From the IMG/VR virus record IMGVR_UViG_3300010398_000005, positions 1 to 46,275 of that record: 46,275 nucleotides of DNA. One strand, given 5' to 3'. How positions within the stretch are numbered: position 1 is the stretch's first letter; each line of letters opens with the position of its first letter. Both the position numbers and the translations under genes were made by a program. This DNA is from a virus. Taxonomy: Duplodnaviria; Caudoviricetes. Shown here in pieces: positions 1 to 46,275 of this stretch. The notes under the pieces are model-generated. The model was not told where the DNA came from. It searched no databases and worked only from the letters and a program-made list of their open reading frames with translations.

Positions 1-123
1 CGTGCCGAGCCCGATGGCAGTCTCGGCCAGCGCCTGCAGCGGGTTGGTCTGCCAGGTCTTGATGTAGTCCTGGACGGGCTTGACCACCTCCTGTTGCCAG
101 AGCTGCTGCCCGGCCGCCCCCAC
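1..123. repeat. Terminal direct repeat (copy 1), circular assembly overlap
   Basis: 1-123 is identical to 46153-46275, and a minus-strand ORF reads in frame across the junction. Confidence 0.95.
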
Positions 124-519
124 GATCTGGAGCGGGCTCATCGGCGCCTGCTGCTTGGCCAGCACCGACTGCGGATGGGGCGGCTGCGCGCCCTGGAGAA
201 GCGGGGTGGTCGCCTGCAGGGCTCCGAGCTTCTGCTGGATGGCCTGCAGGGTGGGGTCCGAGACCTGGGGCATGACCGCCTGCGGCTGCTGCCCGAGCGC
301 GGTGTAGTACGGCTGCATGCCGACGTACGGCACGAGCTGCGGCAACGGCGCGGTGGCGGCCGGGGCCTGCCCGACGCCCTGCTGCTGGCCGAGGTTCTGG
401 AGCGTGAACTGCTGCTGGGACGGCCCGAAGCTCGGCGCCTGACCGGCGCCCGGGAACGACGCCGCGGACGGCTGCTGCGCCGCCGGCAAGAGCGTGTTCA
501 GCGGGTTGTTCACCGCCAT
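124..519 (-). CDS. N-terminal 132 aa of the large internal virion protein continuing at 46275..42013
   Basis: ATG at 519 (MAVNNPLNTLLPAAQQ...), no stop, 396 nt in frame with the 1420-aa ORF; full length about 1552 aa. Confidence 0.85.
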
Positions 520-520
520 G

Positions 521-637
521 TCAGCACCGTACCGAGAGCAGGATCACCAGCATCGAGATCGGACCCCACACGAGCACGTTCCAGCCGGCAGCCCGAAGCC
601 ACCAACCCCAGCCCGGCAGGCTCTCGTTGTATGCCAA
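521..637 (-). CDS. Small putative membrane protein (38 aa)
   Basis: TTG start, MAYNESLPGWGWWLRAAGWNVLVWGPISMLVILLSVRC; fills the gap between two genes exactly. Confidence 0.45.
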   Translation of the reverse strand: MAYNESLPGWGWWLRAAGWNVLVWGPISMLVILLSVRC

Positions 638-638
638 C

Positions 639-1004
639 CTACAGATCCTCGAAGATGTCGAACGGCACCTGGCCGGCGCCCAGCACCTGACGGAACTCGC
701 CGTTCACCGCGACCCGATTCCCGAACAGCGACTCGCGCCCCAGTCCCTGCATGTTGACGTGCTGAGCGAGGAGCTGCACGTGACGCAGGTCGGACGACTG
801 GTCGGGCTCGGGCTGCTGCTCAGCCTGCGGGAACCCGAGCTGCGGCCCGTCGCCACGAGGAGCGCCGGCCGGACCCTGAGCCTTGGCGGCCCCCCTGGGC
901 GCAGCCTGGCGCTGCTCGCGATCGACGCGCCGCTGGCCGGCGCCGCGGATCGGCCGCCCGGGGCCAGCCTTCGCGGAGTCCGCGCTGAACTGCGTGCCGG
1001 CCAT
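639..1004 (-). CDS. Hypothetical protein (121 aa)
   Basis: TGATG coupling with the portal gene. Confidence 0.7.
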   Translation of the reverse strand: MAGTQFSADSAKAGPGRPIRGAGQRRVDREQRQAAPRGAAKAQGPAGAPRGDGPQLGFPQAEQQPEPDQSSDLRHVQLLAQHVNMQGLGRESLFGNRVAVNGEFRQVLGAGQVPFDIFEDL

Positions 1005-2656
1005 CAGTGCCCGTTGGCGGCGCCGGTTCTGCGGGCCAGGTAGTTGCGGAGCTGCGGCCCGTTGGGCGCGGTCGGGCGCTGCGGCCGGGCCATGGTCGGC
1101 GGCGCCGCCTGAGCCGCGCCGGGAGCACCGGGCGCCCCGCCCTCGGCGCCCTCCTCACCCTGGCCCTGCTGCATCGCCTGCTGCGCCTGCGCCTGCGCCT
1201 TGGCCTGCGCGAGCTGGTAGGCCGCGATCCGCTCGCGCATGACGGTGCCCGAGACGCCGAGGTCCACGATGTGGTCGTTGGCGAAGATGTCGTCCCACAG
1301 GTGCCCGAGCCCGGCCATCGCGAGCTGCACCCGCTGCTCGGGCGGCAGGCCCAGGAACCCGCCGTACTCGGCCTCGGCCTCGACGTACATGGCGATCTGG
1401 TCGGCGCTGAAGCCGTTGAGCTTGGAGCCCGAGCGGAACAGCATGGTCTCGCCGGCGAACTTCAGCCGGGTGACCATCATCACGTACTCGGCCAGGCGCG
1501 AGTACGCCGCCTGCAGGAGAGCCTTGCGGGTCTCGCTGCGGGCCTCGGCCGCCTCCACCTGGTGGCGCACCGCCGCGCCGGTGACGTGCGAGGTCTGCGG
1601 CGCCGCGCCCTGCATCGAGATCGGCGAGACGCCGGTGGTCGCCTGGATGGAGTCCTCCAGGTAGCGCATCACACCGAGGATGATCTGCGGGTCGGCCGCG
1701 ATCTCCCAGCGGCCCACCGTGGCGCCGGGACCGAGCGGGTCCACGTGGCCCGGCGTGGGCTCGATCTCCTTGGTCTCGTCGGCGCTGTACCACCACGAGC
1801 CATCGACCTGCTTGCGGATGGCGTCTATCGCCAGCAACAGCCCCTCGTTGAACGTGCGCTGCAGCTTGGGAACCTCGCGGACGTCCGCCTGGGCAAACTT
1901 GCCAGAGGGGTCCCCGAAGATCCAGCGGAAGGGACAGAAGCCCAGGTCGTGATTCTCGTCCGCCAGTACGTGATCTTCGACCGCGGCGCGGAACGACTTC
2001 GAGGTCCAGTAGTAGAACACCCTCGGGTTGTGCATCGTTCCCATCTGCTCATCGGTGACGTCGTACATCTCGCGAGCCTGCTCACGAGTGACTTCGAGGG
2101 CGATGAGCATGTCGTCGCAGGCACCGAGGTCGAACTTCGAGATGAGCGGATAGCAGTGCCGCGGGTCGAACGTGAAGATGCGGACACCACGCTTCAGGTC
2201 CCCCATCGCGCCCCAACCGTTGAGCAGCCCCCAATCGACGCCGTACATGGCGTCACCGCGGAGCGACAGCCAGTGCGAGACGCGCGGATGCAGCGTCGCG
2301 ATGTTGGACTTCTTCAGCACGTGGTCGTTGTACTCGGTGAGCGCGTCGGCGGCCACGAACTTGGCCTGGTCCTTCTCCAGCACCAATGGCAGCAGCGAGA
2401 CCCGAGGCGGGTACGCGAACACCGCGGTGAAGTGATTGACCACGCGTCGGGTCTGGTTGACGACAATCTCCTCGGCGTCCTTCTGCGCGTCGCCACCACT
2501 GCCCGGGTCCTGCAGATTGGGGCGGTAGCTGCCGTCTCCCTCCTGGTGCGCCTCCTCGGAGTCGAACACCTTCTGCAGCTCGTCGTACGTGCGGTTGCGG
2601 CGGCGAAACTCGTCGCTGGCGACGCGCTCCTCGTACAGCTCGCGCAGCGACTTCAC
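1004..2656 (-). CDS. Portal protein
   Basis: 550 aa directly downstream of TerL, helical, Q/A/P-rich tail; CPF.. motif and layout resemble P22-like portals. Confidence 0.75.
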   Translation of the reverse strand: MKSLRELYEERVASDEFRRRNRTYDELQKVFDSEEAHQEGDGSYRPNLQDPGSGGDAQKDAEEIVVNQTRRVVNHFTAVFAYPPRVSLLPLVLEKDQAKFVAADALTEYNDHVLKKSNIATLHPRVSHWLSLRGDAMYGVDWGLLNGWGAMGDLKRGVRIFTFDPRHCYPLISKFDLGACDDMLIALEVTREQAREMYDVTDEQMGTMHNPRVFYYWTSKSFRAAVEDHVLADENHDLGFCPFRWIFGDPSGKFAQADVREVPKLQRTFNEGLLLAIDAIRKQVDGSWWYSADETKEIEPTPGHVDPLGPGATVGRWEIAADPQIILGVMRYLEDSIQATTGVSPISMQGAAPQTSHVTGAAVRHQVEAAEARSETRKALLQAAYSRLAEYVMMVTRLKFAGETMLFRSGSKLNGFSADQIAMYVEAEAEYGGFLGLPPEQRVQLAMAGLGHLWDDIFANDHIVDLGVSGTVMRERIAAYQLAQAKAQAQAQQAMQQGQGEEGAEGGAPGAPGAAQAAPPTMARPQRPTAPNGPQLRNYLARRTGAANGH

Positions 2657-4344
2657 CGGCCGTGCCTCCGCTTCCAGGCGTCAGCCGACCTCCGGCGCTG
2701 CGACGGCGAGCGCGTGGGGCTCCAGGCCGAGCCCGAGTTGGGCTGCAGGATGGCCGGCTTGGGCACGTCGATCCGCACGGGCTGAGTATGACGCTCCAGC
2801 TCCTCCTGCGCTATCCGACGCCGAATCGAGTTGCCCTGGCGGTGGCGCCGGTGGAAGCGCCAGCCGAACCAGATCGCCATCAGCGCGTGGGGGTGAGCGG
2901 TCGCGGAGTGCCGCTCGATCTCCCGCTCCAGGGGCGCGAACTCGACCTCGGCCCGGGGGGCGTCCGCCCAGGGGGTGCGCAGGTAGCCCTCGCGCAAGAA
3001 CTCCATCATGGCCGGGAGCCCGGCCCGCGGGTGCTCCTTGCCCTGGCTGGTGTGGCGGACGTAGGGCACGTTGCGGAGCACGTCGTCCTCGCGAGCCACG
3101 TCCAGGAACACCTTCTGCTGGCCGTTGGTCTCCAAGATGAAACGGCTGGACGGGAAGCGCAGGAAGATGTCCTTGACGAGCTGCATCTGGTCCCACACGT
3201 CGGTGTCGTCAATCGTGCAGCGCAACACCCAACCGTAGTCGCCCCACATCGCGAGCAGCACGATCGCCCAATCATTCTCGGTCGCGGGGTCCCAGCAGAT
3301 ATAGAACTGGAGGTCTTGCTGTATGCGCTCCTCGACGTACTTACGCCAAGTGGTCGGCGCCATGTACGGCGGCGTGTTGCGCATCGCCCAATCCAGAAAC
3401 CAGTGCGCGAACTCGCGCTCGTTCTCGATCCAGGGCATGGTCTCGTCGCGAACAGCGCGCAGGATCTCGTCCTTGCTCAGCTTGCGAGACCGCGGCATGG
3501 TCAGGTCGAACGCCGCGGCGGCTGCGCGCTTGGTCATCATCGCACGCTGAATCTCGACCTTCTCGCGCTGGCTGGGCATGAGCAGCGAGCCGTCCTGGTT
3601 CTGGTACGGGCGCAGGATGCGCGCCCAGGGGACAGGCAAACCCTCCAGTCGCTCGGTGATCTGGTTGTACACGGACTCCGAGTACATCGGCGTGCCGACC
3701 AGCACCCACAGAATCTCAGCGAGGTCGTCCTGGATAGTACGCACCAGACCGTCCAGCCGGCGCGAGAGCACGCGCCGCTCGGCCTCGGAGTCGGCGTGCT
3801 CCAGCGTCTCGACGTCATCGATGCTGGTATCACCGCCCTTACCCTGCAAGTCCTTGTCGCCGATGCCGTAGGCGCGGAAGCTGTGAATGGAACGATGCCG
3901 CTGGCGGCGGTCGATGCCCTCGACGTCGAAGCCGTCCTTGATGCCGTACGGCGTGTGTCGCGAGATGTCGATGCGCTCGCCCGGGGAGCGGCCGGACCAC
4001 TTGCACACGGGCATGGCCCAGGGGAACGCCGGGGCACCGCCGCGCTTCACCTCGGTGGCCAGGATCACCAGCCGCCGGCAGACCTCCATGGCCATCTCGT
4101 TGGCAGTGGTGTCGTTGGACTTGACCCCGATCTGGCGGCGGTTGCCGTTGCCACCCAGGCGCAGGCAGTGCAGCATCTCCATCATCATCGACTTCCCGTG
4201 GTAGGTCGGGATGCTGTACGCGAAGATGCCGCCGCACACGAAAGTGTACAGATCATCGAGCTGCCAGGCGAGCAGGTTGACGCCCCACACCTCACGCACC
4301 ACCGCGTCCACTTCGCCGCGCGTCCAGATGTACCTGTTATTCAT
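2653..4344 (-). CDS. terL: Terminase large subunit
   Basis: Walker A-like IPTYHGKS, Walker B-like SIDD, LVGTP, nuclease motifs WDPA and ETNG; ATG 4344 overlaps the upstream stop. Confidence 0.85.
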   Translation of the reverse strand: MNNRYIWTRGEVDAVVREVWGVNLLAWQLDDLYTFVCGGIFAYSIPTYHGKSMMMEMLHCLRLGGNGNRRQIGVKSNDTTANEMAMEVCRRLVILATEVKRGGAPAFPWAMPVCKWSGRSPGERIDISRHTPYGIKDGFDVEGIDRRQRHRSIHSFRAYGIGDKDLQGKGGDTSIDDVETLEHADSEAERRVLSRRLDGLVRTIQDDLAEILWVLVGTPMYSESVYNQITERLEGLPVPWARILRPYQNQDGSLLMPSQREKVEIQRAMMTKRAAAAAFDLTMPRSRKLSKDEILRAVRDETMPWIENEREFAHWFLDWAMRNTPPYMAPTTWRKYVEERIQQDLQFYICWDPATENDWAIVLLAMWGDYGWVLRCTIDDTDVWDQMQLVKDIFLRFPSSRFILETNGQQKVFLDVAREDDVLRNVPYVRHTSQGKEHPRAGLPAMMEFLREGYLRTPWADAPRAEVEFAPLEREIERHSATAHPHALMAIWFGWRFHRRHRQGNSIRRRIAQEELERHTQPVRIDVPKPAILQPNSGSAWSPTRSPSQRRRSADAWKRRHGR

Positions 4345-6679
4345 CGCCCCACTCGGTGCGACGAATGGTACGGAAACGCCAACCGCGGAAGGCGGTGGTC
4401 TTGATGTACTCGACCACGAAGCCGGAGTCCTTGAACATGGGGTTGCGCTCGCGCAGCCAGCGGGCCAGAGCGGGAGAACGATGGCTGGGCACGTTCTCGC
4501 ATCCGAGGTTGACCATGTGGCCGACGATGTCCGCCGCCAGCGACAGGAAGTAGTCGCCGGGGCTGGGCCGCTCATCGTCGTACTGCGAGCGGTAGTAATC
4601 GACCACGGCGCCGAGCCAGTAATCGGTCTCGTTCAAGACCTCGGAGCGCATCTGGTACAGCAGCGCAGCCATGTGCGGGCCGTCGTACCCGAGAGCGGCC
4701 AGTACGTAGCCGAGATCAGCGATGCGGATACTGGTGATAGCGGGGGTAGTGGCGCGCTGCTGAAGGAACTCCACCGCGGCGTCGAACACGAACCCGCGGA
4801 TGCGCTGGATGATCGGCGCGAACACCTCCTCGATCTTGCGCTCGGGGATGTACTCGCCGCGGTCTTCGAGATGCAGGGGCAGCAGCCGGGTCGCGAGGTC
4901 GCCCTTCTTCACGTCCCAATGGATCGTGGTCACAATCACGGCCCGCCGCATGTGCAGGGCCTCGACCTGGTCGGTATGAAGGATGCGCTGGTGGGCGCCG
5001 TACCCGGTGACGAGGCGGCTGAGCATGTCCTCGGCCTCGGGGCTGAACTTGGACACGTTGTCCACGATCACCCCGAGGTTCATCTTCAGCGTGTTCACGA
5101 GCTGGCGCTGGTCGAAGGTCATGCGGCTGTCAGAGGCCAAGTCCGTGTACGGCACGGACGGCTCCACGATGGCCATCAGCAAGCGGGCCAGGGTGGTCTT
5201 CCCGGACCCGGACTCGCCGCGCAGCACGAGGATCGGCGTTTGGAGGCCAAGCAAGGCGCATACAAGCCAGCCGAGCACCAATGCAGCCTGGTCGGCGGTG
5301 AGGCCGAAGCGGGCGCACAGGTTCTCCAGGTCCTGCATGGTGCCGGTCTCGTCAACGGACGGGTCGAAGTGCTGGTCGTCGTCCACCATGAGCAGGACGT
5401 CGGGTGGGTCGTACGTGGTATGGACTCCGTCCTCGGCGATGCGGTAGCAATGCCCGGTCGAGTACGGCCGCCAGTATACGGAGTCACCGTCCGGAGCTAC
5501 CCAGCGCCGGTACTCGACCTGGGTCCGCGAATCGACGGAGCGGTTGAGCAGACCCGAACGGAGGATCTTCACCGCCTGCTGCTTGGGGATCTGGCCGCCA
5601 GTATGGCGATACCACAGAGCCTCCAGGTGCTCGATCTTGAGGTCGTACAGCCGGCGAGAGCCGGGCATCAGGAAGCGACCGTCCGAGGTCACGACCGTGT
5701 CCCGGATGAGCTGTTCGAGGGTGGGTGCTCCCTGGGGGGTGAACGTGGAGCCGAAGACGTCGGCGAGATGACCGCCCAGGGCGGCGAAGTCGTCGGGACC
5801 AGCCTTGGCGGGGAGCCCGAGCGGGGTCAGGTCCACACGGCCGACCGTGACGCCGTGAGCCTCCAGGGCTCGCTGGAGCGGAGCGACCCAGCGCATGGTC
5901 TCGCGCCGGCGGTCGTTGTCGTGCCAGATCAGCACGCGAGAGGGGGAGAGCTGGGAGAGCCGATCGGCGAGGCGGTGGCCGTTCTGCAGCAGCGCCGCCG
6001 CGGAGCCGCAGGTCACGGCGACGATCAGCGAGTCGTTGTACAGCTCGGCGCGACCGTTGATGACGTCCACGGCCTTCTCGCCCTCGCATACAACGATGTT
6101 GAGGCCGGGCCAGAGGGTGGTATCGCCGTAGATCGGCCAGGTGACCGCGACGTCCTTCCAGGCGAAGTTGGCGCCCTGGGTGCGAAGATCCTTGCCGGTG
6201 TACTCGTTGGTCTCGGGGTCGTACCGGTTCCAGCGCAGGCGGTAGTGGCTGATCTGGCCGCCGGGATGGCGGTAGGTGTAGACCACATCCGGCTCGCCGA
6301 ACCTGTTATGATGGTGCGGCGACCTGATCTCCGTGCTGCGCCCGTCCCTTCCACGACGGGCGTTTTCTTTTGCCCCCGGGTCGAGGTTGAGGCCGTCCAG
6401 CTCGGTGCGCTGCATCTGGCGCAGTACCTCCACGACGTCGTCCAGGGGGTAGACCTGGCCGCAGCCGTGGCAGTAGTACCAGCCCTCGTCGGCGTAGTAG
6501 TCGGCGCTGGGCTCGGGGTCGTCGTGGAACAGGCAGGAGTGCCGGACCTTCTCACGGGTGCGACCGCTGTCGTCCCGCTTGCCCGGCTGCCGGCGCCCGC
6601 CCATCGACATGAGCGCCTGCCGGATTGCGTTGTGGAGGCGTCGGGCCTCCTTGGGGTCGAGGTCTTCTGAGATCGCCAT
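4337..6679 (-). CDS. DNA primase-helicase (CHC2 Zn finger + TOPRIM + P-loop NTPase)
   Basis: CLFHDD...CHGC, EGEKAVD, WHDND, GESGSGKTT; GGAGG upstream of ATG 6679. Confidence 0.9.
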   Translation of the reverse strand: MAISEDLDPKEARRLHNAIRQALMSMGGRRQPGKRDDSGRTREKVRHSCLFHDDPEPSADYYADEGWYYCHGCGQVYPLDDVVEVLRQMQRTELDGLNLDPGAKENARRGRDGRSTEIRSPHHHNRFGEPDVVYTYRHPGGQISHYRLRWNRYDPETNEYTGKDLRTQGANFAWKDVAVTWPIYGDTTLWPGLNIVVCEGEKAVDVINGRAELYNDSLIVAVTCGSAAALLQNGHRLADRLSQLSPSRVLIWHDNDRRRETMRWVAPLQRALEAHGVTVGRVDLTPLGLPAKAGPDDFAALGGHLADVFGSTFTPQGAPTLEQLIRDTVVTSDGRFLMPGSRRLYDLKIEHLEALWYRHTGGQIPKQQAVKILRSGLLNRSVDSRTQVEYRRWVAPDGDSVYWRPYSTGHCYRIAEDGVHTTYDPPDVLLMVDDDQHFDPSVDETGTMQDLENLCARFGLTADQAALVLGWLVCALLGLQTPILVLRGESGSGKTTLARLLMAIVEPSVPYTDLASDSRMTFDQRQLVNTLKMNLGVIVDNVSKFSPEAEDMLSRLVTGYGAHQRILHTDQVEALHMRRAVIVTTIHWDVKKGDLATRLLPLHLEDRGEYIPERKIEEVFAPIIQRIRGFVFDAAVEFLQQRATTPAITSIRIADLGYVLAALGYDGPHMAALLYQMRSEVLNETDYWLGAVVDYYRSQYDDERPSPGDYFLSLAADIVGHMVNLGCENVPSHRSPALARWLRERNPMFKDSGFVVEYIKTTAFRGWRFRTIRRTEWGDE

Positions 6680-6934
6680 GGGCCTCCGTGCTTCGATTCT
6701 CACCGCCGGGCTTCCACCCCCGGACCCGCGGTGGGGCGGGCGACGGAGAGCATAGCGCATGTCCGGGGGCCTCTGCAAGGGGTAGGTATGACGGGGCAGT
6801 ACGTAGGCTGGTCCTCGCGCGCGAGGGCGTGGGCGCGTATACACAGAGGTATTCTTTTCTATAGTGCGGGGGGAACCTGTGCGTGTGGGTGCGCATACGT
6901 AACCAGCGAAGCGAATAAGTAACAAGCCATGCTG

Positions 6935-7221
6935 ACATGCCCACATGCCATTTTCGTATTCCATACTGCGGTGTGCGGGATGCTTTCACATGTCCCACAT
7001 GCCATAGAATTGAGAAGGATCTTTAACATTACCCCCCCGAATGTCCAGGGCACGCTGTTTGCGGTCAGTCGGCAAGTCCGACTGGTCCTGTACAAACCAG
7101 TATCGCGTACAGCGCGCGTACTAGCACATACAAGCTGCACGACGCAATAGGCCATTCGTACTGCTGTATGTGGCATGTGCATGCCACTATGTGGCATGTG
7201 AACTGCTGTATGTGGCATGTG
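6935..7221. repeat. Iteron-like repeats in an AT-richer intergenic region (candidate replication origin or packaging site)
   Basis: TATGTGGCATGTG at 7167, 7188 and 7209 (21-bp period); inverted core CACATGCCA at 6942 and 6996. Confidence 0.65.
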
Positions 7222-7299
7222 ACCTAGCCTCATACAAGCCTCGACTCTCGCGCGTCGTACAGTGCGACGAACCAAAATCGGTCTTGACCAAAAAAGTTG

Positions 7300-7328
7300 T
7301 TGACAAGCGTTTGCTGCCCGGTCATACT
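7300..7328 (+). promoter_or_regulatory. Sigma70-type early promoter
   Basis: TTGACA-17 bp-CATACT; overlapped by operator-like TGTTGACAAGCGTTTGCT (7298-7315). Confidence 0.8.
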
Positions 7329-7334
7329 CGTCTC

Positions 7335-7576
7335 ATCGGCCGGACGGAACCGGCCGGGACGGAGGGTCAGGACTCCTCCGGGACCGGAAGTCAATACCGA
7401 CAGTGCATACGGGTGAGTCGAGTAGGATTCAGTTCCTGGCGCGGGTTCCAACCCCACGTCCCGACGCTACCTCCCTGATGGCCGCACAGTCCGCCCGGTG
7501 GCCGGCGCCGCGGTACAGACAAGAGATGATTGCCCCAGCACGATAGAACCTCCCTGTTCCCCGCGGTTCTAGCTGT
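7335..7576 (+). ncRNA. Structured leader / putative ribozyme-released ncRNA with two anti-SD segments
   Basis: Lies between the promoter and the first twister site; hairpins at 7337-7356, 7360-7380 and 7544-7571; TACCTCCCTG (7468) and GATAGAACCTCCCTGT (7542). Confidence 0.5.
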
Positions 7577-7630
7577 AAGGCGCCTGCAAGTGCAGCCAGT
7601 TGCAAGCCTGGATACAAGCCCGAGCACAGC
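7572..7630 (+). ncRNA. Twister ribozyme, P1 type (predicted cleavage 7576|7577)
   Basis: P1 GCTG/CAGC, U|AA, imperfect P2 GGC/GCC, P3 TGCA/TGCA, P4 CCAG/CTGG with loop TTGCAAGC, T1 TGC with GAGCA. Confidence 0.65.
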
Positions 7631-7650
7631 ACTTACAGGGAGGTACGGCA

Positions 7651-7932
7651 ATGCTCAGTCTGTACAAACTCGCCGATGGCACGTTCAACACGAGCGCGGA
7701 CGGTTCCGGTTCGACATGGGCCGACGTCGAATACAGCGACCCGCAATACTCCGAGATCGAGTACGGCGATGACCTGTGCTGCGAGTGCGACGAACCGATC
7801 GAACTCAGCGGCAAGCACTTCCTGAACATGGACGGCGGTAACGAGTTCGCCCATGTCGAGTGCGTCATGGTCCACGGCACGTCGTACAGCGCAGGTCGCT
7901 TCGGCGTCGCGTGCGGTTGGTCGCTCGCTTGA
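7651..7932 (+). CDS. Small Zn-binding protein (93 aa)
   Basis: GGAGG RBS; CxxC...HxxC; acidic. Confidence 0.75.
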   Translation: MLSLYKLADGTFNTSADGSGSTWADVEYSDPQYSEIEYGDDLCCECDEPIELSGKHFLNMDGGNEFAHVECVMVHGTSYSAGRFGVACGWSLA

Positions 7933-7933
7933 A

Positions 7934-7993
7934 CGCGGAGGACAGCGGTTCGTACAACCGCTGTAACGCGGCAGCACGGTTCCAAGCCCGTGC
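7934..7993 (+). ncRNA. Twister ribozyme, permuted P5 type (cleavage 7964|7965)
   Basis: CGCG-GAGGA-[CAGCGGTT..AACCGCTG]-T|AA-CGCG-GC-A-GCACGG-TTCCAAGC-CCGTGC. Confidence 0.85.
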
Positions 7994-8018
7994 AATCTGG
8001 CCGCAGTGAGGTTCTACG

Positions 8019-8444
8019 ATGGCGACACTGGCAAGCATCGTGCACGCTGGCAAGGGTGTGGCTGGTCCCTGGGCTATTGTGCCCGGTGAAGACCCGGCCC
8101 GACCTGGTACGGATGTGCTGGCGTTGCGCCACTACAGCACGATCATGCTGGCGTGGGTCCCGGCCGAGGACAACCGAATCATCTACCTGTCCACCGGTCA
8201 CGGCAGCGTCAGCGACCAGAACGGCGTCAACAAGGCCCTGCGCGTGTTGGGCGGCTGGTACAACCCGTCCAATGGCTGGAATGGCCCTGTGCCCGGCACC
8301 CCGGGTCCAGCAATGTACTTCAGCCGGGCGGGCGGCTCGACATACCACGTGTTGGACGAGCGGTACAGCCTCGTTCCCATCCGCGGCGGCCTCAGCTCAG
8401 CATACGAGCTGTTGCGCCGCGAGCGAGACAGCGCGGAGGACTGA
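8019..8444 (+). CDS. Hypothetical early protein (141 aa)
   Basis: GAGGTTCTAC RBS, flanked by ribozymes. Confidence 0.8.
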   Translation: MATLASIVHAGKGVAGPWAIVPGEDPARPGTDVLALRHYSTIMLAWVPAEDNRIIYLSTGHGSVSDQNGVNKALRVLGGWYNPSNGWNGPVPGTPGPAMYFSRAGGSTYHVLDERYSLVPIRGGLSSAYELLRRERDSAED

Positions 8445-8488
8445 GGCTCACGCCTCAGTAACGCGGCAGCCCGGTTCCAAGCCCGGGC
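8432..8488 (+). ncRNA. Twister ribozyme, permuted P5 type (cleavage 8459|8460)
   Basis: CGCG-GAGGA-[CTGAGGC..GCCTCAG]-T|AA-CGCG-GC-A-GCCCGG-TTCCAAGC-CCGGGC; overlaps the upstream stop codon. Confidence 0.85.
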
Positions 8489-8514
8489 AATCGAGCCACG
8501 TTGGAGGTTCCCCA

Positions 8515-8787
8515 ATGGACGACGTCACGCGAGAGCGCGCACTGGACGCCATGGTCATGCGCAGACTGCGCACCGACCGCCGGTACCTGAACGCCGAGAA
8601 CGCGGACGAGCAGGCCGAGGCCGAAGAGGTCATTACGGCCGAGTGCGAAGCCGAACTCGACGCGGCCGAATCGAGACGGCGAGCCCTCGGTCGGCTGATC
8701 GAAGCTCGCGCGATGCTGCGGCGATGCCGCAAGGGCGATCTCGTCGCGTTCCAGTCCGCCTGGGCGGCTGTGGACGCTGCATCCTGA
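8515..8787 (+). CDS. Hypothetical helical protein (90 aa)
   Basis: GGAGGTTC RBS, ATG 8515 (MDDVTRERAL...). Confidence 0.75.
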   Translation: MDDVTRERALDAMVMRRLRTDRRYLNAENADEQAEAEEVITAECEAELDAAESRRRALGRLIEARAMLRRCRKGDLVAFQSAWAAVDAAS

Positions 8788-8788
8788 G

Positions 8789-8849
8789 CGCGGAGAGCGG
8801 CTGGCCCGACGGCCAGTCGTAACGCGGCAGCACGGTCTCAAGCCCGTGC
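8789..8849 (+). ncRNA. Twister ribozyme, permuted P5 type (cleavage 8820|8821)
   Basis: CGCG-GAGAG-[CGGCTGGCC..GGCCAGTCG]-T|AA-CGCG-GC-A-GCACGG-TCTCAAGC-CCGTGC; T1 covaries (GAG/CTC). Confidence 0.85.
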
Positions 8850-8876
8850 AAATCAAGCCACGTTGGAGGTTCTGTC

Positions 8877-9950
8877 ATGGAGCTGTTCAAGGCGCACAAG
8901 CAGTGGGCGACCCGGCCGGCGGACGAGAGGTTCGACAGCCTCAAGGCCCTGTACGAGGCCACTCACGCGTACGCGCAGACCTCGACCGAGCGGTCCGTGC
9001 CGTGGGGCGACCTGCGCACCCGGCCGGACGGCGACCAGGTCCAGCTCGTGGGCAAGGCCGGCACCCCGGCGCTGCTCACGCACTTCAGCTTCGGTCAGCT
9101 CGCGAACCGGATCGGCGCCCCCGCGGAGTACCTGCGGGCGCTGCCGCCGTCGCTCGCCTGCGACAACCTGAACCACGGGCTGGCCACACGCTCGTTCAGC
9201 GCGGACGGCCGCGACGCCAAGCTCTTGTTCCACGTCAACGGCAATCTGCTCTGCCGCGCGCTCACGACGACCATGTACGAGCGCGTGTGGAACCACGAGA
9301 TCGCCGAGCGGCTGCTGGAGTGGGGGACCCGGGGCTGGGCGCCCGCGCGCCCGACCATGCGGCAGATCGACGGCACGCTGCCGCTCTACGCGTCGGACCA
9401 CGACATGTTCGTGTTCCTGTGCCACAACGACCTCGCCATCGCCGAGCCCGGCCAGGAGGGCGGGCTGTACCGCGGCGTCATCGTGGAGAACAGCGAGGTC
9501 GGCGCCGGTTCGCTGAAGCTCACCCGGTTCCTGTACCGGGAGATGTGCGGCAACCACATCATCTGGGGCGCCAGCAACGTCATGGACCTGAGCCTGCGCC
9601 ACGTGGGCTCGATCCGCAACCGCCTGTACACGTGGACGATCGCGCTTCGCGAGTACCAGAACTCGGGCACCGACAAGGACCAGATGATGGTCTCGCGCGC
9701 CATGTCCACCACCATCGCCGACACCAAGGAGGGCGTCCTCGACAAGCTGTTCGGCGTGCGCTCGCTCAACCTGAGCCGGCGCACCATCGAGGCGTCGTAC
9801 GACGCGGTCGTGATCGACCAGGACGGCAGCCCGAACACCGCGTGGGGCATGGCCCAGGGCATCACGCGCCACAGTCAGACGCTCCCGTTTGCCGACAAGC
9901 GGACTGAGCTGGACCGCGCGGCCGGCAAGCTCCTGGAGTTCGCGTTCTAG
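8877..9950 (+). CDS. DUF932-family protein
   Basis: LYASDHDMFVFL, NSEVGAGSL, CGNHIIWG motifs; 357 aa. Confidence 0.75.
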   Translation: MELFKAHKQWATRPADERFDSLKALYEATHAYAQTSTERSVPWGDLRTRPDGDQVQLVGKAGTPALLTHFSFGQLANRIGAPAEYLRALPPSLACDNLNHGLATRSFSADGRDAKLLFHVNGNLLCRALTTTMYERVWNHEIAERLLEWGTRGWAPARPTMRQIDGTLPLYASDHDMFVFLCHNDLAIAEPGQEGGLYRGVIVENSEVGAGSLKLTRFLYREMCGNHIIWGASNVMDLSLRHVGSIRNRLYTWTIALREYQNSGTDKDQMMVSRAMSTTIADTKEGVLDKLFGVRSLNLSRRTIEASYDAVVIDQDGSPNTAWGMAQGITRHSQTLPFADKRTELDRAAGKLLEFAF

Positions 9951-10004
9951 TAGGAGGGCAGCCCGCAAGGGCTGTAACTACCCTGTACGGTCCCAAGGCC
10001 GTAC
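9950..10004 (+). ncRNA. Twister ribozyme, permuted P5 type (cleavage 9975|9976)
   Basis: GTAG-GAGGG-[CAGCCC GCAA GGGCTG]-T|AA-CTAC-CC-T-GTACGG-TCCCAAGG-CCGTAC; P2, T1 and T2 all covary. Confidence 0.88.
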
Positions 10005-10030
10005 GCCACCATGACAGGAGGTTCTATCAG

Positions 10031-10243
10031 GTGAGTACGATCATCATCACGGGCGGCAAGATCGAGGTCAACGAGGCAGTGCGGGCGCTGCTGACTGGCC
10101 ACGCGTCGCGGTTCACCATCGAGAAGGTGGAGGACGGGCCGCGCAGCGGTTGGACCGCAGAGGAGGCCGGCGAGCACAACGTCATGCCACTGGCTCACGG
10201 TGAGCGCCAGGCGACGCTCGCGTACTCGGCCGAGCGACTGTGA
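10031..10243 (+). CDS. Hypothetical protein (70 aa)
   Basis: GGAGGTTCTATC RBS, GTG start. Confidence 0.7.
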   Translation: MSTIIITGGKIEVNEAVRALLTGHASRFTIEKVEDGPRSGWTAEEAGEHNVMPLAHGERQATLAYSAERL

Positions 10244-10614
10244 GCAGCGACACGCGCGAGCGACCCGTCAGTGGCAGCGTCGAAGCCAACCCCCTCGACG
10301 TGGACATTCACGATCCTGGCAACGTGCTCGATGCTGTCGGCCAGGTCGTGACCTACCGCTCGGACATCGACGGCGCTGTGGTGGTCGAGATCGAGACCGG
10401 TGCCGGCATCGGCCGGCTGCGCGTGTACGTCAACGATGGCCCGATCTTCGACCAAAAATCCGAGGAGCCCGGACCCCACGGCACGTGCGGCTTCGTCTGG
10501 AGAGAGAACGACATCAGCCCGGCCACCGAGGGGCACCACCGCTGCACCCTGCGCAGCGGCCACCGCTCGGTCCAGCACTACTGCTCGACATGCGGCGCGG
10601 AGTACCGCTCCTAG
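10240..10614 (+). CDS. Hypothetical protein with C-terminal Cys/His cluster (124 aa)
   Basis: GTGA overlap; C..HxC....H...HxCxxC. Confidence 0.7.
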   Translation: MSSDTRERPVSGSVEANPLDVDIHDPGNVLDAVGQVVTYRSDIDGAVVVEIETGAGIGRLRVYVNDGPIFDQKSEEPGPHGTCGFVWRENDISPATEGHHRCTLRSGHRSVQHYCSTCGAEYRS

Positions 10615-10659
10615 CCGCTACACTTCGCACGTACCAGCGAGCGGCCACCACTACCCCCC

Positions 10660-10696
10660 AAGGCCCCAGTTCTCCCCCCGGGAGGCTGGGGCCTTC
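10660..10696 (+). terminator. Putative intrinsic terminator
   Basis: AGGCCCCAG...CTGGGGCCTT stem in the intergenic gap. Confidence 0.55.
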
Positions 10697-10712
10697 TCGC
10701 ACCTGGTAGAAC

Positions 10713-10735
10713 TGTTGACGATCGTTTGCTACACT
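10713..10735 (+). promoter_or_regulatory. Extended -10 promoter with operator-like motif
   Basis: TGcTACACT about 9 nt before ATG 10745; TGTTGACGATCGTTTGCT matches 7298-7315 at 16/18. Confidence 0.6.
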
Positions 10736-10744
10736 GACGCGGTC

Positions 10745-11005
10745 ATGCCCCGCGAGAAGCTGGTGACCGTGTCCGAGCTGGCCCGTCAACTCGGGCCTGA
10801 CTGGACGCGGCCGCTGGTGTGGTACTGGCTGCACCAGACCGAGATCGAGGTCGAGCGCCTGCCCAACGGCTGGGGCGTCGTCGAGGTCTCTCGCGTCTCG
10901 GAGGTGCTGTTCAGGCTCCGAGCTGCGCGGGCAGCTCGTCGCCACGACGGCCACGGAGGAGGCGAGGCCCGCGCTCGCCGCATTCATCAGGGAGGTGTCT
11001 ATTGA
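10745..11005 (+). CDS. Helix-turn-helix DNA-binding protein (MerR/Xis-like)
   Basis: LVTVSELARQLG...VWYWL...ERLPNGW pattern; 86 aa. Confidence 0.7.
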   Translation: MPREKLVTVSELARQLGPDWTRPLVWYWLHQTEIEVERLPNGWGVVEVSRVSEVLFRLRAARAARRHDGHGGGEARARRIHQGGVY

Positions 11006-11007
11006 CC

Positions 11008-11517
11008 ATGCTGGACGACTTCAGGCCCACCGCGCCCGAGCTTCACGCGGCGGAGCGGCTGGCCGAGGTGTGGACCGAGGCCGAGGCCGCGTACGAGCGC
11101 GGCCGCGCCGACCTGGAGGGCGACGGAGACTGCCAGGTCGGGACCCGCTCCGAGCTGGACCTGGCCACCGAGTTCCTGGGCGACCACCAGGTGGTGGAGG
11201 CCCTGCTGCGGGGCGAGCGCCCGCTCATCACGTACTCGGTGCTGGCCATGCCGGACGGGCAGACGCGCGCCATGTTCACCGGGCACACGACCGAGGGCGA
11301 GGAGCTGCGGTTCGCCCACTGCATGCTGCTGGACATGATCCGGCGGCAGCTCGACCGCGTCGAGGGCGAGGGCGAGGCGGCGCGGCTGCTGTTCGTCATG
11401 GCGGCCACGGCCACCGACGTGACCACCACCCGGCGCGAGGACGGCACCGAGATCGAGACCGTGGACTTCCGCGAGCAGCCCGGACGAGGGCGGCGCCAGC
11501 GCTCCGGACGACGATGA
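11008..11517 (+). CDS. Hypothetical protein (169 aa)
   Basis: GGGAGG RBS, GC3-rich codons. Confidence 0.75.
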   Translation: MLDDFRPTAPELHAAERLAEVWTEAEAAYERGRADLEGDGDCQVGTRSELDLATEFLGDHQVVEALLRGERPLITYSVLAMPDGQTRAMFTGHTTEGEELRFAHCMLLDMIRRQLDRVEGEGEAARLLFVMAATATDVTTTRREDGTEIETVDFREQPGRGRRQRSGRR

Positions 11518-12101
11518 CGACGACGAGTAGGCGGGCGCTCCTCGCTCTGTTCGTCGTCGCCGGCCTGGCCTGCGGCTCGGCGGCTCGCGTGGCCCATCAG
11601 GGTGACGTGGCGCCCGCCAGCCCGGCCTCGCCGGCTCCGTACACCCCGGCGCCCAGCGCGACGCCGTCAGCGGCGCCCACGGCCGCCGTACAGCCGCTCC
11701 GGCCGCCCACCAACCCGCCCGTCCAGGCGCCGGCGAAGGTCGTGACCTTCATCGCCAACCGGCTCCAGGGTCCCGGGCTCGACGTGGCGATCGGCGCCAA
11801 CGTCACCGGGTCCTGCGCCGTCAACCGCACCCTGGCCCCGGGCTCCGCGCACGTGGACCCCTGCGAGCCGGGGCTGTGGTTCGACTGCCACGTCGGCACG
11901 TGCCCCGCGATGAACTCGTGGGGCGTCGGCGCGGCCGTGACCTGGTGGGACGGCGGCGGCATCCCGCACACGTATCACGTGACGGGCGTCTCTGTTGTGC
12001 CCATCGACAACCAGCCGCACCAGGTGGCCGGCGGCCCGGTCCACTTCCAGGTCTGCACCAGTCTGGCGGGCGCTAGCGCCCGCGTACTGGCGGCGGCGTG
12101 A
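11514..12101 (+). CDS. Sortase-like lipoprotein
   Basis: Signal peptide with lipobox LAC, Pro/Ala linker, RLQGPGLDV..H..YHVTGVSVV..FQVC..R resembling the sortase His-Cys-Arg layout. Confidence 0.55.
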   Translation: MTTTSRRALLALFVVAGLACGSAARVAHQGDVAPASPASPAPYTPAPSATPSAAPTAAVQPLRPPTNPPVQAPAKVVTFIANRLQGPGLDVAIGANVTGSCAVNRTLAPGSAHVDPCEPGLWFDCHVGTCPAMNSWGVGAAVTWWDGGGIPHTYHVTGVSVVPIDNQPHQVAGGPVHFQVCTSLAGASARVLAAA

Positions 12102-12214
12102 GCGGGGGCAACGGCAAGGACAAGGACAAGCCGAACCCCGAGCCCAAGAAGCCGCCCGAGCCCACGCCACCGCCCGCCGACCCCAACAAGGGCAAGCGAG
12201 CGAACGGCTACTGA
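12098..12214 (+). CDS. Pro/Lys-rich micro-protein (38 aa)
   Basis: GTGA overlap; MSGGNGKDKDKPNPEPKKPPEP... Confidence 0.55.
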   Translation: MSGGNGKDKDKPNPEPKKPPEPTPPPADPNKGKRANGY

Positions 12215-12272
12215 GCGGAGGACAGGGGCCGCGCCCCTGTAACGCGCCAGCGCCCCGTTCCAAGTCGGGGGC
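12215..12272 (+). ncRNA. Twister ribozyme, permuted P5 type (cleavage 12240|12241)
   Basis: GCG-GAGGA-[CAGGGGC..GCCCCTG]-T|AA-CGC-GC..CCCCG-TTCCAAGT-CGGGG. Confidence 0.8.
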
Positions 12273-12298
12273 ACGCGTTGCCAATGAAAGGAGGTTCT

Positions 12299-12436
12299 AT
12301 GGCAGGCAAGAACGGCAGCAAGGGGCCATGCCCGAGCAGTGACAACGGCCAGCACAATTGGGCCAAGGTCACCAATGCCAATGCCAAGGGCGAGGCGACG
12401 GGCGAGGTGTGCTCGTACTGCGGAGCCACACGATGA
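12299..12436 (+). CDS. Zn-binding micro-protein (45 aa)
   Basis: AAGGAGG RBS; C..HNW..CSYC; ATGA overlap with the next gene. Confidence 0.7.
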   Translation: MAGKNGSKGPCPSSDNGQHNWAKVTNANAKGEATGEVCSYCGATR

Positions 12437-13011
12437 AGCTGGACGAGCTGCAAGAGGGCCAGGAGTACGCGATCAGGCGCAACCGGATCAAGGACGCGAG
12501 CTGGACGACGCCGTGTCGGGCGCGGCTGTCGCAGATCGTGACCACGCGGTCTCGTCGCACCAACCGCCAGGAGCGCCTGTGTCTGTTCACGCTGTTGGAG
12601 GATGCCGAGTGGATCATCGATGGCGATCCCCAGCGCGCTGGGACCTCGATCACCATCGAGGCTCGATTCGTGTGGCGGACCTGGGCACTCCAGGCCCAGC
12701 TCAACGAGCAGAAGCGGCTCATCGAGCAGGCGCGTGAGGCCAACACCGCGACCATGCGGCGCGTGCTCGGCCAGCTCGGGCTCCACGACGAGCGCTACGT
12801 GCGCACCAATGCGGACCCGGCGCAGTACGACGTCACGGTCTCCGTCGCCGAGCTGGAGAAGCTGGCTGTCGCGGTGGTCGAGATCGAGCGGCTGCTGTAC
12901 GGCTGGTTTGTGGAGGCCACGCAATACGAGTACCGGCTACAAGATCAGCCGGCCGACCGGGCGCTCTACCTGTGGTGCGCTAACCACGACTTCAGCAACG
13001 TCACGGGGTGA
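12433..13011 (+). CDS. Hypothetical protein (192 aa)
   Basis: MKLDELQEGQEY..., coupled to both neighbours. Confidence 0.75.
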   Translation: MKLDELQEGQEYAIRRNRIKDASWTTPCRARLSQIVTTRSRRTNRQERLCLFTLLEDAEWIIDGDPQRAGTSITIEARFVWRTWALQAQLNEQKRLIEQAREANTATMRRVLGQLGLHDERYVRTNADPAQYDVTVSVAELEKLAVAVVEIERLLYGWFVEATQYEYRLQDQPADRALYLWCANHDFSNVTG

Positions 13012-13520
13012 GCGGTCTCACCCTGCGCCACCCCACCATGCGCGAGCTGCACAGGCTCGCGCTGGACCGGGGCTGGCGCGTCGAGCAGCACGGCGCCGAG
13101 CTGCATTGGTTCAATCCGGACAAGACCGTGAACATGGTCGTCACCCCGATGAGCCCAGGCGACCACGACCGCGGGCTCGCCAATTCAGTCGCCCAGCTCC
13201 GACGCGTGGGGCTGGACATACCACGGAGGCGAGGCATGCCGGAGAGCCCGGAGCAGCTACCAGCCCAGCAGCCAGCGGCTGAGCTGGACCCGTTCGTGCG
13301 CAGCCTGGCCGACCTCATCGAGGAGGAGCTGGCCCGGCGCACAGCCAACCTGGAGAGCCAGGTGCAGGAGCTGGAGGATCGCGCGACAGCGCTGGCCAAC
13401 GACAACGCCGACCTGCGGCAGAAGCTCAAGGACTGCGACGAGGGTATCGAGCAGCGAGCCGAGCAGGCAGCGCTGGCCGCTGTCCGCGAGATGCTGGCGC
13501 AGCGACGCGTCCCTCGATAG
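13008..13520 (+). CDS. HicA-like N-terminal domain plus coiled coil
   Basis: GWRVE..WFNPD..VVTPMSPGD..N..AQLRRVG resembles actinophage HicA-like proteins. Confidence 0.5.
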   Translation: MSGLTLRHPTMRELHRLALDRGWRVEQHGAELHWFNPDKTVNMVVTPMSPGDHDRGLANSVAQLRRVGLDIPRRRGMPESPEQLPAQQPAAELDPFVRSLADLIEEELARRTANLESQVQELEDRATALANDNADLRQKLKDCDEGIEQRAEQAALAAVREMLAQRRVPR

Positions 13521-13578
13521 TGGGAGGGCAGCGGGCCGGTGCCCGCTGTAACCACGCGGTATGGTCCCAAGCCCGTAC
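13520..13578 (+). ncRNA. Twister ribozyme, permuted P5 type (cleavage 13549|13550)
   Basis: GTGG-GAGGG-[CAGCGGGC..GCCCGCTG]-T|AA-CCAC-GC-G-GTATGG-TCCCAAGC-CCGTAC. Confidence 0.88.
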
Positions 13579-13604
13579 AAATCCTGCGTGGTCGGAGGTT
13601 CTAC

Positions 13605-14549
13605 GTGACCCTGATCGCCTACGAGCATAAGCAGTTCTCGCGGGCGTCCGAGGCGAAGATCGAGCAGGCCAACGCGATCATCGCCGAGTACCAGGCCCAG
13701 GGCTTCAGCCTGACGCTCAGGCAGCTCTACTACCAGCACGTGGCCAGGGGGCTGATCCCCAACACGTTGCAGTCGTACAAGTCCCTCGGCAACCTCATCA
13801 ACGACGCGCGCATGGCCGGGCGCGTCTCCTGGACCGCGATCGAGGACCGGACCCGGTTCCTGCGGGCGCTGTCGAGCTGGAACAGCCCCGAGGACGTGGT
13901 TCAGGCAGCCGCGGACGACTACCACGAGAACTGGTGGCGCGACCAGCCGGTCCACTCCGAGGTGTGGATCGAGAAGGACGCGCTGGTGGGCGTGTTCGAG
14001 GGCGTGTGCAACGACCTCGACGTGCCCCTGTTCTCGTGCCGCGGGTACGCCTCGGCGTCCGAGGTGTGGCTGGCCGGCATGCGGCTCCAGCGCAAGATCC
14101 GCAGCGGCAAGCGGGTGGTGATCTTCCACTTCGGGGACCACGACCCGTCCGGCCTCGACATGACTCGCGACATCACCGACCGGCTCATCACGTTCATCAG
14201 CCACCACGCGAGGGTCGCGTACCCCGATCGCTTCAACGTCGAGCGGGTGGCGCTGACCATGGATCAGGTCAACCAGTACGGGCCGCCGCCCAACCCGGCC
14301 AAGACCACCGACTCTCGCTTCGAGGACTACCAGCGCGAGTACGGCGACGACTCCTGGGAGCTGGACGCGCTGGAGCCCCAGGTGCTGGCCGATCTGGTAC
14401 GGTCGTCCATCGAGGGCGTGGTGGACAGCGACCTGATGGAGGCGGCGCAGGAGGAGGAGCGCAAGGCGAAGCGACTGCTCGCGCTCGCGGCCACCAACTG
14501 GTACGACGTCGCCGAGTACCTGCGCGACAACCACGGCGACGACGAGTGA
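13605..14549 (+). CDS. Spo11/Topo VI-A-like winged-helix + TOPRIM protein
   Basis: TLRQLYYQ, WIEKDAL, RGYAS, GDHDPSG, ELDAL. Confidence 0.8.
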   Translation: MTLIAYEHKQFSRASEAKIEQANAIIAEYQAQGFSLTLRQLYYQHVARGLIPNTLQSYKSLGNLINDARMAGRVSWTAIEDRTRFLRALSSWNSPEDVVQAAADDYHENWWRDQPVHSEVWIEKDALVGVFEGVCNDLDVPLFSCRGYASASEVWLAGMRLQRKIRSGKRVVIFHFGDHDPSGLDMTRDITDRLITFISHHARVAYPDRFNVERVALTMDQVNQYGPPPNPAKTTDSRFEDYQREYGDDSWELDALEPQVLADLVRSSIEGVVDSDLMEAAQEEERKAKRLLALAATNWYDVAEYLRDNHGDDE

Positions 14550-14905
14550 GCAAGTTCCGAGGAAATCGCGGTCACGGTGAGGAAGGGGCGTCTGTCGCCC
14601 ATGTTCGGTTCGATATCGACCCCGAGAAGAACCCTGCTCTGGCTGAACTCGTGCGCGCCCAGCGCCGGGGTTGGGAGATCGAGGGCGCCGCTGTTGATGG
14701 CGAGGGCGAAGAAGTCTCCCTCGACGCGTTCTTGGAACAGGTAAGAATGGGAACGGTAGCCTCTGTCGTCGCCCTCAACGAGGCGATGAACCGGTTGGAA
14801 CATCGCAAGCGAGATATCGACGACATGCTTTCCATCATGAAGTCGGCGGTAGAACTGCATCGCAAGATTCAGCGACTGAGCCAGAGCTTGGGTGGTCGGG
14901 GGTGA
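14546..14905 (+). CDS. Hypothetical protein (119 aa)
   Basis: GTGA overlaps at both ends. Confidence 0.65.
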   Translation: MSKFRGNRGHGEEGASVAHVRFDIDPEKNPALAELVRAQRRGWEIEGAAVDGEGEEVSLDAFLEQVRMGTVASVVALNEAMNRLEHRKRDIDDMLSIMKSAVELHRKIQRLSQSLGGRG

Positions 14906-16329
14906 GCTACACCCTGTTCCCGTGGCAGCCCCGAGGGGCCGACATGCTGGAACGGACCAGCGGCGTGCTCAATTGGGAGATGCGAACGGGCAAGACCCGT
15001 ACCACGCTCCACGCCCACAACAACCGGCTCAACGCCGGCCGCTCCCGCGATCTGGTCGTGGTCGGCCCCAGCACCGCGCTCGGTGTGTGGCCGGAGGAGG
15101 CCGAGGCAATGCGCCTCGGCCTCTCCTTCGTCCGCTGCTACGGCACCAAGGAGTCCACGCGGCGGCTGGTGCCGGACCCGACCAACTGGCCGGACTGGAT
15201 GCCGCGCGTCTACCTCATCAACCCCGAGATTCTGCCCTACTGGCTGGGCTGGTTCCAGGAGCACCTGGAGGTCGAGCAGTTCAACCTGGTAGCCGACGAG
15301 AGCCACGTCTACCTCCGCTGTACCACGGGGCAGACGCAGCGGTACATCGCCTTCGACGCGCTGGCCAAGGGCACCGACCGGGTGTGGGAGTTGTCCGGCA
15401 CCTGGTACGTGAACAGCGCGCTGGACATCTACTGGCAGCTCCGGCCCTTCGGCAGCTCCAACAACCCGTTCTTCTTCACGAAGAAGGCGTGCTTCAAGGC
15501 GCCGTGGGCCAAGGACCGCAAGAACGCGGCGTGCGGCCGATGCTTCGCCTGCCGGTACTGTAACGCGGCGCCCAACCCGTTCGCGCAGACCGGGCTGAGC
15601 TACACCGGCATCCGCAACGAGGACGAGCTGTGGGCGAAGCTGCCCAACGTGCTCGCCCTGCGCGAGGAGGAGGTCAGGGCCATCGCGCTCCCGGACCGCT
15701 TCCCTGTATGGGTCGGCGAGGGCGATGCCGCGTGGCCGGACGCCGACCTGCCCGACAGCGTCCTGGACGCCGAGCAGCAGGCCCTGGTGCCGGCCAAGAT
15801 CAGGCTCACGCAGGCGTACCTCGCTCAGCTCCGCGCCGGTGAGCTGGCCTACGTCGAGCGTCCCGACCGGCCGCTGGTCGAGCACCACGAGCCCGTGGTC
15901 ATCTTCGGTTGGCACCGCGCGTACACCGAGGGGCTGGCGCGGGTCCTGGACTGCCCGGTCATCACCGGGGACACCAGCGTGCGCGACCGCGACCGCATCC
16001 GCCACGACTTCGCGGCCGGGAAGCTCCCGCTGCTGGTCGGCAACCTTCAGTCGGCGGGCCTGGGTATCGACCTCTCGGCCGCCCGCTGGTTCCTGTACGG
16101 GGAGCCCCGGCGCGACGCCGCGCTCCATTATCAGGCTGAAGCCCGGGGGCGTGGTCCGAAGCAGAAGGCCAAGACCCTACGCCACGCCTACCTGCTGATC
16201 CGGGGGTCGGTGGACGCCACGATCTGGCGGCACCGACTCCACCGCGGCGACGACATCGAGAGGTTCTATACTGCTGGGCGCGACGTCGGCCGGGAGGCCG
16301 GCGGGAGGTTCCTGGAGGAGGTGCGATGA
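14902..16329 (+). CDS. SNF2-like SF2 helicase
   Basis: EMRTGKT, ADESH, LSGT, GLGIDL, QAEARGRG. Confidence 0.9.
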   Translation: MSYTLFPWQPRGADMLERTSGVLNWEMRTGKTRTTLHAHNNRLNAGRSRDLVVVGPSTALGVWPEEAEAMRLGLSFVRCYGTKESTRRLVPDPTNWPDWMPRVYLINPEILPYWLGWFQEHLEVEQFNLVADESHVYLRCTTGQTQRYIAFDALAKGTDRVWELSGTWYVNSALDIYWQLRPFGSSNNPFFFTKKACFKAPWAKDRKNAACGRCFACRYCNAAPNPFAQTGLSYTGIRNEDELWAKLPNVLALREEEVRAIALPDRFPVWVGEGDAAWPDADLPDSVLDAEQQALVPAKIRLTQAYLAQLRAGELAYVERPDRPLVEHHEPVVIFGWHRAYTEGLARVLDCPVITGDTSVRDRDRIRHDFAAGKLPLLVGNLQSAGLGIDLSAARWFLYGEPRRDAALHYQAEARGRGPKQKAKTLRHAYLLIRGSVDATIWRHRLHRGDDIERFYTAGRDVGREAGGRFLEEVR

Positions 16330-16475
16330 TCGGTTGGGTTCTGTTCTTCATCGTGCTGGCGGCTCTAGCCGTCTACGGCTTCGCGAGCGGGTATCGGCGT
16401 GGCGCGGAGCGCAGGCGTGAGCGCCAGCTCCGTGCTCGCGGCGTCGCTCGCAAGTACGGACTGAGGAAGCCCTGA
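16326..16475 (+). CDS. Small membrane protein (49 aa)
   Basis: GGAGG RBS; MIGWVLFFIVLAALAVYGF then basic tail. Confidence 0.65.
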   Translation: MIGWVLFFIVLAALAVYGFASGYRRGAERRRERQLRARGVARKYGLRKP

Positions 16476-16801
16476 TGTACCACCTGCGACGTGCGCTGTA
16501 CGGCGACGGCTGGGAGGAGCGGGCGGACGGCATCGTGGTCCCGCCGGGCTCGATGTATCCGGACCGCGTCGTCTTCCGCAACGTCAGCATGGGGGTCTGC
16601 TGGCGCCCCGGGTGCGAGCGCACGGACACCCACTTCGAGCTGCGCATGAGCAGCGGCCCGGAGATCTGGTGCTCGGAGCACGGGTCGCCGGTGTTCAACC
16701 GACTGGACCTGACCGCGATCCGCGGCATCCAGAACGAGGAGCCGGAGCCGAGGCCGGCGAGCCAGGAGCCTCCAGCCTGGTACAAGCTGCTGGAGGGCTA
16801 G
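16475..16801 (+). CDS. Hypothetical protein with Cys/His motif (108 aa)
   Basis: CWRPGC...CSEH; TGATG coupling. Confidence 0.7.
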   Translation: MYHLRRALYGDGWEERADGIVVPPGSMYPDRVVFRNVSMGVCWRPGCERTDTHFELRMSSGPEIWCSEHGSPVFNRLDLTAIRGIQNEEPEPRPASQEPPAWYKLLEG

Positions 16802-16827
16802 CAGACGAGCGTCTGCTGTGCTAGTAT
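16800..16827 (+). promoter_or_regulatory. Palindromic operator plus extended -10 promoter
   Basis: AGCAGACG-AG-CGTCTGCT followed by TGcTAGTAT; 5' UTR hairpin at 16829-16860. Confidence 0.65.
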
Positions 16828-16883
16828 CTTGGGGCGACGGCGTTGGACCGTCGCCCCCAACCGTTCTACGAGGAGCGATGCGC

Positions 16884-18362
16884 ATGCCAGGGTTTCTGAC
16901 CAAGGCCCGTCAGGAGACGGGCGCCGACAAGCCGAAGTTCGGCGGCGGGGGGTCGTGGCTCGACATCGATGCCATGGTCGCCCGCGAGGTGGTGTTCGGT
17001 ATCACCAATATCGAGGCCGACGACGAGAACCAGTACAACGGCACCCCGCGCCCGCGCTGGATTCTCGACATCATCCCCTGGTACGAGGGCGACCTGCTGC
17101 CCGGGGCTGCGCAGGACGAGCGCGGTCGACCGGTGATGCTGGAGGCGGGCCGGATCGGGCTCGCGTACCACCAGAGCCGCGACCCGCTGATGAACCAGCT
17201 CGCCGACACGCTGGACGAGCTGAGCGACGAGGCCACGGACGAGATCGGCGCCGCGGTGCTGGTCAAGATCCGGGTCCCCGGCGGCAAGGGCGGCAAGTAC
17301 ACCGACCTGTGCGAGTGGGACGAGGAGAAGAACTGCCCGATCCTGAGCGAGGGCACCGAGGCGGCGCCCGACGAGGAGGACGAGCCCCGGCGGCCGAGCG
17401 GTCGTCAGGCCCCGGCCCGCGGCGGTCGCCAGCAGCAGGGCGGCCGGCAGCGCCAGCAGGCGCAGGCCGAGCCCGAGCCGGAGAATGAGCCCGACCCCCC
17501 GGCGCGGGGCAGGGGCAGGACCCGGTCGAACGGTGGCTCCGAAGCCGCGACGACGACTGGCTCCGCACGTTCGGGTGGTCGGTCGAGCGGATCGACCGGG
17601 AGTTCGGGGGGTTTCGCGGGCGCCAGCGGGGCTGAGAGCGACGGCCAGCAGGCCGTTCCCGCGCTGGCAGGCGACGTCGTCAGCGCCGCCGACCTGAAGC
17701 TGGTCTCCGACGTCGTGGGCGGGGACCCGTACACCGAGAGCGAGCTGGCCGAGGAGTACGACCTGCCCGAGGGCAAGGCGTTCCCGGCCATCAAGGTGTG
17801 GCTCTCGGACCACGGCATCGATGACTACCCGCCCGGCCGGGGCAAGATCAAGCCGCGCTACCGCGACGCGTACAGCATCGCCCTGCGCTGCTGGATGGAC
17901 GCCACCGGCCGGAACGCGGACGGCAGCCCGTACGAGGGCGAGGCCGCGAGCCAGGTCACCGACGCGGCGTCGGCGACCAGCCCCAACCCCGCGGTGCGCG
18001 AGGGTCGCGTGACCCCGAGCGGGGCCGAGCACGTCCGCCAGCGCAAGGTGCGCGAGGCGGCCGTCCCGGAGAACGCGCACGAGGCGGATCAGCGGATGCG
18101 GCCCGAGGCGGCGCCGGTGCGCCCCGAGGACAAGCAGGCGTGGATGCCGCCCGACCAGCGCGAGCGCGGGCCGCAGCCCGCCAGCGAGCACGTGTACGAG
18201 CCCAACGACGTCGGCGACTCGATCGACCCGTGCCCGGGGTGCGGGGTGGTCGTGACCGGCCGGGCGTACCCGAACGGTGCGGGCTCGTATGGCATCGTCC
18301 ACGAGTGCCCGACCAGCGGCCACCCGATGCCGCTCCAGGCGCACAACATCAGGAAGGGGTAG
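16884..18362 (+). CDS. Multidomain protein with Lsr2-like DNA-binding domain and C-terminal Zn ribbon
   Basis: AIKVWLSDHG..GRGKIKPRYRDAY; CPGC..HEC; GAGGAG RBS. Confidence 0.65.
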   Translation: MPGFLTKARQETGADKPKFGGGGSWLDIDAMVAREVVFGITNIEADDENQYNGTPRPRWILDIIPWYEGDLLPGAAQDERGRPVMLEAGRIGLAYHQSRDPLMNQLADTLDELSDEATDEIGAAVLVKIRVPGGKGGKYTDLCEWDEEKNCPILSEGTEAAPDEEDEPRRPSGRQAPARGGRQQQGGRQRQQAQAEPEPENEPDPPARGRGRTRSNGGSEAATTTGSARSGGRSSGSTGSSGGFAGASGAESDGQQAVPALAGDVVSAADLKLVSDVVGGDPYTESELAEEYDLPEGKAFPAIKVWLSDHGIDDYPPGRGKIKPRYRDAYSIALRCWMDATGRNADGSPYEGEAASQVTDAASATSPNPAVREGRVTPSGAEHVRQRKVREAAVPENAHEADQRMRPEAAPVRPEDKQAWMPPDQRERGPQPASEHVYEPNDVGDSIDPCPGCGVVVTGRAYPNGAGSYGIVHECPTSGHPMPLQAHNIRKG

Positions 18363-18364
18363 GT

Positions 18365-18712
18365 ATGGCCACCAACGACGAGACGCCGAGCACCGCGCCG
18401 ACCGGCGGCAACGAGCCGATGGAGACCGTGGCCGCCGACGTGCCGGCGAAGCACACCGCCGACGAGGAGCTGGGGAAGCGGTACGCGTACCACAGCCCCA
18501 GCGGCGAGGCGGTGCAGCGGCACGACACGCTCCGCAGCGAGTTCCTGTGGTTCGCGCGGTTCCTGAACAACGCGCTGCCCGAGGGCCGCAGCAAGGCCCT
18601 GGCGCACACCGCGCTGGAGGAGGCGTCGATGCACGCGCACGCGTCGATCGCCCGGGAGCCCAGCCTGCACGACCAGGCGGCGCCGTGCCTGCACAACCAG
18701 GCGGCGCCGTAG
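18365..18712 (+). CDS. Acb2/Tad1-like helical hairpin protein (putative nucleotide-signal sponge)
   Basis: YAYHSP...LPEGRSKALAHTALEEASMHAHASIAR. Confidence 0.6.
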   Translation: MATNDETPSTAPTGGNEPMETVAADVPAKHTADEELGKRYAYHSPSGEAVQRHDTLRSEFLWFARFLNNALPEGRSKALAHTALEEASMHAHASIAREPSLHDQAAPCLHNQAAP

Positions 18713-18825
18713 TGCCGACCTGCAGCGTGTGCGGTCAGTTCTACCCCGAGGCGACGCAGCATCCGTGCCCCGGGCCGCCGACCCCACCGCCCCAGCCGGC
18801 CCCCAAGCCGGAACCGAAGAAGTAG
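18712..18825 (+). CDS. Zn-binding Pro-rich micro-protein (37 aa)
   Basis: MPTCSVCGQFY..HPC; TAGTG coupling. Confidence 0.5.
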   Translation: MPTCSVCGQFYPEATQHPCPGPPTPPPQPAPKPEPKK

Positions 18826-18896
18826 ACCACGCCACCACGGGAACCTCCGGGGCCGGGCGACGTGTCCGGCCCCCTTCCGTCAGTACGAGGAGCGAA

Positions 18897-19085
18897 ATGG
18901 ACGAGATCAAGGTCGGCGATAGGATCAAGACCGAAGGCATGCCGGACGAGCTGGCCGCCGAGGTGTTGGAAATCGTGCCCTGCGACGAAGGGCTGGGCAG
19001 CCATCCGGCGTACCGCATCAAGGACCCCGGGAGCGGCGAGGACGACGTGGTGTGCTCGTACCAGGACGGCCTGGTCAAGGCGTGA
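18897..19085 (+). CDS. Small SH3/KOW-like protein (62 aa)
   Basis: GAGGAG RBS; IKVGDRIK. Confidence 0.65.
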   Translation: MDEIKVGDRIKTEGMPDELAAEVLEIVPCDEGLGSHPAYRIKDPGSGEDDVVCSYQDGLVKA

Positions 19086-20140
19086 CTCAGCGGGCGCGGA
19101 GACACTTCCTGAAGCAGGCCCTGCTCGACGGCCTGCGGGCGCTCGACGTGCCCGAGCTGCTGAAGCTCCAGATCGAGCACAACAGCGTCGAGGGCGAGTG
19201 GGAGACCGGCGTGGTGAGCCCGTCGCTGGTCGGGCTCGACTGCCGGCTGGCCCGCTTGAAGAAGTTCCTGGGTCATGACCCCCAGCCGGGGTTCAAGCAC
19301 ATGGGCGTGCGCCAGGGCTTCCCGGACCCGAACAGCAAGATCAACATGCTTCGGGGCTTCAACTTCGAGGGCATCGCGGTCGCCGCCCTGAAGCACGAGC
19401 TGGGGTCGGCGCTGATCGGCTGCGCGCCCAGCCTGCTGTTCCGCTGGCGCTACCAGGGCGACGACCCGCTGCTCTCGATGTGGGTGCGCCGGGTCAAGGT
19501 CAAGGCCCGCGGCTCGTACAACCCGGACGGCAGTCGGGCCGACGAGCTGGAGAACGGTATGGTCTTCGCCGGCCACCCGGACGTGATGGTCCTCGACCCC
19601 GACCACGACAACGAGATCGCGCTGGTACAGGTGAAGTGCCCGCGGATCTCGAAGTGCGAGCGGATCAAGCGGATGGGGCCGAGCGAGGCCCTGCAGAACT
19701 ACCGCGCGCAGATGGTCACCGAGATGTACATCGGTCGCAAGATGGGCTGGCCGATCGGCCGGAGCTACCTGCTCGTGGGAACCATGGAGGGCAACTTCAC
19801 CGGGGCCAAGCACGGCAGCGACCCGTACCACGACGTGATCGAGCTGCCGTGGTCGGAGTCGATGCGGACCATCCCCGAGGAGATCGCCCGCCAGCTCGTA
19901 CAGGACTCGGACACGGCCCGCATCAGCGGTGAGATCCCGACCCCGTACAAGCAGTCGGCGTGGGACTCGTACCCGTGCTCGTACTGCAACTACAGCCGGC
20001 TGGGCAACTTCGAGACGATCGGCTGCGACGAGCACCAGCAATGGGAGCAGTACGAGCGGCACGGCACCACGCGGCTGACCGAGGAGCCGCCCGAGCAGTC
20101 GAACGTGGTGAGCCTGCGGCGGCGCCGGAGGGCGGGGTGA
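19082..20140 (+). CDS. Cas4-like PD-(D/E)XK exonuclease
   Basis: GHPD..LVQVK, Q...Y, N-terminal Cys plus CSYC...C. Confidence 0.7.
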   Translation: MTQRARRHFLKQALLDGLRALDVPELLKLQIEHNSVEGEWETGVVSPSLVGLDCRLARLKKFLGHDPQPGFKHMGVRQGFPDPNSKINMLRGFNFEGIAVAALKHELGSALIGCAPSLLFRWRYQGDDPLLSMWVRRVKVKARGSYNPDGSRADELENGMVFAGHPDVMVLDPDHDNEIALVQVKCPRISKCERIKRMGPSEALQNYRAQMVTEMYIGRKMGWPIGRSYLLVGTMEGNFTGAKHGSDPYHDVIELPWSESMRTIPEEIARQLVQDSDTARISGEIPTPYKQSAWDSYPCSYCNYSRLGNFETIGCDEHQQWEQYERHGTTRLTEEPPEQSNVVSLRRRRRAG

Positions 20141-20565
20141 TGTTCATGCATCGGGGGCTGAGCGAACTCGACCTGTTCTACAAGATCCCGCTGGGGCCGC
20201 TGCCCCGCGACGCGACGCAGATCCTGGTCGGGCTGCCCCACGCTCTCTCCATCGACCTCGGCTACGTGCTCCAGCGCGGCCCGGCCCGCGAGCTGATCCA
20301 GGTGACGCACGTCAACTTCACTGCCCACATGCCTCCCTTCCCGATGGACGTCACCCGCGGCTTCAACGGCACCGCGATCGAGGACCACCCGGCGGACGGC
20401 TGGCTGGTGGTCGTGACCCCCATGCCGGACTTCCGCACGGCCGAGGAGAAGGCGCGCGACCGCGCCTGGCTGGACCGGACCACAGCCACGTGCGAGACCT
20501 GCGGCGCCCCCGATCAGCTCATCGGCGAGCGCTGCCACTACTGCATCCACGTGGTGCGAGGGTGA
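20140..20565 (+). CDS. Hypothetical protein with C-terminal CxxC..CxxC
   Basis: Coupled ORF. Confidence 0.65.
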   Translation: MFMHRGLSELDLFYKIPLGPLPRDATQILVGLPHALSIDLGYVLQRGPARELIQVTHVNFTAHMPPFPMDVTRGFNGTAIEDHPADGWLVVVTPMPDFRTAEEKARDRAWLDRTTATCETCGAPDQLIGERCHYCIHVVRG

Positions 20566-20654
20566 GGCTGATGCTGGAGCTGGCGGGCTGCTCGACAGTC
20601 GGCGCGTGCGCCGGCTACCTGCTGTTCGCCCTGGCGGTGGGCTGGCGGCCGTGA
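20562..20654 (+). CDS. Hydrophobic micro-protein (30 aa)
   Basis: GTGA overlaps at both ends. Confidence 0.45.
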   Translation: MRLMLELAGCSTVGACAGYLLFALAVGWRP

Positions 20655-20881
20655 AGCCCTGGCGCCGCTACGTTCCGCGCCTGGTGACCCCGATCACCAT
20701 GCGCGAGCTGGAGGCGGGCGACCGCCCCCGCGACTCCCAGGGCCGCGAGCTGCCGTTCGCGCCCGGGGACCTGTACGTCCAGCTCCCGTTCTACACCTAC
20801 GTACTGGGACGCGAGCTGGCAAATGCTTTGTATATGGAGATCGAGAATGGATACGCAGACCACGACGCAGCCCCTGGGTAG
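20651..20881 (+). CDS. Hypothetical protein (76 aa)
   Basis: Coupled ORF, GC3-rich. Confidence 0.6.
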   Translation: MKPWRRYVPRLVTPITMRELEAGDRPRDSQGRELPFAPGDLYVQLPFYTYVLGRELANALYMEIENGYADHDAAPG

Positions 20882-21104
20882 CCGGCTGCTGTTCTCGCGG
20901 TACAAGGGCCGCAACGCGAAGGGTGAGACCGACCAGTGGTGGTCGTTGCGCTGGAGGCCCAGTGGCAACGGCAAGCCGGTGACGCTGTGCAGCTCGTCCA
21001 AGAACAGCCCCGAGGCCGTGCACGACGTGATGGAGGAGCTGTTCGATGACCCGGTCGTGGAAGCTCGACTGACCGACATCATGCGCCGCCACGGGGAGCC
21101 GTAG
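20847..21104 (+). CDS. Hypothetical protein (85 aa)
   Basis: GGAG RBS. Confidence 0.6.
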   Translation: MDTQTTTQPLGSRLLFSRYKGRNAKGETDQWWSLRWRPSGNGKPVTLCSSSKNSPEAVHDVMEELFDDPVVEARLTDIMRRHGEP

Positions 21105-21320
21105 GTGGTCATCATCCACGTGTACGTCCACTTCCCGGACGAGCATGACTCCGAGCGCGAGCTGCCCGCAGGGTCGTGGCCGCCGGCGATCAGCGAGACC
21201 CTTCACTTCTCGGGGGCGAACTACGAGGGGCTGGAAGGGCCGTGGTTCGTCTCCCGGCGCCACATGGAGTGGCACGGCCAGTACGTGCAGCAGATCCACT
21301 GCTGGCTGGAGCCGGTGTAG
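21105..21320 (+). CDS. Hypothetical protein (71 aa)
   Basis: Abuts both neighbours. Confidence 0.6.
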   Translation: MVIIHVYVHFPDEHDSERELPAGSWPPAISETLHFSGANYEGLEGPWFVSRRHMEWHGQYVQQIHCWLEPV

Positions 21321-21778
21321 TGCCGCTCCAGGACTACCTGGCCCGCTGCCCGCGCTGCCACGCGACCTGCCTGCTCGTGTACGGCGAGGCGTCGTATCGT
21401 AACCTGGCGCTGTTCGAGGCGGTGCCGTGGTCGCCGCTGGACGAGATCCCCGACCGTGAGTTCGGCACCGACCGGGCGCTCCAGCAGTGGCGCAACCAGC
21501 TCCCGTACAAGCTCGCGATCTCCTACATCGACTTCGACCGCGGTACCTGGCAGCTCGCGATGGTGCGCTCGAACGAGAAGCTGCGGGTGGGACAGCCGCT
21601 CTGGCGGCCCCATACCTGCCCGCTGGAGGCGAGCGATGGAGTGGAGCCGAAGAAGACGGACCTGGTACCGGATCTGCCGGTTCTGGCGCGAGACCGAGGA
21701 GCGGAGCGGGGAGCTGTGGCGAACGGTCGCCGCCGTGCTCGCCATACTCGCCTGGGCCGCGCTGATTCTGTGGGGTAG
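21320..21778 (+). CDS. Hypothetical Zn-binding protein
   Basis: CPRC...HTC. Confidence 0.6.
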   Translation: MPLQDYLARCPRCHATCLLVYGEASYRNLALFEAVPWSPLDEIPDREFGTDRALQQWRNQLPYKLAISYIDFDRGTWQLAMVRSNEKLRVGQPLWRPHTCPLEASDGVEPKKTDLVPDLPVLARDRGAERGAVANGRRRARHTRLGRADSVG

Positions 21779-21794
21779 ATGGCTATGGACGTAG
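21636..21794 (+). CDS. Small membrane protein (52 aa), overlapping
   Basis: GGAGG RBS, C-terminal hydrophobic helix. Confidence 0.45.
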   Translation: MEWSRRRRTWYRICRFWRETEERSGELWRTVAAVLAILAWAALILWGRWLWT

Positions 21795-22201
21795 AACAGG
21801 TACTGACCGCGATGGACGCGGCGTCGCGCGAGCCCTACCTGGACGGCTGGAAGGGCGAGGTCATCGGCGAGTGGCTGGGAGTGCTGCGAACGGCGCTGGG
21901 ACGCTGGCCGCTGCCCGGGGCCGTGCTCGTCTCCGGCGAGGGTGAGGCCGAGCAGTTCCCGCTCAGCTCGGGCCTGCGCCAGGAGCTGCTGCGCGACCTG
22001 CACGTCAAGGCCATGCTGGACGTCGATCACGAGGGGGGCGGGACCATCCGGTTCGAGTACGGGCACACGCCTGGTCAGCACCGCCTGCAGGCCCTGATCC
22101 AGCTCATGGGCGCGATCGGGACTCGTGTCGAGCTGGCGATCGGCTCGACGGCCTACATCCGGATGCTGCGCGGCATCGTGATCGAGCGGGAGGGGCGGTG
22201 A
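21779..22201 (+). CDS. Hypothetical protein (140 aa)
   Basis: GC3-rich ORF. Confidence 0.65.
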   Translation: MAMDVEQVLTAMDAASREPYLDGWKGEVIGEWLGVLRTALGRWPLPGAVLVSGEGEAEQFPLSSGLRQELLRDLHVKAMLDVDHEGGGTIRFEYGHTPGQHRLQALIQLMGAIGTRVELAIGSTAYIRMLRGIVIEREGR

Positions 22202-22386
22202 GCTACTGCACGTGCGCCAGCCTGCCCGCCTACGCGCGGCCGTGCCCGGACTGCCGCGACGCGCAGGAGGCGCCGACTAGGCCGCTGCCCCGCGACCCCG
22301 AGCCCCGCAACTTCATGCCCGGCTGCACGTGCCCCGGCGTGGCCAAGGGCACCGCGTGCCCGCTCTGCGGTCGGGTGAAGGGATGA
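22198..22386 (+). CDS. Cys-rich micro-protein (62 aa)
   Basis: Two CxC..CxxC units. Confidence 0.6.
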   Translation: MSYCTCASLPAYARPCPDCRDAQEAPTRPLPRDPEPRNFMPGCTCPGVAKGTACPLCGRVKG

Positions 22387-22505
22387 CCCTGCACGTGTTC
22401 TACTGCCTGCGCTGCAATTGCGGCTGGGTATCGCGCGTGATCGAGTTCATGTGCCCACTGTGCAAGAAGACGGATCTCTTCGTGGGGCTGGTGCGCTGGG
22501 AGTGA
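22383..22505 (+). CDS. Zn-ribbon micro-protein (40 aa)
   Basis: ATGA overlap; CLRC..CPLC. Confidence 0.6.
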   Translation: MTLHVFYCLRCNCGWVSRVIEFMCPLCKKTDLFVGLVRWE

Positions 22506-22513
22506 GGCGAGCG

Positions 22514-22957
22514 ATGGAGCTGACCGTGTGGGCGAAGCCCGAGCCCCAGCGCCGGGCTCGCCACACGGTGAAGGGCAAGATCCACCGAACGTACCCGCAC
22601 CCGCGGGACGTCGTGTACCGCGTGTTCATCCGCGAGGCGTACATCGCGGAGTACGGCGAGGAGGTGATGTTCCCGAAGGGCGTGACGCTGGCGGCGTCGC
22701 TGATCGCACACGTGCCGTGCCCGGCCTCGATCAGCATGCTGCGCCGCCGCGAGGGCCGGGCCGGCTGGCCCCAGGGTCGCGACGGCGACCTGGACAACAT
22801 CGAGAAGGCGGTATGGGACGCGCTCCAGGGCTACGCGTTCTGGAACGACAAGCAGATCGTGATGCACCGCGAGCCGTACATGGTGATGTACGCCTACGAC
22901 CTGCGTACTGGAGAGGACCGACCGCCGCACCTGTGGATTCGATTGGAGGAGATGTAG
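22514..22957 (+). CDS. rusA: RusA-like Holliday junction resolvase
   Basis: PEPQRRAR; DLDNIEKAVWDALQG..WNDKQI. Confidence 0.85.
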   Translation: MELTVWAKPEPQRRARHTVKGKIHRTYPHPRDVVYRVFIREAYIAEYGEEVMFPKGVTLAASLIAHVPCPASISMLRRREGRAGWPQGRDGDLDNIEKAVWDALQGYAFWNDKQIVMHREPYMVMYAYDLRTGEDRPPHLWIRLEEM

Positions 22958-23353
22958 ATGGAAGACGTCAGCAAGATCCCCGCCGGGGCAGCGATGTCAG
23001 AAGGAGACGCCAACACCGTCCCAGATACCAACCCGAACGAGTGCATCTTCTGCCTCACGGTCATCGACTGGCTGTACGAGGCATGGCCCGAGGACAAGCT
23101 GGACGAGCGGCCGGACTTCCGGCCCCGCGAGATCAAGCCCATGGTCCGCATCCACAACGACCAGGCCAACCCGATGCCGTTCTGCGAGGCGTGCGGGCAC
23201 GTCTTCATGGCCATGCTGGGCCAGTACCACCGCGAGCGCCAGGAGCGCGAGGGCAAGGAGGCCACGCCGCTCAGGGCGCGTGTCGAGCAGCAGATCGTGA
23301 CGCCGGCCAAGACCATCCTGAAGCCGGGTGATCCGGGGTTCAACGTTCGATGA
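22958..23353 (+). CDS. Hypothetical protein, CxxC..CxxC (131 aa)
   Basis: GGAG RBS. Confidence 0.7.
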   Translation: MEDVSKIPAGAAMSEGDANTVPDTNPNECIFCLTVIDWLYEAWPEDKLDERPDFRPREIKPMVRIHNDQANPMPFCEACGHVFMAMLGQYHRERQEREGKEATPLRARVEQQIVTPAKTILKPGDPGFNVR

Positions 23354-23556
23354 AGACCGACTTGTTTCTCACCCAGCACCCGGATTTCGCGAGGCCGCAG
23401 TGTGGTGCATCGGTCTACCTCCCTCTCCAGCACCAGGGCGAGAAAGACATCTTCGTGTTCTGTCAGAACCCCCCGCACAGAGGACACCACTGTTACGTCG
23501 CGGCCGACGACAGGGCGCGTCCAATCCGCATCACCTGGGACCCTGACCCCGAGTGA
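23350..23556 (+). CDS. Hypothetical protein (68 aa)
   Basis: ATGA overlap; C..C..H..HH. Confidence 0.6.
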   Translation: MKTDLFLTQHPDFARPQCGASVYLPLQHQGEKDIFVFCQNPPHRGHHCYVAADDRARPIRITWDPDPE

Positions 23557-23840
23557 GCCGGTACGGGCAGAAGAACGAGCTGACGTGGGACCTGCGCGAG
23601 GACGACGACAGGCGCCGGCGCCGAGTCGTGAAGCTGCGGCTGGTGTATGCGCTGGTGGACCCCACCGGGTACGATGCACGGAAGCTGGAGAACACCCCCG
23701 GCGAGACGCGGGCCATGTGGAGGATCTTGACCGGTGCCCGTGAACAAGCGGCCCATCATCCCCGAGATCGCGTGGCCGACCATGTGTCCGGTCGGCCGCC
23801 GGCTCATGATGCAGAACGAGTCGCTGCTGGACTACCGTGA
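23553..23840 (+). CDS. Hypothetical protein (95 aa)
   Basis: GTGA overlap; 3' part overlaps the next ORF. Confidence 0.5.
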   Translation: MSRYGQKNELTWDLREDDDRRRRRVVKLRLVYALVDPTGYDARKLENTPGETRAMWRILTGAREQAAHHPRDRVADHVSGRPPAHDAERVAAGLP

Positions 23841-24262
23841 CAACTCGAAGTCGTACAATCGGAAGCAAGAGATCGAGGAGGAAAGGCGCCTCAACCTCGC
23901 CGAACTCGACGCCCACTACGTCGTCTGCGGCACCTGTATCGACCACGCCGCCCGCGCCCGACAGCGACTCCGCACGCGTTCTCGAACTGCTCGGGCGCTG
24001 TCACGACCTCGCCCGCGGCGACGCGGCAGCGAGGGAGCTGGAGCTGCTGACCAGCCGGGCCTTCTTCGACCACCTGGCCGGGCGGCCCGTGGACCCGAGG
24101 ATCACCCAACGGTTCAGGCAGCAGTCGAGCGGCTGGAGGGTACCGTGGTCTCGGTCCGAGCCCTCGAACCAGGTACCAGAACAGGTACTTTCCCCGATGC
24201 GCCAGGGCGACGACGTCACGTACGTCCGGCTCGCCCGCGGGCGTAGCCTGCGCAGGGGGTAG
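23734..24262 (+). CDS. Hypothetical protein(s) with an apparent frame switch near 23950
   Basis: GC3-rich frame changes from the 23734 ORF to the 23837 ORF. Confidence 0.4.
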
Positions 24263-24267
24263 GAAGG

Positions 24268-24299
24268 AAGAAGCCCCGGGCGAGGCGCCCGGGGCTTCC
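24268..24299. terminator. Hairpin terminator between the convergent arms
   Basis: GAAGCCCCGGGCG-AGG-CGCCCGGGGCTTC. Confidence 0.75.
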
Positions 24300-24317
24300 G
24301 ACTGAAAGGAGGAGTGG

Positions 24318-24521
24318 TCAGGGGGTCGGGGACTGCTTCCCGGCAGCGTGAGCCCCGCCGGCGACCACGGCCGCGATGCCAGCCGTGACCAGCTCGCCTG
24401 AGTAGGCCGAGGGGAAGACCACCCCCAGCCCGCAGAGCACGACGCCAGCAGCGGCGATGGCTGCGTTCGGCACCCACCACCAGGGGTTGCTGGAGCCAGT
24501 ATCGCGCTGTTCGCCGCCCAT
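24318..24521 (-). CDS. Putative holin (67 aa, two hydrophobic segments)
   Basis: Coupled to the endolysin. Confidence 0.6.
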   Translation of the reverse strand: MGGEQRDTGSSNPWWWVPNAAIAAAGVVLCGLGVVFPSAYSGELVTAGIAAVVAGGAHAAGKQSPTP

Positions 24522-25660
24522 CACAGCCCCAGCGCGGTGCGCGCGTCGGTGATGGCCTTCTCCGCGGCGTCCAGGGCAGCCCTGGCGGCCGTCAGGTCCG
24601 GCCCCGGCGGCGGGGTCGGAGGAGGCGTGGGCGGGGGCGTGGGGACCGGCGGCGGGACGGGAGGAGGGGTCGGCTGCGGCGGGGGCGGCGCCGTCAGCGA
24701 GTACCAGCGGCCGTGGCCCGCGAGCGCGACCGCCGGCGGGTTGGTCCCGCCGCAGCCCGAGCTGTCGGTCACGGCGTCCTCCACCCACCAGGCGTCCGCC
24801 GGCGCGAGCCGGCCCTGGCTGCCCGAGCCCTGGGGGCCACCGGTCTCGTCCATGACGTACCACGCCCCGTTGACGCGGTTGGCCAAGACCCACTGCGCGT
24901 ACTCGCCCTGGACGGCGGGCTGGACGGGGGTGTTGCCGCGGTACCAGGTCCCGCCGGCCTCGAAGACGGGAGCGTGGCAGTAGCCGTTCAGCTCCACCAC
25001 CTGGTCGGCGGTCTGCCCGTCGAGGTCCACGTACGGCCCCCACCAGTGCTGGGTGGGGTCGGTCGCCTCGGGGCCGGGCTGCGGAGCCGGGGCGCCGGTG
25101 CTCCAACCGCCCCAGGGCGCCCGCACGTCGTTCACGTCGGCGTCGGTGCCGAACTTCGAGCCGTTCTGGTACAGCGCGTTGTGGCTGCTCTGCTGGCCGC
25201 CCGACCAGGCCAGGGTCTGCCAGCCGTAGGCCGCGGTGCCGCTCGCGAAGCAGCGCTCCACGACGTAGAACGAGCCGTAGACGCCGACGCGCGGAGCCCC
25301 CAGGACGGCCGCGCACCCGCGCAGGTAGGCGTCGATCGCCGCCTGCTGCTCGGGCGTGGTGTCGAAGTCCACCGCGAAGTAGATCGGGAGCTGGTCGGGA
25401 AAGCCCAGCTCGCGGGCCATGGCCAGCGCGAAGCTGGCGTCCGCCTGGCCGCCGGCCTCGCCCGAGAGCGCGCGGTCGGCCGCGTCCTCGAAGACCAGGC
25501 CGATGTCGAGCCCGACGCCGTGCAGCTCGTCGCGCTCGGCGGCGGTCAGGTTCTTGCCCGTGGTGTCGTGGCTCAGGTAGCGCATCACGCCGACGTACCC
25601 CGCCTGCTTGATGTTGGCCGCCCCCGGCCGACCCCACGAATAGTCGAGCACCTGGCTCAT
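24521..25660 (-). CDS. Endolysin, DUF1906/Rv2525c-like glycoside hydrolase
   Basis: GVMRYLS, KNLT, IYFAVDFD, GVYG, WQTLAWSGG. Confidence 0.85.
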   Translation of the reverse strand: MSQVLDYSWGRPGAANIKQAGYVGVMRYLSHDTTGKNLTAAERDELHGVGLDIGLVFEDAADRALSGEAGGQADASFALAMARELGFPDQLPIYFAVDFDTTPEQQAAIDAYLRGCAAVLGAPRVGVYGSFYVVERCFASGTAAYGWQTLAWSGGQQSSHNALYQNGSKFGTDADVNDVRAPWGGWSTGAPAPQPGPEATDPTQHWWGPYVDLDGQTADQVVELNGYCHAPVFEAGGTWYRGNTPVQPAVQGEYAQWVLANRVNGAWYVMDETGGPQGSGSQGRLAPADAWWVEDAVTDSSGCGGTNPPAVALAGHGRWYSLTAPPPPQPTPPPVPPPVPTPPPTPPPTPPPGPDLTAARAALDAAEKAITDARTALGL

Positions 25661-25685
25661 GCACACTCCTCCTTTACTGACGAAC

Positions 25686-26099
25686 TTAGTGGTGCCAGAT
25701 GAAGGCTACCACTGCGACCGAGGTCGTCACGCTGGACAGGATCAGGCCCAGGATGGCCACCACCACGCCGACGCGGAGCGAGCGCTGCTGCCACCACTGG
25801 TCGCGCCGCTCATCGACCTTGTGCTTCGCCTCCTCGACCACCTTGTCCACCGCCTTGTCGGCGATGAGCTGGAGCAGGCGGTCGTGCTCCTGCTCAGTGA
25901 ACGACACGATGCCCAGGTCGCGCAGCCGCGACATGGAGATGTCCCGCCAGGCCGTCATGGCGAAGCGAAACTCAGTCAGCATCTCCGCGAGCATCGGGTT
26001 CCCGTTCGACCGGGCTTCCTTAGCTGCGTCATCGATACTACGGTCCAACCGGCGGTCCCACTCCCGCGCAGTATCAGGTGACATTGCGACGACGCTCAC
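25686..26099 (-). CDS. Membrane protein with C-terminal TM helix (lysis-associated?)
   Basis: Hydrophobic C-terminus; upstream of the lysin. Confidence 0.7.
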   Translation of the reverse strand: MSVVAMSPDTAREWDRRLDRSIDDAAKEARSNGNPMLAEMLTEFRFAMTAWRDISMSRLRDLGIVSFTEQEHDRLLQLIADKAVDKVVEEAKHKVDERRDQWWQQRSLRVGVVVAILGLILSSVTTSVAVVAFIWHH

Positions 26100-26299
26100 C
26101 GGTGGCCGCGAGCACGGCCATGGCGGCGCCCGGCACTGCGGTGTCGGCCCCTCTTGTATCCCTTACGAACGGCGCTGTTGCTGATGGCAGCGGCGCTCGA
26201 CTGCGAGTGCTCCTCGCGCATCAGCGCTTCGTACGTCGCCGGGTTCTTGATCGAGGGGCCATGGTCCGCTCCACCGGGCGGGGTCCCCGTGTACGGCAT
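26096..26299 (-). CDS. Small protein with basic tail (67 aa)
   Basis: Coupled ORF. Confidence 0.55.
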   Translation of the reverse strand: MPYTGTPPGGADHGPSIKNPATYEALMREEHSQSSAAAISNSAVRKGYKRGRHRSAGRRHGRARGHR

Positions 26300-26436
26300 C
26301 AGGCGATCGTGATGATGGGCGGGGGCGCCGGCTGAGGACCGGGAGGAGGGGCCTTCACCGTATGGTCCTTGGAGGCGACAGGGCGCGGCCAGTGCCGGTC
26401 ATGGCGAAGCGGTACAGAGGGAAGGCGCACCGGCAC
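26299..26436 (-). CDS. Pro-rich micro-protein (45 aa)
   Basis: GGAGG RBS, TGATG coupling. Confidence 0.4.
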   Translation of the reverse strand: MPVRLPSVPLRHDRHWPRPVASKDHTVKAPPPGPQPAPPPIITIA

Positions 26437-26439
26437 GCC

Positions 26440-26907
26440 CTACTCCTCCCAATCGATCCAGCAGCGAGGAGTCGTGGCCAGAGCGCCGCCGGAGGTGTTC
26501 TGCACAGCCAGGCCGTTGGCCGGCTGGATCATCAGCACCCCGTCGCGCTCGTCGTTCCAGATCCAGACGATACCCGACTGCACCGCCGCGGCGATGTCGA
26601 TCGCGCCCATGTTCAGGGCAGCGAACGTGGGCTGAACCGTCCAGCCGTTGTCCACGACCAGGGTCGGGTTGACGTCAGTGGTGTTGTACCCGTTGGCCAC
26701 GGCGGTGGGGGTCACGGTCGCGTTCTGCGTACCCCGGGCCGTGGTCCGGATCAGCGTCGAGCCGACCAGCGCGGTCGCGTTCGAGATGTTGAAGAACGCC
26801 AGCTCGCGCACGCGGATGACCCGCGTCGCCGTCCACAAGTCGAAGTAGGCCGCGTTGTTGGCCGGGCCGCCGGCGGTTCCGCTGAAACCGAGGCGGTAGC
26901 GTGCCAT
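26440..26907 (-). CDS. Putative virion protein (155 aa)
   Basis: Beta-rich, A/G/T/N-rich; in the tail region. Confidence 0.65.
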   Translation of the reverse strand: MARYRLGFSGTAGGPANNAAYFDLWTATRVIRVRELAFFNISNATALVGSTLIRTTARGTQNATVTPTAVANGYNTTDVNPTLVVDNGWTVQPTFAALNMGAIDIAAAVQSGIVWIWNDERDGVLMIQPANGLAVQNTSGGALATTPRCWIDWEE

Positions 26908-27434
26908 CAGGTGTTCGCCAGCTCTACGAAGACGCGGGCTGAGCCGCCGGTGAAGGCGACCGCCGCCTTGATCTCCAAGCCCACCACGCACCACTCCCAC
27001 TGCAGGTCGGGGATGTCGGAGGGGGCGAAGAAGAAGACGCCCGGCCCCAGGTTGGCCGTGTTGGGGCCGAGGTTGGCCGCGGCGCCGCGAGCCTGGCAGG
27101 CGTTGAGACCGGTGGTCGGGAACTGACTGACGCCGCCCGAGCCCCCGGCGAAAGCCCCGCTCGCGCCCGTGCCGGCGACGTTGGGCTGGGGGTCCGCGCC
27201 GGCGGTCGAGAAGATCGAGCGGGCGACGAACAACTGCGCGGTGGCCTGCCCGGCGACGGCCGACGTGAGCGCGGTGTCCACCACGACCGCGATAGTCTTG
27301 ATCCGGAGCGGCATGACCGCGAGCCCGAAGTCCAGGAACTGCGCCGCGAAGCTGACCGGCGCAGGCAGCGGGATCTCATTCTGCGGGGTGCCGTACCAGG
27401 GGTCGAGATCGACCGTGTAACCGGGGGTGGCCAT
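26907..27434 (-). CDS. Putative virion protein (175 aa)
   Basis: A/G-rich, coupled. Confidence 0.65.
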   Translation of the reverse strand: MATPGYTVDLDPWYGTPQNEIPLPAPVSFAAQFLDFGLAVMPLRIKTIAVVVDTALTSAVAGQATAQLFVARSIFSTAGADPQPNVAGTGASGAFAGGSGGVSQFPTTGLNACQARGAAANLGPNTANLGPGVFFFAPSDIPDLQWEWCVVGLEIKAAVAFTGGSARVFVELANT

Positions 27435-27469
27435 GAGCTGGCCGCGCTGCTGGCTCGGGGGCGGCACCG

Positions 27470-27706
27470 CTACGCTCCGGTCGCGACCCAGGCCCCGGCC
27501 CGGTGCTGGTAGAGCGTGGTCCCGGCGCCGCCGTCGCGCCGCTGCGCGAAGTCGCCGTCGTTACCCACCGAGTTCGCCGGCGGCCCACCGATGCTCGGGT
27601 AGGTGGCCAGGCCGCCCGGCCCGCCGGCGAGGAGCCCGAAGCGGTAGTTGAAGCGCGAGTCGTCGGTGGTGTTGCCGGCGACGAGCGGATTGACCTGGCT
27701 GGCCAT
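27470..27706 (-). CDS. Small virion/fibre-like protein (78 aa)
   Basis: G.DGDFA.R......LYQ...GAW fibre-type motif; leaderless CATAAT. Confidence 0.65.
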   Translation of the reverse strand: MASQVNPLVAGNTTDDSRFNYRFGLLAGGPGGLATYPSIGGPPANSVGNDGDFAQRRDGGAGTTLYQHRAGAWVATGA

Positions 27707-27713
27707 GGGCGAA

Positions 27714-28211
27714 TTATGGCTGAAGCGCGAGCACGATGGTGAACCCCAGGTCGCTCCCGTTCGAGGTCCCGTTGGTCCCGGTCAGGGCCAGGTGGTGCTT
27801 GTGGACGCCCGTGGCGACGGGAGACTGCGCGCCCGGGATGTTGAGCTGGGACGCGGCGAACACCGCCCACTTCTGCGGGAAGGGGGTGTGGACGTTGGCC
27901 AAGTTGACGAAGTACGTGTTGCTGTCCACGACCACCCCATCGAGCACAAGCTGGCCGGTGATCGCGCTGTTGGCAACCGAGACGAAGGCGGACGTGTTCC
28001 AGCCGACCACCAGCACCCCGCCGGGGTGCGTGAAGCTCTGGTCAGCGCTCGGCCACACTCCGGTGTGGGTGAAGATCCCGAGCAGGAAGACCCGGCCGGT
28101 GGCCGCCGGCGGCAGCGCCAGGACTCCAGGCAGCGGCGATGGGAAGACCTGCGGCGGCTGAGTCGAGCGCGGGAGCGGGGGCGGGGGCAGTCGCTGCGGA
28201 TCGATGCTCAC
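27714..28211 (-). CDS. Putative tail protein (165 aa)
   Basis: GTGA overlap with the upstream gene. Confidence 0.6.
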   Translation of the reverse strand: MSIDPQRLPPPPLPRSTQPPQVFPSPLPGVLALPPAATGRVFLLGIFTHTGVWPSADQSFTHPGGVLVVGWNTSAFVSVANSAITGQLVLDGVVVDSNTYFVNLANVHTPFPQKWAVFAASQLNIPGAQSPVATGVHKHHLALTGTNGTSNGSDLGFTIVLALQP

Positions 28212-30445
28212 AGGATGTCCTCGCGCAGCTTGACCGCCGCCACGTACTTGAGCGTGGCCCGCTGGTCTGCGCGGAAGGGCGTGCCGAACGGCTTCGGCGT
28301 GTCGAAGTGCTCGTCCTGGATCAGCCAGGGGCCACTGTCGCCGTTGGGGAACGTGGCCAGGCACTCGCCTCCGCGCTTGCGCCACAGCATGCGCAGGAAG
28401 TTGTACGCCGCGGTGCTGTCGATGCCCTGGTAGGTCCAGATGTCCTGCACGTTCTTGCCGTTGCTCTGCGACTGCGGCGCGAGGTCGAGCAGCAGCGTCT
28501 GCACCCAGCCGGTGGCGATCTGGATGGCCACCGACTTCGGCTTCGGAGCGTCCAGAATCGACCCGCCCTGGATCACGACGGCGCCGTAGGTGGTGAGCCG
28601 GTACACGGCCTTGGTCGCCAGCGTGTCAATGGGCAGCGCCAGCCGCTTCCCGCCGGGCGTGACCTGCATGGTGACGCCGTTGATGACCTGCTTGCCAGTG
28701 CCGTCCAGGAAGGCGCTGAAGTCCGGCGTGGCTGCCAGCGTATCGGGGTCCTGGTCGAGCCACACATCGAGCTGGACTGCGCACGACGGATGGTTGTACA
28801 TCGCCGTGAGCAGCTTCACCACGCCCTGCCTGTACAGCTTGGCCTGGTCCGACGTGAAGTCGATGATCGAGCTGATGATCTGCAGCGGGCCACGGGCCTT
28901 GGGACCGAACTTGCCAATCTGCGTGACGCCGAACATCAGCTCCTGCGCCATGGGCAGACTGGTGAAGTCGCCCCCGATCGGGATGGTGTTGATGCTCAGC
29001 GGGAGGACGACGCCGAGGTCCACGACAGAGAGCTGGCCCTGGAACGTCCGCTGCGCACCGTGGTACACCGCCAGCCTGACCACGCTTCCAGTCGGGTCGC
29101 TGCCGATCGGGTTCGGCTCCACGGTGGGCAGCGTAGCGAAGTGGAACAGCTTGCCCTTCTCGACGTCGTACGCGTACAACACCCGGAACACGTTGCCGCC
29201 GAAGTCGTTGACCGCGTCCTGTGCATAGAAGCCGAAGATGGCGTAGGGCGGCGCCGAGGCAGGCAGGCTCAGCAGCTCGCCCGGGTACAACCCGGTGGGC
29301 GGGGTCAGCGGTCCGATGTCCTGCAGCGTGCCGCCCTGCAACAGGAACAGCGAGATCGAGAGCTGACCGCCCCCGTCCTCCGACGAGCACGTGATGAACA
29401 GGGTGCCGCTGATATCCACCACGCGGACCGCGAAGTAGCCCGTGAGCTTGGCCAGCGTCGTCCACGTGGCGCCCACGATGGAATATTGGAGCAGGTAGTG
29501 CTCCGGTCCGTACTTCGCCACGACGATGAGGTTCGAGCCGCTGAACAGAACCTGGCGGATGTCGCCGTGGTTGTCGAGCTGCAGCGGTGTGACAGCGGTA
29601 TTGCTGAACGTGTCGGCAGTGAAGTTGGTGACGTCGTACAGGCGCACGGTGGCGGTGCTGTTGGTGTCGTCGCCGGCGACCGCGACGTAGGTCCGGTTGC
29701 CCACCACTGTCACCGCCAAGTTGCCGGTGCGAGTGAAGGTGAACCCGGCCGGGAACGTGTCGAGGTTGGTGAGCGTGCCGAAGTCGAAGTGCCAGAGCGC
29801 CGACTGTGAGGCCAGCCAGGTCGTTCCGCCGCCCGTGACCATATCGTTCGGCGCCCCCATCGCGCTGATGTCAGTCGAGCTGCGATTGTTGTTGCTGTAC
29901 GTGACCAGGAAGAACTTGCTCTGCGTGATGTCCTGGTACGCAAACATGAAGCCCTCGCCGAAGCGCTCCTCCGTCATGCCGAGCGCGAAGCTGACCGAGT
30001 CCGTGGGGTTGGGCTTGGACTCGACCACCGGCGGCGGCACCAGCGGCTGCTGGGGCACGTAGTCGGTGAGCGGGTACAGCAGGCCGAGGCCGTCCCAATA
30101 CCGAGTCGGGTCGCTGGCCGCCTGAAACGAGGTCAGCGGCGTGGAGCCGGTCAGGACCCGCTGCAGGCCGCCGCCCGACCAGTCGCCCTGACTGATCTGC
30201 GGCCACTGATCCAGCTCGCGGTCGGTCAGGCTGGGGCTCGCGAGCTGGGTCACCTGGTCCTTGTGCTGCAGCTCGGTCTCCTCGTGCTGCTGCTGCTGGC
30301 GGTCGATCGTGGTCATGTACGCGACGCCGGCAATCTGCAGCGGCTGCCGGTCGGCGTTCAGGACCGTGAGCGCCTGGCCGTCCCGCGTCTGCAGCAGCAG
30401 GTCGTAGATCGGACCGACCTCCTGGGGCTGGGGGTTTGCTCCCAT
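28208..30445 (-). CDS. Tail nozzle/stabilisation-like beta-propeller protein (745 aa)
   Basis: DWSGG motif, beta-rich, size and position typical of podoviral nozzle proteins. Confidence 0.6.
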   Translation of the reverse strand: MGANPQPQEVGPIYDLLLQTRDGQALTVLNADRQPLQIAGVAYMTTIDRQQQQHEETELQHKDQVTQLASPSLTDRELDQWPQISQGDWSGGGLQRVLTGSTPLTSFQAASDPTRYWDGLGLLYPLTDYVPQQPLVPPPVVESKPNPTDSVSFALGMTEERFGEGFMFAYQDITQSKFFLVTYSNNNRSSTDISAMGAPNDMVTGGGTTWLASQSALWHFDFGTLTNLDTFPAGFTFTRTGNLAVTVVGNRTYVAVAGDDTNSTATVRLYDVTNFTADTFSNTAVTPLQLDNHGDIRQVLFSGSNLIVVAKYGPEHYLLQYSIVGATWTTLAKLTGYFAVRVVDISGTLFITCSSEDGGGQLSISLFLLQGGTLQDIGPLTPPTGLYPGELLSLPASAPPYAIFGFYAQDAVNDFGGNVFRVLYAYDVEKGKLFHFATLPTVEPNPIGSDPTGSVVRLAVYHGAQRTFQGQLSVVDLGVVLPLSINTIPIGGDFTSLPMAQELMFGVTQIGKFGPKARGPLQIISSIIDFTSDQAKLYRQGVVKLLTAMYNHPSCAVQLDVWLDQDPDTLAATPDFSAFLDGTGKQVINGVTMQVTPGGKRLALPIDTLATKAVYRLTTYGAVVIQGGSILDAPKPKSVAIQIATGWVQTLLLDLAPQSQSNGKNVQDIWTYQGIDSTAAYNFLRMLWRKRGGECLATFPNGDSGPWLIQDEHFDTPKPFGTPFRADQRATLKYVAAVKLREDIL

Positions 30446-31485
30446 CAGTCGATGTACCCCGAGCGCACGTTGCCGGCGTGAACAGTCACGACCCTGTCCC
30501 ACGACGGATCGGTGGCGGCGCGGCGCGAGGCGTGCGCAAGGATGTCGTCCATGCCGCGGTTGAGCATAGCGCGGGCCACGCGCGGCCCCTCCTGCATCTG
30601 CCAAGCGTGCTGTGAACAGGCGCCGATGGCGCCGGCCTCCAGCCGCAGCTCGATGTCCAGCATGGCGAACCGCCTCACCCACCGGGGCACGTCCTGCTCG
30701 CGCAGGATCTGCGCCATCTGGACCTCCTTCAGGGGCTTCGTCCAGGCCCAGGTCGAGATCCGGTCGGCCAGCTCGTGCGTCATCCCGTAGCCCTTGAAGT
30801 CCTCGGGTACGGCGTGCTCCCACGCCTCCTCCTCGGACAGGTGCGTGTTGCGCAGCCGGTGGCGCACGTAGCGGTCCAGATGAACGAAGGCGCCGCCGAA
30901 GATCCAGAACACGTGGCCGGTGTCGAAGACCACGTCCTCCAGGTCTTCAACGTCCTTGGCGTCGTCGGTGAACGTGACCAGCTCGCCCTCGATCGTGCGC
31001 AGCAGCTCCTGCTGGAGCGCGATGCCGCCCATCTCCAGCTCGGAGGAGACCTTGCTGGAGTCGGCGGGCTTGCGCGAGTTCTGCTTCGCGGCGCCGGCGC
31101 ACCACTTGTCGATCTCATCCAAGAAGATCACGCCGTAGTCGGTCTTCCAGCGCCGCCAGTGGTCGATCAGCACGTCCACGAAGACGCGGCCCCGGAAGCC
31201 CGGCGGCGCCAGGCTGGCTGCGCTGGGCATGGTCACCGGCAGCCCCGCCGCCGCGATGCACTGCTGGATGGCGTACGTCTTGCCCGAACCCGAGCGGCCG
31301 TACACGAGCAGGTTGGGGCGCCCGGCCTCGGGCTCGTGGAGAAAGGCGAGGTACTGGTAGAAGGTGCTCGCCAGCTTCAGCCGGAGGTCGTCCTGGCCGA
31401 CCAGGGTGTGGAGCGCGTCGAAGAACTCCTCGGGCCTGCGGAGAGCCGGCGGATCGGGCTCCTGGGCGGCCGGGGTCTGCGGCAT
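30445..31485 (-). CDS. ClpX/HslU-like AAA+ ATPase (start uncertain)
   Basis: VGQD, NLLVYGRSGSGKT, IFLDEIDK, QQELLRTIEG, IFGGAF. Confidence 0.85.
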   Translation of the reverse strand: MPQTPAAQEPDPPALRRPEEFFDALHTLVGQDDLRLKLASTFYQYLAFLHEPEAGRPNLLVYGRSGSGKTYAIQQCIAAAGLPVTMPSAASLAPPGFRGRVFVDVLIDHWRRWKTDYGVIFLDEIDKWCAGAAKQNSRKPADSSKVSSELEMGGIALQQELLRTIEGELVTFTDDAKDVEDLEDVVFDTGHVFWIFGGAFVHLDRYVRHRLRNTHLSEEEAWEHAVPEDFKGYGMTHELADRISTWAWTKPLKEVQMAQILREQDVPRWVRRFAMLDIELRLEAGAIGACSQHAWQMQEGPRVARAMLNRGMDDILAHASRRAATDPSWDRVVTVHAGNVRSGYID

Positions 31486-31540
31486 CCGGCCGTGGGGCCT
31501 TCCACGCCGTGTACTGGCCGATACAGCCGCCTCGCGGCCG

Positions 31541-31942
31541 TCAGCGCGAGGTCCGCGGGTAGGCATAGGAGCGCTCGGCCGCCGCCTGGTCGAGCCGGAA
31601 TCGCATCGCCGGGGTGACGCGGCCCATGACGCCGGCGGCGCGAGCGCGGGCCTCGAACGTCAGCGAGTCCACCAGGCCCCGGGCCTGGTCATCCTGCTGG
31701 CGCAGCGTGGCCGCCCGCTCCTGCACGGCGATGTCCTCGGCCGTGACGCGGGTCCGCTGCTGGAGCCGGCTCGGCCCCATGCCCTCGACCTTGACCGACT
31801 CGCGGATGCGCCCGCGCTGGTCCTGGCGCGCGATGAGCTGCTGGCTGGCCCGGGTGTAGTCCGCGCTCGGCTGGACGCCCTGCGCGGGCTCGGGCGGCAC
31901 CGCGACGTGGGTCACGCGGCCGGTCGGAGAGCGGTGCTTCAC
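31541..31942 (-). CDS. Hypothetical protein (133 aa)
   Basis: Coupled ORF. Confidence 0.6.
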   Translation of the reverse strand: MKHRSPTGRVTHVAVPPEPAQGVQPSADYTRASQQLIARQDQRGRIRESVKVEGMGPSRLQQRTRVTAEDIAVQERAATLRQQDDQARGLVDSLTFEARARAAGVMGRVTPAMRFRLDQAAAERSYAYPRTSR

Positions 31943-32067
31943 CGGACGCCCAGGCTGAAGCCGGCGCTGACGTTGCCACCGCAGTGCCCGGTGACCACGA
32001 TGAGCGCGATCACCAGCAGGGCGACGATCGAGACCGAGACGGCGGGTGGGAAGAACCGTGAGTACAT
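31939..32067 (-). CDS. Small membrane protein (42 aa)
   Basis: GGAGG RBS, single TM helix. Confidence 0.55.
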   Translation of the reverse strand: MYSRFFPPAVSVSIVALLVIALIVVTGHCGGNVSAGFSLGVR

Positions 32068-33413
32068 CAGGCTGCCTCCTGCCAGATCGAGCTGAGCCCC
32101 AGCCGCTCCACGATGCGATGCGCGACCATGCGCCGGGCCGGCTTGCCGATGCTCAGCTTCTTCAGCTCCTCGGCGAACATGGTCGAGAACCAGAACGTGG
32201 CCGTCTGGAGGTTGCCGCCCTTCTCCGAGCCCGCGTTCTCGCCGGTCAGCGCGGGCAGGTCGTCGCTGCGCGAGCGCATCACCTCGGCGTCCGCCAGGAG
32301 CCGACCCACCGCGTAGTACACAGGCAGGTTGGCCGGCGGCAACAGGATGCCGGTGCCGCCCATGCCGGGCACGTCGGCCAGGTTCTGGAAGGGCTGCACC
32401 GCGGTGATGCGCACCTGACCGCCGGTCGGCGGCGTGCGCTCGAAGATGAGCGTGGGCGAGACCGGGTCCTGCGCGAAGCGCCAGCCCGAGATACGCCGGA
32501 ACCTGATCCACGCCTGCGGCGGCCGGGTCTCGACCTGGGTGATGAGCGTCTTCGGGTCCGCGTACGGCACCGCCGGCAGCACGTACTCGTACTGCACGGG
32601 GCTCGGCAGCACGCTGACCAGGTCGAAGGGCTGGTACGACCAAATCTCCGGCCAGAGCATGCCCAGGCCCTCGTACAACGCCTCCAGTACCTGCTGATCG
32701 CTGTAGCGCGCGGTCTGGTACTGGATCTGGATGGAGCCCGAGACGGGCGGCAGCGGGAACCACAGCTCGCCGGTGTCGGTGCTGATGAGCACCGGCAGCA
32801 CGCCGTTGCCGGAGACGTTGAACGTGGTCGCGGGGGTGGCGCCGGCGGTCACCGCCATCGCCCCCAGGAACCCGCAGAAGACAGGGGCACCCGGGCTCGT
32901 GATGAGATACACGTTGACCGCGGTGACAGCGCTGGGCAACCCGCTCAGCGCACCGACGCGCGGCGAGAGCCCGGCGCCGAGCACGAGCTGATTCGAGGGG
33001 AAGGACATCCCCACCTCGCCGGCGGCCGTGACGTAGGTCAAGACCACCTGGTACGTGCCCCCCGGGTAGATGCCGGCGGCGCCGGCCGTGAGGATCGGCG
33101 TGGGCAGGATGCCCGAGGTCGGCGGCAGGGGGTCGAACAGCGGGACGTAGGTGGGAACCGCGGTGCCGCCGATCATCGGCTGGTTGGCCGGCAGTGGCTG
33201 GTTGGCGGCGCCGGGAGCGGTGAGCGCGATCACCGTGCGCAGCACCGGCGCCTGCTGGAGCTTGATCGGCGAGCTGGCGGCCGAGCCGTACCCGCCGCGC
33301 TGGCCGTCCGCACCCGGGGCTTCCTGGACGAACCGGCCCTGGTCCCGGAAGATGCGCCGGACCTCCTGGACGAAGAAGCTGTCCGGCTGCCCGTTCCCGA
33401 GCGCGAGCGTCAT
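32067..33413 (-). CDS. Head-tail adaptor-like virion protein with inserted Ig-like domain (448 aa)
   Basis: N- and C-terminal helices (VQEVRRIFRD; VYYAVGRLL) around a beta region; leaderless TACACT. Confidence 0.55.
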   Translation of the reverse strand: MTLALGNGQPDSFFVQEVRRIFRDQGRFVQEAPGADGQRGGYGSAASSPIKLQQAPVLRTVIALTAPGAANQPLPANQPMIGGTAVPTYVPLFDPLPPTSGILPTPILTAGAAGIYPGGTYQVVLTYVTAAGEVGMSFPSNQLVLGAGLSPRVGALSGLPSAVTAVNVYLITSPGAPVFCGFLGAMAVTAGATPATTFNVSGNGVLPVLISTDTGELWFPLPPVSGSIQIQYQTARYSDQQVLEALYEGLGMLWPEIWSYQPFDLVSVLPSPVQYEYVLPAVPYADPKTLITQVETRPPQAWIRFRRISGWRFAQDPVSPTLIFERTPPTGGQVRITAVQPFQNLADVPGMGGTGILLPPANLPVYYAVGRLLADAEVMRSRSDDLPALTGENAGSEKGGNLQTATFWFSTMFAEELKKLSIGKPARRMVAHRIVERLGLSSIWQEAA

Positions 33414-33506
33414 GGGAGCCAGTGTAGCGGGCCGACGACTCCTACTGGCGCCGCCAGCCCTGCCACACGTCGGGCGAGCCCCGGAATTCGATCGAGCCCA
33501 GAGTAC

Positions 33507-33567
33507 ACGAAGCCCCCGGGTGTCATCGAGGGGGCGTCCCTGCGATCCCCTCCCCGGGGGCTTCGTT
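33507..33567 (-). terminator. Long hairpin terminator after the capsid module
   Basis: ACGAAGCCCCCGGG...CCCGGGGGCTTCGT. Confidence 0.65.
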
Positions 33568-33595
33568 CGTCGCTCAGCTCCTCACGGAGCCGAAG

Positions 33596-33808
33596 CTAGC
33601 GCCGGCGGTGCTTGCGGCCGCGTCGTGCCACCTTCCGACCTCCTTTGCGGTGCTTACCGCGAGTTCGTGACCCTCGGCCCGGCGCTGCCGTCAGGTCCGG
33701 CGGGGCAGGCAGCGCCGGGGCCATCCCAGGCCCGGCTCCACTCCCCATCGCCGGCTGCATCTGCTGCATCGCCGCGGGGTTCATGGACGGGGGCATTGGC
33801 ATGGCCAT
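33596..33808 (-). CDS. Small protein with Arg/Lys-rich tail (70 aa)
   Basis: RGKHRKGGRKVARRGRKHRRR. Confidence 0.6.
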   Translation of the reverse strand: MAMPMPPSMNPAAMQQMQPAMGSGAGPGMAPALPAPPDLTAAPGRGSRTRGKHRKGGRKVARRGRKHRRR

Positions 33809-33809
33809 C

Positions 33810-33911
33810 CTAGTAGGCCGCGCCCCTCCGCGAGCTGCGCTTGCCCTTGGAAAGGCGGAACTTCTTGATCCTCACCTTGGGCAGCGCGGAGATCCGCCGG
33901 CCGCGGGCCAT
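33810..33911 (-). CDS. Highly basic micro-protein (33 aa)
   Basis: MARGRRISALPKVRIKKFRLSKGKRSSRRGAAY; fills the gap; identical TACTAGGATGGCC junctions on both sides. Confidence 0.6.
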   Translation of the reverse strand: MARGRRISALPKVRIKKFRLSKGKRSSRRGAAY

Positions 33912-33912
33912 C

Positions 33913-34161
33913 CTAGTACAGCCCCGCCTTCAGGTCCGTCTCCTGGTTGCCGACGTGCATCGGCTTCGAGGTCGGATCGTAGTGCGGCCCGAGCGAGCCC
34001 GGGGCGCTGGTGTGCGTCCCGTTGTCCGGCTGCGTGAACGTCGGCCGCGGCATCATCTGGTTGCCGTTGGCCAGCGTCCCGCGCCGGGACTCCTCGCCCA
34101 GGAACACCGAGCCCGGCTGCGGGCCACGGCTCCGCGGACGCTGCGTGGCGCCCTTCGCCAT
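33913..34161 (-). CDS. Hypothetical protein (82 aa)
   Basis: GGAGGTGA RBS. Confidence 0.65.
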   Translation of the reverse strand: MAKGATQRPRSRGPQPGSVFLGEESRRGTLANGNQMMPRPTFTQPDNGTHTSAPGSLGPHYDPTSKPMHVGNQETDLKAGLY

Positions 34162-34163
34162 CG

Positions 34164-34751
34164 CTATTCACCTCCCGGGTTGCCGGGGGCCTGGCGCAGG
34201 GCGGCCCACCAGTTGTCAGCTCCCAGGACCGCGCTCTGCGCGACCGCCTGACCGGAGCCCGTCTGCAGGTAGTTGTCCGGGGCGATCCAGTACAGGGTGC
34301 CGTTGGCCGGCGTGCCGTTCGACCAGCCGACCGCGGCAGCCGCGGACACGACCGTCACCGTGTTCGAGGCGATCTTAAACTTGGTGATCGCACCGGCGCC
34401 GTTGAGGGAGAACAGGGTGCGCGAGCCCCCGGTGACGAACGGCCCCCACTGGTTGGCGACCCACGTCTTGCCAGCGTCGGTCAGGGTGGCCGGCGGCCCG
34501 GCCGCGTAGACCGAGCCCGCGGCACCGGTGTCGGTGTCCACCGCGGCCCGGATGCCGGTGCGAATCGGGGTGCTCCACGGAGTCGCGATCCCGACCCCCG
34601 TGCGCTGCCCGAGCAGGTTCTCCATGAAGTCCATCGAGGGGGACGTGCCCGGGCGGATGCCGATGCCGAAGACGTTCGCGGCCGGGGTGTCGTACACCAC
34701 GTGGTCGCGGTAGTCCTGCTGCGTCGTGTTCTGCGCCGGTACGCCGCTCAT
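34164..34751 (-). CDS. Putative virion protein (195 aa)
   Basis: TLTDAGKTWVANQW motif typical of virion proteins; leaderless GATAAT. Confidence 0.65.
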   Translation of the reverse strand: MSGVPAQNTTQQDYRDHVVYDTPAANVFGIGIRPGTSPSMDFMENLLGQRTGVGIATPWSTPIRTGIRAAVDTDTGAAGSVYAAGPPATLTDAGKTWVANQWGPFVTGGSRTLFSLNGAGAITKFKIASNTVTVVSAAAAVGWSNGTPANGTLYWIAPDNYLQTGSGQAVAQSAVLGADNWWAALRQAPGNPGGE

Positions 34752-34758
34752 GGCCGCA

Positions 34759-34986
34759 TTATCCCAGGTACCCGGCCCGGCGGGAAGCACGGTGCTTCCC
34801 GCGGCCCGAGTCGCGGAGCTGGCCCGTCTTGCGCGAGCGCTGCGCCGCGCGGCTCTCGGTGTGCTGCCCACCCAGGTTCTGCGCTGCCTTCTGCGTCCCG
34901 CCGACAGAGATCCCGCCGAGCTGAACCGCCTGCCCCTTCCTGGCATTCAGGTGCGGGGACTGCATCGCGCCGATCTGAGCTGCCAT
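34759..34986 (-). CDS. Small basic protein (75 aa)
   Basis: GRGKHRASRR tail. Confidence 0.6.
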   Translation of the reverse strand: MAAQIGAMQSPHLNARKGQAVQLGGISVGGTQKAAQNLGGQHTESRAAQRSRKTGQLRDSGRGKHRASRRAGYLG

Positions 34987-34995
34987 GGCCGAAGC

Positions 34996-35607
34996 CTACA
35001 CCCACTCCAGGGTGACCGCGAGCGAGTTGCCCTGGTTGGTCAGAGCGCCCGTGGTCGTGAGGGTGGCGATGATGACATCTCCCGCGTAGAGGTTCATCCA
35101 GCTCGCCACGATCGTGCCGTCCGACCGAGCCGCGGCCCGGTCGGTGCCCGCGAACGAGGCGAAGGTCAGGATGTTCCAGAACGCGGTGTTGCCGGTCGCG
35201 AGCGTGAACGCCGGCACGATGTTGGTCTTGACCTGGTTGCCGGCGCCCGCCGTCTCCGACGCCGACACGACGTCGAGCGTGATGGTGGAGCCTGCCGCCG
35301 GCTGGTACAGACCGCCGGCGCTGGTGCGAGCGAAGATCCAGGCCCGCGTGAGGGTGCCCATCGGCGAGCTGGACGCGCCGATCGTGCGCGTACCGCTGGC
35401 CGCCGCCAGGGGGGTCGGATACGGGTCGTACTCGCCCGCCCCCTGGAGGTTGGTGCTGGGCGGGAGGAGCAGGACTTCCTGGATGATCGAGCCCGCGCCC
35501 GCCAGCACGAAGTCGCCGAAATCGGCGACGTCGTTCTTGAAGTCCCAGGAGCCGTTGACCCCGGGAGGAGACCCCTGGGCCTCCTCCCACTTGAACTTGG
35601 CGGCCAT
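34996..35607 (-). CDS. Putative capsid decoration protein (203 aa)
   Basis: Directly after MCP, beta-rich. Confidence 0.6.
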   Translation of the reverse strand: MAAKFKWEEAQGSPPGVNGSWDFKNDVADFGDFVLAGAGSIIQEVLLLPPSTNLQGAGEYDPYPTPLAAASGTRTIGASSSPMGTLTRAWIFARTSAGGLYQPAAGSTITLDVVSASETAGAGNQVKTNIVPAFTLATGNTAFWNILTFASFAGTDRAAARSDGTIVASWMNLYAGDVIIATLTTTGALTNQGNSLAVTLEWV

Positions 35608-35610
35608 CGG

Positions 35611-36864
35611 CTAGATCCCGAAGTTCCGCATGACCTGGCTGGTGAAGCCAGTATCGGTGCCAGTGTTCCTGAACTCGATGGTGTACTGGCTGAAGACCGA
35701 CACCATGTCCGCGTCCTTCATGCTCGGCGAGGAGATCAAGAAGCAGAAGCGGTCCAGGAACGGGACGATGTTGATGCGGTCGAGGTCGATGAAGGCCGCG
35801 ATCGACTCGACCAGCGTCGGGTCGGGCATGTAGCCGCTCATCACGAGCTGCAGCGGCTTGCGGCCGATCGACAGGCGCACCGCGTCCACGTTCACGCCGC
35901 GGACCAGCTCCGACTCGGTGATCCGGATCTGGTCGCGGAACACGCGGCTGATCCTGTCGATCACGTACGGGTGCGCCACGATGACGTCGGGGATGTCCCC
36001 GCCCTGCTGGTAGATGTTGATCCCGACCTGCGAGCAGAGGATGTCGCTGATGAACGCGCCGTTCGCGTTGAAAAGCTGCGCGGTGCTGTTGGGGACCGGG
36101 TTGCTGTACCCGAGCCACGCCAGCGCGCCCCACATCTCCTGGTAGTCGGTCTGCGTCGCCGCCGGCGTACCGATGCCGTTGATGAGCGACCGCTCCATGT
36201 CGATCGTCATCTCCCACCAGCGCTCGTGGAGCTGGAAGGCGGGCATGTTGGGCTGGCCCGGGATCATCCCGTGCCGCGCGAGCGAGACCATCGAGCCGTC
36301 GATCACGACGTCGCGCCGCCAGCTCTGGATCAGGTTGCCCTTCACCCCAGGGCTGCGGCTCTGGTCGCGGCCGATGTCCGAGCCCTCGGGCACCGGCGCA
36401 CCGACGATCTCCAGGATGGCGTTCTGCGCGTGGCTGGCAGCGGTGGTGCCGTTGAAGCCGCGCGTGATCTGGACAGTGACGTTGGCACCGCCGACGATGA
36501 AGCCGTTCACGAAAATCTGCTCGGCGACGAGCAGGGTCTGCGCGCGGTCCTTGAGGATGTAGCCGACGTCGAGCAGGCCACCGTCCGCGAGCGAGACCGT
36601 GAACACCGTGACCGCGTTGTTGATGCCGCCCGCGTCGAGGAGCGTCACCGTACGCGGGTTCAGGCGCGTCTCGGTCCAGTAGTGAATGAGCTGCTGATTG
36701 CTGGCGCCCACGCCCGTACCACCGCCGCCGAAGTTGCCGAACCCGAGCGACGACAGGAAGTTGGTGAGCATGATGAGCGAGGCGTACTGGCCGTCCGACA
36801 TGTCGGTGCGGATCGCGCCCGGCGTGTAGTCCAGCTCGGCCAGGCCGACGTGGGTGAAGGCCAT
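35611..36864 (-). CDS. Major capsid protein (DUF5309/SU10-like)
   Basis: HYWTETRL, N..Q..RRDV.I.GS, DMERSLING; 417 aa. Confidence 0.8.
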   Translation of the reverse strand: MAFTHVGLAELDYTPGAIRTDMSDGQYASLIMLTNFLSSLGFGNFGGGGTGVGASNQQLIHYWTETRLNPRTVTLLDAGGINNAVTVFTVSLADGGLLDVGYILKDRAQTLLVAEQIFVNGFIVGGANVTVQITRGFNGTTAASHAQNAILEIVGAPVPEGSDIGRDQSRSPGVKGNLIQSWRRDVVIDGSMVSLARHGMIPGQPNMPAFQLHERWWEMTIDMERSLINGIGTPAATQTDYQEMWGALAWLGYSNPVPNSTAQLFNANGAFISDILCSQVGINIYQQGGDIPDVIVAHPYVIDRISRVFRDQIRITESELVRGVNVDAVRLSIGRKPLQLVMSGYMPDPTLVESIAAFIDLDRINIVPFLDRFCFLISSPSMKDADMVSVFSQYTIEFRNTGTDTGFTSQVMRNFGI

Positions 36865-36867
36865 AGC

Positions 36868-37308
36868 CTACGCCTCTCCTGCGCGGGCGGCGATGCTGAG
36901 CACGGTCGCAGGGATCTGCGGCTCGCCCGCCTCGTTGTACTCCAGCGGGATGCAGCTCACTCGCGCGTCCCGCGGGCGCCCGGTCAGGGGGTCGATGTTG
37001 TTGGCGTCCTTCGCCGTGCAGACCGAGCAGATGGGGCACGTCGAGGTCACGGGCATCGCCGGCTGGCCGGCGCCCTGGTCGATCATGATGAGCTGGCCAG
37101 CCGCCGGGTGGCCCTGCGGGTACCGCTCCCCGTCCCACCGGAAGAACCGCTCGACGGTCACCAGGCGCGAGGCGTGGCGCCGATCGAGACAGTACATGTT
37201 GGGGACCGGCGGGGCATCCGCGGGCGCTTCCGCGGTCGCGACGGCGGGCTCGTCCGGCTCTGCGGGCGGGGCCGTCTGCGCCTCCCGCTTCGCGTCCTGG
37301 ATGCCCAT
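36868..37308 (-). CDS. Hypothetical protein (146 aa)
   Basis: GGAGG RBS; Cys-containing. Confidence 0.65.
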   Translation of the reverse strand: MGIQDAKREAQTAPPAEPDEPAVATAEAPADAPPVPNMYCLDRRHASRLVTVERFFRWDGERYPQGHPAAGQLIMIDQGAGQPAMPVTSTCPICSVCTAKDANNIDPLTGRPRDARVSCIPLEYNEAGEPQIPATVLSIAARAGEA

Positions 37309-37328
37309 AGGCTAGGGTCCTCCCTGCA

Positions 37329-37997
37329 CTAGAACGCCCGACCCATGGTCGGGATCTGCTGAGCCTGCGCGACGGCAGGCGGGGCTCCGTTCGGCGGCTC
37401 CGAGACGTTGCCGCGGCCCGCGCGCCGGTGCTGCATGTGGGCGTTCCACGACACCTTGAACGCGAGGTCCCGGAAGTCCTCGGCCTCCCACGGCTCGATC
37501 ACCGTCCGACCGCCGCTAGCCCCCGGGCGCACGCGCTGCCGGACCTTGTACTGCATCTCGCGGACGCGCCGCGTCTCCTCGGCCTCGGCCGCCCGGGTCG
37601 CGTTGTCGCTCGGGACGGGCACGCCGCCGGCCTGCTGCTGGCCCTGCGCCGGCTGCGCCGCCAGCGCCAGCTCGTGCGTGCGCTTCGCCACCGCGGCGAT
37701 GGCCGCCGGGTCGGTCAACGTGTCGATGAGGGCGACGTCGGCCTGCGGGAACTCGACGCGGGCCTGGAGCCTGGCGTTCTGCACCAGGAGCGCGTTGTAC
37801 GCCTGGGGATCGAGCTGCGGTGTGGGCGGGGCAGCCGGGGGTTCAGCCGGCGGGCTGGCCGGCGGTGGGGCCGTCGCCGTCCCCGTGCCGGGCGCAGTGG
37901 TTCCCGCCGTTTGCCCCGCGGACGCTGCACCGCCCGCACCACCGTTCGTTCCGTCGTTGGCGTCATACGCGCGCCACAGCGGTACCCGGTACATCAC
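37329..37997 (-). CDS. Putative capsid scaffolding protein
   Basis: Low-complexity N-terminus, helical core, upstream of MCP. Confidence 0.55.
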   Translation of the reverse strand: MMYRVPLWRAYDANDGTNGGAGGAASAGQTAGTTAPGTGTATAPPPASPPAEPPAAPPTPQLDPQAYNALLVQNARLQARVEFPQADVALIDTLTDPAAIAAVAKRTHELALAAQPAQGQQQAGGVPVPSDNATRAAEAEETRRVREMQYKVRQRVRPGASGGRTVIEPWEAEDFRDLAFKVSWNAHMQHRRAGRGNVSEPPNGAPPAVAQAQQIPTMGRAF

Positions 37998-38455
37998 CTA
38001 CCTCCTCGCGTTCGGGTGACCAGCCGCGTGTGCTCGTTCACCCGCTCCTCCGTGGCGACCACGCGCTCGAACCGGCCACCACCCACGGGCCTGTACCCCT
38101 CGGTGTGCGTGTCGCCGCTGGAGTCTGTCCAGGAGTCGGTGGCCACGAACCGCTCGCCGTGGACCTCGATCGGGGCGGAAGCCCCGTGACGGCCGGTCGC
38201 GGGGGTCTTGCCCCCCATCAGCTCCATGAAGCTGCGGACGTTCGCCAGAGCCGAGCGGTCTACCCCCAACCGCTCGGCGCGCTGGCGGAACGTCTCCCCG
38301 TTCCCCCCGGGGATGGGCGTGTCGCTCTCCATCAGGGCACGCAGCTCCAGCTCGCGCGCCGCCTCGACGCGGTCCATGCGCTCGCGCACATCGGCCGCGA
38401 CGGCGCCGGAGCCCTTGCCGAACCCGTTCACGCTGAAGACTCGCTTACCCATCAC
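37994..38455 (-). CDS. Hypothetical protein (153 aa)
   Basis: Coupled ORF. Confidence 0.65.
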   Translation of the reverse strand: MMGKRVFSVNGFGKGSGAVAADVRERMDRVEAARELELRALMESDTPIPGGNGETFRQRAERLGVDRSALANVRSFMELMGGKTPATGRHGASAPIEVHGERFVATDSWTDSSGDTHTEGYRPVGGGRFERVVATEERVNEHTRLVTRTRGGR

Positions 38456-38808
38456 CCTTCACCTGTTGGTCGCTGTGCAGTATGACCGGGCTGGCCCCGC
38501 TGTGGATCAGGAGGCCACGCGGCCCAGCCGTCGTACGGGACGATCCACTGCCAGATGTTGGCCTGGCGGGTCACGACCGCGCCGATGGTCACGGCCGCCA
38601 TGGTGTCCACCTCGCCGTCGTTCCCGATCTGCTCGACCCAGCCCTGGGGCACGATGCCAGCCGGGTTGCCGGTACTGAACGGGGCCGGTGCCGGAGAGCT
38701 GAGCGGAGCCACCTTGGAGTCCAGGAAGATCACGTCGGTGTACAGGTTGCCCCTGCGGCCGTACGCCCCGCCTGCCGGGTTCGGGTTCGCCCACGTGGTC
38801 TTGGACAT
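38452..38808 (-). CDS. Hypothetical protein (118 aa)
   Basis: Leaderless TAGACT-6 nt-ATG. Confidence 0.65.
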   Translation of the reverse strand: MSKTTWANPNPAGGAYGRRGNLYTDVIFLDSKVAPLSSPAPAPFSTGNPAGIVPQGWVEQIGNDGEVDTMAAVTIGAVVTRQANIWQWIVPYDGWAAWPPDPQRGQPGHTAQRPTGEG

Positions 38809-38817
38809 GGCGGCAGT

Positions 38818-39645
38818 CTATCGGACCTCGGCGCCGGCGGCTGCGAGCGCCGACCCCCGCGCAGGGGCGCTCAGCGTCGCCTCCTGGCTCTGTCCCAGCG
38901 TCTTCGTGTTGGCACCGAACCGGAACCACGCCGCCAGCGTGGCCTTGTCCGTGGGCGTGGTGCCCTCGAAGGTCTCGAACCCCTGCAGGGTCTGCGTATA
39001 CGTCTGCCCGAGGCCGATCCACGGGTCGGCGCCAGTGAACTGCGCGTCCGCGGTGAGCTGCCCGGTGCCCTCGGGGTTGCCGAACATGGCGAAGTTGCGG
39101 ATCTGGTCAGGCGTCCAGGAACCCCTGATCGCAGTCTTCAACGTGTCGGCGCTGAACGAGTCCCCGGTCCAGCTCGCCATCACGCTGTTCAGCTTGGACA
39201 CGGTCTGCGTGTAGTCGTCCTTGCCCATGCCGAACTCGGCCCACGGGTTCGACTGACGCTGGGAGTCGTTGAGCGCGTTCCCGAACAACCACTCGTACGC
39301 GTCGAAGGGCGAACCGGTGATGTTGGTACCAGACTTCGCCAGCTTCAGCGCGAGCCCATTGGCATCGACACCCTGCGGGTATCCGACCGTGGCCAGGAAC
39401 TTGTCCACCAGCGCGTTCGCTTGGTCGCGCACAGCGCCGGCAACACCGGCCCACGGGTCGGGCGGCGGCGCCGGCGGCGGCTTCGAGCTGGCCTTCCCTT
39501 TCCGCGGCGGTCCGGTGTCGTAACGCTGCGGCGGCGGGCTCGGGTTGCTGGTGCCCGGGTAAGGCCGCCCGAACGGGTTGACTCCCGGCGTGTCCTGGGG
39601 GTTGTATACCGGCTCCGGCCCGTTGTCGCCTTCGTAGACGTTCAC
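38818..39645 (-). CDS. Putative internal virion protein (275 aa)
   Basis: GTGA overlap; GC3-rich. Confidence 0.65.
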   Translation of the reverse strand: MNVYEGDNGPEPVYNPQDTPGVNPFGRPYPGTSNPSPPPQRYDTGPPRKGKASSKPPPAPPPDPWAGVAGAVRDQANALVDKFLATVGYPQGVDANGLALKLAKSGTNITGSPFDAYEWLFGNALNDSQRQSNPWAEFGMGKDDYTQTVSKLNSVMASWTGDSFSADTLKTAIRGSWTPDQIRNFAMFGNPEGTGQLTADAQFTGADPWIGLGQTYTQTLQGFETFEGTTPTDKATLAAWFRFGANTKTLGQSQEATLSAPARGSALAAAGAEVR

Positions 39646-40175
39646 TTCCTGGCTCCGGAGATCGACGTGCCGTCGTCGTGGTAGTGCGCCAGGATGTCCT
39701 CGATCCCGTAGTTGCCGGTGGCGAAGCGGTGCAACTCGATGATGTTGGGCGCGCGGCCGTACAGCGTCTGCGAGATGGGGTTGGCGTGAGCACGGTAGGC
39801 ATTGATCTTCCCGGCCGGGACGTCCGGCGCCTCGGGGTGCGGGTGCTGCGCGTAGTAGTCGGCGATCACATTGGGCGGCTGGCCCTGGATCAGCATCATG
39901 TCGTGCAGGTTGGGGTCCCGGTCCAACAGCTCGTTCGCGATCGGGCGCGCAGTATCCCACAGGCGCTCGAACTCGGCCGGCGAGATACCGGAGTTGACCA
40001 GCGAGTGGTACGCCAAGCGGACCTGGCTCGGCCGCGGCTGCGAGTTCCCGAACATGCGCGCAGCCACCCGGCCGAACGCCTCGTACTGGTTGACCTTGAC
40101 CTCGGGCAAGTCCGGGTGCGGCTTGTTGCCGAGCACCGTGCTCACCGCCTGCGACAGCTTCGAGGGGTCGAACAT
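39642..40175 (-). CDS. Hypothetical protein (177 aa)
   Basis: TGATG coupling. Confidence 0.65.
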   Translation of the reverse strand: MFDPSKLSQAVSTVLGNKPHPDLPEVKVNQYEAFGRVAARMFGNSQPRPSQVRLAYHSLVNSGISPAEFERLWDTARPIANELLDRDPNLHDMMLIQGQPPNVIADYYAQHPHPEAPDVPAGKINAYRAHANPISQTLYGRAPNIIELHRFATGNYGIEDILAHYHDDGTSISGARK

Positions 40176-42016
40176 CAGTACACCCCCGGCGTGGTCCCGA
40201 TCGGGATCGTGGACGGCCCCTGGGAGCTGGTGCTGGACCCCGCCTGGCCACCTGCCTGCTGGTACGCGGCAGCGACATCGGTCGGATGCGGGGAGTCGCC
40301 CCACACCGCCTGCGTGTATGGGTTCATCGCGTCGTAGACCTGCTGGTAATCAGCCTGCGGGATGTCGCTCGACGCGTGCGTGTCGAACCACAGCTTCACA
40401 TCCGACGACGACGTGATGCCCTGCTGGAAGAACTGCGCCACCAGCGACTGCGGGGCCGGGCGCCCGAACATCTGGTTCGAGATCGAGTTCACCGCCTGGT
40501 CGAGCGAGTTGAAGGAACCGATCGAGACCCCCGGCACGATGCCGGACGGCAGACCATTGACCGCGTCCTGAATGCCCTGGCGCGTGGAGATGCCGGAGTT
40601 GTGGAAGTCGATGGCTGCCTGCAGCGGGGCGTGCTGCCCGAAGATGCTTGTCCACACGCTGTCCACAGCCTGGTACCAGAGCCCGGTCGGGCTGTTCAGA
40701 TCGAGCAGGCGCTGATCCGGGGTGGTGACGAGGTTCTGCTGGGCCTCGCTGGGGGTTACCTGTGCAGAACCCTGGAACATGCCGCCCATCCAGTTCGAGT
40801 ACAGGTTGGACGAGCTGGCGCCGCTGCCGGTCGGGTGGTAGAGCTGCTGCAGGAACGGCATCGGGTCCTGGTTCTGGCCGCTCGGGTCGATGAACCGGAT
40901 CTCGATGTGCGGACCGGTGGAGTCGCCCGGGCTGGGCGCGTCGCCGCCGCCGCCGCTGGTGCCCAGCACCTGACCCGGCGCGACCACCTGGCCGTCCTGG
41001 ACCGCGAAGTCGAACAGGTGCCCGACGAAGAACGTCCACCCGTTGGGCATCTTCACGTACACCGCGCGGCCCCAATTTCGGTTCCCGTCGTCGCGGGTCT
41101 CGATCGTGCCGCCGACCGGCGTGAGGATGGACTGGTGCTCGGGCATCCCGAAGTCGGTGCCCTCCTCCCCGTTCACCCCGAACGACTGCGTGATGTCCTC
41201 GAAATACGAGCTGCTGAACGGGAGCGGCACCTGGCTGCCGCCGCCGGGCAGGTTCTGGCGCTGGCTGAGCGTCCCGGTGGTGAGCGACTGCGCGAAGCCC
41301 AGCGGCCCCTGGCCAGTCTGGATCTGATCGACCCACGCGTTGACGCTGGCGGCGTACCCCGTCTGGTCGGCGGGCCGCTGCGCGGCGGCCACGATCTGGC
41401 CGTACGACCAGTCGGGGTGCTGCTGCATGACCTTCTGCACCTGGCGCAGGGCCACCTTCACGTTCTCGACCGGGTCGGCCAGCGCTGTCGTGGAGTCCAG
41501 GCCCGAGTCGTCCAGCTCGCCCCCCTGGTGGAGCTGCGCGAGCCCGAAGCTGGTCGGGTTGCCGTTGGCGTCGTAGTCGCCCTGGCTGTTGGGGTCGAAC
41601 CCGCCACCCGTCTCCTGGGCTACCAGCGCGAGCGCGATGGCCACCGGCACGCCCATCTCCTGGGCGGCCTGCACGGTGGCCATGAACCCGGTCTGGTTCA
41701 CGCCCGGCGGAATCCGCAGGTTGCCGAGGCCGAGCTGCTGGGCCTGCTGCTGAGCGGCGGTCGGCGCCTTCGCGGCGGGCGTGGTCTGCTGTTGGGCCGT
41801 GGTCAGCCACTGCCCCAGCGTGGGGTCGGTCGGCGCCGAGTTGCCGAGCAGGGCCTGACTGGCGCCAGGCGTGCTCGCGGTCATGTACGAGTACCACGAC
41901 AGGAAGTCCTCGGCCGTGATCCCGAGCTGCTGGAACCCCTGCTGGGCCTGCTGGTAGTTGGTCACGTTCTCGGCCAGCCAGGAGATGGCGCTGGCGGTGT
42001 CGTTGAGCCAGCTCAC
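40175..42016 (-). CDS. Virion-associated peptidoglycan hydrolase: SLT transglycosylase + M23-like domain
   Basis: LVAQETGG..SFGLAQL; GTDFG..TPVGG..GHL..V..GQ.V..GQVLG..STGPH. Confidence 0.85.
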   Translation of the reverse strand: MSWLNDTASAISWLAENVTNYQQAQQGFQQLGITAEDFLSWYSYMTASTPGASQALLGNSAPTDPTLGQWLTTAQQQTTPAAKAPTAAQQQAQQLGLGNLRIPPGVNQTGFMATVQAAQEMGVPVAIALALVAQETGGGFDPNSQGDYDANGNPTSFGLAQLHQGGELDDSGLDSTTALADPVENVKVALRQVQKVMQQHPDWSYGQIVAAAQRPADQTGYAASVNAWVDQIQTGQGPLGFAQSLTTGTLSQRQNLPGGGSQVPLPFSSSYFEDITQSFGVNGEEGTDFGMPEHQSILTPVGGTIETRDDGNRNWGRAVYVKMPNGWTFFVGHLFDFAVQDGQVVAPGQVLGTSGGGGDAPSPGDSTGPHIEIRFIDPSGQNQDPMPFLQQLYHPTGSGASSSNLYSNWMGGMFQGSAQVTPSEAQQNLVTTPDQRLLDLNSPTGLWYQAVDSVWTSIFGQHAPLQAAIDFHNSGISTRQGIQDAVNGLPSGIVPGVSIGSFNSLDQAVNSISNQMFGRPAPQSLVAQFFQQGITSSSDVKLWFDTHASSDIPQADYQQVYDAMNPYTQAVWGDSPHPTDVAAAYQQAGGQAGSSTSSQGPSTIPIGTTPGVY

Positions 42017-45000
42017 CCGCCGGCCTCCGCTGCCTGAACGGCCGCCTGCAACTCAGGGCTGGCCGCGGCGTTGCCACCCGCCTGGGCGACCTGGGGCTCG
42101 TTCGCCACCCCGCGGGCCTGCTGCGCGAGCTGCTGCGCCTCCTCGGCGCGCACCGCGTAGCCGCCCGTCGAGCCCGAGACCTCCTGAGCCTGCTCGGAGG
42201 TCATGCCCGCCGGCAGGATGGCCGTGGTCGAGAACGGCGAGCTGAACGCCGAGACGAAGGCGCCGAGGGGGCTGGTCAGCCCGATGTTCTGGAGCATAGT
42301 CCGATACGCGGAGTATGCAGGGTCCGAGTCCTCCAGGGACTTGAAGTCCGCGGCGCTCATGTACGGCTTGAGCTGGAAAAGCTGGTTCTGGACGGCGCGG
42401 ATGTACGCCCCGTTCTGGCCGTCGATCGAGCCGGCCAGAGCCTCCTTGAGCTGCTGCGCCTCCCACTCCAGGTAATCAGCGTCGGTCCACTGCTGCGTAT
42501 GGTGCTCCCACCACGCAGCGCGCGAGGACGGATCGGCCGCCTGGAGCATCTGGTTCCAGGCCGGCAGAAAGGCATCGTACAACTCGAACCACTGCTGGTC
42601 CGACAGGGCCTGGTCGTCCAGGCCGAACTGCTTGGAGAGCTGCGTGTATGCGGACGCCAGGCTTGCACCGGGCGAGCTGTCGCCCCAGGTATCGATGTCG
42701 AGCTGCGCCAGGCGCTGCTCCAGGTCGTGCTTGTGTCGCGAGTATTCGGCAGGAGCGACGCCCCCAGCGAAGACCTGATTGCTGTACGCAACCATCTGGT
42801 CATGGATGGCCGTACGCTGCGAGTGCCAGTTCTGGTACTTGCTGTCGTCAATCGGCGGCGTCTCGACGCCCATGTGATAGATGCTCGGGACCCCCGCCAG
42901 GCTAGACAGCATGCCGATCGTGGCGTCCTTCCAGAACGCGCCGGCGTCGGGCTGCTGACCGGTAGCCTGAGTCTGGTCCTGCTGGTACTGCTTAACGATG
43001 CGCTGGATCTGGTATCCACTGGGGACCAACGAAGCCAGCGCCTCCCATCGGTCGATCGGCTGGTTCACGCCCTGGCCGACGTTGCCGTAGAAAGACTGTC
43101 CGGTCAGCGCCTCATACCCCGCCTGCGGGATGGCGCCGACCTTGCCTGACGCCTCGCGGCGGACGCCGTCCACCAGCGCCCCCATCGCCATCGACGCCTT
43201 GTGGAAAGCGTCCTGCCTCTGCCAGGTGGCGTCGCTGAAGTTGTGGGCGAACCCGTAGTCCTGGCCCAACCCGATCGCGTTGGCGACATCCGCCGCCTGC
43301 CGAAAGAACGGCATGGTGGTGATGTACGCCGGCTTGGGCTCTGGATGCTGCGCATCGACCGGCGACGTGCCAGTCAGATTGGTAACATCGATGTCGAACT
43401 GGTGCCCCTGAGCGTTGTCCCACAGGTGGTGGCCCGAGAACATCACGTTCATCATGTCCATCGACACCGCGGCCGTGGACAGGTACGTGAGCATCCAGCT
43501 CCGTTGTGCGCGCACCAGCTCCACGCGAGCGCGGTAGTCGAGCGCCTTCAGCGGGACAGCGGACATCCGCACGAAGCGACCGCCGCCAGCCTCGGCCATA
43601 AACTGCGAGAGCCGAGCCGCGCCCGGCATCATCGACTGCAGCGAGTGCAAGAACGTCGCCCAATACGACGGCGCGAACCACACGAGCCCCTTCAGGTGGC
43701 GCCACATGCGGTTCATATACAGCGGGTTGACCATACCGCCCAACATATTCGCGTACTGCGCCGACGCACGCCGAGCATCCACCTCGGGGATACCCTTCGC
43801 CGCCATCTTCGTCTTCATGTACACGTAGGCCGCGAGCTGCGTGTTGTCCACGCTGTTCCACAGCCCCCGCTCCAGGTGTTCGGAGTGCCAGTCGTTGATG
43901 GCTCTCCCGAAGTTGCGGATGGCCCCCAGGAAATGCTGCTGGCCGTCCTCCTCGCGCTGCAGGATCTGCAGATGATGAGAGACGTTCCACTGGTTGGCGT
44001 GTACCATCCCAGCCTGACCCGCCTCCTCCAGGAGTGCGTAGTACGCCTCCGAATCCTTCTTGAGTTCGCCCACGACGTTGAACGCCGATCGGGCCACGAC
44101 CGGATCATTCAGCAGGAAGCTGAAGGCCCGGCCCGCCGTGTTCAGGCGGTGGAACAGCGGGTTGTACATGACGTACCGCTTGCTCGTACCGCTCACCTTG
44201 TACAGGGCATCCAAGATGCCGCTCTGCAGACCGGCGGCCGACGTGTCGGCTTCCGCCTGCTTGATCTTGTTCGCCAGGTCACCGCGTGCATACAGCGCCG
44301 GCCGATGGTGCAGGTCGCCCTGGCGACCAATGGCGGGATGAGCCAGGAAGTAACCCAGGCGCTGGGCATTGTCCTCCACCGAGCCGGCGTTCTTACCCTG
44401 GCCCAGGAAGACGGTACCCTCCACGATGTCGGGCAACTCGCCCCGCGACTTGAACGAGGGCAGCTCCATCGCCGCCCCCCAGGTCTTCATCGGCGTCTCA
44501 CCGAATATCGTCTGCAGGCGCTGCATGTTGAGCTGCGCGTGGGACCGGAGGCCGTCGCCGATGACGGCCATGTGCATGCGGTGCATGTGACGAGCCAACA
44601 TCTGGCGCACCGCCTCGCCGCCAGTAACCAGCTCTTGGGTGGCGGGCGCGGCACGGCGCAACTTCTTGAGCTGCTTGTACTCCATACCAACCAGCTCGGG
44701 CGCGAGCGGCCCCATGGCAGTATGGGCATCGATCATCATCTGGTCGATCTTGTGCCGCGCCGCGGCCACCACCTTCGGGTCGCCGTGTCCGAGTCCGCGC
44801 TTGCCTTCGAGCTGGCCGAAGCGCCGGCGCATCGCGCTGATCCGACTCCGGTTGGCGATGTACACCTGGCGATGCCCATGCGTCGCCTCATAGAACTCGG
44901 TCTGGTCCTTGAACTTCTTGATGATCGCGGACCTTGTACGAGGCAGGAACGACACCGCACCGGTTTCATCATTCACCGCCACACGCCAGAACCGGGAACG

Positions 45001-46275
45001 CGAGCCGGTGGGGTTCTTCCACCAGGAGCTGAACATCTCGATCGGCTCCGCTTCCTGCTCGCCGGCGGTCCCGCGCACGTAGTGAGCCACCCGGCCCAGC
45101 AACGGCAACGCGACGGTGCCGAACTTCAGCTCGCCGGCGGTCAACATGTTCGAGACGTTGCGGAGCCGCTGGCCGAACGCCGCCAACTCGGGTTCAGAAT
45201 CGAGCAGGGCCTGCCACTTCTCGGGCTCCTCCAGCGCCTGCAGAACGTCCTCCACCCGGCCGTCGTTCAGCCCCTCCAGTCCGGATGCCCGAGCCATCTC
45301 CTCGACGCGCCCCAGGACCCGGTTGCCCATGTCCCAGGCGGTCCCCGCGGCGCGGTCGAGCGCTCCCTGCTCCATCACCGAGTCGATCCTGGTTGCCGCC
45401 TCGTGCAAGCCCTGCAGCGCATTCCCGCTGTGCAGCTCGCGCAGCAGTCCACGCACCGCACCCTCGTGCTCGTCCAGGGTGTCGTGCAGCTCGGCCGACA
45501 CCCCCGTCAGAGGCGCCTTGGGCACGTGCGTGTACGGCGTCGAGGGAATGAACAGGTGGTCGTACGACGCTGCCAGAGTGGCCGGCGCCAGAGTCTCCTT
45601 GGCATGGCCACGGATCTCCTGGAGCAGGTTCTTGACCGTGTCCAGATCGCCGGCATCACGGGCCGTCTGCAGACGCTTGGTCAGGGCCTGCTGGCCGCGA
45701 GCGGCGGCCATGTACGCGGCGGCCGTGCCCTCCTCGATGCTCACGCCGCGGGCCTCGAACTGGCGCAGGGCCTCCTCGGGGTCGGGGCTCAGCACCTCGA
45801 TCTGTCTCTCCAGCGAGACCCCGGTGCGGATGTCCCGCGCCGCAGCCCGACCACCGAGCAGCAGGCCCGCCGCGGCGTCCACGTCAGCGATGTCCTTGCG
45901 CGCCGCCATGGCGGTGTCGAGCATGCCGCGGGCCACCTGGATGCCCTTGAACGCGCGTACCGGCGAACCGACCGAGAGCACGCCGGAGCCGGTCGAGACC
46001 AACGCCTGCACCAGGTGAGCGTCGGTGGGGTCGGTCACCTCCTGCGCCCAGCCCTGCACCAGCGCGGGCGCGGCCATCGCGCCGAACGCGGCGAAGATGA
46101 CCGGGGTCGCGGCGCCGCCGGTGACCGCCTCCAAGCCGACCACCGCCGCGATCGTGCCGAGCCCGATGGCAGTCTCGGCCAGCGCCTGCAGCGGGTTGGT
46201 CTGCCAGGTCTTGATGTAGTCCTGGACGGGCTTGACCACCTCCTGTTGCCAGAGCTGCTGCCCGGCCGCCCCCAC
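42013..46275 (-). CDS. Large internal virion/ejection protein (C-terminal 1420 aa; starts at 519 across the junction)
   Basis: Very long helical ORF between the portal and the SLT protein; hydrophobic N-proximal segments. Confidence 0.75.
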   Translation of the reverse strand: MGAAGQQLWQQEVVKPVQDYIKTWQTNPLQALAETAIGLGTIAAVVGLEAVTGGAATPVIFAAFGAMAAPALVQGWAQEVTDPTDAHLVQALVSTGSGVLSVGSPVRAFKGIQVARGMLDTAMAARKDIADVDAAAGLLLGGRAAARDIRTGVSLERQIEVLSPDPEEALRQFEARGVSIEEGTAAAYMAAARGQQALTKRLQTARDAGDLDTVKNLLQEIRGHAKETLAPATLAASYDHLFIPSTPYTHVPKAPLTGVSAELHDTLDEHEGAVRGLLRELHSGNALQGLHEAATRIDSVMEQGALDRAAGTAWDMGNRVLGRVEEMARASGLEGLNDGRVEDVLQALEEPEKWQALLDSEPELAAFGQRLRNVSNMLTAGELKFGTVALPLLGRVAHYVRGTAGEQEAEPIEMFSSWWKNPTGSRSRFWRVAVNDETGAVSFLPRTRSAIIKKFKDQTEFYEATHGHRQVYIANRSRISAMRRRFGQLEGKRGLGHGDPKVVAAARHKIDQMMIDAHTAMGPLAPELVGMEYKQLKKLRRAAPATQELVTGGEAVRQMLARHMHRMHMAVIGDGLRSHAQLNMQRLQTIFGETPMKTWGAAMELPSFKSRGELPDIVEGTVFLGQGKNAGSVEDNAQRLGYFLAHPAIGRQGDLHHRPALYARGDLANKIKQAEADTSAAGLQSGILDALYKVSGTSKRYVMYNPLFHRLNTAGRAFSFLLNDPVVARSAFNVVGELKKDSEAYYALLEEAGQAGMVHANQWNVSHHLQILQREEDGQQHFLGAIRNFGRAINDWHSEHLERGLWNSVDNTQLAAYVYMKTKMAAKGIPEVDARRASAQYANMLGGMVNPLYMNRMWRHLKGLVWFAPSYWATFLHSLQSMMPGAARLSQFMAEAGGGRFVRMSAVPLKALDYRARVELVRAQRSWMLTYLSTAAVSMDMMNVMFSGHHLWDNAQGHQFDIDVTNLTGTSPVDAQHPEPKPAYITTMPFFRQAADVANAIGLGQDYGFAHNFSDATWQRQDAFHKASMAMGALVDGVRREASGKVGAIPQAGYEALTGQSFYGNVGQGVNQPIDRWEALASLVPSGYQIQRIVKQYQQDQTQATGQQPDAGAFWKDATIGMLSSLAGVPSIYHMGVETPPIDDSKYQNWHSQRTAIHDQMVAYSNQVFAGGVAPAEYSRHKHDLEQRLAQLDIDTWGDSSPGASLASAYTQLSKQFGLDDQALSDQQWFELYDAFLPAWNQMLQAADPSSRAAWWEHHTQQWTDADYLEWEAQQLKEALAGSIDGQNGAYIRAVQNQLFQLKPYMSAADFKSLEDSDPAYSAYRTMLQNIGLTSPLGAFVSAFSSPFSTTAILPAGMTSEQAQEVSGSTGGYAVRAEEAQQLAQQARGVANEPQVAQAGGNAAASPELQAAVQAAEAGG
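46153..46275. repeat. Terminal direct repeat (copy 2)
   Basis: Identical to 1-123. Confidence 0.95.

Follow-up and report, generated by a model that had tools for sequence, protein, structure and literature searches.

Twister ribozyme sequences at the early gene gaps of a tailed phage and their likely role in transcript processing

Layout of the early region

The window, by which we mean the whole 46,275-nt stretch that was analysed, is classed as a complete virus record, and the same 46-kb record carries genes for terminase, portal, major capsid protein and endolysin. Its early region holds seven ribozyme elements in 6 kb, with all P5 copies on the transcribed strand (Table 1). The early transcript is predicted to start at a sigma-70-type promoter-like site, and a similar site is present in all three relatives described below. 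Gene 1 has no match in PHROGs, Pfam or NCBIfam, and ARAGORN found no tRNA or tmRNA genes in the window. The best matches of the endolysin were to actinobacterial phages, at 33–43% identity over half of the protein, and were too weak to assign a host.

Table 1. Features of the early region, in window coordinates
Feature	Coordinates	Strand	Remarks
Sigma-70-type promoter-like site, TTGACA-17-CATACT	7300..7328	+	10/12 matches
Conserved structured leader RNA	7403..7541	+	Multi-stem, two-hairpin junction
P0-like hairpin	7542..7571	+	7544-7550 pairs with 7565-7571
Twister, P1 type with P3 hairpin	7572..7630	+	RF03160; predicted cut 7576|7577
Gene 1 ribosome-binding site	7635..7644	+	10-nt complementarity to 7548-7557
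Gene 1, 93 aa	7651..7932	+	Variable between relatives; found in 1/3
Twister, P5 type	7934..7991	+	Rfam 50.2 bits; predicted cut 7964|7965
Gene 2, 141 aa	8019..8444	+	In 0/3 relatives' early regions
Twister, P5 type	8432..8486	+	Rfam 55.4 bits; predicted cut 8459|8460
Gene 3, 90 aa	8515..8787	+	Found in 1/3 relatives
Twister, P5 type	8789..8847	+	Rfam 30.4 bits, E 0.004, below cut-off; predicted cut 8820|8821
DUF932-like gene, 357 aa	8877..9950	+	phrog_1362 E 2e-27; PF06067 E 0.0014, under its cut-off
Twister, P5 type	9950..10002	+	Rfam 41.8 bits; predicted cut 9975|9976
Two overlapping genes, 70 and 124 aa	10031..10614	+	Ribozyme-free between
Conserved strong hairpin, terminator-like	10660..10695	+	About -30 kcal/mol in 4/4 genomes
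Second promoter-like site	10716..10735	+	Extended -10 at 10727-10735; read from sequence
Four overlapping or abutting genes, 86, 169, 195 and 38 aa	10745..12214	+	Ribozyme-free between
Twister, P5 type	12215..12269	+	Rfam 40.9 bits; predicted cut 12240|12241
Three overlapping genes, 45, 192 and 170 aa	12299..13520	+	Own gene calls
Twister, P5 type	13520..13576	+	Rfam 44.4 bits; predicted cut 13549|13550
Topoisomerase-like gene, 314 aa	13605..14549	+	phrog_6247 E 3e-113; first gene past last ribozyme

By our own gene calls for 7651–14549, a P5 ribozyme sits at six of the seven non-overlapping gene junctions and at none of the six overlapping ones, and the predicted pieces therefore hold one to four genes. 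In 23 of 24 parsed copies the upstream stop codon ends between -3 and +22 nt from the first base of the ribozyme and in every case 5' of the predicted cut, and a ribosome-binding site and start codon follow 23–45 nt past each P5 copy. The initial annotation had described the elements as intergenic; the 8432 copy is only partly so, since the upstream stop codon falls within its P1 stem.

The same annotation had treated the region as a single operon, whereas the conserved hairpin and the promoter-like site downstream of it suggest two transcription units. This hairpin has U tails in two of the relatives (G002 and L166) and no clear U tract in the window, and it was absent from the output of a terminator scan. 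The promoter-like site was missed by the promoter scan; it has the box that is common to the sites at 7301 and 16800.

Identity and conservation of the twister fold

The sequence evidence supports the identification of the seven elements as twister ribozymes; six belong to type P5 and the remaining one to type P1. All seven match the Rfam twister models, as the initial annotation had anticipated, and five reach the curated cut-offs (37.6 bits for Twister-P5, RF02684, and 67.2 bits for twister-P1, RF03160), leaving the 8789 and 7572 copies below them. Every stem and both pseudoknots of the 8789 copy pair. The 7572 copy, recognised early on as an unpermuted seventh element, scores 36.3 bits (E 6.5e-5) and has a P2 of three pairs and one extra C, as read from the sequence; its orthologue in G002 scores 46.2 bits, and there the letters of P2, P3 and P4 differ while the pairing is kept. 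A P5 descriptor made for this analysis gave six matches on the plus strand of the whole window, none on the minus strand and none when the window was dinucleotide-shuffled 100 times, and its U|A bonds were identical to those first annotated for the six permuted elements. A search of the window with a model built from the copies found no additional P5 copies.

Stems P1, P2 and P4 pair in all six P5 copies and in the P1-type copy, and the U-A-A and G-A are present in 7/7 copies of the window. The P5 cores (n = 6) are only 56–81% identical to one another, with the fold kept in all. Pairing of the stems and pseudoknots holds in the copies as originally proposed, except that the 12215 copy has a P2 of only 3 bp and a T2 of GC/GU. 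An adenine 3' of the scissile bond and an active-site guanine are listed as features of the class in a review (PMC5408937). The window copies share P1, P2, P4, T1, T2, the U-A site and the active-site G with the Rfam twister P5 and P1 families; the core has no novelty, and two copies fall below the curated cut-offs. In a high-throughput assay about 94% of the natural twisters tested self-cleaved, and flaws in P1 and P2 were tolerated (PMC11662667).

Viral contigs scanned for the helicase and the capsid protein yielded two relatives (G001 and G002) and a metagenome primase scan a third (L166), giving with the window four genomes that are 78–84% identical. The phage group carries 6–9 ribozyme copies per genome, and the three relatives hold 5–8 P5 copies each. 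When the 25 P5 copies of the four genomes were aligned with MAFFT, 97.4% of cells were paired (30–42% in slid controls), and 15 of 19 pairs, in both pseudoknots as well, change on both sides, a level reached by 0 of 500 shuffles. The stems P1, P2 and P4 are paired in 96.9–99.3% of cells and the pseudoknots in 97.3% (T1) and 90.0% (T2), with two-sided changes in both; the T2 misses include copies with a 3-bp P2 that MAFFT displaced by one column. The U-A-A site shows no variation, and all 23 copies that the descriptor parsed retain the G before T1. A few copies are irregular: one in G002 has a T1 mismatch, the element in G001's first slot has no catalytic G, and at about 5020–4965 of L166 a truncated copy is fused to a complete one. 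Sequence, fold, conservation and position of the elements are in this respect direct observations.

Wider searches added little. The helicase and capsid scans gave no further relatives, the metagenome primase scan added the window's own record besides L166, and searches with a leader pattern recovered only G001; of four matches in bacterial genomes and five other viral ones, none matched Rfam or was homologous to the leader past the pattern. A search of 50,697 phage records returned no match but one, at E 0.9. A wider family around the G001 twister variant was sought and rejected: in a scan of 7 of 64 collection parts, 0 of 122 loci passed a structural filter, and in another scan 1 of 60 passed, which was G001 itself. 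The P5 model also found no match in 29 more distant phages carrying a DUF932-like gene (12 of which were scanned with Rfam as well), and this gene therefore does not need the ribozyme.

The genes between the ribozymes vary among the relatives and the ribozymes remain; genes 1, 2, 3, 5, 9, 10 and 11, which make up 7 of the 14 early genes, are each found in the early region of at most one of the three. This turnover would be expected if the modules of ribozyme and ribosome-binding site were mainly homology islands for gene shuffling, with cleavage as a side effect or insulator, and the linker sequence common to copies in different slots points the same way, as does the fusion in L166, which resembles a product of unequal recombination. 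We nevertheless find this explanation unlikely, given that recombination requires sequence identity, yet the cores are diverged, and that the variation is compensatory, preserving an RNA fold in copies that all lie on the transcribed strand.

Proposed processing of the early transcript

We consider it likely that the seven twisters at the early gene gaps cut the transcripts into mRNAs of one gene or one overlapping block. Judged from sequence, the array is best explained by a role in processing the early transcript, a reading that is supported in part; from the features above we infer the cleavage, its occurrence in the cell and its benefit to the phage. After a cut at the U|A bond, the upstream piece would keep its stop codon and carry a P1 hairpin rich in G+C as well as a 2',3'-cyclic phosphate, and the downstream piece would gain a 5'-OH, a P4 hairpin and a standard ribosome-binding site. 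Swappable early genes would probably benefit by receiving equal protected ends and an equal translation start, whatever gene precedes them. The gene-sized units that had been proposed apply to four predicted pieces, each with a single gene (388, 495, 361 and 1155 nt), but the rest would comprise two to four overlapping genes. Where a stop codon overlaps the ribozyme, terminating ribosomes could hinder its folding. Also counting against this reading, cleavage of glmS lowers expression (PMC6765202), and twister cutting of an engineered 5' UTR in E. coli left expression unchanged (PMC5052635). The early mRNA of phage T7 is likewise cut between genes, there by a protein enzyme, host RNase III, leaving 5'-phosphate ends, as opposed to the self-cleavage and 5'-OH ends predicted here.

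The same cuts might serve other ends. As a built-in timer they would destabilise the early mRNA, for which there is a model in glmS, whose cleavage is followed by decay (PMC6765202). We think this rather improbable for the present array, as both new ends carry hairpins owing to the P5 permutation and each cut is followed by a strong ribosome-binding site, an arrangement which fits pieces meant for translation. Circularisation of the pieces, with the 5'-OH and cyclic phosphate joined by host RtcB ligase or by a re-formed ribozyme, appears less probable still. RtcB joins exactly such ends (PMC8782182), and the half-ribozymes of the piece 7965–8459 have matching P2 and T1, but in the three pieces that follow P2 or T1 is mismatched between the two ends, we found no phage-encoded RtcB, and the 3' fragment of a twister ligates poorly. 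For the hammerhead arrays of prophages, circular or spliced products likewise went undetected (PMC3088659).

A ribozyme-punctuated arrangement in phages is itself not new, although the initial annotation knew of no characterised array of seven gene-delimiting twisters in a phage. Prophage hammerhead arrays with the same proposed role were published in 2011 (Perreault et al. 2011, PMC3088659): clusters of hammerheads flank single genes or short variable blocks and are proposed to divide lengthy transcripts of phages into mRNAs of operon or gene length, and triple arrays self-cleaved in vitro and in E. coli. Twisters have been reported in the same contexts (PMC6765202). Both systems place several ribozymes close together around variable genes or blocks, and they differ in ribozyme class and in number, with 6–9 copies per genome here and three per tested hammerhead array.

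The leader RNA and a possible translational switch

In the structured leader RNA that precedes the first twister, 7 of the 47 predicted pairs change on both sides among the four genomes (0 of 500 shuffles as high), and its single-sequence folding z-score is +0.81, that is, not unusually stable. Twister aside, the leader has no Rfam family match at E<=10. We rejected a tRNA, tmRNA or HDV-like ribozyme on the absence of an ARAGORN or Rfam match, and the short pseudoknot required for an HDV-like fold is not kept in G002. A small minus-strand gene behind an antisense ribosome-binding site at 7553 was also dismissed; all five codon differences to G001 alter the amino acid.

The 5' arm and loop of the P0-like hairpin form an anti-Shine-Dalgarno motif (7542–7557), of which 14 nt are identical in 4/4 genomes even though the adjoining loop varies. 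The site GAGGUUC (GAGGTTC in the DNA), which is complementary to this motif, follows 22 of the 25 P5 copies. A second anti-Shine-Dalgarno motif (7467–7476) is treated as structural because its pairing partner lies within the leader and G002 shows a compensatory change in that pairing, and it may be an alternative partner of the ribosome-binding site in L166.

These features allow a tentative addition to the processing of the early transcript, in which cleavage would unmask the gene 1 site and release the leader RNA. As long as the transcript is uncut, the anti-Shine-Dalgarno motif would be paired to the gene 1 ribosome-binding site around the first twister, and after the cut at 7576|7577 the leader would refold into its own hairpin and free the site. 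Local folds of the uncut RNA predict this pairing in 4/4 genomes, and the predicted cost of opening the site falls from 13.4, 8.5, 5.8 and 19.4 kcal/mol before the cut to 3.5, 4.5, 1.6 and 3.2 after it. For one pair of the helix, two genomes have G-C, G002 has A-U and G001 has G-U. TCT or TCC comes after GAGGT at 18 of 22 parsed ribozyme-led sites and at 11 of 98 other GGAGGT sites, and six of the motif's seven best plus-strand targets in the window are early ribosome-binding sites. However, the folding ignores pseudoknots and covers only four genomes that are 78–84% identical, and Shine-Dalgarno sites pair with any C/U-rich stretch. Because covariation in the 10-bp helix is not significant, being reached by 246 of 500 shuffles, we put the switch forward as a hypothesis. 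The opening cost exceeds that of shuffled motifs in the window and L166 (0/200 each), weakly in G001 (10/200) and not in G002 (172/200), and in a whole-leader fold of L166 the site pairs elsewhere than with the motif. The cut halves are still predicted to be held together by -8 to -21 kcal/mol. In G001, where the first element lacks the catalytic G and the pairing is kept, gene 1 would be locked off, and the shared spacer may be explained by common descent of the cassettes.

If released, the leader would be an RNA of about 240 nt that could later pair in trans with the GAGGUUCU sites, which nearly all ribozyme-released early mRNAs would carry, and so damp early translation. A natural ribozyme-operated translation circuit, in which the first twister and the anti-Shine-Dalgarno leader act against the GAGGUUCU sites as a protein-free timer of early genes, is conceivable, though we regard it with some doubt. 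An engineered twister that masks a Shine-Dalgarno site (Felletti et al. 2016, PMC5052635) has an anti-SD/SD helix around the ribozyme of the kind predicted here, which cleavage resolves to free the site, and such devices function in E. coli. It is artificial, with low output in its P1 design, whereas in the predicted natural case a competing hairpin could draw off the anti-SD strand. The shared ribosome-binding-site motif and anti-Shine-Dalgarno leader are not met in the available portion of the hammerhead account (PMC3088659). The theta ribozymes of gut phages, self-cleaving RNAs with an HDV-like fold, are reported to adjoin phage non-coding RNAs, namely tRNAs (PMC10879173); the first twister would similarly define where a structured RNA ends on its 3' side, here in a window in which ARAGORN found no tRNA.

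The role that self-cleaving ribozymes play in bacteria and in phages remains an open question (PMC6765202), and with its 6–9 copies per genome and clear placement rule this phage group is a compact test case. It offers natural variants, namely a T1 mismatch, a truncated copy and one that lacks the catalytic G, and testing on short constructs does not require the host. Were the leader switch true, it would supply a natural counterpart to a design that our literature searches met solely in engineered form, and bacterial twisters would gain a regulatory role.

Twister ribozymes in the early region

The initial annotation had placed seven twister ribozymes in the early operon, six of a shared permuted layout and one unpermuted. 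Searching the whole window with Rfam, we found five Twister-P5 matches above the curated cut-off and no other match at curated cut-offs. At a looser threshold, the remaining permuted element (8789) matches Twister-P5 (30.4 bits, E 0.004) and the unpermuted copy matches twister-P1 (36.3 bits, E 6.5e-5), giving twister matches at 7 of 7 elements, two of them only at this threshold. All six P5 copies satisfied a descriptor that asks for stems P1, P2 and P4, the two pseudoknots, U-A-A and G-A; it reproduced exactly the six cut sites (U|A bonds) claimed for them, with six hits on the plus strand and none on the minus strand or in 100 dinucleotide shuffles. When a covariance model was built from the copies, which themselves score 47-98 bits on it, no further P5 copy was found in the window (next scores at most 14 bits).

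The 46,275-base window is a complete virus record with terminal repeats, encoding terminase, portal, major capsid protein, endolysin, primase and helicase. Related phages, proposed as a place to look for the same layout, did carry P5 arrays: the records G001 and G002 (about 83-84% identity with the window across 35-38 kb) and L166 (78% over 15 kb) have 5, 8 and 6 P5 copies, all within the early region. The P1 copy recurs in G002 and L166, although that of L166 is not independent because its sequence is nearly the same as the window's. None of 29 other loci with a DUF932-like gene (31-58% protein identity) matched the P5 model. Across 25 P5 copies, two-sided changes occur at 15 of 19 pairs and 97.4% of cells are paired; this covariation exceeds 500 of 500 shuffles and far exceeds slid controls, in a set that includes orthologues and with a shuffle that ignores kinship. 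The window's six P5 cores alone are 56-81% identical, with the fold kept in all. Judged by sequence, the elements are real twister ribozymes and are predicted to cut. Twister chemistry, including the roles of adenine and guanine, is described in PMC5408937. In PMC11662667, about 94% of natural twisters tested, a figure for natural twisters as a whole, were active, with flaws in P1 and P2 tolerated; most copies here very probably cut. One P5 copy, at locus L002, has a mismatch in pseudoknot T1, yet scores 59.2 bits.

In G001, the slot of the P1 twister holds a fold shaped like a twister: stems P1 to P4 and the two pseudoknots are all complementary, and Rfam gives no hit. Of the two adenines that follow the cut site the second is replaced by G, the active-site G is U, and the first L4 base is G; such core changes reduce or abolish cleavage (PMC11662667). 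It would be either an inactive copy whose structure has been retained or a new variant of the core, and a structural filter gave no second example (0 of 122 loci, and 1 of 60, which was G001 itself), the first scan covering 7 of 64 parts of the collection.

Placement between early genes

For self-processing of an early transcript, RNase III processing in T7 is the comparison case. By our own gene calls, in which genes of 38 and 45 aa are unverified, 13 junctions lie between 7651 and 14549, and a P5 copy occupies 6 of the 7 non-overlapping junctions and none of the 6 that overlap or abut. In the seventh gap, a hairpin of about -30 kcal/mol that recurs in each of the four genomes, together with an extended -10 site, suggests a terminator and a second promoter; the window's hairpin has no clear U tract and was not listed by the terminator scan.

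In 23 of the 24 copies parsed, the upstream stop codon ends at a point from 3 nt ahead of the ribozyme to 22 nt into it, always 5' of the cut, and therefore no predicted piece would lose its stop codon. The remaining copy, a complete one in L166, directly abuts a truncated copy broken in L4, a pair such as unequal recombination between cassettes would leave. The start codon lies 23-45 nt after P4 in 22 of 23 copies (the 22 with a parsed start), and for 7 of the 14 early genes a counterpart was found in the early region of no more than one relative. The P5 permutation turns P1 into a closed hairpin, so that after cleavage the upstream piece would end in this stable hairpin; the downstream piece would carry a 5'-OH at its start, followed by a hairpin and a standard ribosome-binding site. 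In this way the ends and the translation start would be the same for every swappable early gene, which we infer to be the benefit of the array. An engineered 5' UTR cut by twister left expression in E. coli unchanged (PMC5052635).

The upstream frame enters the ribozyme by 13-22 nt in 5 of 24 copies, with its stop inside P1; a terminating ribosome would therefore cover the active-site G, and cleavage of these copies may be sensitive to translation. One box overlapping three promoter-like sites, a perfect 18-bp palindrome at the third, is likely an operator; its partner is perhaps a conserved 86-aa gene, for which no family match was found. Short direct repeats, present in G002 and L166 as well, precede the early promoter in the gap that separates the early operon from the divergently oriented primase gene; they may be origin or regulator sites. 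Directly before G001's last ribozyme is a Gly/Tyr/Ser/Asp-rich repeat reading frame absent from the window.

Positions of features in the window and in related phages
Feature	Record	Position
P1 copy	window	7572-7630
P5 copies (starts)	window	7934, 8432, 8789, 9950, 12215, 13520
Upstream stop inside P1	window	8432-8459
Upstream stop inside P1	G001 (L001)	2853
Upstream stop inside P1	L032	327-383
Upstream stop inside P1	L002	121
Copy with T1 mismatch	L002	121-175
Fold in P1-twister slot	G001 (L001)	2319-2395
Truncated P5 copy	L166	~5020-4965 (minus strand)
Repeat reading frame	G001 (L001)	6913-7203
Direct repeats	window	7160-7225
Shared box	window	7301-7316, 10716-10730, 16798-16815
86-aa gene	window	10745
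Promoter-like site before leader	window	7300-7328
Leader	window	7403-7541
Two-hairpin junction	window	7420-7462
Anti-SD motif	window	7542-7555
Gene 1 ribosome-binding site	window	7635-7644

A structured leader and its anti-SD motif

Between a promoter-like site and the first twister, which would define its 3' end, we found a leader conserved in all four genomes that the initial annotation had not noted. Of the 47 pairs in its consensus fold, 7 show two-sided changes, and 500 of 500 shuffles were lower, a comparison that favours the leader because the structure was derived from the same four sequences; the window's leader alone folds no better than its own shuffles (z +0.81). It matched neither Rfam families nor tRNA. 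It contains a two-hairpin junction whose 7-nt loop has U as its second base and, read as an anticodon loop, gives CCA in the window and CUA in G002; as a tRNA it was rejected, having no T-arm and no acceptor end, and ARAGORN finds nothing.

A 14-nt anti-Shine-Dalgarno (anti-SD) motif, identical in four genomes, makes up the 5' arm and the loop of a hairpin directly before the first twister's P1. P0 hairpins of this kind occur in about 10% of twisters, with lower cleavage on average (PMC11662667). The motif is complementary over 10 nt to the gene 1 ribosome-binding site, with which it is predicted to pair in the local uncut fold of all four genomes, and the predicted cost of opening that site falls from 5.8-19.4 to 1.6-4.5 kcal/mol without the leader. 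A switch, in which the motif would mask the gene 1 site and cleavage would free it, is conceivable but rather doubtful: covariation is confined to one pair, a level that 246 of 500 shuffles reach; the control by shuffling fails for G002 (172/200); the cut halves are predicted to remain associated; and the catalytic G is missing in G001's first element.

The motif is the reverse complement of the GAGGUUCU(A) site, and GAGGTTC follows 22 of 25 P5 copies. At 18 of 22 ribozyme-led sites (the script parsed 22 of 25 and missed 3), GAGGT is followed by TCT or TCC, versus 11 of 98 among the other GGAGGT sites; the 3 missed sites and the leader's own antisense are counted in this control. With similar contexts collapsed, TC is kept in 10 of 12 and the upstream linker is variable. 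The leader hairpin is predicted to bind 5 of the 6 ribozyme-led window sites with a net energy of -11 to -19 kcal/mol and the sixth with -3, figures that are partly circular because the motif itself served to pick the targets. A simpler reading is that the cassettes share descent.

Relation to known ribozyme arrays

The initial annotation knew of no characterised seven-copy, gene-delimiting array in a phage; the arrangement is of a known kind, not a new one: in prophages, multiple hammerheads flank single genes or short blocks, for which Perreault et al. (2011, PMC3088659) proposed processing into operon- or gene-length mRNAs. In that paper, three triple hammerhead arrays cleave in vitro and one in E. 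coli, and no circles were found. A 2019 review (PMC6765202), with which PMC6155905, PMC8782182 and PMC5737381 agree, has twisters sharing hammerhead contexts, their purpose undefined. Our searches, which covered open-licence papers, turned up no account of a phage array of seven twister copies, nor of a natural anti-SD twister. The locus matters mostly for its testability and for its leader, the latter the more so if the switch is true.
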